Assembly: GCA_963785725.1 (NCBI GenBank)
Contig: CAWAWS010000016.1
Coordinates: forward strand, 448,339-512,338
From: an uncultured delta proteobacterium
GTDB lineage: Bacteria > Myxococcota_A > Polyangia > Palsa-1104
Length of the DNA stretch: 64,000 nucleotides
Reading direction: 5' to 3'
This document shows positions 1 through 64,000 of this stretch, in pieces. Each line of letters begins with the position of its first letter. The stretch's first letter is position 1. The notes under the pieces were generated by a model that searched no databases, was not told where the DNA came from, and saw only the letters and a list, made by a program, of their open reading frames with translations. The translations under genes were made by a program, and so were the position numbers.

Positions 1-47
1 AAATTTTTGCGACCTTGGGTGTGCACTCTTAGCATCGAGTCCACTCC

Positions 48-379
48 ATGCGTCTGTGGTCTAGCGTTTGGGTCCGCCGGCTGGGTGTCGCCGCCCTGGT
101 GGCGGTCGCGCTCGGCTACGTGCCCTATCACTTGTACGGCTCTTCGGGGCTGGCCCGTTACGTCAAGCTCGAGCGGGAGCGCGATGCCTTGCACGAGGCG
201 AACTTGAAGACGCACGCCGCCAATCAGCAGCTGCGCGCCGAGCTCGAAGCGCTCGGCGACGGCGAGGATGACGGCCTGTCGCGCGCGGCGGTCGAACGCG
301 CGGCGCGCGACGAGCTCGGCCTCGTCAAGACCGGCGAGGTCGTCTACAAAGTGCAGCCGCACGCCGAGGCGACGCGCTG

Positions 380-380
<1 letters not shown>
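48..380 (+). CDS. ftsB: Septum formation initiator FtsB/DivIC family
   Basis: N-terminal TM helix, coiled coil, C-terminal 'VERAARDELGLVKTGEVVY' motif; TGATG overlap with the next gene. Confidence 0.85.
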
Positions 381-2610
<2,230 letters not shown>

Positions 2611-2757
2611 GCGCCCCGCCGCCGCTGCCGCGCGGCGCGGAAGACGTGGTGACGCCGAAGCGCTGCTCGTCGCTTGCGCTGCACCCGTCGCGACCGAGCC
2701 ACCCGCCGCGACCGAACGGCCGTTGCGGCCGCCGCCTCCGCTGGCTACGCTGCCGGC

Positions 2758-3348
2758 ATGAGCATCTACCTCAGCCGCATCTACACCAAAACCGGCGACG
2801 GCGGCCAGACCGCGCTCGTCGGCGGCCACATGGTCCCGAAATACGCCCCGCGCATCGAAGCCTACGGCACCGTCGACGAGCTCAACGCCGTCCTCGGCCT
2901 CGTCCGCAAAGCCAACGCCGACGAAGCCGGCCCCACCGAAGCGCGCGCCCGCATCGACGCCATCCTGCAGCGCGCGCAGAACGAGCTGTTCAACCTCGGC
3001 TCACTGCTCGCGACGCTGCCCGAAGACCTATCGGACAAACAGCCGCGCATCGCCGCCCGCCACGTCGAGGCGCTCGAGCACGACATCGACGCGCTCAACG
3101 AAGAGCTGCCGCCCTTGCGCAGCTTCACCTTGCCCGGCGGCGGCTGGGTCAGCTCCTACTTGCACCTGGCGCGCACGGTCTGTCGTCGCGCCGAGCGCAT
3201 CGTCGTGCATCTGGCGTCCGTCGAGACCGTCGACGCCGACTGCGTGAAATATCTGAACCGCCTGTCGGACGCGCTCTACGTCATCGGCCGCTGGAACGTG
3301 CGCCAGCGCGGCGAGCAAGAGCCGCTGTGGACGCCGGAGACGACCTGA
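2758..3348 (+). CDS. Cob(I)alamin adenosyltransferase, PduO type
   Basis: 'IYTKTGDGGQT', 'AYGTVDELN', 'ARTVCRRAER', 'YLNRLSD'. Confidence 0.92.
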   Translation: MSIYLSRIYTKTGDGGQTALVGGHMVPKYAPRIEAYGTVDELNAVLGLVRKANADEAGPTEARARIDAILQRAQNELFNLGSLLATLPEDLSDKQPRIAARHVEALEHDIDALNEELPPLRSFTLPGGGWVSSYLHLARTVCRRAERIVVHLASVETVDADCVKYLNRLSDALYVIGRWNVRQRGEQEPLWTPETT

Positions 3349-3361
3349 CGAAAACGAAAGC

Positions 3362-3387
3362 GCCGCCGCGACCGAGGCCGCGGCGGC
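3362..3387. terminator. GC hairpin between convergent genes
   Basis: gccgccgcg / cgcggcggc stem; no clear U tract. Confidence 0.35.
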
Positions 3388-3400
3388 TCGTCGTTCGCCG

Positions 3401-3847
3401 CTACTTCGCCATGTCGACGGTGGGCGCCGTCGTGCCGCATGACGTCGGAACGCACGCGCACGTGAGCGGCGTCTGACAGATGCAGCTGGCGTTGTCGCCG
3501 CACTTCGAGTTGTCGCCGCTCGTGCACGTGATCGTACAGAAGTACGATTGGGCGTTGACCGGCTCGCTACCATTTTCGATCGCGGTGCAGAGCGGTGCCG
3601 TCGACGGGCAGTCGCCGAGCGTCATGCAGTATTTGCCGACGCCGACGCTGTTGCCGGTGTCGCCGGGATGACCGCACGTCGACTCGGGACCGGCGAGGTC
3701 CACCATCGTCATGTCGGCTGCTGTCGCGCCGCCACCGCCCGCCGTTCCGCCGCCGCCGGCTGTGCCGCCGCCGCCGCCGTTGCCGGACTTCGTGGTACCG
3801 CCACAGCCCGCCACCGCGAGCACCAAGATGACAATAAGTTTACGCAT
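3401..3847 (-). CDS. Cys-rich lipoprotein with Gly-rich linker
   Basis: Lipobox 'VAGC', GGGGTA repeats, many Cys residues in the C-terminal part. Confidence 0.75.
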   Translation of the reverse strand: MRKLIVILVLAVAGCGGTTKSGNGGGGGTAGGGGTAGGGGATAADMTMVDLAGPESTCGHPGDTGNSVGVGKYCMTLGDCPSTAPLCTAIENGSEPVNAQSYFCTITCTSGDNSKCGDNASCICQTPLTCACVPTSCGTTAPTVDMAK

Positions 3848-3913
3848 GCGTCGCATAGTTGGACGATGCGTGTAACGTGTCAACTCGCGCATCGACGCGC
3901 GACCGGCGTCACC

Positions 3914-4129
3914 TCATTCCAGGCAGTGGCCGGGACCGAAATCGAGCTCGGTCTGATCGCGCTCGTCACGCGGCTGCAGCGGGTTGTGCTCGATGCCGTG
4001 CGGTGGCTCGTCCGAGCGCACGAACATCGCTTGCAACGCGCTGCACTCCGGGCAATGAGCGGGCGCTTCGACGCTGCCGTCGACGAAACCACAGATCGTA
4101 CATTTCCAGGTGGTCATCGTCATGGCCAT
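3914..4129 (-). CDS. Small rubredoxin-like protein
   Basis: 'WKCTICGF...APAHCPEC...F' pattern. Confidence 0.7.
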   Translation of the reverse strand: MAMTMTTWKCTICGFVDGSVEAPAHCPECSALQAMFVRSDEPPHGIEHNPLQPRDERDQTELDFGPGHCLE

Positions 4130-4178
4130 TTAAAGCTGCAATGCGCGCGCCACGTGTGATACGCCTGAACCACCGAAG

Positions 4179-5507
4179 ATGCGGAAGAACTTCGTCCTCG
4201 ACACCAACGTCCTGCTCCACGATCCGCGCGCGATCTTCCACTTCGAAGACAATGACGTGATCATCCCGATCTACGTCCTCGAAGAGATCGATCATTTCAA
4301 AAAGGAGCTCTCGGAATTGGGTCGCAACGCGCGTGAAGTCGCGCGTCGCCTCGATGATTTTCGCGATAAAGGCGGCAGCCTGTCCGAAGGCGTCGCCATG
4401 GAGCGCGGCGGCCGACTGACGGTGGCGTTGGCCACGCGGCCCTTGCCCGACATGCTGCGTTCGTCGCAGTCGCAGGACAACAACATCCTCGGCGTGGCGC
4501 TCGAAGTTCGCGATCGCTCGGGGCCCGACACGCCGACGATCCTCGTCACCAAAGACGTCAACTTGCGCATTCGCGCCGACGCGCTCGGCTTGAAAGCCGA
4601 GGAATACGACGCCGAAGCGATCGACGTCGAGGAGCTGTACAGCGGCAACGGCGAGCTCGAAGTGCCGGCGGCGGCGGTCGATCAGTTTTACGCCGAAGGC
4701 GCGCTGCCGGCCGAAGCGATCGCGCACGATCACAAGATCTACGCGAACCAGTATTTGCTGCTGCGCGATCGCGAGAGCCCGCAGCACACGGCGCTCGGTC
4801 GTTACGACGGCCCGAACAAGAAGATCTCGCCCATCAAGAAGCTGCGCGAAGGCGTGTGGGGCATTCGCCCGCGCAACAAAGAGCAGCATTACGCGCTCGA
4901 TCTCCTGCTCAACGACGACATCAAGCTGGTGACGCTCGTCGGCAAAGCGGGCACGGGCAAGACGCTGCTCGCCATCGCCGCCGGCCTGCAGAAGTGCGTC
5001 GAAGAGGGCATCTATCAAAAGCTGCTCGTCTCGCGCCCGATCTTTCCGCTCGGCAAGGACATCGGCTTTTTGCCCGGCGACATCGAAGAGAAGCTGAATC
5101 CGTGGATGCAGCCGATCTACGACAACATCGAATTGCTGTTGGGCTTCTCGAAGGCCGAGAAAAAAGAGGGCCGCTCGCATCAGGAGCTCATCGACCTCGG
5201 CTACATCGAGATCGAGCCGCTGACGTACATTCGCGGCCGCTCGATCCCCAACCAGTTCATGATCGTCGACGAGGCGCAGAACCTGACGCCGCACGAAGTG
5301 AAGACGATCATCACGCGCGTCGGTGAGAACACGAAGATCATCCTCACCGGCGACCCGTATCAGATCGACAATCCCTACGTCGACGCGTCGAACAACGGCC
5401 TCACCACCGTCGTCGAGCGTTTCAAAGGCGAAGCGATCGCCGGCCACGTCTCGCTGCTCAAGGGCGAGCGCTCGCCGCTGGCCGAGCTGGCCGCGAATAT
5501 CCTGTAG
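4179..5507 (+). CDS. PIN-PhoH family protein
   Basis: PIN 'VLDTNVLLHD', 'LVTKDVNLR'; Walker A 'GKAGTGKT', 'IRGRS', 'DEAQN', 'GDPYQID'. Confidence 0.93.
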   Translation: MRKNFVLDTNVLLHDPRAIFHFEDNDVIIPIYVLEEIDHFKKELSELGRNAREVARRLDDFRDKGGSLSEGVAMERGGRLTVALATRPLPDMLRSSQSQDNNILGVALEVRDRSGPDTPTILVTKDVNLRIRADALGLKAEEYDAEAIDVEELYSGNGELEVPAAAVDQFYAEGALPAEAIAHDHKIYANQYLLLRDRESPQHTALGRYDGPNKKISPIKKLREGVWGIRPRNKEQHYALDLLLNDDIKLVTLVGKAGTGKTLLAIAAGLQKCVEEGIYQKLLVSRPIFPLGKDIGFLPGDIEEKLNPWMQPIYDNIELLLGFSKAEKKEGRSHQELIDLGYIEIEPLTYIRGRSIPNQFMIVDEAQNLTPHEVKTIITRVGENTKIILTGDPYQIDNPYVDASNNGLTTVVERFKGEAIAGHVSLLKGERSPLAELAANIL

Positions 5508-5690
5508 ATCTGTAGATCTCCGTTCGCGCCCCGCCGCTCCTCACGACCACTTCCCGCTCGCACAACCAAACGCAAACGCGACGCCGAGCCCGCCGAAAGG
5601 CGCGCGGGTTGTCGCATTGCGTAACGTGCTTATTGATTATGTAGCTGACGCGCGAGAATGCGTTTTGCGGACGGAATGAGCGGGCGGGAG

Positions 5691-6032
5691 TTACTTGCGC
5701 GGCGGTGGCGGGACCGCCATGAGCTGCGCGTAGCGGTTCATCTCGACGTCCTCGATGCGCACGCCGACGCCACGATCGGGGCGCGCGTAAACGACGCGGC
5801 CAGCGACGCGAATCGGCTCCCGCGAACCGGGCAGCGGAAACTCCATCAAGATGGGATCGCCGGGCCGCTCGAGCGGAAAGCGGTCATCGAACGAAAAGCC
5901 GCTGGCGGAGATGTTCCGCACCAGCCGGTAATACAGATCGTTGCCCCGAATCTCGACCGCGAAGAATGCGGTTTCCGTACGCGGCTCGATGCGTCGATCA
6001 TCGCCGTCTGCTTCGCGATCTCGCGTCACCAT
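5691..6032 (-). CDS. Stand-alone PilZ domain protein
   Basis: RxxxR ('RIEPR') and 'NISASG' motifs, 'GRVVY...GVGV'. Confidence 0.8.
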   Translation of the reverse strand: MVTRDREADGDDRRIEPRTETAFFAVEIRGNDLYYRLVRNISASGFSFDDRFPLERPGDPILMEFPLPGSREPIRVAGRVVYARPDRGVGVRIEDVEMNRYAQLMAVPPPPRK

Positions 6033-6166
6033 GTCTGCTCCTCGGCGGGTACGGCCCTGTGCTACCTGTGCGTCTGAAGGGTGTCAAGGTGATTATAGGC
6101 ACGCAGTAGTCTTACCTACAGTCTTTTCGTTGACGAAGTATCAAAAACGCTCGAAATTAAAAGACG

Positions 6167-7894
6167 ATGAGCGCGCGCCCCAAGAACGTGCGCCGCCGCC
6201 GACCGCGCCGGCTCGGCCGGACGTCCTGGCTGATTCGCAAGCTCGGCGTCGCGCCCAACGCGCCCGCGCCCGAGCGCCGCGGCTTCATCGCGATTCAAAT
6301 CGACGGGCTCGGTTATTACGTCCTGCGCGGCGCGCTCACGCGGCGATATGCGCCCTTTTTGCGCGGGCTCGTCAAACGGCGCGGCTATCAGCTGCAGCGC
6401 TATCGCGTCGGCCTGCCGGCGACGACGCCGGCCTCGCAGCTCGGCATCTTTTACGGCGACAACGACAACGTGCCCGGCTTCCGCTGGTACGACAAAGCCT
6501 CGCGCACGCTGCACGTCACCAAGTCCTCGAACGTCTGCGCCACGCTCGAGGCCGAAGCCCGCGAACGCAGCCCCGGCATCCTGCGCGACGGCGGCTCGAG
6601 CTACTGCAACATGTTCTCCGGCGACGCCGACACGTCGACCTTGACGCTGTCGACGCTCGGCCAACCCTCGCGCACCCAACTCAGCTGGCGCGATCTCCTC
6701 ATCTTCAGCCTCTTTTTCATCACCGTCTTCCTGCGCATCTTCTTCTTGTCGGTGTGGGAGACGCTGCTCGAGCTCTACGATCAGCTCGTCGATCTGCGGG
6801 AAGGCCGCGCCCATCGCGACGAAGGCATCTTCCCGCTGGTTCGCGTCGTCACCAACGTCGTCTTCCGCGAGATCGCGACGCAAGGCTGCCTGCTCGACAT
6901 CTACCGCGGCGTCCCCTACGTCTACTTGAACTTCTCCGGCTACGACGAGGTCGCCCATCATCGCGGCCCCAACAGCGTCTACGCCAAGCTCGTCCTGCGC
7001 TCGATCGATCGACAGGTGCGGCGCATTTACAACGCCGCGCGCCGCTATGCCGCGCGCGACTACGACATCGTGCTGCTCTCCGATCACGGCCAGTCGACGA
7101 CAGTGCCGTGGCTGCATTTGCACGGTCAGACGCCGACCGAGTTCATCTTGGAGAAGCTGGCGCACGCGCGGCTCGGGCCGCTCGGCGCCGATTACCGCTC
7201 GAAGCACGTCGGGCGAGCGCTGGCGCTGACGGCGTGGCTGCGCGAGCTGCGCTGGATCCTGCCGCGTGCGCTCGGCGGGCCGCTCGACACCGTCGCCGGC
7301 TGGATGCAGGAGCGCCTGCCGGACGAGGCGGCGGTCGTCGACTGGTCGGCCGAGGCCTCGGTCGTGTTCGCGCCGACGGGCAGCTTGGCGCACCTCTACT
7401 TCACCGAAACCACTGCGCCACTGACGATTGAGGAGCTGCGCTCGCTGCACGGACCGCTCGTCGAGGCGCTGACGAATCACCCGTCGATCGGCCTCGTCGT
7501 GGCGCGCGCGGCCGAAGGCGCCATCGAGATCCACTCGCGGCGCGGCAGCCTGCGCGTCGAAGCCGGCGGCACGCGCACGCGCATCGGCGAAGATCCGCTG
7601 CTCACCGTGCTCGACGGCGAAGACACGCTGCGCGAGATCCGCCGCCTCATGGCCATGCGCCTCACCGGCGATCTCGTGCTCTTCTCGGCGCGCGACAAGA
7701 ACGGCCGCGTCGTCAACTTCCAGGTCGAGATGGGCAGCCACGGCGGCCTGCACATCGACGAGCAAGCGGCCTTCATTCTCGCGCCGTCCAACCTCCCCTT
7801 CGACTTCGGCAAAGTGCGGTCGGTGCGCGATCTATATCGCTTCTTCGAGAGCTATCATCACGCCGACGCCGCCTCCGAGATCGTCGTCGCATGA
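6167..7894 (+). CDS. Alkaline phosphatase superfamily (phosphodiesterase/NPP-like) protein
   Basis: 'IQIDGLG', 'TTPASQ', 'YDEVAHHRGP', 'LSDHGQ', 'GSHGG'. Confidence 0.8.
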   Translation: MSARPKNVRRRRPRRLGRTSWLIRKLGVAPNAPAPERRGFIAIQIDGLGYYVLRGALTRRYAPFLRGLVKRRGYQLQRYRVGLPATTPASQLGIFYGDNDNVPGFRWYDKASRTLHVTKSSNVCATLEAEARERSPGILRDGGSSYCNMFSGDADTSTLTLSTLGQPSRTQLSWRDLLIFSLFFITVFLRIFFLSVWETLLELYDQLVDLREGRAHRDEGIFPLVRVVTNVVFREIATQGCLLDIYRGVPYVYLNFSGYDEVAHHRGPNSVYAKLVLRSIDRQVRRIYNAARRYAARDYDIVLLSDHGQSTTVPWLHLHGQTPTEFILEKLAHARLGPLGADYRSKHVGRALALTAWLRELRWILPRALGGPLDTVAGWMQERLPDEAAVVDWSAEASVVFAPTGSLAHLYFTETTAPLTIEELRSLHGPLVEALTNHPSIGLVVARAAEGAIEIHSRRGSLRVEAGGTRTRIGEDPLLTVLDGEDTLREIRRLMAMRLTGDLVLFSARDKNGRVVNFQVEMGSHGGLHIDEQAAFILAPSNLPFDFGKVRSVRDLYRFFESYHHADAASEIVVA

Positions 7895-8316
7895 CGAAAC
7901 CCATTTCATTATTCGTGTTGGGTATGGCGTTATTGCGCATATCGATCACGTACGCGGCGCCGCCGGCGCCGACCGCCAACGAATACGACGTCGTCGTGGG
8001 CGCGATGCCGGCCGCCAAGATCGGCGAGCACGCCGCCGTCTCGCTGTCGATCCTGCCGCGCGCCGGCTATCGCCTGCTCGCCGACGGACCGCTGCTCGTG
8101 CGCCTCGCCGGCGACGGCCTCACGCCCGACAAAGCCCTACTGCGCCGCGAAGATGCCGTCGATCCGCGCGCCGAAGCGCCGCGCTTCGAGCTGCCGTTTC
8201 GCCGCCAGCGCGCCGCCAACGCGACGCTGACCGCCACGCTCACGTTCTACATTTGCAACGCCGCGCGCTGCCGCCCGGTCACGGAACCAGTTTATATCCG
8301 TGACCATACACCGTGA
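7891..8316 (+). CDS. Exported protein with a DsbD-N-like Cys pair
   Basis: Signal peptide; '[11 protein letters not shown]'; ATGA overlap with the upstream gene. Confidence 0.6.
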
Positions 8317-8971
8317 GGATATGACGCGGCTCTTTGCCGTCGGCCTCGATCATCTTGCGCAATTTGACGATGAAATTGTCGACCGTCCGATTGTTCGTGC
8401 GCGCGTCGATGCCCCATATCTTCTCCAGGATCTCGTCGCGCGACACCGGCTGCTGCTTGCGCTCGAACAATAACTTCAGCAACTCGACTTCGTAAAATGT
8501 CAGCGAATGCGTCTTTCGCGCGCGCGTGACCGTGTGCTTCTTGGCATCGATGGTCGCTTCACCAATCGTAAACAGATCCTCTTCGACCGGCGCGCGATGG
8601 CCCAAGCGGCGAAACATGGCCTTGATGCGCGCCAGCAATTCAGCGACGGAGAACGGCTTCGTGACGTAATCGTCGGCGCCGGCGTCGAGCCCGCGGATCT
8701 TGTCCGACTCCTGCCCGCGTGCCGTCAAAATGATGATCGGCACCAGCGTATTGAAGCGCCGCACCTCTTCGCAAACGGCATATCCATTCAAATCGGGCAG
8801 CATCAAATCGAGGATGACGCAGTCGGCGGCGCGGTCGCGCATGAGCTTGACCCCTTCGCGTCCGAGCCCGGTCGCGATGACGTCGAAACCTTCGAACTCG
8901 AGCGCGTCGGTCAAGCCGCGCACGATGTCGGGCTCATCCTCGACAATCAATATCTTCTTCTGCCCGCTCAT
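8279..8971 (-). CDS. OmpR/PhoB-family response regulator
   Basis: 'ILIVEDE', 'LDLMLP', '[10 protein letters not shown]', winged helix '[11 protein letters not shown]'. Confidence 0.95.
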
Positions 8972-9054
8972 GGGCGCACGCGCCCATGAGCGGACCGTCG
9001 ATCCGCTGGCCGAACGGGCCGGACGCTCACTATCGCTCGCTTACGCTCGCTCAT
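8968..9054 (-). repeat. MIRU-like intergenic element, copy 1, encoding a 28-aa bridging ORF
   Basis: [31 protein letters not shown] with ATGA overlaps at both ends; 25/31 nt identical to 45471-45501. Confidence 0.7.
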
Positions 9055-10631
9055 ATCCCGTATTCGCCCACCAACGAAAGCTCGCGCGGCTGCACGAGCG
9101 GAATATCGACGATGAACGCCGCCCCTTTGCCCGGCTCGCTATCGACGACGACGGTGCCGCCGTGCGCTTCGGCGATGTGCTTCACCAGCGACAGGCCGAT
9201 TCCCGAGCCGCGCACGTTCGTGCCGCGCGCGCCGCGCGTGCGATAAAAGCGCTCGAAGATCTTGCGCTGCTCGTCGGCGGGAATGCCGGGACCTTGATCG
9301 CCGACCACCAACCGCAGCCGATTTCCTTGGCGCGTCAAATAGACCGATATCTCGCCCTTGCCATATTTCACGGCGTTCTCGAGCAGGTTCAACAGGAGCA
9401 GCGTCATGGCGTTCTCGTCCATCGGCGCTTCGGGCAAGCCGGGATCGATCTTCGTCACCAGCTTGAATCCTTCGCGCTCCAGACGATGGCGATAGACGTC
9501 GAGCGAGCGCTCCACGACCTCATCGAGCCGCCCGGGCACGAACTCGTAGGCCGCGCGCCCGCGCTCGATACGCGCGAAATCGAGCACGTTGTCGATCAGC
9601 CGCGATAAGCGCTCCGCTTCGCGTGTAATGATCTCCGCATATTCTTTCCCCTTTTCCGGCGTCTTTAGTTTTCCTAAAGCCAACAGTTCGCCAAACATGC
9701 GAATCAGCGACAACGGCGTCTTCAGCTCGTGCGAAACGTTGGAGATGAAGTCCGATTTGGCTTCGTTGGCGCGCGATTCTTTCCAGGTCGCGTAAAAGAG
9801 GAAGCCGATGCCCGACAAGATCGTCAAGAGCATCATCGTGATCAGCAAGAACTCGGAGCGACGGCGCACGCCTTCTTGATTGGCGAGCCGCGCCGCACCG
9901 ACGGGCGCCATCTGCAATCGCCACAAATACAGCGTCGTTGGAAACGCCTTCTCGAAGAGATATTTGCCGGGATGACCGACCGGCGCGCCGTACACGACGT
10001 TGCCCGCGCCGTCGCGCACGCAGACGAGCTCCTTACCGGCGACGTCTTTGAGCTCGAGCGGCAATAAGCTCTGCTTGACGTATTCGAGCGATACTTTGAG
10101 CACGACGTAATAAACGCGATCGCCGTGCAATTTCTTGATGAACGAAATGAGGTAATCGCGATTGTTGTATTCGCGATGCATATGTTTATGCAGATCGACC
10201 TTTAGATCTTCGAGCGGCAAATCGGGCAAGATCTTCTTCATGAACAGCTCGCGAAACGCCGTGGCGTCGGCGTCGCGGCGCTTCGAGACGTAGCCGCCCG
10301 ACAACAATTGCAGCTTCTCGTCGAGCACCAGCGCCGCCTCGATAGCCGGCGACACGCGCACGATATAGCTCCAGTTCTGCTTGAAGTCGCCGAGGTGATC
10401 GACGTCGACGAGATCGAATAGTGAGCGGTCGCTGTCGACGATGACGTTGTCGATGCGCTTTAGGGTCTCGTCGCCGAGCAGGCGATTGGCGTCGACGAGC
10501 GACTGCTCCGACGACTCGGCCAGCTGCGCGGCATAACGAAAGCCATAGCCGGCGAGCGCGATCGCCGCCGCCAGCACCAGCGGCACGATGATGAACAACG
10601 GCGAGAACCGCTGTTTGGACTGCTTCGCCAC
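9051..10631 (-). CDS. Sensor histidine kinase (HisKA/HATPase)
   Basis: Two TM helices, H-box 'VSHELKTPL', 'NLLENAVKY', 'DQGPGI', 'GSGIGL'. Confidence 0.95.
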   Translation of the reverse strand: MAKQSKQRFSPLFIIVPLVLAAAIALAGYGFRYAAQLAESSEQSLVDANRLLGDETLKRIDNVIVDSDRSLFDLVDVDHLGDFKQNWSYIVRVSPAIEAALVLDEKLQLLSGGYVSKRRDADATAFRELFMKKILPDLPLEDLKVDLHKHMHREYNNRDYLISFIKKLHGDRVYYVVLKVSLEYVKQSLLPLELKDVAGKELVCVRDGAGNVVYGAPVGHPGKYLFEKAFPTTLYLWRLQMAPVGAARLANQEGVRRRSEFLLITMMLLTILSGIGFLFYATWKESRANEAKSDFISNVSHELKTPLSLIRMFGELLALGKLKTPEKGKEYAEIITREAERLSRLIDNVLDFARIERGRAAYEFVPGRLDEVVERSLDVYRHRLEREGFKLVTKIDPGLPEAPMDENAMTLLLLNLLENAVKYGKGEISVYLTRQGNRLRLVVGDQGPGIPADEQRKIFERFYRTRGARGTNVRGSGIGLSLVKHIAEAHGGTVVVDSEPGKGAAFIVDIPLVQPRELSLVGEYGI

Positions 10632-10652
10632 AGCCGGAGTCTAGCGCAGCTA

Positions 10653-11906
10653 TTACAGCCGATGGCGTTTCAAGTATTCGAGCACTTCGTCGAACTGCCC
10701 CGTCTCGTTGGCGTAGGTCGCGAAGTTCTTGGCCGTCGAGAACCACTCGACCGTCGTCGGGCGCGTCTTCTTCTGCGCGGCGCGCAGGTCGGCCGTCGTC
10801 ACCGCGCGCACGGCGCCGCCGCGCAGCGACTCGGCCAACGCCACCTCGATCGCGCCTTGCACGAGGTGATCGAGGTCGGCGCCCGAGCACAGCTCCGTCG
10901 CGCGCGCAATCTCGGCCACGTCGACGTCGGGCGCCATCGGCTTGCCGGCCAGCTTCAGCTTCAAGATCTCGACGCGGGCGCGCAAATCCGGCGGCGGAAC
11001 GAAGAGCACGTCGCCGAAGCGACCGGGCCGCCGAAACGCCGGATCGACATCCCAGGGCGCGTTGGTGGCGCCGATGACGAGCACGCCTTCGGACTGCCCG
11101 CCGGCGCCGTCGAGCTCCGACAGAAACTGCGTCACCAGCGTGCGATAGGACTCGTGGCGCAAGCCCGAACGACGCCCGCCGAGCGAGTCGACCTCGTCGA
11201 AGAAGAGAATCGCCGGCGCATTGGCGCGCGCCGTCTTGAACAGCTCGTGCAGCTTCTTCTCCGACTGCCCGAGCCACATGTCGAGCACCTCTTCGATGCC
11301 CACCGCGACGAAGTGAATGCCCGCCTCGCCCGCCGTCGCGCGCGCCAAGAACGTCTTGCCACAGCCCGGCGGCCCGTACAGTAAGAGGCCGCCGCCGACC
11401 TTCTTGCCGAACGCTTGATACAGATCGGGCCGCTTGAGCGGATAGAGCACGCGTAGCCGAATCTTCTCCTTCAGCTCGTCGAGCCCGCCGAGATCGGCGA
11501 ACGTCACCGTCGGCTTCTCGACTTCGCCGGGCGTCGGCGCCGCCGGCGGCTCCTTCGTCTTCGGCGCGCCATCGGCGACGAGGCGAATGCGCGCCCGCGG
11601 GTCGTCCTTGGCGCGGCTGATCTGCTCGCGCAAGGCGACGTCCGCCAGCGCCACGTCGCGCGCCACGGCCGCGTCATACGCCGCCAGCGCCTCGGCGTGC
11701 CGCCCGATCTCGTACAAACAACGCGCCCTTCCCATCGTCGCCGCGGCGTCACCGGGCGCGCGCGTCAAGATGGCGTCGTGCTCCGCCAGGGCGCGGTCGG
11801 CGTCACCGGCGCGCTCGAGCGCCGACGCCAGCTGCCGTCGCAGCGCCACGTTCTCCGGCAGCGCACGCACGGCTTCCTGCAGACTCTCGATCGAATCGTG
11901 GGTCAA
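10653..11906 (-). CDS. TPR-domain AAA ATPase (single classical AAA module)
   Basis: N-terminal TPRs; 'TFADLGGL', 'GPPGCGKT', 'FFDEVD', SRH 'ATNAPWDVDPAFRRPGRF'. Confidence 0.9.
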   Translation of the reverse strand: MTHDSIESLQEAVRALPENVALRRQLASALERAGDADRALAEHDAILTRAPGDAAATMGRARCLYEIGRHAEALAAYDAAVARDVALADVALREQISRAKDDPRARIRLVADGAPKTKEPPAAPTPGEVEKPTVTFADLGGLDELKEKIRLRVLYPLKRPDLYQAFGKKVGGGLLLYGPPGCGKTFLARATAGEAGIHFVAVGIEEVLDMWLGQSEKKLHELFKTARANAPAILFFDEVDSLGGRRSGLRHESYRTLVTQFLSELDGAGGQSEGVLVIGATNAPWDVDPAFRRPGRFGDVLFVPPPDLRARVEILKLKLAGKPMAPDVDVAEIARATELCSGADLDHLVQGAIEVALAESLRGGAVRAVTTADLRAAQKKTRPTTVEWFSTAKNFATYANETGQFDEVLEYLKRHRL

Positions 11907-11918
11907 TGGGCGGGCTCC

Positions 11919-13025
11919 TTACGGCTGCTCTTCTTCTACGAGTTGCAGCGCGAGATTCTCGATCATGAGGTCGATCTCCTGGTCACGCGCCGGCCGCTGC
12001 AGCGTCCCATCGAGCCAGCGGCGCCATAAATCGTCCCACGTCTGGCGGCCTTCGCCGAGGATGGCACGCGTGCGCTCGCGCGCCGCGTTCCACGTGCGCT
12101 TTTGCGCCCAATAAGCCAACCCCGCGGCGCCGGCGCCGACGGCCAGCGGCACCAGCGCCGCCGCGCCCAAGCCGCGTAGCGCCGCCGCCGTCGCCACACC
12201 GGAGATGGCGGCCTCGCGCGAATATAAGCCGCGCGCCGCCGCCGGCGCCTCCAGCGCCAGCGCGATCATGGCCCGCTTCGACGCGCGCCCGCGCACGAGC
12301 TCGCGCATCAGCTCGCCGAGCAGACCATCCCACGAACGATAACGCGGCTCGCCAGCCTGATTCAGCAATAAGCCGAGATTGCGTCGCGAACGCTCGCCGC
12401 GCGGGTCGAGCCGCAGCGCCTGCCGAAAGCGCGACTTGGCCCGCAGCGGATGCCCCGCCTCCAAGTCCAAGCAGCCCAGGTTGTTCCAGGCCGCCGAATC
12501 GGCCGGGTCGAGCGCCAGCGCCCGTTCGTAGGCCGCACGCGCCTGCGCCTTGTCGCCCGCCGCCGAGGCCACGAAGCCGAGCGTCACGAAGTTCGCGCCG
12601 CGCTCGGGCGACACCTCCGTCGCGCGTAAGGCCAGCGCCAGCGCCTCGGCGTGCGCCTTCAGCTCCGACTTGAGCTCGGCCAGCGCGCGCAGATACACGG
12701 GCTCGTCCGGACAGCGGCGCAGCGCCTCACCGAGCGGCGGCTCGGCCTCGGCCGTGCGTCCCGACTCGCGCAAGGCGAAGCCGTATAAATAATGCGGGTG
12801 CGCATTTTCCGGCTGCGCCGCCAACGCCCGACCCAACGCTTCGAGCGCTTTCGGCAGATCGCGGCGCCGCAAATGGCACAGCCCCTCGATCTCCAAACCT
12901 TCGGGATCGTTCGGGTTAGACGCGAGCGTGCGGCGGATTTCGGCGAGCGCTTCGTCGGCCCGGCCGAGCTCCAACAGAAGCCGGGCGCGACGCCGCTGAG
13001 CGACGAGAAGCTCGAGATCGCGCAC
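11919..13025 (-). CDS. TPR protein with C-terminal hydrophobic segment
   Basis: Multiple TPR motifs ('AWNNLG'); start placed at GTG 13025 behind a TACACT box (ORF track starts at 13052). Confidence 0.75.
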   Translation of the reverse strand: MRDLELLVAQRRRARLLLELGRADEALAEIRRTLASNPNDPEGLEIEGLCHLRRRDLPKALEALGRALAAQPENAHPHYLYGFALRESGRTAEAEPPLGEALRRCPDEPVYLRALAELKSELKAHAEALALALRATEVSPERGANFVTLGFVASAAGDKAQARAAYERALALDPADSAAWNNLGCLDLEAGHPLRAKSRFRQALRLDPRGERSRRNLGLLLNQAGEPRYRSWDGLLGELMRELVRGRASKRAMIALALEAPAAARGLYSREAAISGVATAAALRGLGAAALVPLAVGAGAAGLAYWAQKRTWNAARERTRAILGEGRQTWDDLWRRWLDGTLQRPARDQEIDLMIENLALQLVEEEQP

Positions 13026-13168
13026 GAAACGAGTGTAGCAAGAATTAGCCACGGCTCTCGCGAGGTGTTATAAAATTTAGACACCGGAAGGCATTTTGAT
13101 TGCTGCTTTTTGGTGGGTATGCTAGGTGCAGCACGTAGCGTTACTCCCGGGCGAGAGAGGCCATCCTT

Positions 13169-14017
13169 ATGGAGGACTTCATCTTCGACGATGATGCGGA
13201 CGAGGTAGGGGCAGAGGTCGAGGCCCATTGCCCGAAGTGCAAGGCTGACACCCAGCATGTCGTCGTTTCGAAGTACGAGGACGAAATCCGGCGCGTGCAG
13301 TGCAATCCCTGCGGCGACGTACATCCCTATCGCAAGCCGCGCGGCGAATCCGATGAGGAGGAGCCGGCGCCCGCCGTCAAGAAAAAGGCGGTGAAGGCGA
13401 AGCCCACCTGGGACCAGGTGATGGCTAAGCATGCGAAGAAACAGCCGAAAGTGTACCAACTCGGCGAGTTCTTCAAGGAAATGGAGGTCCTCTCGCATCC
13501 CAAGTTCGGGGTCGGTTTCGTGACCGAGAACATTGGCGATGACAAGATCGAGGTGACCTTCAAAGAGGACAAGCGGGTGCTCGTGCACAACCGCAAAGGC
13601 CTCTCCTTGCCGTACATGAAGCCGGCAGCGGCTCCCGCGGCGACGACGGCCAAAGCGGCCAAGCCGGGCAAGGCGGCCAAACCCGACAAGAAGGCAGCGG
13701 CCGCTCCGGCGGCGGCGCCTGTCGTCGAGGCGGTCAAGCCGGCCAAGGTCGAAGCCGAGAAGCCGGCCGACCACAAGAAGGCGGCGGCCAAGGGCAAGCC
13801 GGCGCCGGCAGCCAAGGCAGCTCCGGCGAAAGCGGCGCCCGCTCCGGCGAAGTCGGCCAAGCCGGCTCCGGCAGCGGCCAAGCCGACCAAGGCGGCGGCG
13901 AAGCCGATCGCCAAGCCGGCCCCGGCGAAGAAGCCGGCCGCCAAAGCGGCGGCGCGCACGGCGGTCAAGAAGCCGTCCGCCAAGCCCGCCGCCAAGAAGG
14001 TCAAGAAGGGCCGTTAG
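13169..14017 (+). CDS. Zn-ribbon + Tudor-like domain + Lys/Ala/Pro histone H1-like tail protein
   Basis: 'CPKC...CNPC', 'LSHPKFGVGFV...IEVTF', long PAKAA-type tail. Confidence 0.8.
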   Translation: MEDFIFDDDADEVGAEVEAHCPKCKADTQHVVVSKYEDEIRRVQCNPCGDVHPYRKPRGESDEEEPAPAVKKKAVKAKPTWDQVMAKHAKKQPKVYQLGEFFKEMEVLSHPKFGVGFVTENIGDDKIEVTFKEDKRVLVHNRKGLSLPYMKPAAAPAATTAKAAKPGKAAKPDKKAAAAPAAAPVVEAVKPAKVEAEKPADHKKAAAKGKPAPAAKAAPAKAAPAPAKSAKPAPAAAKPTKAAAKPIAKPAPAKKPAAKAAARTAVKKPSAKPAAKKVKKGR

Positions 14018-14023
14018 TCGGCC

Positions 14024-15244
14024 TTACGAGACCGCCTTCGGCGCGGCCAGCGCGCCCTCTGCCATCAGCTGATCCAGTTGCGCGTCGTCCAGGCCGAGCA
14101 TGTCGGCCAGGACGGCGCGCGTGTGCTCGCCGAGCCGCGGCGGCGGCGTGCGCACGGCGCCCGGCGTCTCCGACAGCTTGACGGGGACGCCGGTGACGCG
14201 AATGTCGCCCGCCGTCGGATGCGCCAGCGGCACGACCATGTCGCGCGCCTTGACCTGCGGGTGCGCCAGCGCCTCGGCGACGTTCAAGATGGGGCCGCAC
14301 GGAATGCCGGCGCCGTCGCAGAGCGCGATCCAGGCGGCGACGGTGCGCGCGGCGATGATGGGCTCGATGATCGCGGCCAATTCGTCGCGACGGCCGACGC
14401 GCGCGGCGTTGGTGGCGAAGCGCGCGTCGTCGGCGAGCGCGGCCAGCGGCGCGCCCACGGCTTTACAGAGCGCGCGCCACTGCGGATCGTTGCCGACGGC
14501 GATGTTGACGAAGCCGTCGCTCGCTCGATAGGTCTCGTAAGGCGTAATCGACGGGTGCTGATTGCCGCGCCGCGCCGGCACGCCGCCGGTCGCGAAGTGG
14601 ATGCCGGCGTGATAGGTGAGCAGCGCGATCTGGCCGTCGAGCATGGAGACGTCGACGTGCTGGCCGCGGCCGGTGCGCTGGCGCGCATGCAAGGCGACGA
14701 GGATCCCGGCGACGGCGTACAAGCCCGCGATCATGTCGGCGATGGACGTGCCGACTTTGTAAGGCGCGCCGTCGGCCGGCCCCGTCAGCGACGCCAGGCC
14801 GCCCATGCCTTGAATCGCGAGATCGTAGCCGGGGCGACGGACCCAATCGGGCTCGCCGGTGTGGCCAAAGCCGGAGATGCTGCAGTAGATGAGCCCCGGG
14901 TTGATCTCGCGCAAGGTCGCGTAGTCGAGGCCGAGCTTGGCGAGCGCGCCCGGCCGGAAGTTCTCGAGCAGCACGTCGCAGCGGCTGGCGAGCTGCAACG
15001 CCAACGCGCGGCCGCGCTCGTGCTTGAAGTCGATGGCGACCGACTCTTTGTTGCGATTGATCGACATGAAGTACGTCGACTCGCCGTTGACGAAGGGCGG
15101 GCCGAAGCCGCGCGTGTCGTCGCCGCCGTCGGGATGCTCGAGCTTGATGACGCGCGCGCCAAAGTCGGCGAGGTACATCGAGCAGTACGGGCCGGACAAG
15201 ATGCGCGAGAGGTCGAAGACGGTCAGATCGTCGAGCGGGAGCAT
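14024..15244 (-). CDS. Class III CoA transferase (CaiB/BaiF)
   Basis: 'SGPYC...GARVIKLE', 'NRNKES', 'ENFRPG', 'PGYDL', 'PPRLGEHT'. Confidence 0.95.
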   Translation of the reverse strand: MLPLDDLTVFDLSRILSGPYCSMYLADFGARVIKLEHPDGGDDTRGFGPPFVNGESTYFMSINRNKESVAIDFKHERGRALALQLASRCDVLLENFRPGALAKLGLDYATLREINPGLIYCSISGFGHTGEPDWVRRPGYDLAIQGMGGLASLTGPADGAPYKVGTSIADMIAGLYAVAGILVALHARQRTGRGQHVDVSMLDGQIALLTYHAGIHFATGGVPARRGNQHPSITPYETYRASDGFVNIAVGNDPQWRALCKAVGAPLAALADDARFATNAARVGRRDELAAIIEPIIAARTVAAWIALCDGAGIPCGPILNVAEALAHPQVKARDMVVPLAHPTAGDIRVTGVPVKLSETPGAVRTPPPRLGEHTRAVLADMLGLDDAQLDQLMAEGALAAPKAVS

Positions 15245-15334
15245 GTCGCTTCGTAACACGCTCAGCCGCAGCTGTTACGCGGGAATTCGCGTCAAAAAAT
15301 TGCGTCGCCCGTGAGCGCGGCGTTCAATCGAGAC

Positions 15335-16273
15335 ATGTCGACCTTGACCGTGCGCTGCTTCGTTTGCGCTCGCGAGTTCGCGCCGCAGCTCGCGTTCCAA
15401 GTGGCGGTGGTCGAGGGCAACCGCCGCTACTTCTGCCATCTCGACTGCCGCAAAGCCGCGCTCGGCGACGCCGCCTTCGCCGGCAAGCGACGCGCGCGCC
15501 GCGTCGCCATCCTCAATCAAAAAGGCGGCACCGGAAAGACGACGACCGCGGTGAACCTGGCCGCCGGCATCGCGGCGCGCGGCTGGGACACGCTGCTCGT
15601 CGACATGGACGCGCAGGGCAACGTCGGCACGTCGCTCGGCATCCGCGGCGAACGCACGCTCTATCACGTGCTCGTCGAGAACACGCCGGCCGACGAAGCG
15701 GTCGTGCCGGTGCGCGGCCATCTCGACGTCATCTGCTCCGACGCGACCTTGGCGCTGGCCGAGCAGTCGCTGGCGCGGCTCGACGACGGACGCGATCGGG
15801 TGCTCGCCGAGAAGCTGCAGCCGATCATGCGCAGATACGCCTATGTCGTGCTCGACTGCGGGCCGTCTTTGTCGCTGTTGAATCAGAACGCGCTGCGCTT
15901 CGCCGACGAAGTGTTGATCCCGGTGAGCTGCGATTATCTGGCGCTCGTCGGCGTGAAGCAGGTGTTGCGCACGCTCAAAGACGTCGACCAGCATCTCGGT
16001 CACGCCGTGCGCATCTCGGGCGTCGTCCCGACGTTCTTCGACGCGCGGACGCGGCTGGCCAAAGAGGCGGTCGACGCGCTGCAAGGCCACTTCAAGGAGC
16101 GGCTGTACGAGCCGATTCGCCGCTCGACGCGCCTCGCCGAAGCGCCGAGCCATCGCCAGACCATCTTCGAATACGCGCCCGATTCGCCTGGCGCCGAGGA
16201 CTATCGCCGGCTCGTCGCGCGCTATGTCGCCGGCGCCACGCCCGGCGCCACCAGCGCACCGGAGGCCGCATGA
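15335..16273 (+). CDS. ParA/Soj-family ATPase with N-terminal TRASH-like Cys domain
   Basis: 'CFVC...YFCHLDC'; deviant Walker A 'KGGTGKTT', 'DMDAQGN', 'LDCGP'. Confidence 0.88.
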
Positions 16274-16572
16274 AGCCGCAGCGTCAAGACAAGCCGTCGC
16301 TCGGTGACGATCCGCTCGCGCCCGAGGCGCTCCTCGAGCGCTTCTACAAGCCGGCCGCGGTTCCCGACAAGGACACGGACGAGCCCGCGAAGAAGGAGAA
16401 GCCGACCCATTACAAGGTGGTCTGCATCTCGCTCTACAACGAAGACATCGAGCATTTGGAGACGATGGTCGCGGAGCTGAAGCGGCGCGGCCATACGAAA
16501 GCCAATAAGTCGCAGCTCATCCGCGCGGCGCTGGCCCAAGTCGACCTGGCGAAGATCCCCAAGGGCTTCTGA
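16270..16572 (+). CDS. Small ParA-partner protein, probable ribbon-helix-helix
   Basis: ATGA-coupled to parA; 'VCISLY...[10 protein letters not shown]'. Confidence 0.7.
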
Positions 16573-16742
16573 AACGGTGGGTCGCAACATGCGACTTACG
16601 CGCTGCGTAGCCCACCGAAGGTTGTGTTATTGTGGGGGCAGGCGATCCCTGACCGGGGTCCGCAGTCCCACGTATGGGAGCCGAAAGCCGTAACACATCC
16701 GGGACTTTGGTGAAGGCATGACGCTTGCTGACAGACCACCGC

Positions 16743-17247
16743 ATGCGAACTTTCCCTGGCCTTCACGTTCCTGGTTGCAGGTTGCACGGGCGATCTGGTC
16801 GAGCTCGGTCCCAAGACTGGTGGCAGCACTAGTGGTGCGGACATGGCGCAAGCGGCGGCCGCGGGCGGCGGCGGCACCGGCGGAGGCGGCGACATGAGCG
16901 GCGGCGGGAGCACCGGCCCGGTCACCTTCGCGTCGATCCAAGCGGACCTCGACTCGAAAGCGTGCAGCACCTCGTGCCACAACGCGAATGCCGGCGCGGC
17001 GTTGAATGGCGGCTTCATCCTCGTTCCGCACGCGACGTCGGCGGCCGATCTGATGACCAGCTACACGGCCGTGCAGAGCGAGATCAACACGACGACCCCG
17101 GCGATGTCGCCGCTGCTGCTCAATCCGATCCAATCGCCCACGCTGACGACGCCGCACACGGGCGGCATGCTCTTCACGGCCGGCACGGCTGATCCGACGT
17201 ACCAGAAATGGCTCGCCTGGATAACCGCTGGGGCCCCGCAACAATGA
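16743..17247 (+). CDS. Putative c-type cytochrome-like lipoprotein (frameshift right after the start)
   Basis: Frame upstream of ORF 16843 reads LAFTFLVAGC (lipobox); 'CSTSCH' and 'HTGG...WLAWITAGAP'. Confidence 0.55.
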
Positions 17248-19034
17248 TCCGATCTCGCGTCGTGCGTTTGATTCTGGCTTTGGTTTCGATAGCGATTCTG
17301 GGAAGCACGGCGCGAGCGGCAACGGTTGAGACGAAAGTCCGCACGATCATGCGCGACAAGCCGAACGCGGCGGCGCGCATCGTGGATCGGGTGGCGGCGG
17401 GCAAGAAGCTGCCCATGCTCGGCATGTCGGGCGACGGCAATTGGGTGCACGTCCGCGCGGGCGCGCACGAAGGTTGGGTCGCGGCGGCGTCGATCAAGGG
17501 CCTGCACGGCAACGCCAACAGCGACGACGGCGCGGGCGAAGAAGAGTCGAACGACAGCGACGAGCCAGTGCGGCCGCTGGCCAAAAAGCGCGGCGTGCGG
17601 CCCGAAGCGTGGGTCTCGAAGTCGCGTTATCACGAGGGCGAAGAGACCAAGCTCATCGTCAGCGTCAACAAGGCCGAGCTCTACGGCCGTCCGTCGGCGA
17701 CGGGCGCGGTGCTCGGCATCTTGCGGCGCGGCGAGCAGGTGCAGCTGGTCAAGAAGTCGGTCGACAAGAAGTGGATCAACGTCGACATCGGCGGTGGCGA
17801 GACGGCGTGGATCGAGGCGCGCGCGGTCAAGCCGGGCAAGGTGCAGACGCTGACGCCGCCGCCGGACGAGTCGGCGCAGGAAGAAGAGGCGCCGCCGCCG
17901 ACGATTACGCCGGAAGGCGCGAAGAAAAAGGGCAAGCTCGCGAAGACCGAGACGCCGGCGCCGGACGAGACGCAGGAGCAGCAAGCGCCTGAGCAGGAGA
18001 CGCCGCCTCCGCCGCCGAAGAAGGTCAAGAAGGCGTCGTCCGAGGACGAGGCGCCGCCGCCCAAGAAGCGGCGCGGCGACAGCGAGGACGAGACGCCGCC
18101 CGGTTTGGCGCCGACGAAGCACAAGGTCGTGCAAGCGTCGCCGCAGAATGACGAGCCGCCGCCGCCGCCGCGCAAGAAGAAGCACAAGAAGCAGGAAGCC
18201 GAGGCCGAAGCGTCGGCGCCGGCGCCGGCGGATGAAACGCCGCCCGCACCCGACTATTGGTCGGCGCGCGGCAAGGTTTACATCACGCCGTGGGTGCACG
18301 GCGGCCTCGCCATCCTGACGCAGCGGTTCACGTCGAACGGCTCGGGCCCGCTCAGCAACTACGACGCCAGCACCAACGCGTTCGGCGTGCAGCTCGGCTT
18401 CGGCGTCTTCGGCACCCTCGGCAAATACTTCCTCTTCGGCGCCGACGCCAGCTACACGTTCGCGGGCGCGGCCGCCTTGAAGATCGCGACGACGACGACG
18501 CCGGTGACGCTGGCCGTGCAGGCGCACACCATCGACGGCGGCCTGTCGGCGGGTCTGCACTTTCGGCCGCTCGGCGGCATCAGCTTCCGCTTGCGGCTCG
18601 GCGGTCAAATGCAGCTCAACCTCATCGAGCCGTCGAACATCGACAAGCTGCCGTCGGATCGCATCATCGGCCTGACGATCGGGGCGGGTATCGCGATTCC
18701 CGCGCTCTTCCGCATCGGCATGACGCCGTTCGGCCTGCAGGTCCTCGGCGGCGGCCTCGTGCCGGCGCAGCGCGCGCAGACGGTCGGGCTCGAGGACGGC
18801 AAGAACTCGTCGACGTTCGGCGCCTTCTTCAGCGGCGGCATCAACGTCCAGATCATGCGGCCGAACGCCGACAACTATCACGGCACGCTCATGCTCGGGC
18901 TCGACTACGCCTACGAGTTCGCCGCGACGCACTACACCGGCTTGTCGCCGCGCCTGGCGGCGCAGAACGTCACCGTCGCCGACCGCGGCTCGGCGCAGCA
19001 TTTGCTGACGATCGGCCTCGACTTTACCTACTAA
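17244..19034 (+). CDS. Exported protein with two bacterial SH3 domains, a charged Pro-rich linker and a predicted C-terminal beta-barrel
   Basis: Signal peptide; 'WVHV...EGWV' and 'WINV...TAWI'; amphipathic strands ending 'GLDFTY'. Confidence 0.75.
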   Translation: MIRSRVVRLILALVSIAILGSTARAATVETKVRTIMRDKPNAAARIVDRVAAGKKLPMLGMSGDGNWVHVRAGAHEGWVAAASIKGLHGNANSDDGAGEEESNDSDEPVRPLAKKRGVRPEAWVSKSRYHEGEETKLIVSVNKAELYGRPSATGAVLGILRRGEQVQLVKKSVDKKWINVDIGGGETAWIEARAVKPGKVQTLTPPPDESAQEEEAPPPTITPEGAKKKGKLAKTETPAPDETQEQQAPEQETPPPPPKKVKKASSEDEAPPPKKRRGDSEDETPPGLAPTKHKVVQASPQNDEPPPPPRKKKHKKQEAEAEASAPAPADETPPAPDYWSARGKVYITPWVHGGLAILTQRFTSNGSGPLSNYDASTNAFGVQLGFGVFGTLGKYFLFGADASYTFAGAAALKIATTTTPVTLAVQAHTIDGGLSAGLHFRPLGGISFRLRLGGQMQLNLIEPSNIDKLPSDRIIGLTIGAGIAIPALFRIGMTPFGLQVLGGGLVPAQRAQTVGLEDGKNSSTFGAFFSGGINVQIMRPNADNYHGTLMLGLDYAYEFAATHYTGLSPRLAAQNVTVADRGSAQHLLTIGLDFTY

Positions 19035-19066
19035 TTCCGACTAGTTCCCGAGCTGAAGCGCGTTCG

Positions 19067-19363
19067 TCAGTTGGCGGCGGAGCCGGGCATGCCGGGCTCG
19101 GGGCCGTCGATGAGCAGCTCGGCCCGCCGCTCGCGCCAGAGGCGGACGACGGCGTCGTTGATGGTGTCGCCGCGCTCGATGATGCCGCGATAGGTGTTGT
19201 CGAGCGTCGTGAACTCTTCGTGCTTCTTGGCGAATTCGTCGCCGCCCAGTTTACGGACGAGCTTGCCCTTCCACTTGCCGTAGGCGCCGACCTCGACCTG
19301 CCCGACTTCCTCGGTGAAGCGCGCCACGTAGGCGAGGTAGGCGTCGAAGGCGTCGGCGGGCAT
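19067..19363 (-). CDS. Hypothetical protein
   Basis: Globular-looking ORF with genome-typical codons; TAGCCT box 6 nt upstream. Confidence 0.65.
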   Translation of the reverse strand: MPADAFDAYLAYVARFTEEVGQVEVGAYGKWKGKLVRKLGGDEFAKKHEEFTTLDNTYRGIIERGDTINDAVVRLWRERRAELLIDGPEPGMPGSAAN

Positions 19364-19380
19364 GAGCTGAGGCTAGGCGC

Positions 19381-20136
19381 TCAGCCACGCACGATCAAGA
19401 CATAGATGTCGTAGAGCGCGTGCGTATAAACGGCGACGGCGAAGCCGCGCCACTGAAAGATCGACGCGAAGATGAGGCCGCACAAGATGCGGTAGACGAA
19501 CGCGCCCGTGCGGTACGGCTCGCCGCCGATGATGTGATGCGCGGCCGAGAACAGCACCGACGACACCAGCATCGTGAACACGATCGCGAGCGGGCGACGC
19601 AGGCCGAGCACGTTCGACAGGAGCCAGGTGCCGCCGCCGACCATGAGCAGGCGAAACACGAGCTCCTCGTGCACGCCGGCGCCGAGCGAGAGCACGATCT
19701 TGGCGGCGAGAGCTCGACTGCTCCGGCGTCGTCGCGCAGACGATCGCCATCTTGGGATCGACGTGCAGCAGGTCGACCATGACGAGACAGATGAGCGAGC
19801 CCATCGTCAGCGCGTAGATCGAGCTCTCGAGCAAGACGGGCACGAACAGCCGTGGATCGAACTCGTTCTTGCGCCGCATGACGAGCATGAGCACGACGAA
19901 CGCCGCCGCCAAGCCGAGGTTCAACAGCATGTACGTGCCGCGATTGCCGTGCAGCAGCTGCAGCATCTGCGACGTGATGAGATCGGCGCCGTTGTAAACC
20001 GCAGGCATCAGCAACACGCCGATTTGGTAGGCGAGGAACAGCGGAAAGACCAACAGCAAGCTGGTCAGCGGATCGGAGCGGCGCAGCACGTTGCGTTTGC
20101 GCGAAGTGCCCATTCCCTTCTTCAACGAACGGGCGC

Positions 20137-20140
<4 letters not shown>
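19381..20140 (-). CDS. CPBP/Abi-family intramembrane metalloprotease (frameshift near 19710)
   Basis: 'GVHEELVFR', 'LFSAAHH', 'YTHALYD'; N-terminal TM half lies in the frame of ORF 19373..21946. Confidence 0.8.
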
Positions 20141-21946
<1,806 letters not shown>

Positions 21947-22044
21947 GGCGCCCGATTATGACATCATTGGCGGACGACGCGAACGCCGCAACGCCTAGAA
22001 CAGCTCGCGTTTACCGACATTCACCCGTCATCGCGCCCGCGCGG

Positions 22045-24718
22045 CTAGCGTCGCGGCGACTTGCCGCTGCCGGCGCGGGCGACCTTGGCCGCCGCCGGCT
22101 TGCTCTTGGATTTGGGCTTGGCCAGCGCCGGCGTCGTCTCCTCCGGCTTGACCGTGGCGACGATGGCGCGGCTGCGATCGAGGTACTTCTTGGCCACGCG
22201 CTGCACGTCGGCCGCGGTCACGCCCAAGATGCCGGGCGCGTAGCGGCGATATTCGTCCCAGCCGACGCCGTAGGCTTCGTGGAACGCCAGCGTCGACGCG
22301 AGCGCCGCCCGTCGCTGCAGCGAGATCTCGTGCGCGCCGACCAAGTAACGCTTGGCGCGCTCGAGCTCCGCTTTCGGCACCGGCACGGCGGCGATCTTGC
22401 CGAGCTCGTCCTCGATGCCCGAGACCGCGACCGGCAAATTCTCCGGCGACGTGGCGATATAGACCGCGAAATAGCCGGGATCGACGCCTTCGACCGAGAA
22501 CGCGCTGACGCGATAGGCGAGGCCACGCTTGTCGCGCAGCTCGACGAAGAGGCGACCACCCTGCCCCGACAAGATCGTCGACAGCACCTCGAGCGCGAAG
22601 CGATCGGGATCGGTGATCGTCGTGCCCGGAAAGCCGTAGACGACATGCGCTTGCTGCTTGTTCTGCGTCTTCCACAGCTGCTGCGCGACGACGGGATGGG
22701 CGTCGTCCCACGGCGGCGGCGGCGCCTCCGGCGTGGGCGCCGCGCGGCCCGGCAAGTCGAACAGCGCGCGCGCTTTGGCCACGACCGCCTGCGGATCGAC
22801 GTCGCCGACGATGGCCAGCGTCATCTGCGACGGCGCCATGTAGCGGCGGTAATAGTCGGCGATGCGCCGCTTCGACAGCGCCGCCACCGACTCGGCCGTC
22901 CCGAGCACGTCGAGCCGATAGGGATGACGCGGATAGAGCGCCTGCTGAAACAGCCGGAACGCCTCCGACGAGACGTTGTCGGCTTGCGTGCGGATCTCTT
23001 CCAGCGCCTGCCGCCGCTCTTTCTCCACTTCGTCGTCGCTGAACGCGGGCGACAAGATGCAATCGGCGAGCAGCTCGAGGCCGCGCTCCCAGTTGCGCGA
23101 CAAGGTCTCGGCGCGCAGGCCGAACGAGTTGCGCCCCGAGAAGCCGCCGATGGAGCCGGCCATGGCCTCGACTTCGTGCGCCAGCTCGTCGCCGCTCTGC
23201 GTGCGCGTGCCGCGGGTGATGAGCGCCGCGATCAAGTTGTTGACGCCGTTGGTGCGCGCGTCCTCGTAGCGCAGGCCGCCCATCCACACGGCGCGCATGG
23301 CCACCAGCTGCACCGACGGGTCGCGCTTGACGAGCAGGCGCGCGCCCGACGGCAGCGTCACGCGCACGACCTCGTCGCCGCCTTTGACGACCACCGGCGC
23401 CGCCGCGTAGCGCTTGGCCGCGCCGTCGTAAGCGCGCGGTCAGCTGCGTCACCAGCTGCGTCTCCAGCTTCGCCACCTCGGCCGGCTTGGCCGTCGGCAC
23501 CATGACCGCGATCGTCGCGTTCTCGAGCGTCAAATACTTGCGCGCCACGGCTTTGAGCTGCGCCGGCGTCACCGCGCGCACCTGCCGCATGTACTCGTTC
23601 TCCCACGCCAACCCGCCGACGACGGTCTCGAAGAAGCCGAGCTTGCGCGCCTGCCCTTGCACCGTCTCCTTCTGATAGATCGTGTCCGACTCGAGGATCG
23701 TCTTGGCCTTCGCCAGCTCCTCTTCGCTCGCGTCCTCGTGCAAGAAGCGGAAGGTCTCGCCCGCGATCGCCTCCATCGCCGTGTCCAGCTTGTCGGGCGG
23801 CATCGTCGCGCCCGCGACCATCAGGCCCGGATCGCGCGGCGTATACGCGTACGAATAGGCATCGGTCACCAGCTGATCGCGGCGCTTGACCGAGCGGCTC
23901 AGCCGCGAGGAATCGCCCTGCCCGAGGATGATCGCCAGCAGATCGAGCGGCGCCGTGTCGTCGTCTTTGATGCCCGGGATGTGGAACGCGACGCTCAAGT
24001 AGGTCTCGCGAATGTCCGACGTCGTCACCTTTACGCGCGTCGACTTCTGCGCCGGCTCTTTGCGATCGAGGCGCGCCAGCGGCCGCGAGGCCATCTTGCC
24101 GAACTGCTCCTCGATGCGCGCCGCCGCCTTCTTGCAGTCGAAGTCGCCGACGACGACGAGCGTGATGTTGTTGGCGACATACCAGCGGTGAAAGAAGTCG
24201 AGCAGCCGATCGCGCGTGAAGGCCTTGACCGTCTTCGTGTAGCCGATGACCGGGCGACGATAGGGATGCTTGGCGAACGCCGTCCCGAACAGCGCCTGCG
24301 TGGCCACGCGCGACGGATTGTCCTCGCCCTGCTTCACCTCTTCGAGAACGACCTTGAGCTCCTTGTCGAGCTCCTCGGGATCGAACGACGAGTTCTGCAG
24401 CGCGTCGGCCAAGATATCGAGCCCGGTGTCGAAGAAGCGGCTCGCCAACACCAAGTGATAGACGGTCTGATCGAACGACGTCCAGGCGTTGATCTCGCCG
24501 CCCGCCGCCTCGACCTCTTGCGCGATCTGCCCGACGCCGCGCCGCTCGGTGCCTTTGAACAGCATGTGCTCGAAGACGTGGGCCACGCCGGCCAGCTCGG
24601 GCGGCTCGTCGGCCGAGCCGACGGCGACCCAAGCCTGAAAAGCCACCACCTTGGCTGCGTGGTTCTCTTGCAAGACGACGGTGAGGCCGTTCGGGAGCTG
24701 GTAACGGGCGGAGCTCAT
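22045..24718 (-). CDS. M16 (pitrilysin-family) zinc peptidase, two-domain (frameshift near 23430)
   Basis: 'LPNGL', HxxEH 'HVFEH', 'NAWTSFD'; second half 'ELRDKRGLAY'; an in-frame upstream 'LAGC' suggests the true start may be further upstream. Confidence 0.88.
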
Positions 24719-25054
24719 GGGTTCGGGCGTTCTCCTGATCGGGTGTGATTCCGCGGCGACGATCTTCGGTTGCGACGTCACCGGTGCGACGGGCTTTGGC
24801 GGCCTGACGTCGGCGTGGCAGCCGGCCAAACTGACCGCTGCCAGGAAGCCGACGACGACTTCAACAGCTAAACCAAAGTTTCCAACTTCGACTTCTAAAG
24901 ATACGTCCGATGATCGCACGGCGCCAAGTGGGCACCGTAGGAGTCGGTCGTCTCTTCTGTCAAGCCGAGCCGTCGTGGTGCGATCCGTTTGCGCAACGGC
25001 TGGCAAGCCGTGGTAAGCTTTGGCCCGCGCAAGAGATTTGCGCACCCCGAGCCG

Positions 25055-28000
25055 ATGTCAGCGCCTGCCGCCAATCCGATTGACGAGCTGTTGAAGAAGG
25101 CTACCAAGGCGCGCGGCGGTCCCGCGGCCGATGCGCTGCGCAAAGCGGCCGTGTTGACGCGCGAGCGCGGCGACTTGTGGGCCGCCGCCGAGCTGTATGC
25201 GCGCGCCATCGCCGAGGCCGAAACCGGTCCGGCCGAGCCGCGCTTGCGGGCGGGCATCGAGCTCGAGCTGGGCGCGCTCTACGAGAACGAGCTCGGCCGC
25301 ATCGATCAGGCGATGACCCATTATCAGCGCGCCTTCAAGATCGATCCCGACAACGCGCAGGCGATCGAGGCCGGCCGGCGGATCTATCGCACGCTCGGCG
25401 ATTGGCCGATGGTGGCGCGGCTGTACGAAGTCGAGCTGGAGACGACGTCGAGCCGCGAGCAGCGCGGCAACCTGCTCGTCGCGCTCGGGCGCACGTTGGC
25501 CGAGCGGCTGCGCGACTTCGGGCAGGCGGCGGTGCGGCTGGAAGAGGCGGTGCGCTTGCGGCCGCAAGACGAGACGGCCAAGGAGGCGCTGGCGGCGCTC
25601 TACGTCGCGCCCGATTTCCCCAACGCCGGCGACGACGAGGCGCAGCTCGGCCGCGCGGCGCAGCTGTTCCTCGAGCTCGCCGACACGCGCGCCAGCAAAG
25701 GCGACGTCGACGGCCAGCTGGCCTATCTGCGCCGCGCGCTCGGCGCCGACCCGTATCACGTCGAGGCGGCGACACGGCTCGAGAACGTCTTCATCAAGGG
25801 TAAGCGCACCGACGATTTGCGCCGCTTTTACCGGCAAGGCGCGCAGGTGCCGCGGCGCGCGCTCAAGCTGGCCGAGCTGTCGATCGACTCGGGCGATGCC
25901 GACGAGGCGATGATCGCGCTGGCCGAGGCCATCGACGAAGGCGACGACACCGGCCTCGTCGTCGAGCGGCTGGAAGAGCTGCTGACGCACGACAAGCGCT
26001 GGGCGCAGATTGCCGAGCTGCGCGAGCGCATGCTCGGCGACCTGCACGGCCGCGATCGCGCCGATCTGCTGGTCGACATCGCCGGCCATTGGCAGCGCGC
26101 GCAGAACACCGAGCGCTACGAAGCGTCGCTGCTCGAGGCGTTGGCGGCCGATCCGGTGCATCCCGACGCCTATCAGCTGCTGTCGGAGCATCTGAACGGC
26201 AAGCGCGACTACGCGACGCTCGTCGGCATCGCCGAGCAGGCTGTCGAAGGCGCGCCGCTGGCCGATCAGCCGCGCCGACTGGCCGAGCTGGCCGACCTGT
26301 ACGAGAAGAAGCTGGGCGACGTGGCCATGGCGACCGATGCCTGGCGTCGCGCCGAGGCGCTGGCGCCGTCGCCCAAAGGCGCGACCGAGCTCAAGCGGCT
26401 CATGCAGAAGCAGGATCGCTGGGCCTCGATGACGGCGTCGCTCGAGAAGGAGCTGGAAGCGACGCGCGATCGCGATGCGCGCGCCGAGCTCTTGAAGCGC
26501 CTCGGCCAAGTTCAGCGCGAGCGTCACGACCTCGGCGAGGCGCGGCGCTTGTGGAACGACGCGCTCGACTTGAAGCCGCAGGACGCGTCGATCTATCGCT
26601 CGCTGGCGGAGCTGTCGGAGCGCGAAGGCAACCAAGCCGAAGTGGCCGAGACGCTGCGCAAACAGCTGCGCGCGGCCAAAGAGAAGGTCGAGAAGCTCAA
26701 CCTGCTGCGTCGCCTGGCCGGCCTGTACGCCGAGCGGCTGCAGGATCTCGAAGGCGTCGAGTGGGCCTGCCTGGAGATTTTGGAGCAGCTGCCGGGCGAT
26801 CGCGACGCCTTGCGCCGGCTCGAGTCGGCCTACGAGCAGGCGGGCGAAGCGGCCGAGCCGCGGCTCATCGAAATCCTGGAGACGCACGCGCAAGCGGCGG
26901 CGACGCCGGCGGAGAAAGTGCCGCTCTTGCATCGGCTGGCGGCGCTCTACGACAAGCAAGGCGACGCCGGACAAGCGGCCGATCGGCTCGAGCGCGTCGT
27001 CCGGCTCGACAAGAATGACGGCAAGGCGCAGGAGACGCTGGCGCGGCTCTACGCGCAGCTCGAGCGCTGGCCGGACGCGGCGATGGCGTCGGAGCGCGCG
27101 CTGCAAAAGGCGGCCGGCGACGTCGAGGCGTGGAAGCGCTACGCCCGCATCGTCGACGGTAAATTGGGCGACGCCGTGCGCGCGGGCAAGGCCTGGCGCG
27201 AAGTGCTCGAGCGCCGCCCGACCGATCGCGAAGCGCTGGAGGCGCTCGGCAAGCTGGCGCGCGCGCGCGGCGATTGGACGCTGCTCGACGACGTCCTGCA
27301 GCGCCGGCAGCAGCACGCCGACGGCGACGCGGCCGTGGAAGTGGCCCTCGAGCGCGCGCAGCTGGCCGAGGAGCGGCTGAAGAATCCGGCGGGCGCCATC
27401 GAGATCCTGCGCCATTTGCTGGCCGAGATCGCGCCGCGCAACTTGGACGCGCACGCGCGTCTGCGACACTTGCTGCAGCAGTCGGGCGACGTCGACGGCG
27501 CGCTGCGCATCGCCGAGCGCGAGCTGTTCCTGAGCGACGATCCGGATCGCCGCCTGCACGCCGCCGTCGACATCGCGCGCGCCTGGCAGAAGCGCGATCC
27601 CAAGCGCGCCGTCGCCGCCTGGCGGCGCGTGGCCGAGCTGTCGCCGACGCATCGCGAGGCGCTGGAGGCCTTGGCGGCCTTGCTCGCGCAGCTCGGCGAC
27701 TGGGAAGCGCTGATCGACGTCGATGAGCGCCGGTTGGCGCTCGCCGAGGGTCACGCCAACCACGAAGCGGCGGCGATCCTCGTCGCCTTGGCGACGACGG
27801 CCGAGGAGCGGCTCGGCGATCCCGAGCGCGCGTTCGGCTACTACCGTCGCGCCCACGAGCTGACGCCGAACGAGCGCACGATGACGCAGCTGCAGCGCGT
27901 CGCCGAGCAGCACGGCTTGTGGGAGCCGCTGTGCGCGGTTTACGCGACGCAGCCGGGCTTGCCGTCGCGACTGGCCGTGGCCGAGATCGCGGCCGAGAAG

Positions 28001-31000
28001 CTGCACGATCCCAAGCGCGCGTTCGGCGTCGTGCGCGGCGCGCTCGATCTCGATCCGACGGGCGAGAAGCTGCTGCCGGAGCTGGAGCGGCTGAGCGTGC
28101 GCGCCGCCGATCCCGACGGACTGCTCGAGGTCTACGAGCAGCTGTTGCCGCGCGCGTCGACGGCGAACAAGCTCGACCTCTTGCGCCGGCGCGCCAACGT
28201 GCGCGAGCAGCGGCAGAAGAACCCGTCGGGCGCGCTCGACGAGCTGGTGCGCGCGTTCCCCTATGCGCCCGACGACGCGCCGCTGTTGGCCGAGATTCGC
28301 CGGCTGGCCGAGGTCACGCGCCGCTGGGATGACGCGCTCGCCGTCGAGGGTTACCGCTTTCACCGCGCCCCCGAGAGCGAGAAGCTGGCCATCGCCTGTG
28401 ACGCGGCGGCGATCGTCGAAGAGAAGGTCAAAGATCCGCTGCGCGCGTTCCGGGCCTATTTGCGCGCGTTCCAGCTGGCCGGCGGGCGCAACGACGACGT
28501 CATTCGCGGCCATCTGTGGCGCCTGGCGGCGATCGTGGGCGAGATTCGCCGCGAGCCGACTGCGCTGACGGCCTTGCGCGCCCCGCCGCCGCCGACGCCG
28601 AACGGCAATGGGAACGGCTTCGTCGTCGCGTCCTCCAAGCCGCCGCGCGAGCCGACGCTGGAAGTGGCGCTCGACGAGGTGATGTTCGACGAGTCCAAGC
28701 CGATTCCGCTCATGCCGCGGGATCCGACGATGGAGCTGTCGATCAACGATTTGGTGGCGATCGCGCGGCCGAATCCGCCGCCGCAAAAGGCGCCCTCGAA
28801 GCAGCCGCCGACGATGGAGCTGTCGCTGTCGGACGTGGCGGTGGTTGCGCGCGGTGGCCGCAAGAAGGCGCCGCCGCCGTCGCCGATGCCGCCGCCGACG
28901 ACGCGGCCGCTGCAAGGCGTGCACAGCGCGTGGGACGAGCTGGCGCTGGTGCAGCTCTCGCTGCCGGCGGAGGATGAGGCCGAGCAGTTCCGGCATATCT
29001 TGGCGGTCAGCGAGATGTGGGAGCGCGGCGCCGGCGATCTGCCGCGCGCGTTCGAGGCGCTGGCGGGCGCGTTCAAGCTCGATCCCGATCGGCAGGAGGC
29101 GCGCGTCGCGCTCGATCAGCTGGCGGCGCGGCACGACGCCTGGAATCAGCTCGTCGCCGTGCTCGACGAGGCGCTGGCCGACACCGGCAATCCGCAGCTG
29201 GCGGTGCGGCTCATCATCGATTCCGCGCACGTGCGCGAGCGGCAAGGCGAGCTCAGCGACGCCGAGGAGCGCTATCACCGCGCGCTCGGCATGCGCCCCG
29301 ACGACGAAGAGGCGTTGACGCGCCTGGAGGCCGTTTATCGGCAGTCGCGGCGCTGGAAGGAGCTGGCGACGCTGCTCGAGCGGCGCCTGCACGGCCTCAT
29401 GGAGCGCATGCCGCCGGGCGAGCCGCGTCGTCTGCGCGCGCTCGAGTTGGCCGACGTCTACGAGCGCATGGGCTCGAGCTACGAAGCCATCGACGGCTGG
29501 ACCCACGTGGCGCGCGAATATCCCGACCACGCGCCGGCGTTCGGCAACTTGGCGCGCCTCTACGAGAGCGTCGGCCAGTGGTCGAAGGTCATCGAGTCGT
29601 TGACGCGCGAGCTCGACATCGTCGACGGCGACGGCAAGGCGGGACAGGCGCGGGCGCGGCAGATTCGCAAGCGCATCGGCGAGATCTTCGAGCGCGAATT
29701 GGAGCTGCCCGATCGCGCCATCGAAGCCTACGGCGCCGTGCACGACGCCGATCCGGCCGACGACGAGGCGACGGCGGCGCTCGAGCGGCTCTACGAGAAG
29801 CTCAACCGCTGGAGCGACCTGGAAGCGCTCTTGCGGCGGAAGAGTGACCGGCTCGACAAGGAGTCGCGCGTCGCCGTCTTGGAGCGTCGCGCGCAGCTGT
29901 TGACCGAGAAGATCGGCGATCACGCGGGCGCGGCGGCGGTCTTGCGCACCTTACGCAAGCAGCGGCCCGAAGACGATGAGCTGGCGCAGCGGCTCGAGCG
30001 CGCGCTCGGTCGCGCCGGCCGCATCGACGAGCAGGCCGAAGTCTTGCGCACGCGCATTCGCGCCGCCAAGCGCGCCGATCGCCCGCGCGCGGAGCTGGCC
30101 CGGCTGCACGTCGAGCTGGCGCTGCTCGAAGTGGCGCTCAGCGACGCGACGTCGGCCGAGCGCACGCTGGAGAAGGCGCTCGAATTATTGCCCGAGGATC
30201 CGGGTGCGCTGGCCGAGCTGGCCAAGCTGCGGCAAGGCGGCGCCGATTGGGACGGCTACGCGGCGGCGCGCGAGCGTGAAGCGGCGGTCGCGGCGTCGCC
30301 CGAGCAAGCGGTGACGGCGCTTGTCGACGCGGCGCGCGTGCACATGGAGCGCCGCAAGGACGACGCGGCCGCCAAACGCGCGCTGGAGAAGGCGCTCGAG
30401 CGCGATCCTCAGTCGATCGAAGCGATCGCGCTCTTCGGCTCGTTGGCGCGCCGGCTCCTCGACGACGACCTGGCCGACGAGTTGGCCCTGCGCGAGCTCG
30501 GCATGACCGACGAGCACGCGCCGACCGCCGCGCGCCGCGCCGAATTGCTGGCGGGACTGGGCGCGGCGGCGTTGCGTCGCGGCGAGCAGCAAGAGGCGGC
30601 CAGCCGCTTCCGCGAGGCGATCTCGTCGTCACCCGGCTATCCGCCGGCGATTCAGGGTTTGGCCGATCTGGCGGCACAATCGGGCGCGTGGGACGAAGTC
30701 GAAGCGCTGCTCCTCGACGCCGCCGTGCGCGACGGCGTGCCGCCGCAAGTGGCCGCGCAGTTTCATCGCCGCCTCGCCGACGCCGCCGATCAACAGGGCC
30801 GCTTCGACGACGCCTATCAGGCGCTCTTGGAAGCCGATCGCCTGACGCCGGGCGATCTGCATACGCGCCTCTTGTTGGGCGAGAATCGTTATCGCGCGCA
30901 TCGTTATCGTGAGGCCGCGCAATATCTGGCCGCCGTCGCCGACCATCCCGACGCCGAGCGGCTGCCCGAAGAGGCGGCCGAGGCGGTCTATCACGGCGCC

Positions 31001-32794
31001 CTGGCGGAGCTGAAGCTGCGTCGGCCGGAGCGCGCGCTGCCGCTCTTGGAGGCGGCGGTCCGCATTCATCCGCAGCATTCGAACGCGCTCGGGCTCTTGG
31101 CCGAACGCGCGCTCGAGGACGGCGACCTCAACCGCGGCCTCGAGCTGCTCGAACTGCAAGCGGCGGCGACGCGCGATCCGGTCGAGCGCGCGACCCGCTT
31201 CGAGCGCGTCGCCGACGCGGTCTTGGCCGAGCTCAACGACACCGAGCGCGCCGGCCGCGCGTACGAGCAGGCGGTGGGCTCGGCGGGCGAAGCGGCGTCG
31301 TTGGCGCTGCTCGACAAGTCGCTGCACCTGCAGCGCGCGCGCGGCGACATCGAAGCCGCGGCGGCGACGGCCACGCGGCTGCTCGCGCGCGACGGCACGC
31401 CGGTCGAGCGCGCCAAGCGGCTGCGCGAAGCGGCCGCGCTCGACGCCGCCTTGGGCAAGAAGGATCAAGCGCGCGATCGACTGCAGCAGGCGCTGGAGCT
31501 CGATCCGCTGGAGCACGAGACGCTGGCCGGCCTGTCGGCGATGCTGGTGCAGGACGGTCGCGACGAAGAGGCGGCGCAGCTGTTGACGCGCGCCCTGCCG
31601 CTCTTGCCGCCGGCGACGCCGGCGCTGCGTGCGGCGCGCGCGGCCTTGTGGATGCGCCTCGGCGAAGCGCGCGAGCGGCTGCGCGACGCGCGCGGCGCCG
31701 TCGTCGCCTACGAGAAGGCGCTGGAGGCCGATCCGTCGCGGCGCAAGCTGCGCGAGACGCTGCTCGATCGCTACGGCGACGATCCCACGCACGACGACGA
31801 AGTGCGGCCGCACCGCTCGATGCTGCTCGCCGACGAGCCGCTGCACGTCCCGTCGTTGCGCGCGCTCCATCGCATCGACGCGCGCACCGGCTCGCGTGAC
31901 CAAGGCCGACGTTACCTGCAGCTGCTCGCCGTCGCCGGCAACTTGACCGACGAGGAGCGCCATCAGCTCGCGCACGTGCCGCCGGCCGACGAGACCGATG
32001 CGCTCGGCGCGCTCGACGAAGACGATCACCTGCTGCTCGCCCATCCCGACGCGCTGACGCTGTCCGAAGTCTTCGCGGCCGTGTGGGAAGGCTCGGCGCC
32101 CGATCTGAACGCGCGCGGCTTCGGCCTCGACGCGCTCGGCGTGAGCGCCAACGATCGCATCTCGCCCGTCGCCACGACCGATCTGGCGCGCGCCTATTCG
32201 ACGGTGTCGCGCCTGCTCGGCAATCGCAAGACCGGGCTCTACTTGAAGCCCGACTCCGACGCGCGCGACGTCACGCTGGTGGCGCAGCCGCCGACCGCGA
32301 TTGTCGTCGGGCCCACGCTCGGCGACGGCCGGGCGCCCGCCGACATGCGCTTTCTGCTCGGTCGCGCGCTCGAGATCGCGCGGCCCGAGTACATCTTGGC
32401 GGCGGCCTTGCCGCGCGCCGAGTTCACGCGGCTGTTCGCGGCCATCTTGCGCGCCTTTCACCCGCGCCACGCGCGCCGCCGCGTCGACGCCGGCGCCGCC
32501 GATGACGAGGCGCAGCAGTGGAAGCGCGCCCTGCCCTACAAGGTGGCCAAGCGCCTGGCCGAGCTCTTCCGCGCCCAAGCCAACACCGAGTTCTCGTCGG
32601 CGCGCTGGCGCAAAGCCGTGCAGCAGACCGGCAATCGCGCCGGCCTCTTGGCCGCCGGCGACATCATCGCCGCCGCGCGCGTCCTCTTGTCCGAAGGCGA
32701 CACGGACGGAATCATCGATCTGGCCCGTTTCGCCGCCAGCGACGATTACTTGGCCTTGCGGACGAAGCTGGACGGCGCTCTCGGTCGACGCTAG
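25055..32794 (+). CDS. Giant TPR-repeat protein (~2580 aa)
   Basis: Uninterrupted ORF of helical TPR-like repeats with a central Pro-rich linker. Confidence 0.88.
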
Positions 32795-32806
32795 AGTCCC
32801 GGTTCG

Positions 32807-33073
32807 ATGTATCTCGGTCGCGTCATCGGCACCGTCGTCGCCACGCGCAAATACGAGGGGCTCGAAGGCGCCAAGCTCCTCGTCGTGACGCCGCTCGACC
32901 ACAAGCTCAAGGCGACGCGCGCGCCCGAAGTCGCCGTCGATACGGTGCGCGCCGGCGTCGGCGACCTGGTCTTCCTCGTCGGCGCGCGCGAAGCGGCGTT
33001 GGCGCTCGAGCCGACGTTCGTGCCCGTCGACGCCGCCATCGTCGGCATCGTCGACGACGTGAACGCGCGATGA
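32807..33073 (+). CDS. BMC pentamer (EutN/CcmL family)
   Basis: '[14 protein letters not shown]', '[11 protein letters not shown]', 'DAAIVGIVD'. Confidence 0.93.
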
Positions 33074-33330
33074 AGCTCTGCCGCGTCGAAGGCAACGTCG
33101 TCGCCACCGCGCACCACCCGGTCTACGACGGCCAGAAGCTCATGATCGTCCAGCCCGTCGACGGCGGCGACTCGTTCTTGGCCGTCGATCGCGTGCAGGC
33201 GGGCGTGGGCGACATCGTGATCGTCAACCAAGAGGGCAACGGCAATCGGCAGCTCCTGAAGCTGGGCGCGAACGTGCCGATTCGTTCGTTGATCGTCGGG
33301 ATCGTCGACCACATCGATCGTCATGAGTGA
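33070..33330 (+). CDS. BMC pentamer (EutN/CcmL family), second copy
   Basis: '[13 protein letters not shown]', '[11 protein letters not shown]', 'IVGIVD'. Confidence 0.9.
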
Positions 33331-34147
33331 CCGCGCGGCCGACGTCGCCGACTACGCGCAGCGGCTGCACGCGCGCGGCTGGGTCGCCAACCACGACGGC
33401 AACATCAGCGTCCGCGACGGCAACGGCCGCTTCTTGGTCACGCCGACCGCGACGTCGAAGGCGGCGGTGCGCGCCGACGGGCTCGTCATCGTCGACAGCG
33501 CCGGTCGTGCCGTCGGCGGACGCGGCAAGCCGTTCGGCGAGCTCGGCCTGCACCTCGCCGTCTACGCCGCGCGCGGCGACGTCAACGCGGTCGTGCACGC
33601 GCATCCGCCGACCGCGACCGGCTTTGCCGTGGCCGGCGTGCCGCTCGACGAAGCCTTCATCGCCGAAGCCGTCGTCTCGCTCGGAGCGGGCGTGCCGACG
33701 GTGCCGTTCGCCGCGCCGGGCGCCGACGCGGCCAGCGCGCTCGAGCCGTTCACGCACGATTACGACGCGGCGCTGCTGGCGAATCACGGCGTCATCGCCT
33801 GGGGTCCCGACTTGGAGACGGCCTTTTTGCGGCTGGAGCTGGTCGAGCAGCTGGCGAAGGTCGCCCTCGTGGCGCGCCAGCTCGGCGGCGTCCGGCCGCT
33901 GCCGCCGTCGGTGCTGCCGAAGCTGCTCGACGCGCGCGCCAAGGCCGGGCTCGGCCCCGCCGCCGCGTCGGCGCCCCTTGCACCGGCGACGGGCGCGCTC
34001 AAAACCGTCGTAGCTTGCGCGCCAGCGCCGCCGGGAAGCGATGTCGAAGTCTACGATCCCAAGCGTGCGCGCCCAACCGCGCTGCCGTCACCGACGGAGC
34101 TGGCGAGCATCATTCGCCAAGAGATCGCCGCAGCGCTCAAAAAATAG
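33323..34147 (+). CDS. Class II aldolase/adducin family protein with C-terminal encapsulation-peptide-like helix
   Basis: 'DGNISVR', 'TPT', 'VVHAHPP', 'LLANHG'; tail '[16 protein letters not shown]'. Confidence 0.9.
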
Positions 34148-34157
34148 GAGAAAGCCC

Positions 34158-34583
34158 ATGAAGACCCTCGTTCTCTCGCTGCTGCTCGCAGCCAGCGCTC
34201 CGGCGTTGGCGCAGGACAAACCCGCCGCCGCCGCCGCCAAGCCCGACGCGGGCACGGCCCAAGCGCCAGTGAAGAAGGGCAAGCGCGCCGCCCTCCTCGA
34301 CATCAACACCGCCACCGACGACGAGCTCAAGGCGCTGCCGGGCATCACCGACGACCAGGTCAAGAAGATCGTCGCCGGCCGGCCCTACACGGGCAAGGAT
34401 CAGCTGCTCAAGCAGAACATCGTCGACAAGGACGAGTACGCCAAGATTCGGCCGCTCATCCACGCCAAGCAGCCGAAGGCGATCGGCGGCCAAGGCGCGT
34501 CGGACGCGCACACGGGTCCCGGCCCGTCCTCGGCGACGACCGCCGCGCCCGCCTCCGGCGCCACCGCCGCGCCCAAGAAGTAG
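34158..34583 (+). CDS. Exported helix-hairpin-helix (ComEA-like) protein
   Basis: Signal peptide; 'LDINTATDDELKALPGI...IVAGRPY'. Confidence 0.82.
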   Translation: MKTLVLSLLLAASAPALAQDKPAAAAAKPDAGTAQAPVKKGKRAALLDINTATDDELKALPGITDDQVKKIVAGRPYTGKDQLLKQNIVDKDEYAKIRPLIHAKQPKAIGGQGASDAHTGPGPSSATTAAPASGATAAPKK

Positions 34584-34755
34584 CTCGCGCCACCAGCGTC
34601 CATCGGCCGCTCGCCTCGTTCACTCCACCCTGATCTCCGTCGCGATTCGCTCGCCGCGCCTGCACGTGCGTCGCGGCTGAGCGTGCGACGTCCAGCGTCG
34701 GCAGCTATCGGAAGTCGCGCCTTTCCGATAAAATGATCCCAGGGGAGGACTCGAC

Positions 34756-35538
34756 ATGAGGAACTTGGCTTTCCTAGTGCTCGCGTGCGCGGTGGGATGT
34801 GGTGGCTCTTCGTCCAGCTCGAACGGCGGAGGTGGCGGCAGCGCCGGGGGCGGTGGCAGCGCCGGTGGTGGCGGCAGCGCCGGTGGTGGCGGCAGCGCCG
34901 GTGGCGGCGGCGCCGGCCAGTCGGTCACCGTCAGCGGCACCGTGACGTCCGCCAGCGGCAACAGCACGGCGCTCTCGGGCGCCACCGTCGCCGTCGTCGG
35001 CACGAGCACGACGACGACGACGGCCGCCGACGGCACCTTCTCACTGAGCGCGTCGGCCGGTGCGAACCTCTTCTTGAACGTGAGCTTGTCGACCTACGAG
35101 ACGTGCGAATTCGGCCTGGTCGTGTCGGCGAGCGGCAACACCGGCGTGGCGCTGCAGCTCTTGCCGACCGCGACCGTGCAAGGCGCCATCGGCTCCTTGA
35201 ACCCGGCCTTGACGCTCGATCCGACCAAGGGCGTCGTCATCGTGCAGCTGCACTCCAACAACGGCAGCTCGACGGACATGAGCACCGTGGCCGGCTATGG
35301 CGTGACGCTCGGCGCCAGCCACGGCTCGTCGTTCGACCCCGACGCCGGCAGCTATGCGACGACGACGTCGGTCGGCAACAACTCGGGCGGCGTGCTCGTC
35401 TTCCCCAACGTCGTCACCGGCACGACGACGGTGACGGTCACGGCGCCGACGGGCCACGCGTGCACCGCCCAACAGGCGATCACGAGCTGGCGCGTCGACG
35501 CCAACGTCTTCAGCTTCGTCGACTACGACTGCAACTGA
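34756..35538 (+). CDS. Lipoprotein with carboxypeptidase-regulatory-like beta domain
   Basis: Lipobox 'AVGC', GGGGSA repeats, 'VSGTV...GATVAV...ADGTFSL'; GGAGG RBS. Confidence 0.75.
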   Translation: MRNLAFLVLACAVGCGGSSSSSNGGGGGSAGGGGSAGGGGSAGGGGSAGGGGAGQSVTVSGTVTSASGNSTALSGATVAVVGTSTTTTTAADGTFSLSASAGANLFLNVSLSTYETCEFGLVVSASGNTGVALQLLPTATVQGAIGSLNPALTLDPTKGVVIVQLHSNNGSSTDMSTVAGYGVTLGASHGSSFDPDAGSYATTTSVGNNSGGVLVFPNVVTGTTTVTVTAPTGHACTAQQAITSWRVDANVFSFVDYDCN

Positions 35539-35551
35539 ACGCGCGGCGTGC

Positions 35552-37183
35552 TTAGTAGCGCGCCTGCAAGGTGAGGTTGAAGCCGAGCTGGTTCGGATGG
35601 TCGAACTGACGGATCGACGTGCCGTCGGCGCCTTTGACGAGGTTCGTCTGGTTGGCGTCGTTCTGATAGTAGACCTGCAGGATGCACGCGAAATACTCGA
35701 GGAAGTCCTCGCGAATCTCGACCTTCGCCGACGTGATCGGCACTTCGCGCAGCGCGTGGCCGGCCGCGTCCGTCGCCGGCAAGATCGAGAGATCGCCCTG
35801 GTTACGCACGACGATCGTCGCGCCCGTCGTCAGCGTGCCGCCGGTGTTGCCCTGCAGCGGACCCGAGATCGTCTGGCCCGGCGGCGGGGTGAACGACGCC
35901 GGACGCTCGATGCCCGCCGACGCGCCCAGCGTCAAGCCCAAGCGATCGAGCAGGTAGTCGAAGCCGAGCACGCCGAAGATCTCGCTCGTCTCGGTCGCGC
36001 CCTTCGGAAAGTCCTGGTACGGCACCAGCGACGGCTGGTTGATGAGCACGAAGCTCAAGCTGCGCGTCTCGACGTCGCCGCGGAAGCGCCAGTGGCCCCA
36101 CTGCGCGCGCAAGTTGATGTCGCCGGCGTAAGCGGCCTGCGTCTTGGTCGAGTTCGGATGATCGACGTCCTGCAAGGTCGAGCCGAGACCGGTGAACTCG
36201 CCCGAGGCCAGCCAGTTGAAGCCTTTGCGATAGACGGGACGCTGGAAATAGCGCGACGCGGTCACCATCGGGTCGTTGCGATAGAGCGCGAAGTCGGCCG
36301 ACTGCGTGGGCGAGATGCCGCTGAACGCCGAGATCTGCAGCGTGCCGCCGTACGTCTGCACCGGATAGGACGTGAACGACTGGCCTTGCGGACCGACCGT
36401 CGTGCCGAAGAAGAGCGGGTTCGTGCCGCGATCGAAGTAGCCACCGTTGGCCTCGATGCGCAGATGCTCCGGCAGGATGTCGGCGCCGGCGCCGGCGAGC
36501 GCGCCGTACACGGCGACCTGCTCGTTGACGTCCGGGTTGTGGTCGACGAGCAGCGAGGTCTTGAAGCCGACGTAGGCGTACCAACGCTCGTCGCTGATTT
36601 GCAGTTTGGCGCCCGGCGACGGGTTGGTGTTGGTGACGAAGGCCGACGCGCCGATGGGCAGGTCGGGGTTGAACTTGAAGAAGATGGGCGAGCCGCCCCA
36701 GCTGATGCGGTAGCTGTAGCCGAGGCGCATGCGGTCGGCGTTGAGCGGGAACGTCGTGAGCGAGACGTTCATCTTGCGCGCGCCGTCCTGCTCGTGGTTG
36801 CGATCGAGCCACCAGGTCAGGCGGATGTAGCTGCCGTCGTCGATGGACGAGAGGTTGACGTCGGTGAACTGCAAGAGGCGCAAGACGTAGGCCGCTTCGG
36901 CCGTGAAGCGCGCCGTGCCCATCTTCTTGTAAATGACGAGATGGGTTAGGTTTTCATATCCCGTATAACGCGTATCGTAGTTATCGAAGAAGAGGATGCC
37001 GAGCGAGCTCGGCTGGCCGATGCGCACGCCCGGAACCGACGGATCGGTCTCGCCCGGCTTGACGAGCAAGTTCTCGTCGGTGAGCGTGAAGTTGAGGCGC
37101 GTGTCGACGTAGTCGCCGGCCCAAGCCACTTGTGTGGCCAAGAGCGAGGCCAGCATACACGTCGCGAATACAATACGGCGCAT
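35552..37183 (-). CDS. Predicted outer-membrane beta-barrel protein
   Basis: Signal peptide, aromatic-rich strands, C-terminal 'LGFNLTLQARY'. Confidence 0.7.
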   Translation of the reverse strand: MRRIVFATCMLASLLATQVAWAGDYVDTRLNFTLTDENLLVKPGETDPSVPGVRIGQPSSLGILFFDNYDTRYTGYENLTHLVIYKKMGTARFTAEAAYVLRLLQFTDVNLSSIDDGSYIRLTWWLDRNHEQDGARKMNVSLTTFPLNADRMRLGYSYRISWGGSPIFFKFNPDLPIGASAFVTNTNPSPGAKLQISDERWYAYVGFKTSLLVDHNPDVNEQVAVYGALAGAGADILPEHLRIEANGGYFDRGTNPLFFGTTVGPQGQSFTSYPVQTYGGTLQISAFSGISPTQSADFALYRNDPMVTASRYFQRPVYRKGFNWLASGEFTGLGSTLQDVDHPNSTKTQAAYAGDINLRAQWGHWRFRGDVETRSLSFVLINQPSLVPYQDFPKGATETSEIFGVLGFDYLLDRLGLTLGASAGIERPASFTPPPGQTISGPLQGNTGGTLTTGATIVVRNQGDLSILPATDAAGHALREVPITSAKVEIREDFLEYFACILQVYYQNDANQTNLVKGADGTSIRQFDHPNQLGFNLTLQARY

Positions 37184-37224
37184 TGATATCCCCTTGCAGA
37201 GTTTCGAATCGGTTTTCGAGGTTA

Positions 37225-38475
37225 TTAGTTCGAGACGGTTACGTCCTCTGGCCGCCGCGGCAAGAGGGTCCAGAAGTTGTACGCGCCCTTGTAGCAGAAC
37301 CCGTTGGTGCAGGTTCCGGCGGCGCAAGCGACGGTGGCCGAGCAGGCGATCATGTTGCCGTTGGCGTCGGTCTCGGGGTTCTGTCCCGAGTGGTTCTGCA
37401 GCATGCCGACGAACGTCGCCGTCTTGCCGATCAGCTGCGTCGGATCGAACGTGCCCAAGACCTTGGCCGGCAACTCGACGGCGATGTTGGTGAACGAGTC
37501 GCAGGTGCCGTCGCCGTCGACGACGAACTGGTTGTACGTCTCCCAGCTCTCGTCGGTCTTGGCGATGGTGGCGTCGTTCGTCGGGTTGGCCGGATCGGGA
37601 TCGCAGATCGTGCCGGTGTACTGCACGACGCCGGCGTCGTTGCCGAGCATCGTCGTGATGTTCGACAGGTCAGTGTAAGAGAGCACGACCGGCGCCGGCA
37701 CCGTCGCCAACGGCGCCGACTGGTCGACGTTGAAGAGCGGGAAGTTGAGCTCGGTGAAGCCGACGAACTTCGAGTAGTTGCCGCTGAACGACGTGACGAC
37801 CGCGCCCTCGACGATGTACGCCGGCGGCTGACCGAACGCGAACAGGTAGATGCTGTTGAACGTCGTCGCGCCGGTGTCGGTGACCGAGAAGGCATTGTCG
37901 AACACCGACGTGACGACGAACTGCCCGCCCGGCGACGGCGTGTCGAACGTGAGGAACTTGCCGTTGAACGGCGAGCAGAACGTGGCGTTGGCGGCGGTCA
38001 AATCGGCCGGCTTCTGCACCTCGGGCACGGTCGCGTTGCGGAAGTAGATCGTCGGCGACGCGCCGGTCGCACCCGACTTCGGATCCTCGATCCACAGCGA
38101 CGTCGAGCCGAACGCCGACGGCAGCGTCACCGTCTGGTTCATGAGCACGCCCTGCGTCAACGTGATCGTCTGAATGGGCGCGCCGTTGTCGGTAGCGCCG
38201 CACGACGTGTCGATGCCGGTCTTGACGCCGCCGAACGAGATGTAGACGTCGGCGGTCATGTCCTGCGCCACGACCGCACCCGTGTCGTCGCGCGCGATGA
38301 CGTTGAACGTCGCCTGCTGCACGTCGACGGGCGCCATCGGCGAGCCCAGCTGGCCGGCGGCCGGCGACAACAGCGTCACGTCGAGCGTCGAGACGTTGTG
38401 ACCGGTCAGCGACGCCTGATGATCGACGCAGCCGGCGGCCAACAAGAGGAGCGCGAACGGGCGAAGCTGGTTCAT
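37225..38475 (-). CDS. Cys-containing lipoprotein, possibly OB-fold
   Basis: Lipobox 'AAGC'; 'GNYSKFVGFTEL'; ATGA-coupled to the nucleotidase gene. Confidence 0.72.
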   Translation of the reverse strand: MNQLRPFALLLLAAGCVDHQASLTGHNVSTLDVTLLSPAAGQLGSPMAPVDVQQATFNVIARDDTGAVVAQDMTADVYISFGGVKTGIDTSCGATDNGAPIQTITLTQGVLMNQTVTLPSAFGSTSLWIEDPKSGATGASPTIYFRNATVPEVQKPADLTAANATFCSPFNGKFLTFDTPSPGGQFVVTSVFDNAFSVTDTGATTFNSIYLFAFGQPPAYIVEGAVVTSFSGNYSKFVGFTELNFPLFNVDQSAPLATVPAPVVLSYTDLSNITTMLGNDAGVVQYTGTICDPDPANPTNDATIAKTDESWETYNQFVVDGDGTCDSFTNIAVELPAKVLGTFDPTQLIGKTATFVGMLQNHSGQNPETDANGNMIACSATVACAAGTCTNGFCYKGAYNFWTLLPRRPEDVTVSN

Positions 38476-40523
38476 TGCGACACCGTGGTGAACATCTGCA
38501 AGCGGCCGTCGTGCGCCTGCACGTCGGCGCCGAGGCAAGGAACGGACGTGTAGTCGTACGTCGTCGGCACCATGCCTTTGGCGGCGCAGCCGGCGAGCGC
38601 CGAGCCCATGCACTGCGACGTGCAGTCGTAGGTCTCGCTCTGCGCGTCCTTGCAGTGCACGCCGATGACGTTGGTGTAGAGCGACGCGTCGGTGCAGCGA
38701 TTGTTGAGCCCGCGAATGTAGTCGGTGAGCGAGTCGCGCAGCGAGATGCCGGTGTTGAACTTGGTCGTGTTGCGCTGCAAGACGTCGAAGCCGGAGCCGC
38801 CGTTGGCGATGTAGTCGTTGACGGCGACGAGATATTCCTCGAACGGGTTGAGCGGCTTGCAGGTCGTGTTGTTGAACGTGCCGTCGGCGCCGCGGCAGGC
38901 GTTGCCGATGTAGATGTTCTTCGCGCACGGGCCGTGCGGCTGGCCGGCCGCGTCTTGGCGCGCGTTGCAGACGGGATCGTTGGAGACGCAGACGACGTCC
39001 ATGTAGATGCCGGCGACCTGCGCCTGCGTCACGCAGCCACGCTCGGACGAGCGCGCGGCCACGTCGTCGAACATCTCCTGCGTCTCGTTGCCCGACAAGA
39101 AGACCGTGGTGATGAAGTTGTCGAACGGGAAGACGTTGTACATCTCTTCCAAGTTGAGCGGACCGGACTCGAAGTCGGCGCGAATTCCCAGCGAATTGGT
39201 GACGGCGTACTCGGCCTCGACGCCGTGGTGCAGCTGCATCGACGTGGCCACGAGGTTGCCGAGCTGCGAGTCGCCGCCGTTCGGGTCGGTGCGCTGCGTC
39301 TTCGGGCAGTTGCCGGCGTCGTTCACCGAGCAGGGCACGTTGGCGTAGACCTGCGTCAGGTTGAGCGCCTCGTTCATCTCCAGCTGATAGGGCTCGAGCA
39401 AGTTGTCCATCGCCGGATCGGACGGGATCGAGTCGTCGATGGGGATGATGCGATACGTGTACGCTTTGACCGTCGACTTGTCGCCCGCCACCGTCGGATC
39501 GGCGATGTGCATGACGATGTCGAGGCGGCCGACATATTTCGCGAACGCGCCCGAGTGACAGAGCACGGTGTGACCGGTGACCGAGCCGTCCGTCGTCGAG
39601 ATGTGCGGCAGATCCTTGGGCGGATCGAGCACGATGTGCAGGTGGCCGCCGAAGATGACGTCGACGCCGTCGACGGCGACGGCGGTGTTCTGATCGGTCG
39701 CCTCGGCGTCGCCGGCGGCCACGCCCTCGTCCTCGTCGAGACCGAGGTGCGAGATGATCGTGAGCATGTCGACCTGCGGGCGCACGACCTGCACCTCTTG
39801 CAAGATCGCCTGCGTCGAGTCGATCGGGCGCACGCCGAGCGAGTTGCCGCCGGTGATGATGCCCTCGAGCGACGACAGGTTGCCGAGGCCGATGATGCCG
39901 ATCTTCAGGCCGTCGACGTTGACGATCGTGTAGTCGCCGATGACGTCCTGCAGCTTCGGCTGCGTGGGATCGGTCGGATCGGAGAACTGGTAGTTGGCGG
40001 CCATGATCGGCCAGTCGCCGAACTTCTGATACTGCTCCTCGAGGTTGACGGAGCCCTTGTCGAACTCGTGATTGCCGAGCGCCATCGCGGTCAGGCCGAT
40101 CTGCGACATGGCGCGCATCTCGACTTCGCCGTTGAAGGTGTTGAAGACCGGCGCGCCTTCCCAGATGTCGCCCGAGTCGACGTGCACCGAGCGCTCGGCG
40201 GGCTCGCCGATCTTGTCCACGAGGGTGTCACAAACGCCGCCCGCGTAAATGCCGCGGATGCACTTGACGACCGTGGACACGCGGCCGATACCACCGACCA
40301 CGGCGAAGTCTTGGCCCGACTTCGGCAAGAGGCCGAGCCCCTTGTCGACCTGTCCCGGCGCGAAATAGTAGGGATAAAAGCGCGAGTGCAGGTCGGCCGT
40401 GTGAACGAACGTGACGTGCACGTCCTGGCCGGCCAAGTTGGGCTCCGGATGCTGCACGGTGCAACCGGCGCGGACAGCAGCGCGGTTCCAGCCATTACAG
40501 TTAATGATTGAGCTTAAGCGCAT
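38472..40523 (-). CDS. Bifunctional metallophosphatase/5'-nucleotidase (probably a lipoprotein)
   Basis: 'HTADLHS', 'DSGD', 'GNHEFD', 'SHLG', 'GGHLH', 'NSLGIR', 'FPFDN', 'YIANGGSGF'. Confidence 0.92.
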
Positions 40524-40597
40524 GGGACCTCGAGAGTCGTTCCTGTATGCGTCTGGAAGTAGCGCGCCTTCAAAAAAAGTTATACTGCGCACCCTAC

Positions 40598-42015
40598 ATG
40601 CGCCGGGCGAAAATCGTTTGCACGTTGGGCCCTGCTTCAAAAGAGCCCACATTCATCGGACATCTCATCGACGAGGGCATGAACGTCGCCCGGATCAACT
40701 TCTCGCACGGCGACCCGGAGGATCACAAGGCCGTGATCGCCGCCGTGCGCTCGGAGGCGGAAAAGCGCGGCCGTGCCGTCGCTGTCCTGCAAGATCTACA
40801 GGGTCCGAAGATCCGCGTCGGTCGCTTCGTCGCGGGCAGCATCGAGCTCGAGCCGGGCGCCGAATTCACGCTCACGACGCGTGAAGTGCCGGGCACGATC
40901 GACATCGCGTCGACGACATACAAGGGTCTGCCCGGCGACGTCAAGCCCGGCGACGTGCTCTTGCTCGACGACGGCCTCTACTCGCTCGAGGTCATCGAGA
41001 AGAACGAGACCGACGTGACGACGCGCGTCCTCATCGGCGGCACGCTGAAGAACAACAAGGGCATCAACTTGCCCGGCGTCAAAGTCTCGGCGCCGGCGCT
41101 GACCGACAAGGATCGCCAAGATCTACAGTTCGGCCTGCAGCTCGGCGTCGACTTCGTCGCGCTGTCGTTCGTGCGCAACCCGCCGACATCGACGAAGCGC
41201 TCGCGCTCGCCATTCGCCCCGACGGGCAAGCGCATCCCGATCATCGCCAAGATCGAGAAGCCCGAAGCGGTCGACTGCTTGGAAGAGATCATCGATCGCG
41301 CCGACGGCATCATGGTCGCGCGCGGCGATCTCGGCGTCGAAATGGGCGCCGAGAAAGTGCCGCTGATGCAAAAGCGCGCCATCGAGCAGACCAACGCCAA
41401 GGCAAGATCGTCATCACCGCGACGCAGATGCTCGAGTCGATGATCACCAACCCGCGCCCGACGCGCGCCGAAGCCTCCGACGTCGCCAACGCCGTCCTCG
41501 ACGGCACCGACGCGCTCATGCTCTCCGGCGAGACGGCTTCGGGCAAATACCCGCTGCTCGCCGTGCGCACGATGGCCACGATCATCGAAGAGATCGAAGC
41601 CTCGTCCCGCTTCAAGTCGCGCTTCGACGCCGCGACGCTCTCGTTCACCACCTCGGCCAACGCCATCGCCAAAGCCGCCGTCGTCGCGTCCCGTCAAACC
41701 TCCGCGAGCGCCATCGTCTGCATCACCGAATCCGGCGGCGTCGCCCGCCTCGTCTCCGAATACCGCCCCGAAGCCCGCATCCTCACCTTCACGTCCCAAT
41801 CCGAGATCTACAACCGCCTGGCCCTCTATTGGGGCATCGAACCGATCAAGGCCCCGCAAAGCCCGTCTTTCGACGCCCTCCTGGTCGACATCGAACGCCG
41901 TCTCCTCACGCAAAAGCTAGCCCCGCCCAACTCCACCATCATCCTAGTCGTCGCCGTCCCCATCGGCGCCGGCCAATCCGCCAACACCCTCCACATCCAC
42001 AAACTAGGCGCGTAA
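40598..42015 (+). CDS. pyk: Pyruvate kinase (frameshifts near 41180-41215 and 41400)
   Basis: 'KIVCTLGP', 'ARINFSHG', 'DLQGPKIR', 'IAKIE', 'MVARGDLG', 'PTRAEASD', 'MLSGETA'. Confidence 0.93.
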
Positions 42016-42021
42016 AAACGA

Positions 42022-42089
42022 GCAGCAGCCGCGCGTGACCCCACAAGCGGCAGCCGCGCGTGACCCACAAGCGGCAGCCGCGCGTGACC
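42022..42089 (+). repeat. Tandem repeat, three 24-25 bp units
   Basis: Core GCAGCCGCGCGTGACC at 42025, 42050 and 42074. Confidence 0.85.
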
Positions 42090-42164
42090 TCCCTTTCCTT
42101 TCACCAAATGTGGCTGGCTCCTCAGCCTCGCCGCTCGCCAACCGAACCAACGACAGGCCCGTCG

Positions 42165-42307
42165 GGCGGCGGCGCATGCGTGCTTGCTCGCGCACAGGCC
42201 TGCGCGCCCACGCCTCGCACGAGACATCTAGCCATCACGGCTCCCCGATCGAGCCACACCACCCGAGCGCGCAGCCGAGCACGAGCAAGCACGCATGCGC
42301 CGCCGCC
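42165..42307. repeat. Perfect 26-bp inverted repeat pair (MITE-like)
   Basis: 42165-42190 is the exact reverse complement of 42282-42307. Confidence 0.8.
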
Positions 42308-42419
42308 GTTCCTCGCCCATTGCCCACCGCGCCGTTGCCTGCCTACCGCAACCTGCCGCCGCCAACCGCGCACTCGCTCTCCACGCCACAAACATTTGGG
42401 CGCCCCACGCGAGTGGTTA

Positions 42420-42450
42420 TTGACATGCGTTTCACGCTCTTCTATACCCT
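42420..42450 (+). promoter_or_regulatory. Sigma70-type promoter of tRNA-Leu/gcv
   Basis: TTGACA at 42420, 17-nt spacer, TATACC(CT). Confidence 0.6.
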
Positions 42451-42462
42451 ACCGCGCATCCC

Positions 42463-42544
42463 GCGAGGATGGCGGAATTGGTAGACGCACTAGCTTGAGG
42501 TGCTAGCGGGTTAAACCGTGGGGGTTCGAGTCCCCCTCCTCGCA
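42463..42544 (+). tRNA. tRNA-Leu(GAG)
   Basis: Acceptor GCGAGGA/TCCTCGC, anticodon arm CTAGC-TTGAGGT-GCTAG, long variable arm, GTTCGAG T-loop. Confidence 0.95.
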
Positions 42545-42555
42545 CTCCAGCCATC

Positions 42556-43647
<1,092 letters not shown>

Positions 43648-43657
43648 GAGAGCGCAA

Positions 43658-44056
43658 ATGAGCACCGAATATCCGGACGATCTGCGCTACACGAAAGAGC
43701 ACGAGTGGGCGCGTGTCGACGGCAACGTCGTCACCATCGGCATCACCCGCTTCGCCGTCGAGTCGCTGGGCGACATCACCCAGGTCGACCTGCCCAAAGA
43801 GGGCGAAGAGCTGAAGAAGGATTCGGTCTTCGGCACCGTCGAGAGCGTCAAGGCCGTGTCCGACCTGTTCGCGCCCGTCAACGGCAAGGTCGTCAAGGTC
43901 AACGATCCGCTCGGCGACTCGCCCGAGTACATCAACGAAGACCCGTACGATGAGGGTTGGATGGTGCAGGTGGAAATGAAGGACAAGAAGGACCTCGACG
44001 GTCTCATGTCCTCCGCCGACTACCAGGCGTACTTGAAGGAACAGGAGTCGCATTGA
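43658..44056 (+). CDS. gcvH: Glycine cleavage system H protein
   Basis: 'YTKEHEW', lipoyl motif 'VESVKAVSD', 'DPYDEGW'. Confidence 0.96.
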
Positions 44057-45474
44057 GCGAGAGTCGTAACCGTCAGCGCTACATTCCGCACACCGACGAC
44101 GACATCAAGCAGATGCTGGGTGTCGTCGGCAAGCCGTCGGTGGAGTCGCTGTTCGCGCATATTCCGGCGCGGCTGCGCGCCACGCGCGCGCTCGACATCG
44201 CGCCGCTCGACGAGAACTCGCTGCTCAAGCACCTCGGCGACATCGGCGGCAAGAACAAGCCGGCCATCGGCGCGACCTATCGCGACGGGGCGGCGCTGTC
44301 GTTCTTGGGCGGCGGCGTCACGCCGCACACGATCCCGTCGGCGGTCGACATGCTCTTGCAGCGCAGCGAGTGGTACACGAGCTATACGCCCTATCAGCCC
44401 GAGATTTCGCAGGGCACGTTGCAGGCGATCTTCGAGTTCCAGACGATCGTCTCCGAGCTCTTCGGTCTCGATGTCGCCAACGCCTCGATGTATGACGGCG
44501 CGTCGGCGGCAGCGGAAGGCGTGTTGATGGCGCGGCGCGTGACCGGCCGGCGCCACGCCATCGTCGCGGGCGCGATTCACCCGCACTACACGCAGACGAT
44601 CGATTCCTACATGGCCGGCGAAGAGGCCGGCTCGCACGAAGACTTCGGCGCCATCGGCTTCGGCGACGACGGTCGCGTGGCGCACAAGGCGCTGGAAGCG
44701 GCGCTGGCCAAGTCGGACGACATCGCCTGCGTCGTCGTGCAGACGCCCAACTTCTTCGGCGTCGTCGAGGATCTGCCGGCGTTGGCGGCCATGGCGCACG
44801 CGCGCGGCGCGCTCGTCGTCGTGGCCAACACCGAGCCGGTGGCGTTCGGCCTCTTGCATTCGCCGGGCGCGCTCGGCGCCGACATCGTCGTCGGCGAAGG
44901 GCTCGGCGTCGCGATTCCGCCGACCATGGGCGGACCGGGCGTCGGCCTGTTCGCGGCCAAGTCCGAGCACATGCGGCAGCTGCCCGGCCGGCTCGTCGGC
45001 GAGACCACCGACCGCGACGGCAACCGCGGCTACGTCTTGACCTTGGCGACGCGCGAGCAGCACATCCGCCGCGAGAAGGCGACGTCGAACATCTGCACGA
45101 ACCAAGGCTTGATCGCGCTCGCGTTCACGATCCACATGGCGCTGCTCGGGAAGCGCGGCCTGCGCGAAATGGCCGAGCTCAACCTGGCCAAGAGCGAATA
45201 CGCCAAGCAGCAGATCGCCAAGCTCAACGGCTTCTCGCTGGCGTTCTCGGGGCCGACGTTCAACGAGTTCGCGGTGCGCGTGCGCGGCGGCGACGCCAAC
45301 GCCACCGTGGAGAAGTTGGCCGACCAAGGGATCTACGCCGGCGTGCCGGCGACGATGGCGGGCATGATGCCCAAGGGCACGCACGACGATCTGCTGATCG
45401 TCGCCGTCACCGAGCGCCACACGCAGGCCGACATCGACAAGCTCGTCTCCGCTTTGGATTGGGTGCAGTCGTGA
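44053..45474 (+). CDS. gcvPA: Glycine dehydrogenase subunit 1
   Basis: 'RYIPHT', 'YTPYQPEISQG', 'NASMYDG', 'REQHIRREKATSNICTNQ'; TTG start overlaps the gcvH stop. Confidence 0.95.
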   Translation: MSESRNRQRYIPHTDDDIKQMLGVVGKPSVESLFAHIPARLRATRALDIAPLDENSLLKHLGDIGGKNKPAIGATYRDGAALSFLGGGVTPHTIPSAVDMLLQRSEWYTSYTPYQPEISQGTLQAIFEFQTIVSELFGLDVANASMYDGASAAAEGVLMARRVTGRRHAIVAGAIHPHYTQTIDSYMAGEEAGSHEDFGAIGFGDDGRVAHKALEAALAKSDDIACVVVQTPNFFGVVEDLPALAAMAHARGALVVVANTEPVAFGLLHSPGALGADIVVGEGLGVAIPPTMGGPGVGLFAAKSEHMRQLPGRLVGETTDRDGNRGYVLTLATREQHIRREKATSNICTNQGLIALAFTIHMALLGKRGLREMAELNLAKSEYAKQQIAKLNGFSLAFSGPTFNEFAVRVRGGDANATVEKLADQGIYAGVPATMAGMMPKGTHDDLLIVAVTERHTQADIDKLVSALDWVQS

Positions 45475-45566
45475 GCGAACGCATGCGAGCGAACGTGAGC
45501 GAGGCTGGTAGAGCCCGCGGATCGAAGCTGTTCTCGCGCTGCGCCTACGCAGGAGGTGCCGCGTGA
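45471..45566 (+). repeat. MIRU-like intergenic element, copy 2, encoding a 31-aa bridging ORF
   Basis: ORF MSERMRANVSEAGRARGSKLFSRCAYAGGAA* with GTGA overlaps at both ends; homologous to 8968-9054. Confidence 0.7.
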
Positions 45567-47090
45567 GCGACAAGAATACGAAGCCGGGGACGCCGATCGC
45601 GACGCGGCAGCTGTTGCATACGTCGCGGCCGATCTTCGAGCAGGGCGCGCCGGGCCGTTCGGGCGCGTCGCTGCCGCCGCTCGACGTGCCCGCCGTCGAC
45701 GCCGCCAAGCTGTTCGGCGGTCTGGCGCGCACCGACGCCGGCCCATCGCTGCCCGAAGTGAGCGAGGTCGAGGTCACGCGTCACTACACGCGGCTGTCGC
45801 GCTGGAACTACGCGATCGACCTCGGGCTCTACCCGCTCGGCTCGTGCACGATGAAGTACAACCCGAAGGTCAACGAGCGCGCGGCGCGCATGCCGGGATT
45901 TGCCGGCCTGCATCCGGCGCAGCCGGAGTCGACCATCGAAGGCGCGCTCGAGCTCATGTACGCGCTCGAGCGGGCGCTGTGCGAGATCGTCGGCTTTTCG
46001 CGCGTGACCTTGCAGCCGGCCGCCGGCGCGCAGGGCGAGCTCGCCGGCGTCATGATGATCCGCGCCTACCACGCCGACAAAGGGCGGCGACCGTCGAAGG
46101 TGCTCATCCCCGACTCGGCGCACGGCACGAATCCGGCGTCGGTGACGCTGAACTCGATGGAGACCGTCGGGCTCAAGACCGGCGCCGACGGACTCTTGAA
46201 CCTCGAGGCCGTGAAGCAGGCGGTGATGGCGCACAAAGACAATGTCGCCGCCATCATGATCACGAATCCGTCGACGCTCGGGCTCTTCGAGGAGCAGCTC
46301 GGCGAGATCGCGGACGTCGTGCACGAAGCGGGCGGGCTCGTGTACATGGACGGCGCCAACCTGAACGCGCTGCTCGGCAAGGTGCGTCCGGGCGAAGCGG
46401 GCGTCGACGTCATGCACATCAACCTGCACAAGACGTTCACGACGCCGCACGGCGGCGGCGGTCCGGGCTCGGGCGCGGTCGGCGTCGTCTCCAAGCTGGA
46501 GCCGTTCTTGCCCTCGCCCACCGTCGAGAAGACGGGCGACAAGCTACAAGCTCGAGTTCAATCGGCCGAAGTCGATCGGTCGGCTGCGCAGCTGGTACGG
46601 CAACTTCGGCATGTTCATTCGCGCCTACGCATACATCCGCGAGTTGGGCGGCGTGGGCCTGACGCACGCGACGGAGATGGCGGTCCTCAACGCCAACTAC
46701 ATTCGCGCCAAGCTCGCCGACCACTATTCGCTCGCGTACGACAAGCCGTCGATGCACGAGGTCGTGCTCACCGATAAGAAGCTCAAGCGCGAGACGACGG
46801 TGCAGACGCTCGACGTCGCCAAGCGGCTCATGGACTTCGGCTACCACCCGCCGACGATCTACTTCCCGCTGCCGGCGGTCACCGGCGGCGCCGGCGCGCT
46901 CATGATCGAGCCGACCGAGACGGAGACGCCGCAGACGCTCGACGCGTTCTGCGAAGCGATGGTCGCCATCGCCGAGGAAGCCAAGCGGGATCCCGAGATC
47001 GCCAAGAACGCTCCGCACGGCACCGCGCTACGCCGCCTCGACGAGACCAAGGCCGCGCGCAATCCGAAGCTCCGCTGGACCAAAGAATAA
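45563..47090 (+). CDS. gcvPB: Glycine dehydrogenase subunit 2 (frameshift near 46545)
   Basis: 'YPLGSCTMKYNP', 'AHGTNPAS', 'NLHKTFTTPHGGGGPG'; C-terminal 'MIEPTETE' in ORF 46611..47090. Confidence 0.93.
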
Positions 47091-47094
47091 TCCC

Positions 47095-47388
47095 GTGACG
47101 TTTGGGCCTTGGCGTGCGCTGCCGGCGACGAGCCCGCCGCGCACGCCCGGGCTATTGCAGGCGCGCGTCGCCGAGCTCGTCGTCTATCCGCGCGGCAAGA
47201 GCGCGATGGTCTATTACGACGGCGACGAGGATCTGGCGGTCGCGTTCGCGCGGCTGTGCGCCATCGTCCCGCCCGGCGCCGACGTGCGCGTGCGCTTCGC
47301 CGACTGTCGCGCGCCGGCAGCAGAGCTGACGCGGCGGCTCGACGACTTCGCCGCCCGCTTCGGCAGCCGCCCCGAGTGGAACCGCTGA
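47095..47388 (+). CDS. Hypothetical protein, weak resemblance to degenerate GIY-YIG folds
   Basis: Starts 4 nt after gcvPB; 'P.TPGL...VYY...FGSRPEWN'. Confidence 0.55.
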   Translation: MTFGPWRALPATSPPRTPGLLQARVAELVVYPRGKSAMVYYDGDEDLAVAFARLCAIVPPGADVRVRFADCRAPAAELTRRLDDFAARFGSRPEWNR

Positions 47389-47402
47389 AGCGTCCGGCGC
47401 AC

Positions 47403-47562
47403 TAGTCAATCCGCTTGACCATGTAGTCAAGTAAGCCGACCAATTCGCACATCGTCAAGCTGCCTGACCATTTAGTCAAGTAAGCCGACCAATTCGTACA
47501 TCGTCAAGCTGCCTGACCATGTAGTCAAGCGTGCTTGACCTTTTGGTCAACCGAATTGACTA
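47403..47562. repeat. 49-bp tandem repeat (x2.3) with TGAC-N6-GTCA palindromes, bounded by imperfect 29-bp inverted repeats
   Basis: Units start at 47416, 47465 and 47514; fourth palindrome ttgaccttttggtcaa at 47535. Confidence 0.85.
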
Positions 47563-48771
47563 ATTATACTTGTAGACCTTCAGCGAGCCGTGACCGGAGA
47601 GCTGGAAGATGAAGGCGAAGTTGAAGTGGATCTGCCCGTCCGCCTCGACGAGCTCCTTGGGCGGGTTGGGAAACGGTCCCGCCTTCTTGAACGCGCCGAT
47701 CGCTTCGTCGTCGAGGAAGTCGACGCCGCTCGACTGCATGATGGTCCAGCCGGCCAACTTTCCGTCGGGCTGCAAGTGGATGCGCAGCACCGTGACGCGA
47801 TCCTTGACGCCGTAGACGTTGCCGTTCGGATCGTGCTGCACGTAGGTCATCTCCGGATGCCACTCCTCGGCCACCGCCTTCTTGATGCGGTTGAAGAACG
47901 GCGCGTGCTTCCACTTCTTCGAGTTCAGCGCCGTGCCTTCGCCGTCGTCGACGTCCTTCAGGTAGTCCATCGAGCCGGCGCCTTTGCCGATGGCCTTGGC
48001 CAGCATCTCCTGCGTCGGCTTCAGGTCCGGCTGCGGAATCCCCGGCATACCTTGCGGCGCCTCGTTCGGCGTCGTCTTCTTCGTCCCGTCGCCGAGCTCG
48101 CCCGCCGTCTGCGGCGACGGCTGCGCCTGCGTCGGCTTGCCGTTCTGCCCCTGCCGCGGCTGCTCGCCGTCACGATCGGGCGGCGGCGGCGGCGTCTCGG
48201 CCCCGCGCGGCTGCGCTTTTTGCGGCAGCTCGCGCATCGCCAGCGGCCCCGGCCGACCGCCCTTGCCCGTCGCCTGCGCCGGCCGCGCATTCGGCGCCTG
48301 CCCCGACGGCAGCTTCGGCACGAGCGGCACCGACCCGTCGGCCGCGCCGCCATGATCGCGCCCGTACTTCTTCATCTCGTGATCGACCTTCGTGTCGAAC
48401 TCCGAGACGTAGTTGGCCTTGTCCGGCCGCTGCTCGATGAGCGGCTTGGCGACGTCGACGACCTGGCCGTGCGGATTCTTGTCCTCTTCCTCTTTCTTCT
48501 TCTCTTCCTCTTTTTTCTTCTCGGCTTCGCTCTCGACCTCGGGCTTCTGCAGCTCGTCCACGAGCGTCTCGATCTGCATCGGCTCCTCGTCCTTGGTCGA
48601 GTCGCGCGACGCCTGCGCATTGGCGAACGACGACTTCAAGTCGGTCACCGTGTCGAGCATCCCCGCCGCCTCGAACAGCATGAGCCCAAGCGCATTCACC
48701 ACGATCGCCAAGGCGAGCGCGACGGCGTAGCGGACGGCCGAGCTGTTACGGCGGGACACAGAGCACCACAC
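47560..48771 (-). CDS. TonB C-terminal domain protein
   Basis: N-terminal TM, charged/Pro-rich linker, 'SSGVDFLDDEAIGAFKKAGPFPNPP'; exact start uncertain. Confidence 0.82.
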   Translation of the reverse strand: MWCSVSRRNSSAVRYAVALALAIVVNALGLMLFEAAGMLDTVTDLKSSFANAQASRDSTKDEEPMQIETLVDELQKPEVESEAEKKKEEEKKKEEEDKNPHGQVVDVAKPLIEQRPDKANYVSEFDTKVDHEMKKYGRDHGGAADGSVPLVPKLPSGQAPNARPAQATGKGGRPGPLAMRELPQKAQPRGAETPPPPPDRDGEQPRQGQNGKPTQAQPSPQTAGELGDGTKKTTPNEAPQGMPGIPQPDLKPTQEMLAKAIGKGAGSMDYLKDVDDGEGTALNSKKWKHAPFFNRIKKAVAEEWHPEMTYVQHDPNGNVYGVKDRVTVLRIHLQPDGKLAGWTIMQSSGVDFLDDEAIGAFKKAGPFPNPPKELVEADGQIHFNFAFIFQLSGHGSLKVYKYN

Positions 48772-48800
48772 TTCATTATAGAAGCGGCAGCCGCCGTCGG

Positions 48801-50033
48801 CTACCGGATCGCCGGATTCGACCCCTCGAAGGGCGCGGTGACCTTCAGCTCAGCGCCGAACGTCGCCGGCAGCGGCTCGAACGGCGCCGCCCGCTTCACC
48901 GCCGCCAGCACGTTCTTGTCGAAGCTGGGAAAGCCCGACGCCTTCAAGACGCGGATGTCGCGCACGCTGCCGTCGCGCCGAATCGTGAAGCCGACGAGGA
49001 CATCGCCCTGCTCCATGCGCAGCGCCAATTCACGCGGGAATTCCCAGAGCGGATCGACTTTTTGTTTCACCCGCGACAAGTACAAGTCGTAGAGCCGCTG
49101 ATAGGTCGCGGCGGCCAGCGCGCGCGCGTCGGGCAGGCTGGGCGCGCCTGTCGGCACCGGCGCGACGCCGGCCGCGCGCGGCGCGTAGCCGAGCGCGCCC
49201 GCCGTTTCGCCCTTGCCGCTGGCGTCGTTGCCGGGCGAGGTCGGACGCGAAAGCTCCAGCAGCGCCGGCGCTTTTTCGTTCGAGACGAGCGCGCGATCGA
49301 CCGTGTCGGCGACGTCGTCGGACGCCTCGGCGGCATCGGTCGACGCCGGCGCGCGCGCGACGTCGGGACGCGCGAAACCGGCCGTCGTGCGCCGCGACTC
49401 GCGCGGCGGCGCGTGGTCGGGCTCGTCGCCGTCCGTCGCCAGCGCGCGATGCGCCTCGGTCGGCGGCGCGCGATCGGGCTCGTCCTGGCGCGTCGGGTCC
49501 GCCGGGCGCGCGCGCTCGTGAACGTCGGCGGCGTCGTGCCCGGCGCCGCGCGCCGACGACAGCCACGGCGACTCGGCCGCGTGCGGCGTCGCGCGCACCG
49601 CTTCGCGGCTCAGGCGGCGGTCGCTCGTCGCGATGCGCTGCATGGCGTAGCCGCGGTCGGCGTCGAACGGCTGCACCCGCAAGGAGATCGCGTCGGCGCG
49701 CTCGGTGACGAGCGTCGGCGCGCCCGTGCCGTGCCCCGACGACGCTGCCGCGGCGCCGGCCGTGGGGTCCAAGTTGGGCGCCTGCGTCGGCGCCCCCGGC
49801 TGCGCGACGTCGCGCGTAACATCGGCGGCCGTGCGCAGCTCGATGACCGTCGGCGGCTCCGCGTGCGCCGGCAGCGGCGGCTCGGGCAAGGCCAGCCAGC
49901 GCGCTTGCGCCAGCCACGGATCGGGCGTGAACGCCTCGTCGCGCGCCGCTTGCAGCCGCGGCCACACCAGCGCCAGCGCCAACAGCGCCGACGCATGCAG
50001 CGCCACGGACCAGCCGACTGCGCGCACGACCAC
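48801..50033 (-). CDS. TonB C-terminal domain protein
   Basis: 'SVALH' TM motif; 'GDVLVGFTIRRDG...ASGFPSFDKNVLAAVKRAAPF'. Confidence 0.82.
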   Translation of the reverse strand: MVVRAVGWSVALHASALLALALVWPRLQAARDEAFTPDPWLAQARWLALPEPPLPAHAEPPTVIELRTAADVTRDVAQPGAPTQAPNLDPTAGAAAASSGHGTGAPTLVTERADAISLRVQPFDADRGYAMQRIATSDRRLSREAVRATPHAAESPWLSSARGAGHDAADVHERARPADPTRQDEPDRAPPTEAHRALATDGDEPDHAPPRESRRTTAGFARPDVARAPASTDAAEASDDVADTVDRALVSNEKAPALLELSRPTSPGNDASGKGETAGALGYAPRAAGVAPVPTGAPSLPDARALAAATYQRLYDLYLSRVKQKVDPLWEFPRELALRMEQGDVLVGFTIRRDGSVRDIRVLKASGFPSFDKNVLAAVKRAAPFEPLPATFGAELKVTAPFEGSNPAIR

Positions 50034-50261
50034 GCTCGCATTATAGCAGCCGCCACAAGCCGCGCCCGCGGCCGCTGCGCGATTCGCCGTCGCTGACCGA
50101 GGTGCGCGCCGCACGCACCGACGCGCCGCTCGCACGACAGCAGCGGCGACGCCGCGTGACCTCGCCTGCGTCGATCTCGCGAAATCTCGACGTGTAGGAA
50201 CGGCCGGCGAGCGACAGCCGGCGCATCCGAGCTGCTGGTGGCGCGGGGAATTGCCGGCGAA

Positions 50262-51677
50262 TTACGCCTTGTCGTCGCCGAGCCAGTCGGTGTGGACCGG
50301 CTTGCCGTCCTTGTCGTCGCTGCGCTGGTATGTGTGCGCGCCGAACGCGTCACGCTGCGCCTGCGTCAGGTTCTGCGGCAGGTCGGCCGTGCGATAGGCG
50401 TCGTAATACGCCAGCGACGCCGACAAGGCCGGCGTCGGAATGCCGCGCGACTGCGCCAGCGCCAGCACCTGTCGCAGCGCCGCCTGCCCATCGGCCACCG
50501 ACTTGCGCACGTCGGCGTCGAGCAGCAGATTCGCCAGCTTTCCGTCGCGCTCGAAGGCCCGCATGATGTCCTCGAGCAGCCGCGCGCGAATGATGCAGCC
50601 GCCCGTCCAGATGCGCGCCATCTCCTTCAAGTTGATGTCCCAGCTCCACTCGTGCGAGCCGGCGGCGATGAGCGCCATGCCCTGCGCGTACGAGCACAGC
50701 TTGGCCGCGTACAAGGCCGGCGGCATGAGCGCGAGCAGCGTGTCGTCGGCGCCGCCCGTCATCGCCGACGGCCCCGCCAGCTGCGCCGAAGCCGCGATGC
50801 GCTCCGTCTTGAGCGCCGACATCAAGCGCGCGTCGATGGCGGCGTTGATCGTCGGAATCGGCACCGCCAAGTCGAGCGCCACCTGCGCCGACCACTTGCC
50901 GGTTCCCTTTTGCCCGGCGACGTCGAGGACATGATCGACGAGCGCGCCGCCCTTCGGATCGCGAACGCGCAACACCTTGGCCGAGAGCTCGACGAGGAAC
51001 GACTCGAGAATGCCGCCGTTCCACTTGTCGAAGATGTCGGCGATACGGCCGGCGTCGTAGCCGAACGCGCGCCGCAAGACGTCGTAGATCTCGGCGATGA
51101 GCTGCATGTCGCCGTACTCGATGCCGTTGTGCACCATCTTGACGAAGTGGCCGGCGCCGTCGGGACCGACGTAAGTGACGCACGCGCCCTGCTTCGTCTG
51201 CGCGGCGATCGCCTTGAGCGCCGGCGCCAGCGCTTCCCACGCCTGCTTCGAGCCGCCCGGCATCATCGACGGACCGCGCCGCGCGCCTTCGGAGCCGCCC
51301 GAGACGCCCATGCCGACGAAGTGCAGATCGAACGGCCGCCACGCCGCTTCCCGTCGCTGCGTATCCTTGAACCAGCTGTTGCCGCCGTCGATGACGACGT
51401 CGCCCGGCTCGAGCAGCGGCTTGAGCTTGTCGAGTGTCATGTCGACCGGTGGGCCGGCCTTGATCATCATCAACATGCGTCGCGGCCGCGGCAGCGCCTT
51501 GACCAGCTCCTGCAGCGTGTGCGTGCCGGTGACGTCGGGATGAGCGGCCACGAACTTGTCGGTCCACTCGGTCTCGAGGTTCCAGACAGCGACGGGAGTG
51601 CCGTGATCGTTGAGGTTGAGCGCCAGGTTCTCACCCATGGTGCCGAGCCCGATCATGCCGAACGTAGGCTGTGTCAT
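50262..51677 (-). CDS. gndA: NADP-dependent 6-phosphogluconate dehydrogenase
   Basis: 'GLGTMG', 'DGGNS', 'GHFVKMVHNGIEY', 'QKGTGKW', 'QRDAFGAHTY'. Confidence 0.96.
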   Translation of the reverse strand: MTQPTFGMIGLGTMGENLALNLNDHGTPVAVWNLETEWTDKFVAAHPDVTGTHTLQELVKALPRPRRMLMMIKAGPPVDMTLDKLKPLLEPGDVVIDGGNSWFKDTQRREAAWRPFDLHFVGMGVSGGSEGARRGPSMMPGGSKQAWEALAPALKAIAAQTKQGACVTYVGPDGAGHFVKMVHNGIEYGDMQLIAEIYDVLRRAFGYDAGRIADIFDKWNGGILESFLVELSAKVLRVRDPKGGALVDHVLDVAGQKGTGKWSAQVALDLAVPIPTINAAIDARLMSALKTERIAASAQLAGPSAMTGGADDTLLALMPPALYAAKLCSYAQGMALIAAGSHEWSWDINLKEMARIWTGGCIIRARLLEDIMRAFERDGKLANLLLDADVRKSVADGQAALRQVLALAQSRGIPTPALSASLAYYDAYRTADLPQNLTQAQRDAFGAHTYQRSDDKDGKPVHTDWLGDDKA

Positions 51678-51860
51678 GCGCGCCATACTACAATGCGTTC
51701 GCCCGCACGGCATGGCTCGTTGCCGCAACGTTTGTCTCCGACAGCGACGCGAGCAATTTGCACACGCCCGACGATCGCGCTGCTTTGCGCGGAATCAGCC
51801 GCGGTCGGCGACGACGAACACCGTTTCCACCGACGTGCGTTGCGTGTATAGAAGGTAGCC

Positions 51861-52382
51861 ATGCAACCGCGCCGCACGATCGAGCATGGCCCCGAGGCGG
51901 GCTGGTCGTCCGTCGCCGTCACGATTGCGCCGGCGGCCGCGGGCAAAGATGGCTTCTACCTGACGCTGTTTCCCGACGCGCGTCCACCGTCGACGATCTT
52001 CTTGCGGCCGCAACAGCTGCAGCAGATCGTCGATCTCGCGGGACAGGCGGCGGTGACCGATCAGCAGATCTGGGACGTCGTCGCCAAGATCCCGATGGAG
52101 CCGCTGCTGCCGAACCGCTCGCTCTATCCGCGGCTGCGCGCGCTGCTCGTCGACGCCGCCGGGCCGATTCGGGCGCAGATTCGCGCGCAGCTGGAGCGCC
52201 AGCCGCCGCCGCGCGAGCCGAGCACCGACGCGCTCGGCGAGTCGGCCGAGTCGGGCGCGACGTCGCCCGCCGCGGCGACGCCCGCGTTCGAGCCCGCGGC
52301 GACGGCGACGATCGTCGACTCCGACCGCCGCGACGAGCATGGGGGCGCCGGCCCCGACGACGACAGCTCCAACTACCGCTAA
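51861..52382 (+). CDS. Hypothetical protein
   Basis: Open frame with genome-typical codons and an acidic tail. Confidence 0.6.
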   Translation: MQPRRTIEHGPEAGWSSVAVTIAPAAAGKDGFYLTLFPDARPPSTIFLRPQQLQQIVDLAGQAAVTDQQIWDVVAKIPMEPLLPNRSLYPRLRALLVDAAGPIRAQIRAQLERQPPPREPSTDALGESAESGATSPAAATPAFEPAATATIVDSDRRDEHGGAGPDDDSSNYR

Positions 52383-52545
52383 GCCTCGCCAAGTCTGCAA
52401 ACTCGAAGATGAACACGGTGGGGACGCTTTTTCCCATCAGTGGGGGTTCTGTCCCCACCTCTCGCGCGAATCCTCAATGATTTTCTGAAATGCGCTTGGC
52501 AAGGCGCGTGCACTACACGTCGCACGAAGAGGGAGGGCCGTCGAC

Positions 52546-53001
52546 GTGAAGAAGATCGATTACTACGCCTCGCAGACTCCGTGGAAGATGCCGAAGTGGC
52601 TGGGCGCCGCCCTGGGCGGAATCTTTGGCGTGATCGCCATTGGCTCGGGATTATTGATCCTTCAGTTGACTCGCTCGAACACGCCACCGCCGATCGCCGC
52701 CCTCGCCGCGGCCCCGATTTCGACGCCGACGCCGGCCGTGGCGCCGCCCGCGCAGCCTGCCGCGCCGGTCGCCGTAGCCGCTCCGGCAACGGCGAGTGCG
52801 GACGAAATTCCACAGCCTGCGGACACGAAGCATCACTCGAAGAAGCACGCGTCGAAGTCCAAGAAGGCCGCCAAGCTGGCGTCGGCCAAGAAGTCGGCGC
52901 CGGCCGTGTCCAGCGCCCAGCGCGGCACGATCCTGGCCAAGCACGACACGAAGGACAAGCGTCAGCAGAAGGACGCGCTCGACAAGCTGCTCGGCCTATA
53001 A
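52546..53001 (+). CDS. Hypothetical single-TM protein with Pro/Ala linker and basic C-terminus
   Basis: GGAGG RBS, TM helix, followed by a terminator. Confidence 0.7.
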   Translation: MKKIDYYASQTPWKMPKWLGAALGGIFGVIAIGSGLLILQLTRSNTPPPIAALAAAPISTPTPAVAPPAQPAAPVAVAAPATASADEIPQPADTKHHSKKHASKSKKAAKLASAKKSAPAVSSAQRGTILAKHDTKDKRQQKDALDKLLGL

Positions 53002-53024
53002 CGCCTCGCTCCGCCCTACTTCCG

Positions 53025-53056
53025 ACGCCCGCTCGTCTCGCACGAGCGGGCGTTTT
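53025..53056 (+). terminator. Intrinsic terminator
   Basis: acgcccgctcgt-ctcgc-acgagcgggcgt followed by TTT. Confidence 0.75.
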
Positions 53057-53071
53057 ACGTTTTGGCGCCGC

Positions 53072-54742
53072 TCAGGTCTCGAGCGCGCCGGCTTTGAAGT
53101 CGCTGAACATGCCGTCGCGCACCGCCCACAACGAGGGGAACCAGGTCAGCTGCGCCGAGCGCTCGAGCAGATCCATCGGATTGCCGCGCAGCGACGACGT
53201 GCCGATGCCGATGATGCGGCGCACGACCATGATGTGCTCGCGCTTGAAGCGCTGCATCGCCGCGTCGATGTCGACCAGCGCCTCGGCGATGTACAGGAGC
53301 GGCGGATGCGTCGCCGGCTTGGCATAGAGGTCCATCAAGTCGACGTCGCGACGCGCGAGGGCGCGCTGAAACGCCGAATAGACCGCCGGCGCGATCTCGT
53401 TGAGCCGCACGAAACCGGGCGAATCGAGGCCCGAGCCTTTGCCGAGCCCCTTGCGAATGACGAGATAGGCGCCGGGCAGCATCGTCTCGAACAGCTTCAA
53501 CTGTCGCTCGAGCAGCATGCCGATCTCGCGCACGCGGCTGACGGCGTGGCGCGCGTCCTCGTAGCGATCGGCGTCGAGGTGCACGACGTATTCGCCGAGG
53601 TCGTGCACCATCATCTTCATCCACAGCTCCTCGACTTGATGCACGCTCTGGAAGAAGAGCTCGTCGGGATGGGTGCGCGACGTCGGCGGCTTCTGCAGCG
53701 ACAAGAGCTCGACCGTCCGCAAGTAGCGCTCGTACTCGGTCTCGCCTTTGCCGTAGCTGCCGTCGAACGGGTTCCGCGTCGTCGCGCCGGCGGCCGCGCT
53801 CGTCGGCGGCGGCGCCGTCGTCATCGTCATCGTCGCCTGCGTTGGCGCTGCTGCTTTCGTCTCCGCCTCGCCGCCCGACACGCCAGTCTCTTGTTCGATC
53901 GCCACTTCACCCTCGACGTAAGAAGGATACCGGAACGCATACTCGAGCTCGCGCTTGAGCCGCGCATTGGAGATCTGCCGATTGCGCACGGCGCGCCGCG
54001 GCGCCGACGGAGCCAACGACTGCACCGAGATCGGCGGCGCCACGCCCATGCGCCGCACGAGCCAGTCGGCGTATTCGCGCTGCGTCGTCGGTCGATCGTC
54101 GCCGACGCAGTAGACGGCGCCGGCCGGCGCCCGCGCGACCGACGCGCGGACGATGCCGACGATGTCATCGACGTGGACGCGCGAGAAGTGATGCGCGCCC
54201 TCGTCGATGAGCTTGTAGGTGCCGGCTTTCAGGCGCTCGCGCACGCCGCGGCCCGGGCCGTAAATCGCCGCCAAGCGCAGGATGATCGTGTGCAGGCCCG
54301 ATAGGCGCGCGACGTCGATGGCGCTCTCGTCGCCGATGCGCGCCGCCGCTTCGGGATCGGTGAGCGCGACCGACGAGTCTTCGTCGACGATCTCGCCGTC
54401 GGGGGTTTCGCCGTAGACCGCCGTCGAGCTGAAGTAGATGAAGCGCTGCGCGCCGGCCGCCGTCGCCGCTTCGCAGGCGCGGCGCAGCGGCTCACCCGAC
54501 GGACGATTGGGCAGCGGCGGGATCGAGTAGACGACGATGGGCGACGTCAGACCATAGAGCGCCGCCGAAAACGCCCGCGACTTCGTGGCATCGAACGCCT
54601 GCACCTGCACGCCATCTTGCGCGAGCGGCTCCAATCGCGCCGTGTTGCGCGCGCACACCCGCACTCGCTCGCCTGCGGTCGCGAGCGTGCGCCCGAGCCG
54701 CCCGCCCACGTAGCCGCAGCCGAGGATCGCCCAATCGGCCAT
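53072..54742 (-). CDS. Fusion of atypical SDR/NAD-dependent epimerase and tryptophan 2,3-dioxygenase-family domain
   Basis: 'ILGCGYVG', 'SSTAVYG', 'IYGPGR', 'VHVDD'; then 'YLRTVELLSLQ', 'DELFFQSVHQVEELW', 'GSGLDSPGF'. Confidence 0.82.
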   Translation of the reverse strand: MADWAILGCGYVGGRLGRTLATAGERVRVCARNTARLEPLAQDGVQVQAFDATKSRAFSAALYGLTSPIVVYSIPPLPNRPSGEPLRRACEAATAAGAQRFIYFSSTAVYGETPDGEIVDEDSSVALTDPEAAARIGDESAIDVARLSGLHTIILRLAAIYGPGRGVRERLKAGTYKLIDEGAHHFSRVHVDDIVGIVRASVARAPAGAVYCVGDDRPTTQREYADWLVRRMGVAPPISVQSLAPSAPRRAVRNRQISNARLKRELEYAFRYPSYVEGEVAIEQETGVSGGEAETKAAAPTQATMTMTTAPPPTSAAAGATTRNPFDGSYGKGETEYERYLRTVELLSLQKPPTSRTHPDELFFQSVHQVEELWMKMMVHDLGEYVVHLDADRYEDARHAVSRVREIGMLLERQLKLFETMLPGAYLVIRKGLGKGSGLDSPGFVRLNEIAPAVYSAFQRALARRDVDLMDLYAKPATHPPLLYIAEALVDIDAAMQRFKREHIMVVRRIIGIGTSSLRGNPMDLLERSAQLTWFPSLWAVRDGMFSDFKAGALET

Positions 54743-54751
54743 CCCCCTATT

Positions 54752-56239
54752 TTACACGAGGCGACGGCGGAGCGTCCATGCCGCTCCCGCGCAAATTGTC
54801 GCCAGGAGCGCCAGCCAGGCCAACGTCGCGCGCAGCGGCCAGTCACGCGCGAACCAGTCGAGGTGCAGCCGCGGCCAGACGTCGTCGAGCTTGAGCGGCG
54901 CGCTCACGAGCAGCTGAAACGGCGGCTGCACCTCGAGGTGACGATCGCCGCGAATGAGGTGCGACAAGAGCCAGCCATGACCGACGATAGGCGAAAACTG
55001 CGGCATGAAGTGACACTCGTCGGGCGCGATCGCGAACCACGACGGCGCGCCCGAGGCGACGCGCACTTGGTCGACGACGCCGTAATAGAGCGGCGGCGCG
55101 ATGGCCAGGCCGACGAGCTGGACCCACAAGCCCGCGGCGACGAGCAGTGCCAAGAGCCGTCGCCGCGGCCGGGCGGCATAGGCGCGCGCGACGACCGCGA
55201 GCAAGAGCGGCGTCAGCGGCAAGGCGCGACGCGGACCCCACGTCGGATCGCCGTGCCAGTCGGCCAGATGCGCGGCCGCGACGAGCACCGCCGCCGTGAC
55301 GACGATCACGAGCTGCGCCTCCGCCCGCTGCGTGCGCCACAGCCACACCAGCGCCGGCGGCAGCAAGAACAGCGGCGGCGCATAGAGCCACAAGCTCTTT
55401 CCCGTCGACAGGATGAGCCCGTCGAGGCCTTGGACGAGATCGCCGGTCACCGTCTCGTGCGCGCCGACCCAGCGACGATGGATGAGCACGACCGCGATGC
55501 CGGCGACGAGCGGCGCCACGACCCGCAGCGCGGCCGCGCGATCGAGCGGCGCGTGCCGATGGACGCCGCACCAGGCGACGATGACGAGCGCGGCCAAGAG
55601 CAAGGTCGGCTCGACGACGACGAGCGCGGCCAACGTCGCGCCCAGCGTCCACGCCGAGCCGTGCGCAGCGGCGGCGACGAAGCGGCGCGCGGCCGCGACG
55701 GCGACGACGAGGAGCAGCGTCGCCAGCGCCGTGCCGTCGGCGACGCGCGCCGACCAGCACAGCGGCGTCGCGAAGGCGAGGATCGCCGTGAAGGCGAGCG
55801 CCGCGCGCGGCGACAGGCCGTCACGCATGAGCTGCGCGAAGAACAGGACGCACACGAGCGCCGCCAGCAGTGCGGCCGTGCCGCTCTCGGCCAGCTGCGT
55901 CACGCGCGCCGCCCAATCGACAGTGACACTAGGCTTTGCGGTCGGGGTCGTCGGCGCCGGGGCTGTCGTCGCCGGCAGCGCGCGGGCGATCAGCCGCGCC
56001 GCCGCTTCGGCCGGCGCCAGCGCGACGATCGCGCCCAGCGCCGTCGTCGCCCGGCGCTGCCCGCCGTGGACGACCGTCGCCGGCAACATGCGGCCGTCGC
56101 CCTCGTCGGCGACGTCGAGCCGACCGGTGATGAGCGCGCGCGCGCTGGCCGCGATCGTGGCCGCTTCGCCCGCCGGCGGCGACGACGGCGCCAGCGCCCA
56201 AAAGAGCGCGAACGTCAGCGCGAACAGCGCCGCTTTCAC
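54752..56239 (-). CDS. Polytopic membrane protein, GT-C glycosyltransferase-like
   Basis: Many TM helices; 'GKSLWLYAP', 'WGPR..LP'. Confidence 0.65.
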   Translation of the reverse strand: MKAALFALTFALFWALAPSSPPAGEAATIAASARALITGRLDVADEGDGRMLPATVVHGGQRRATTALGAIVALAPAEAAARLIARALPATTAPAPTTPTAKPSVTVDWAARVTQLAESGTAALLAALVCVLFFAQLMRDGLSPRAALAFTAILAFATPLCWSARVADGTALATLLLVVAVAAARRFVAAAAHGSAWTLGATLAALVVVEPTLLLAALVIVAWCGVHRHAPLDRAAALRVVAPLVAGIAVVLIHRRWVGAHETVTGDLVQGLDGLILSTGKSLWLYAPPLFLLPPALVWLWRTQRAEAQLVIVVTAAVLVAAAHLADWHGDPTWGPRRALPLTPLLLAVVARAYAARPRRRLLALLVAAGLWVQLVGLAIAPPLYYGVVDQVRVASGAPSWFAIAPDECHFMPQFSPIVGHGWLLSHLIRGDRHLEVQPPFQLLVSAPLKLDDVWPRLHLDWFARDWPLRATLAWLALLATICAGAAWTLRRRLV

Positions 56240-56252
56240 GAGCGCGCGTCTC

Positions 56253-56900
56253 TCATTTGTCAGCGGCGGCGATGACGAGCGGCGTCGGCGCCAGCGCCAG
56301 CTCGTCGCCCGCTTGCACGCGCAGCTGCCAGCTGCCCGGCGCCAGCGACGGCGGAACGCACGCGCTCACGGCCGAATCGGACCAGGCGGCGCCGGCGCAG
56401 TCGCGATCGGCCGCGCGCACCTCGCCACCTAGCGACACGAAGTACAGCCCATCGCCGTCGCCGCGCACGGGCCCGAAGCCGCCGCCGCGCACGCTGACGA
56501 GCTCGCGCGGCTTGGCCGTCTTGGGCGCACCTGCGATGCGCGGCGGAACCAGCGCAGCGGTCGCCTTGACGACGCGCTTGCTCTTGCCTTCATCCTGGCC
56601 GCTCGACGCCGTGCATTCGGCCCACGCGACGGCCGCGGCATTTTCCGGCAGCTGCACCAAGATCGTCGCCTCGTTCGTCGGCACGTTCCAACCGACGCCG
56701 CGCAGCCCCGGCGCCAGCTTCCACTGATATTGAACGGGACGCCCGAGCCCGGCGACGACACAGCGAGCGACGACTTGTGGTGGACGCGGACCTTCGAGCC
56801 GACGCACGCTCACGCGCGCCGTCGGCACGCGCGAACAGCCGAGCCCGCCGAGGGAAACGGCGATCAAAAGTGGCGAGAGTGGCAGAAGCGGCGCGCGCAT
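56253..56900 (-). CDS. Putative lipoprotein with IPT/TIG-like domain
   Basis: 'GLGC' lipobox; 'VSVRGGGFG...WSDSAVSACVP'. Confidence 0.6.
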   Translation of the reverse strand: MRAPLLPLSPLLIAVSLGGLGCSRVPTARVSVRRLEGPRPPQVVARCVVAGLGRPVQYQWKLAPGLRGVGWNVPTNEATILVQLPENAAAVAWAECTASSGQDEGKSKRVVKATAALVPPRIAGAPKTAKPRELVSVRGGGFGPVRGDGDGLYFVSLGGEVRAADRDCAGAAWSDSAVSACVPPSLAPGSWQLRVQAGDELALAPTPLVIAAADK

Positions 56901-56931
56901 GGCGGGCCGAGGCGTCCGAACGTGCGCCGAA

Positions 56932-57345
56932 TCAGGCGCTGGCGCTAGCAGCGGCGCCGCGCGCTTTGCGCTTCTTGCCGCCGCCGGCCGCGGCCTTTTT
57001 GCCGGCCGCGGCGCCGTTGCTCTTGTCGTGCGCGGCGCGATACTTCTCTTTGTCCGCTTTGGGAATGTCTTTGTGCAGCGCGGCGCAGAACATGCCGAAA
57101 CGCGGCGCCGCGACGTTCTTGCAGCCCGGGAAATAGCACAGCGTCTTGCCGCGGCTGCGCGCGGCGCCGGCGGCGCGACCGCGACGACCCTGCAACGCGT
57201 TGCCGCTGGCGCGGACCGCCGCTTCGATGCGACCGACGGTAAAACGCTCGACCACGGCAGCCAAACGCTGCGCAAACTCCTGAACGATGGGGCTGATGAG
57301 CGACGTCGGATCGTTCTTGCGTGGTCTCGGCATGGAACGGGACAT
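56932..57345 (-). CDS. Small basic protein with Cys/His cluster (possible nucleoid-associated protein)
   Basis: 'CYFPGC...FCAALH' and a Lys-rich tail; start at 57345 or 57333. Confidence 0.65.
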   Translation of the reverse strand: MSRSMPRPRKNDPTSLISPIVQEFAQRLAAVVERFTVGRIEAAVRASGNALQGRRGRAAGAARSRGKTLCYFPGCKNVAAPRFGMFCAALHKDIPKADKEKYRAAHDKSNGAAAGKKAAAGGGKKRKARGAAASASA

Positions 57346-57396
57346 TATCAAAACTTTAGTTACAAGGCGAAAAAATAATGCTTTAAAACATTCGCC

Positions 57397-58194
57397 ATGA
57401 TCCCGTACTTCAATATCGAGTTCCCCTCGATTCCCGTACCAATATTCCACTCGATAACGATTCACGCGTTCGGGATCTTGGTCGCCACCGGCATTATCGT
57501 CGGTATGCGGCTGACCAAGGTTCGCGGCCGCGAGCTCGGTCTCGTCGACGAGATGGTCGACTCGATGATCACCGCCGTATTGATTAGCGGCTTCATCGTC
57601 GCCCATTTATTCGACGTCGTTGCCTATCAGACTTTCGGCGGTCATCCGACCCTTTGGGATATCCTCAATCCGATTGCCGGATTCTCTTCTTTCGGCGGTT
57701 TCATCGGCGCCGTTTCCGCATTGATCATATGGTGTAAGGTCAAACGGCAAGACATCATGCCCTACGCCGATTCGCTCGGTTACGGGCTCGCCAGCGGCTG
57801 GATGTTCGGTCGTCTCGGCTGCTTCACGGCCCACGATCACCCGGGAAATCACACTCACTTCTTCCTGGCCGTGAAATATCCCGACGGCCCGCGCCACGAT
57901 CTCGGCCTCGATGAGGCGATATGGGCCGCGGGCATGACGTTGCTGTTTGCTTTATTGCGTCGTAAGCGGCGTCCGCTCGGCCTCTACGTCTCGTTATTGA
58001 CGTTGTGTTACGCGCCCGTCCGTTTCGGCTTCGATTTCCTGCGCGCCACCGACGTTCAAGAGCCCGATCCGCGCTATTTCGGGCTGACGCCGGCACAGTG
58101 GTGCTGCATCGTCGTGCTCTTCGCGTCGCTGGGCGTGCTGCGCTGGACGCTCGTGCACGCGCGCGGCGACAAGCCGCAGCCGGTCGCGATATAA
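57397..58194 (+). CDS. lgt: Prolipoprotein diacylglyceryl transferase family
   Basis: 'SSFGGFIG', 'GRLGCF', 'RFGFDFLR', 'LTPAQW'. Confidence 0.85.
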   Translation: MIPYFNIEFPSIPVPIFHSITIHAFGILVATGIIVGMRLTKVRGRELGLVDEMVDSMITAVLISGFIVAHLFDVVAYQTFGGHPTLWDILNPIAGFSSFGGFIGAVSALIIWCKVKRQDIMPYADSLGYGLASGWMFGRLGCFTAHDHPGNHTHFFLAVKYPDGPRHDLGLDEAIWAAGMTLLFALLRRKRRPLGLYVSLLTLCYAPVRFGFDFLRATDVQEPDPRYFGLTPAQWCCIVVLFASLGVLRWTLVHARGDKPQPVAI

Positions 58195-58474
58195 CGACCG
58201 CGCATATCCGGCAGCGCTCGCACGCGCCATTCTCGCGGCGCGCAAACTATCCCGCCGTTACAAAGATTCGTCGTTATTCGATATGGCTCGGCTGCGCGCG
58301 TTTCGATATGCGCCGAATGCCGATTCGCGGGCGCGCAATATCGTCACGCACCATTCACGAGCGCGCGCAGAGCCGACGGGCACGCGTTACGCCGAAGCGG
58401 TCACGAAAGAAGGCTCGGCTGTCGTGCGTTGCGAGATGATGCGGCGAAGGAAACGGGAGGATGGAAGCGAAAGC

Positions 58475-58549
<75 letters not shown>

Positions 58550-58657
58550 AAGTCGCTAATATTCGAGGCCGAAGGTATGCCGTGTCGCACGGCCCCAAGT
58601 CAAGTACGAATGCGCGGATTGAGGCGTGACCGACGGATTCCGACCGCCGGCGCGATC

Positions 58658-59083
58658 TTAATCCGCCCGCGCGTCGCGCACGCACTCGACGCCGACGAGG
58701 AGCGCCACCAGCGTCGCGGTGATGCCGGGCGGCGCGAAGAAGTAGGCCCAGCTCAGGACGGACGTGGCCACGAAGCTCGCGCATAGCGCCCACGCGATCG
58801 GCTGCAGCGGCCGGCGTTGCGCGCGCGTCATTCCCGCGAGCTGCCAGGTGACCACGGCCGCGAACAGCAGGAACACGGTGACGAGCAGGCCAAAGCCGAG
58901 CCAGAAGCCGTACCAGCTGCAGGTCGCGCCCATCATCGTGAACGTGACCGCCTTCATGGCGTGAAAGACAGCCTCGGCCTCGACGCCGCCCTCGCGCTGC
59001 CCGAAGAGCCCGCCGGCCGTGTGCGCGCAGGCGAAGAACAGGAGCAGATACGTCGCCAACCGATACGGCGCCAGGTACTTCAT
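58658..59083 (-). CDS. Small membrane protein
   Basis: Several TM helices; ATGA-coupled to the SRPBCC gene. Confidence 0.7.
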   Translation of the reverse strand: MKYLAPYRLATYLLLFFACAHTAGGLFGQREGGVEAEAVFHAMKAVTFTMMGATCSWYGFWLGFGLLVTVFLLFAAVVTWQLAGMTRAQRRPLQPIAWALCASFVATSVLSWAYFFAPPGITATLVALLVGVECVRDARAD

Positions 59084-59553
59084 GCGGCGCTCACGTAGGC
59101 CGAGACCCAGCCGAGCACGCGCTGCCAGCCTTCGGTGTGGGCGTTGCACGACTCGTCGCGTCCGGCGAAGCCTTCGTGGTGCACGGTGACGCGTGTGCCG
59201 CCGTCGGCGAGCGACTCCAGCCGATAGGTGATCGTCGTGACGTGGCCGCCGTCCCACGACGGCTTCCACGTCTGCGACACGTGGTGCGGCGGGTCGACCG
59301 CCAAGAACTCGCCGCCGACGGAGAATTCGTGGCCGTCGCGGCCGATGCCGACGCTGCGCCACTTGCCGCCGGGCCGCAGATCGGCCGTGTGCGACGTCGT
59401 GCGGTAGGTGTCGGCCGAGCCCCACCACTGCGGGATGGCGTCGGCGTCGGTGATCGCGTGGAAGACGCGCGCGATCGGCGCCGCGATCTCGACGGTGGCC
59501 ACGATCTTTCCCGCCGACAGATCGGCGACTGCACGGGCTGCGCGTGAGCTCAT
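59080..59553 (-). CDS. SRPBCC/AHSA1-like domain protein
   Basis: 'IAAPIARVFHAITD...WWG', 'DLRPGG', 'HTEGW'. Confidence 0.9.
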   Translation of the reverse strand: MSSRAARAVADLSAGKIVATVEIAAPIARVFHAITDADAIPQWWGSADTYRTTSHTADLRPGGKWRSVGIGRDGHEFSVGGEFLAVDPPHHVSQTWKPSWDGGHVTTITYRLESLADGGTRVTVHHEGFAGRDESCNAHTEGWQRVLGWVSAYVSAA

Positions 59554-59870
59554 TTCTTCTCCAAGTAGTGTTTGAGGTTGTCGAGGCTGATCTGCCAGAA
59601 CGAGCGATATCCTTCGAGCCAACCGGCGATGCGCTGCAGCGGCGCCGGCTCGAGCGCGTAATAACGCTCGCGCCCGGCGCGCTGCTCCGACACCAACCGC
59701 GCTTGCCGCAGCACCTTCAAGTGCTTCGAAATGGCCGGGCGACTCTGGCTGAAGTCGGCCGCCAGCACGTTCACCGCCGTCGGCCCGGCGCGCAGCCGAT
59801 CGAGAATGGCGCGCCGCGTCGGGTCGCTGACGGCCCGAAAGACGTCACTTTCCGGTAGCGCGTTCGGCAT
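59550..59870 (-). CDS. ArsR/SmtB-family regulator
   Basis: 'FRAVSDPTRRAIL', 'ISKHLKVL', 'GRERYY'. Confidence 0.93.
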   Translation of the reverse strand: MPNALPESDVFRAVSDPTRRAILDRLRAGPTAVNVLAADFSQSRPAISKHLKVLRQARLVSEQRAGRERYYALEPAPLQRIAGWLEGYRSFWQISLDNLKHYLEKK

Positions 59871-59875
59871 GATGG

Positions 59876-59891
59876 GTAACCATATGGCTAC
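59876..59891. promoter_or_regulatory. Probable autoregulatory operator of the ArsR gene
   Basis: Near-palindrome GTAACCATATGGCTAC 5 nt upstream of the ATG; TTGACC on the minus strand at 59914-59919. Confidence 0.65.
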
Positions 59892-60114
59892 GCATAAACG
59901 ATCGCTCGCGGCGGGTCAAGCGGCTTCGTCGTCGCGGGCCGGGCAGCATTGGCGACGCGGCTGTCAGCTTCGCGAGACAGCGCGTCATCGCCGCATGCCG
60001 CGCGCCGTCATCGCGTCACCATGTGGATACCGATTATAAGTGCGCGTCAACGACCGAATGAGCGAACGCGGGATGGGCGCTCGTCGAGCCATCTGCTAGC
60101 ATGGCCGCTGCAAG

Positions 60115-60738
60115 ATGAAGCACACGGGCAAGCGCCTCGCGTTCGCGCTCCTCCTCGGCGCCGCCGCGTGCAGCAGCGGGAGCAACAAGGCCAAGACCGT
60201 CGACAACGGCGACGCCGGCATGTTCATGGCCGAGGACAGCGACTTCGCGGGCTGGCAGGGCTGGTTCGGCGGCATCCTGCCCAACGACGTCCTCGACGGC
60301 AACGTCTACCCGCCCGGCACACGCTGGGGCTACGTCAACCATCGCGTCCCGCCCGGCACCACCGCTTATCCGCCCGGCACCGTGCTCATCAAGCTCATCG
60401 AGTCGCCGAAAGACGATCCGACGCTGTGGCACGCCTTCGGCTTCTCCAAGCGCGGCGGCGACTACAACGCCGCCGGCGCCGTCGGCTGGGAGTTCCTCGA
60501 GCTGCGCCTCGATGCCGCAGGCACGCCGCACATCACCGACCGCGGCCTCGCGCCGGCCAACGACGGCTTCGACATGGACACGCTCAGCTATACGCCCGGC
60601 GGCGCCGCCGGATCGTGCAACATCTGCCACGGCTTGCCCAACTTCAAAGCCACGGACCACATCATCAGCGCCCTGCTCGCCCCCGGCTCGACCCTCGTGC
60701 CGGTCACGAGCCTGCAAGACGCCGGCACCTCCGACTAA
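60115..60738 (+). CDS. Lipoprotein c-type cytochrome, P460-family-like
   Basis: Lipobox 'AAC', 'YPPGTVLIK', 'GWEF', C-terminal CxxCH 'CNICH'. Confidence 0.7.
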   Translation: MKHTGKRLAFALLLGAAACSSGSNKAKTVDNGDAGMFMAEDSDFAGWQGWFGGILPNDVLDGNVYPPGTRWGYVNHRVPPGTTAYPPGTVLIKLIESPKDDPTLWHAFGFSKRGGDYNAAGAVGWEFLELRLDAAGTPHITDRGLAPANDGFDMDTLSYTPGGAAGSCNICHGLPNFKATDHIISALLAPGSTLVPVTSLQDAGTSD

Positions 60739-60829
60739 CCAGCCCGCCGCGTCACGCCGTAAACCGGCGTCGGGCTAGGCTGTTGGCGCGTTGGTCGTCG
60801 CGATCCGAAATGTGCTATTGCAAGCCCGA

Positions 60830-63566
60830 TTGAAGGCGAAAGACGAACCCGAGGGCCCGGCGCCGGTCGAGCCGACGCTGACCGAGAGCCGCGCCGATCA
60901 GCCGCGCGTCGAGCCGGGACTGCCACGCGGCGCCGCGTTCGGCCGCTATCTGGTGCTCGAACGACTCGGTGAAGGCGGCATGGGCGTCGTCTACTCCGCG
61001 TACGACCCCGAGCTCGACCGCAAAGTGGCGGTCAAGATCATGCGCCCCGAAGCGGTGCAGAGCCAGCTGCGCCTGCGGCGTGAAGCGCAGGCCATGGCGC
61101 GGCTGCAGCATCCCAACGTCATCGGCGTCTACGACGTGGGCATGGTCGACGGCCGCGCGTTCGTCGCCATGGAGCTCGTCGAAGGCACGACGCTCGCCAA
61201 TTGGCTCGGCGATGGCGGCCGTTCGTGGCACGAGATCGTCGGCGTGTTCGTGCATGCCGGACGCGGTCTCGCCGCCGCGCACGCCACCGGCCTCGTCCAT
61301 CGCGACTTCAAGCCGCCCAACGTGCTCGTCGGGCGTGACGGCCGCGTGCGCGTCGGCGACTTCGGGCTGGCCAGGGCCATCGAGTCGGACAGCCCCAGCG
61401 ACGACGGCGACGCGAGCGCCTGGGTCGGCTCCGATGCCAGCCACACCATCACCCGGCCGGGGGCGATGATCGGCACGCCGACCTATATGTCGCCCGAGCA
61501 GCTCTCGGGCGCGCCGATCAGCGTCAAGAGCGATCAGTTCAGCTTTTGCGTGGCGCTCTACCGCGCGCTCTATCGGGAGCGTCCGTTCGCCGGCGAGGAC
61601 ATCGCGTCGATCACCGTCGAGATGAAGCGCGGGCGCGGCCCGACGCCGCCCAGCGACAGCCGCGTCCCCGCTTGGGTGCGCGACGTCGTGCTCCGCGGTC
61701 TGGCGATCGATCCGGCGCAGCGCTGGCCCTCGATGGACGCGCTGTTGCTGGCGCTCGAGCATGACCCGGTGCGCGTGCGCCGGCGCTGGATTCTGGCGGG
61801 TAGCGCGCTGGCGGCGCTGGGCCTCTTCGGGTTCGGCGTGCACGAGCTGCGGCAGCGGCAATCCCTCGTCTGCCACGGCGCCGAGCGCCAGCTGGTCGGC
61901 GTCTGGGACGCGGCGCACCGGGCGGCGGTGCAGGCCGCGTTCACGGCCACCGGCAAGAGCTACGCGGAGGCGGCCTTCGCCAACGTCGCGCGGACGCTCG
62001 ACCGCTTCGCCGCCGATTGGGTGGCGATGAATACCGAAGCCTGCGAGGCCACGCGCATCCGGCGCAGCCAGTCGGAGGAGCTGCTCGACCTACGGATGGA
62101 GTGCCTCGGGCAGCGGCTGCAGGACGCCAAAGCGCAGGTCGAGTTGTTCACGAGCGCCGACGCGACGGTCGTCTCCAAGGCGCCGCAGATGGCGGCGTCG
62201 CTGTCGAACGCTCAGTGCGCCGACGTCGCCGCGCTGCGCGCGCCGGTGCGCCCGCCCGTCGACGCGGCCGTGCGGGCGCGGGTCGAATCGCTGCGCGCCC
62301 GCATCGCGCAGGCCAAGGCGATGACGCGCGCGACGCGGACCAAAGACGGGCTCGCCGTAGCCGCGCCCATCGCCGTCGAAGCGCGCACGCTGCACTACCG
62401 GCCGATTCGAAGCGGAGGCGCTGATTGCGCTCGGCAGCTTGCAGGTCCAGGCCGGTGACGCGAAGGCCGCGCAACAGACGCTCGAGGAGGGCATCGTGGC
62501 CGCACGCGCCGGACGCGACGCGCGCGAGGAGGTCTACGGCGCGGCGGCGATGGAGAGCCTCGCGGCCAACAACAGCCGCTTCGAGGACGGACAGCTGTGG
62601 GAGAAGCGCGGCCTGGCCGCAGTCGAAGCGCTGGGCGGCAACGATCCGGAGCCGCTGGCCGTCCTCACCCAACGCGCAGCCGATGTCTTCTCGATGCACG
62701 GCGACATCGCCGAAGCGCTCGAGCGCGACAAACGACTGCTCGCCATCCGCGAGAAGAACGAGGGTCCCGACAGCGTGCTGACGGCGCTGGCGCAGGTGCA
62801 GCTCGGCCGCGAGCTCGGCGCGCTCAACCGCTTCGATGAGGCGAGCGTGGTCACTCGGCGCGGCTTGGCGACCTTCGAGAAGCAGCTCGGTCCCGACCAC
62901 GCCAACGTCGGCTGGGCGCTCATCACGCTGGCGACGGCGATGGCCAAGACCGGACGGTACGACGAGGCGGGCACCATGCTCCAGCGTGCCGTCGACATCT
63001 ACACGAAGGCGTTGGGACCCGACCATCCGCAGCTGGCGATTCCGCTGGCCAACCTTGGGGCTTCGCTCGTCGAGCGTCATCGGTACGACGAGGGGCTGGT
63101 GCAGCTGCGGCGCGCGCGGGATATCGCCGAGCGGACGATGGGGCCGGAGCACCAATCGGTTGGGCTGGCGACGGTAAACATCGGCAACGTGCTGCTCGGG
63201 GAGGATAAATTTGCCGAGGCGCAGGAGCAGTTCGAGCGCGCGCTGGTCATCTTTCGTAAGCAGCTGACGCCCGACCATTTCCTGATCGCGTCGGCGCTGA
63301 CGTCCGAAGCGCTGGCGGCCGTCGCGCAGCATCACGCGGCGCGCGCCGTGCCGCTCATGGAGCAGGCGCTGCCGATGGCGAGCCAAGGGCCGATAGATAT
63401 TGGTCACCGGCGCTTCATTCTGGCGCGCGCGCTGTGGGACTCGGGTGGCGATCGCGTGCGTGCCCGCAAGCTGGCCGAGGCGGCGCGTGCTGATCTGACC
63501 GCCGTCGGGAACGACGCCAAGCGCGAGCTCGGCGAAGTCGTCGCGTGGCTCGGCACCCACCGCTGA
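60830..63566 (+). CDS. Ser/Thr kinase with TM helix and C-terminal TPRs (frameshift near 62412; start uncertain)
   Basis: 'GEGGMGVVY', 'HRDFKPPN', 'DFGLA', 'GTPTYMSPEQ'; 'LGPDH' TPR repeats in ORF 62439..63566. Confidence 0.88.
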
Positions 63567-63713
63567 TCCCCGCTTTTTCGCCGTCAGCCGGCAATTGACG
63601 CATACCGACTGAAGCGCCGGCGCGTGACATTCGCGCGGACGTTCGTTTCCCCCGCGTTTTCGCGATTGCGCTGCGTCTCCATTATTTGGCACGTTGTCGT
63701 CCGAGGTGCCGGC

Positions 63714-64000
63714 ATGACGCGAGCGCGACGGATCGCCCTACTGACGACCACGTTCTGGCTCGGCTGCGGTGGCAGCGGCAAGAACGTCATGATGATGAGC
63801 CCGCCCGACATGAGCCCGGCTCCGTCGACGCTGACCGAGGAGCAAGTGGAGATCGATCGCTCGAACTGCGTGTTTCAGGCGAAGACGCTGACCGAGCAGA
63901 CGATGCCGATGGGGACGCCGACGGGAAAGCAGCTGCCCATCGATCACATCATCCTCATCATGCAAGAGAACCGCTCGTTCGATCATTACTTCTCGGAGCT
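63714..64000 (+). CDS. Phospholipase C/phosphoesterase family lipoprotein, 5' part (runs off the window)
   Basis: Manual translation: 'WLGC' lipobox and 'IDHIILIMQENRSFDHYF'. Confidence 0.85.
   Translation, partial: MTRARRIALLTTTFWLGCGGSGKNVMMMSPPDMSPAPSTLTEEQVEIDRSNCVFQAKTLTEQTMPMGTPTGKQLPIDHIILIMQENRSFDHYFSE

Follow-up and report, generated by a model that had tools for sequence, protein, structure and literature searches.

The kinase-regulator junction

The window, by which we mean the whole stretch of 64,000 nucleotides that was analysed, carries on its minus strand the gene of a sensor histidine kinase and, downstream of it, that of a response regulator. The two are joined through a short open reading frame that overlaps both of its neighbors, and the junction comprises the following features.

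9051..10631, minus strand: upstream gene, sensor histidine kinase of 526 aa (NCBIfam PnpS/PhoR/WalK-type kinase core, E 5e-60, below the equivalog cut-offs)
8968..9054, minus strand: element copy, a 28-codon mini-ORF of 87 bases (nhmmer E 1e-16 over the full length; covariance model R1, 84 bits)
9024..9054, minus strand: 5' module, the most conserved part of the family (near-invariant columns in alignments A1 and A2; entropy profile)
9002..9023, minus strand: middle hairpin module, a GGCC..GGCC core within TCC...GGA, followed by a conserved GATCGA (helix 2 of the covariation test)
8964..8993, minus strand: 3' hairpin with the regulator ATG (8971-8969) in its 3' arm (RNA fold; family-wide covariation)
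8279..8971, minus strand: downstream gene, OmpR/PhoB-family response regulator of 230 aa (NCBIfam RpaB/PhoB/MtrA-type, E 1e-58 to 1e-61)

The original prediction, made from the letters of this DNA, had described a mini-ORF coupled at both ends, and the ORF list confirms its coordinates to the base. The TGA stop of the kinase (9053-9051) lies inside the first ATGA of the element (9054-9051), which opens the 28-codon frame, and the TGA of that frame overlaps the regulator ATG in a second ATGA (8971-8968). From one ATGA to the other the period is 83 nt, which is 2 mod 3. The longer motif ATGAGCG does stand at both ends of the copy, and the 5' module, reading ATGAGCGAGCG..AGCGAGCGA..GTGAGCG, contains three (R)TGAGCG-like repeats.

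The perfect 13-bp stem that had been said to bury the regulator ATG is recovered by RNA folding as 13 Watson-Crick pairs (8964-8976 with 8981-8993) around a loop of 4 nt, and in the fold of 8950-9070 on the minus strand one U.G and one G-C pair extend it to 15 pairs. This 121-nt stretch has a z-score of -3.0 relative to 200 shuffles. The motifs GGAG, GAGG, AGGA, AGGT and GGTG are absent from the 16 nt 5' of the regulator ATG, in line with the earlier remark that no ribosome-binding site is obvious there.

A second copy lies on the other strand of the window, together with a site at which an insertion is seen in a related genome.

43957..45474, plus strand: GcvPA, upstream of the second copy, with its stop in the first GTGA (NCBIfam GcvPA, 548 bits, above cut-off)
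45471..45566, plus strand: second copy, a 31-codon mini-ORF from GTGA (45471-45474) to GTGA (45563-45566), period 92 (pattern match, ORFs, fold)
45563..46777, plus strand: GcvPB, downstream of the second copy, with a GTG start that overlaps the mini-ORF stop (NCBIfam GcvPB, 454 bits, above cut-off)
40598..40600, plus strand: empty target, the ATG of a pyruvate-kinase gene (filled/empty alignment L081; Pfam PK barrel)

The two copies agree at 25 of their first 31 positions (45471-45501 in the second) and have GCGGATCGA in common, both as originally noticed, and the search pattern proposed at that time finds exactly two sites in the window and none in 100 shuffles. The hairpin of the second copy covers a GGAGG together with the GTG start. 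At the third site, the ortholog of the pyruvate-kinase gene in a congener (G001) has a copy inserted exactly on its start codon, behind a promoter-like TATACT. Two genes in the window look truncated, and some indel errors in the assembly are possible.

A dispersed family with a common layout

The bridge between kinase and regulator is one copy of a dispersed repeat family whose units measure 74-98 nt. The genome to which the window belongs, G000, is the metagenome-assembled genome of a soil myxobacterium, 8.9 Mb in size (68% GC, 47 contigs, 88% complete). The original pattern matches it exactly at 5 sites, and 44 are found when up to five mismatches are allowed. With a profile HMM built from the pattern hits, and after one round of iteration, nhmmer detects 43 copies (E<=1e-3) distributed over 35 loci, and further copies occur in relatives and in metagenomes, which bears out the proposal of a dispersed family. 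Tandem arrays of two to three units are found at 7 of the 35 loci and are present in metagenome contigs as well. Decayed or truncated copies are common, and the genes that flank the copies are unrelated to one another in function across loci.

A unit consists of four parts: a near-invariant 5' module, RTGAGCGAGCG..AGCGAGCGAA.GTGAGCG; a small GC hairpin, GGCCC-GTA-GGGCC; the conserved GCGGATCGA; and a variable 3' hairpin that ends in RTGA. As anticipated, the copies lie between co-oriented genes with RTGA at both ends and with the frame kept. RTGA is present at the 5' end in 32 of the 35 loci, and at 26 it contains the stop of an upstream ORF that is 80 or more codons long. At 27 loci the terminal RTGA of the mini-ORF, or of the series of mini-ORFs in an array, is also the beginning of an ORF of 75 or more codons. 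The full chain is missing at 8 loci, which comprise three in-frame fusions to the downstream ORF, two broken frames (one of them a three-unit array, on C2) and three loci lacking the 5' RTGA. Among full-length units, RTGA stands at both ends in 24/24 from this genome and in 28/29 from relatives, while the metagenome units among the matches listed overlap the upstream gene in 39/45 cases and the downstream gene in 41/45.

The frame rule and the mini-ORF peptide

The RTGA-to-RTGA distance was taken from the ends of the HMM matches and not from the ORFs, as a guard against circularity. Measured in this manner, the period is 2 mod 3 in 23 of 24 full-length units of the window's genome, in 26 of 28 units of its relatives and, as an independent set, in 52 of 54 distinct metagenome units among the matches listed. 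Because the copies are kin, binomial p-values would overstate this evidence, and the safer argument is that there are nine length classes (74, 77, 80, 83, 86, 89, 92, 95 and 98), every one of which is 2 mod 3. Near-strain contigs from soil metagenomes, of low depth and 91-96% identity, carry two shorter alleles at the kinase-regulator junction itself, and the frame is kept in both: one skips 63 nt, and the other skips 73 nt and has 13 other letters in their place, a net change of -60 nt.

An open frame of this kind could also mean that the mini-ORF encodes a functional small protein and that the repeats are its gene family. Nearly all copies have an open frame, and the N-terminus, MSER.RANVS, is conserved, both as a protein-coding gene would have it. 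Against this, the long and short subfamilies are separated by indels of -2 and -1 (2 nt and 1 nt), and therefore about ten middle codons are read in different frames, as VRPVGPADR in one subfamily and ARRARGS in the other, while the unit as a whole stays in frame; it is thus the length that is conserved and not the peptide. The C-terminal third follows the variable hairpin, mini-ORF lengths range from 25 to 33 codons, one of the near-strain alleles retains just 7 codons, and entropy by codon position (0.29/0.36/0.41) has no strong third-position excess. A function of the peptide was rejected on the grounds of the differing middle frames and the entropy profile, and we regard a small-protein family as highly improbable. 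In these alignments the mini-ORF remains open and in register, and its peptide product is not conserved.

A covarying hairpin over the downstream start codon

The hairpin at the 3' end is not peculiar to the window copy. In 57-nt windows on the 3' start, the start codon has a median pairing probability of 0.99 in 52 units vs 0.58 in 300 native RTGA junctions, with minimum free energies of -26.7 and -19.5 kcal/mol, respectively. The probability is below 0.8 in 31% of the units, and in 17 of the 52 minimum-free-energy folds the start codon is not paired as a contiguous triplet.

Covariation was assessed on a structure-blind MAFFT alignment of 44 units, with the structure named by hand and with slid and shuffled controls. 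The named structure is paired in 89.4% of cells vs 31-44% when the partners are slid, and 12 pairs are changed on both sides, compared with 4.4+-1.3 in shuffles, none of which (0/500) reaches 12. The middle hairpin (helix 2) is paired in 95% of cells and has both-side changes in 3 of its 5 pairs. RNAalifold recovered neither hairpin from the MAFFT alignment because the variable region was misaligned. The sequence of the 3' stem differs greatly between copies, and the base that faces the first position of the start codon covaries with that position: CAC-GTG occurs 13 times, CAT-ATG 12 times, CAT-GTG twice and CAC-ATG never. Of 52 units, 44 have an SD-like motif 4-16 nt 5' of the 3' start, usually AGGTG or GGAG at the border of the loop and the 3' arm. 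The motif has been lost from the window copy, which is one of the 8 units of this set without it. In the folding models, then, the 3' hairpin hides the SD-like motif and the start codon, and it covaries.

It may be asked whether such hairpins act in RNA or in DNA. They could serve mobility, being read by a transposase or recombinase on single-stranded or cruciform DNA, as in REP/RAYT and IS200/IS605 systems, and the start would then be hidden only incidentally; selection against polar effects would still maintain the frame rule. The element does have two GC-rich palindromes, of which the 3' one reaches the insertion boundary, and the loop of the middle hairpin is often GTAG, a motif that REP heads carry. 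Whole-unit folds do not clearly separate the strands either, with 80 G.U and 12 A.C in the sense orientation vs 61 and 18 in the antisense. When the structure is fixed, however, the 3' hairpin has 34 G.U against 14 A.C, a modest asymmetry that leans towards selection on the sense-strand RNA. The stems also vary widely and still always pair with whichever start codon follows, which is hard to fit with a protein that reads a fixed sequence.

The enzymes of such a system were sought as well. No Y1 transposase (PF01797) was detected in G000, which has more copies than any of the others and is 88% complete, or in G002 (53% complete); three matches occur in G003, a genome with a single copy, and element counts do not correlate with PF01797 across 21 genomes. 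An identity as a REP/RAYT or IS200/IS605 derivative was set aside given zero PF01797 matches in G000, and no transposase was found linked to the element. Taking both sides into account, we consider it unlikely that mobility is what the hairpins are for.

Filled and empty sites

Comparison with relatives supports the view that the units are insertions. The empty ATGA junction that the original prediction expected in relatives exists: kinase and regulator meet in a plain ATGA overlap in three genomes of the same genus (G001, G003 and G004) and in one of another genus (G010), and in G002 the junction holds an unrelated 131-nt spacer. The gcvPA/gcvPB junction is an empty GTGA in the congener G004, TCGTGAGCGACAAG, and TGATG in G010; G001 and G002 have diverged element-like inserts there, and G003 has a different spacer.

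For a broader view, 40 element loci from three congeners were compared with the window's genome. Ten have no flank pair in that genome, 25 have both flanks, and 5 are spanned by a continuous match, meaning that the site is shared or occupied. In 24 of the 25 loci with both flanks the gap is shorter in the window's genome than in the relative, and at the lone exception the site holds a different, 494-nt repeat. Five clean alignments (L055, L058, L067, L071 and L082) have the unit inserted exactly at an RTGA stop/start overlap, and in three (L045, L050 and L081) it occupies the start codon of a gene preceded by a spacer or promoter-like sequence. The empty sites are native RTGA overlaps in 9 of 25 cases by a strict count and 19 of 25 by a lenient one. 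Units insert at the downstream gene's start codon, which usually forms a stop/start overlap and sometimes belongs to a first gene behind a promoter. Insertion at overlapping stop/start junctions, as first proposed, is therefore correct for most copies and does not extend to those at first genes or after short spacers.

These sites also bear on the possibility that the units are regulatory cassettes recruited by the host, such as an RNA thermometer or a gate for a protein or sRNA that sets how much downstream product is made relative to upstream product (regulator relative to kinase, for instance), and that copies are kept since they are useful. A cassette of this type would be expected to sequester the SD and start codon in a stable stem, as the units are predicted to do; copies lie between partners sensitive to stoichiometry, namely kinase and regulator or GcvPA and GcvPB; and some sites are common to several species, as indicated by the 5 spanning matches of 40. 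Yet presence and absence vary between congeners at most sites, the flanking genes lack a functional theme, tandem arrays and decayed copies are frequent, and the stem sequence is not conserved. This is the pattern of a selfish repeat that purifying selection keeps harmless, and a host-recruited cassette seems to us quite unlikely.

Target choice

The repeated ATGAGCG had been likened to a target duplication. What holds is that RTGA is reliably present at both ends; the GCG that follows is found after the 3' RTGA in just 25 of 52 units, and the R is set independently at the two ends (15 GG, 13 AA, 11 GA, 11 AG and 2 GT; p=0.57 for the four main classes), so that the start codon as a faithful direct repeat was rejected. 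Both GCG (25/52) and GC (38/52) are nonetheless enriched after the 3' RTGA relative to 880 native RTGA junctions, where they occur in 11.5% and 21%, which indicates a preference for sites similar to the 5' end of the element itself (RTGAGCG). In the 12 nt 5' of the RTGA, a permutation test for identities gives p=0.04, with the signal coming from units inside arrays. A long target duplication was likewise rejected, since 31 of 52 units share nothing upstream of the RTGA and the longer runs belong to arrays. A shared RTGA(GCG) with an independent R would fit integration at a short core, in which the left R would derive from the host and the right R from the element.

Taxonomic range

A BLAST search with one unit is positive in three of four congeners (7, 11 and 23 hits) and gives single hits in three other genera of the family, with none in eight genomes of two sister families. 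Covariance model R1 matches 3 of 150 other genomes of the class, with one copy in the congener G003, 13 in a genome of another family (G022) and one in a genome of a third family (G133), and 0 of 150 genomes sampled from the phylum. The layout ATGA ... RTGA recurs in the four loci of G022 that were examined, in the G003 copy and in the G133 copy. A pattern scan of a contig database returned 44 loci, of which 26 have the whole element, all in records of Polyangia bacterium, Polyangium sp. or uncultured delta proteobacterium; the other 18 (Actinomycetota, Halobellus, Planctomycetota and others) match the seed only and were dismissed as chance or unrelated. Soil metagenomes contain at least 121 matching stretches, and the element is present in 71 of 80 loci fetched. 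Taken together, these matches suggest a family that, in the genomes sampled, is confined to a few lineages within the class of the window's genome.

At E<=1, a search of Rfam with six element loci gave no matching family and only a chance miRNA hit. Nor did a full-text literature search return a relevant description of such repeats in myxobacteria, which agrees with the original statement that none was known for this lineage. A note on a repetitive sequence in Myxococcus xanthus is said to have appeared in the Journal of Bacteriology in 1991.

Comparison with known systems

The closest parallel is with the MIRUs, or mycobacterial interspersed repetitive units, reportedly described by Supply et al. 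in 1997. MIRUs form variable-number tandem repeats. In the passages of the two sources consulted, they are units of 40-100 bp present in 40-50 copies; their sites may be empty or filled, they have GC-rich inverted repeats as well as tetranucleotide direct repeats, their ORFs overlap the neighboring genes, and they are used in genotyping (PMC3184786); they are said to insert at start codons, with their ORF coupled at -4 nt (PMC12548453). As far as these passages go, the present family resembles them in size, copy number, position within operons, ORF overlaps of -4 nt, insertion on start codons, empty and filled sites, tetranucleotide direct repeats, GC-rich internal inverted repeats and tandem arrays, and in having been first seen in a two-component operon. 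It differs in its host, which belongs to another phylum (the element-bearing relatives are Polyangia), and it goes beyond what the same passages describe in its covarying hairpin that hides the SD and start, its strict 3n+2 period and its preference for RTGAGC(G) targets. Judged by these descriptions, the present family likely works as MIRUs do.

Other systems share fewer of these traits. The REP2 repeats of Neisseria bring a promoter and a 5' UTR and fuse their start to the gene, and the passage on them does not describe an in-operon relay ORF from stop to start (PMC3184786). MITEs and REP/BIME elements, as outlined in the same source, are similarly short, non-autonomous, structured and multi-copy, with filled and empty sites (PMC3184786). 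Unlike a MITE, the present element has internal and not terminal inverted repeats and no duplication beyond RTGA(+GCG), and unlike REP/BIME it lies on start codons instead of in 3' UTRs and has no RAYT/Y1 transposase in the window's genome. A MITE identity was rejected for its internal inverted repeats and the 31 of 52 units with no duplication 5' of RTGA, and no partner IS was identified. Synthetic bicistronic designs are alike in another respect: in the passages on them, a throw-away short ORF ends on the start of the gene, the SD of the gene lies inside the leader, and translating ribosomes remove inhibitory structure (PMC12548453). Those designs, as described there, are engineered and non-mobile and avoid structure, whereas the structure of the natural element is conserved.

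This kind of element has been known since 1997. What is new, as far as the full-text search shows, is the sequence family, the lineage, the covarying hairpin that hides the start, the 3n+2 rule across nine length classes and the RTGAGC(G) preference.

A probable relay through the mini-ORF

The element has inserted on start codons in many copies, carries its own SD-like motif and start within a covarying hairpin, maintains an open frame between the old start of the host and its own terminal RTGA, and changes in length only in steps of three. Frame preservation and structure together point to translational coupling. Among RNA sequencing runs, none was listed as containing the locus. Upon insertion, the host's original SD and start would come to drive the mini-ORF, and ribosomes that end the upstream gene, or that initiate at the old start, would translate it. 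While moving through the mini-ORF they would melt the hairpin over the downstream start codon, terminate on the overlapping TGA and then reinitiate at the downstream start, so the mini-ORF would serve as a throw-away relay. The hairpin would at the same time block independent initiation, making downstream translation dependent on upstream translation; downstream expression would survive the insertion and become upstream-dependent. In the window copy, with its 15-bp stem and no SD, the regulator may be made only by ribosomes relayed from the kinase, in which case the dependence would be complete. A design of this type could allow a selfish element to sit inside operons at little cost. All told, we think it probable that the bridge is a dispersed repeat, present at some sites and absent at others, that keeps the frame from RTGA to RTGA, and that ribosomes are relayed from the kinase through the mini-ORF to the regulator.

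There are practical consequences for annotation and design. Mini-ORFs of this family should not be called genes, and the N-termini of downstream proteins should be set at the terminal RTG of the element. For high-GC hosts, the element would offer a compact, natural coupling cassette.

More tentatively, start-codon riders may represent a convergent life-style of selfish DNA, with an origin independent of the MIRUs, targeting through mimicry of RTGAGCG, coupling enforced by the hairpin, and a mover other than a known HUH/Y1 transposase. We hold this to be somewhat doubtful; if true, it would pose a new problem of mobilisation and supply a natural part for bicistronic design.

Ultimately, the idea that arose with the MIRUs, of a mobile repeat that survives within operons as a relay frame, gains a second data set outside the mycobacteria. 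It comprises hundreds of insertion events together with empty sites and near-strain alleles, and it includes the strict 3n+2 rule and the covarying start-codon hairpin. This data set makes testable whether ribosomes are transported through the mini-ORF, whether the hairpin renders coupling obligatory, and which enzyme targets start codons.

Junctions and sites that differ between genomes

Comparison of the source genome (G000) with its congeners shows that a single junction can be hit by different repeats. At the orthologous junction represented by locus L078, the congener G001 carries the element, whereas G000 has an unrelated 494-nt stretch (contig C7:361520-362015) that consists of degenerate, GACGTGCGCGATGTTCGC-like tandem repeats, and it is therefore evident that two different repeats struck one junction. 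A second site, shared by locus L012 (G000, contig C12) and locus L047 (congener G004), is occupied in both genomes. One genome holds a short-subfamily unit with a period of 74 and the other a long-subfamily unit with a period of 92, the two units thus differing in length by 18 nt. As judged from these sequences, this difference suggests recurrent insertion, or conversion, at a single site.

Variation is also seen at the kinase-regulator junction itself. In near strains of the window's genome, found in soil metagenome runs X1 and X4, the bridge between the two genes is just 20 nt or 23 nt long (window 8972-9044), and the 23-nt form duplicates the last codons of the kinase together with ATGAGCG. 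These short bridges may be decayed elements or small junction duplications.

Variant and partial forms of the element

A variant subfamily combines the 5' module and middle hairpin of the element with a different 3' hairpin, GCTCGTTGACCTC..GAGGTCA.ACGAGC. Copies in G000 include those listed below; locus L013 also belongs here.

C5:47126-47208, variant-subfamily copy
C14:157470-157550, variant-subfamily copy
C35:76665-76737, variant-subfamily copy

In several of these copies, the ATG of the element reads directly into the downstream ORF and provides it with an N-terminal extension. The ORFs extended in this way include one of 93 codons with a hydrophobic stretch and one of 1175 codons.

Three loci in records titled as Actinomycetes bacterium MAGs (L091, L095, and L123) have in common a sequence that looks like the element's opening ~40 nt, with nhmmer E values of 6e-4 to 2e-3. 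This sequence includes a small GGCC..GGCC hairpin, and the remainder of the element is absent. It may be a distant relative, or the likeness may stem from chance or from coding sequence.

Apparently shortened housekeeping ORFs in the window

Two housekeeping ORFs in the window, those of GcvPB and pyruvate kinase, both appear to be truncated.

40598-41440 (+), pyruvate kinase ORF, 281 aa, barrel domain positions 1-275 of 328
45563-46777 (+), GcvPB ORF, 404 aa, profile positions 4-317 of 487 matched
46611..47090, further ORF following GcvPB

According to the domain profile match, the pyruvate kinase stop falls inside the barrel domain. The truncations could be assembly frameshift errors or genuine breaks.

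Spacing of start/stop sites in the 5' module

Up to three (G/A)TGA sites fit into the 5' module, at intervals of 10 and 14 nt. The corresponding positions in the window copy are as follows.

9054 (-), element position 1
9044 (-), element position 11
9030 (-), element position 25

Only some copies have the middle site, the window copy reading TAA there, and for this reason the following proposal ranks only as an idea: spacings of 10 and 14 nt would permit stepwise stopping and restarting, such that the module would act as a "frame funnel" in which a ribosome entering in either wrong frame would be shifted until it reached the frame of the mini-ORF.
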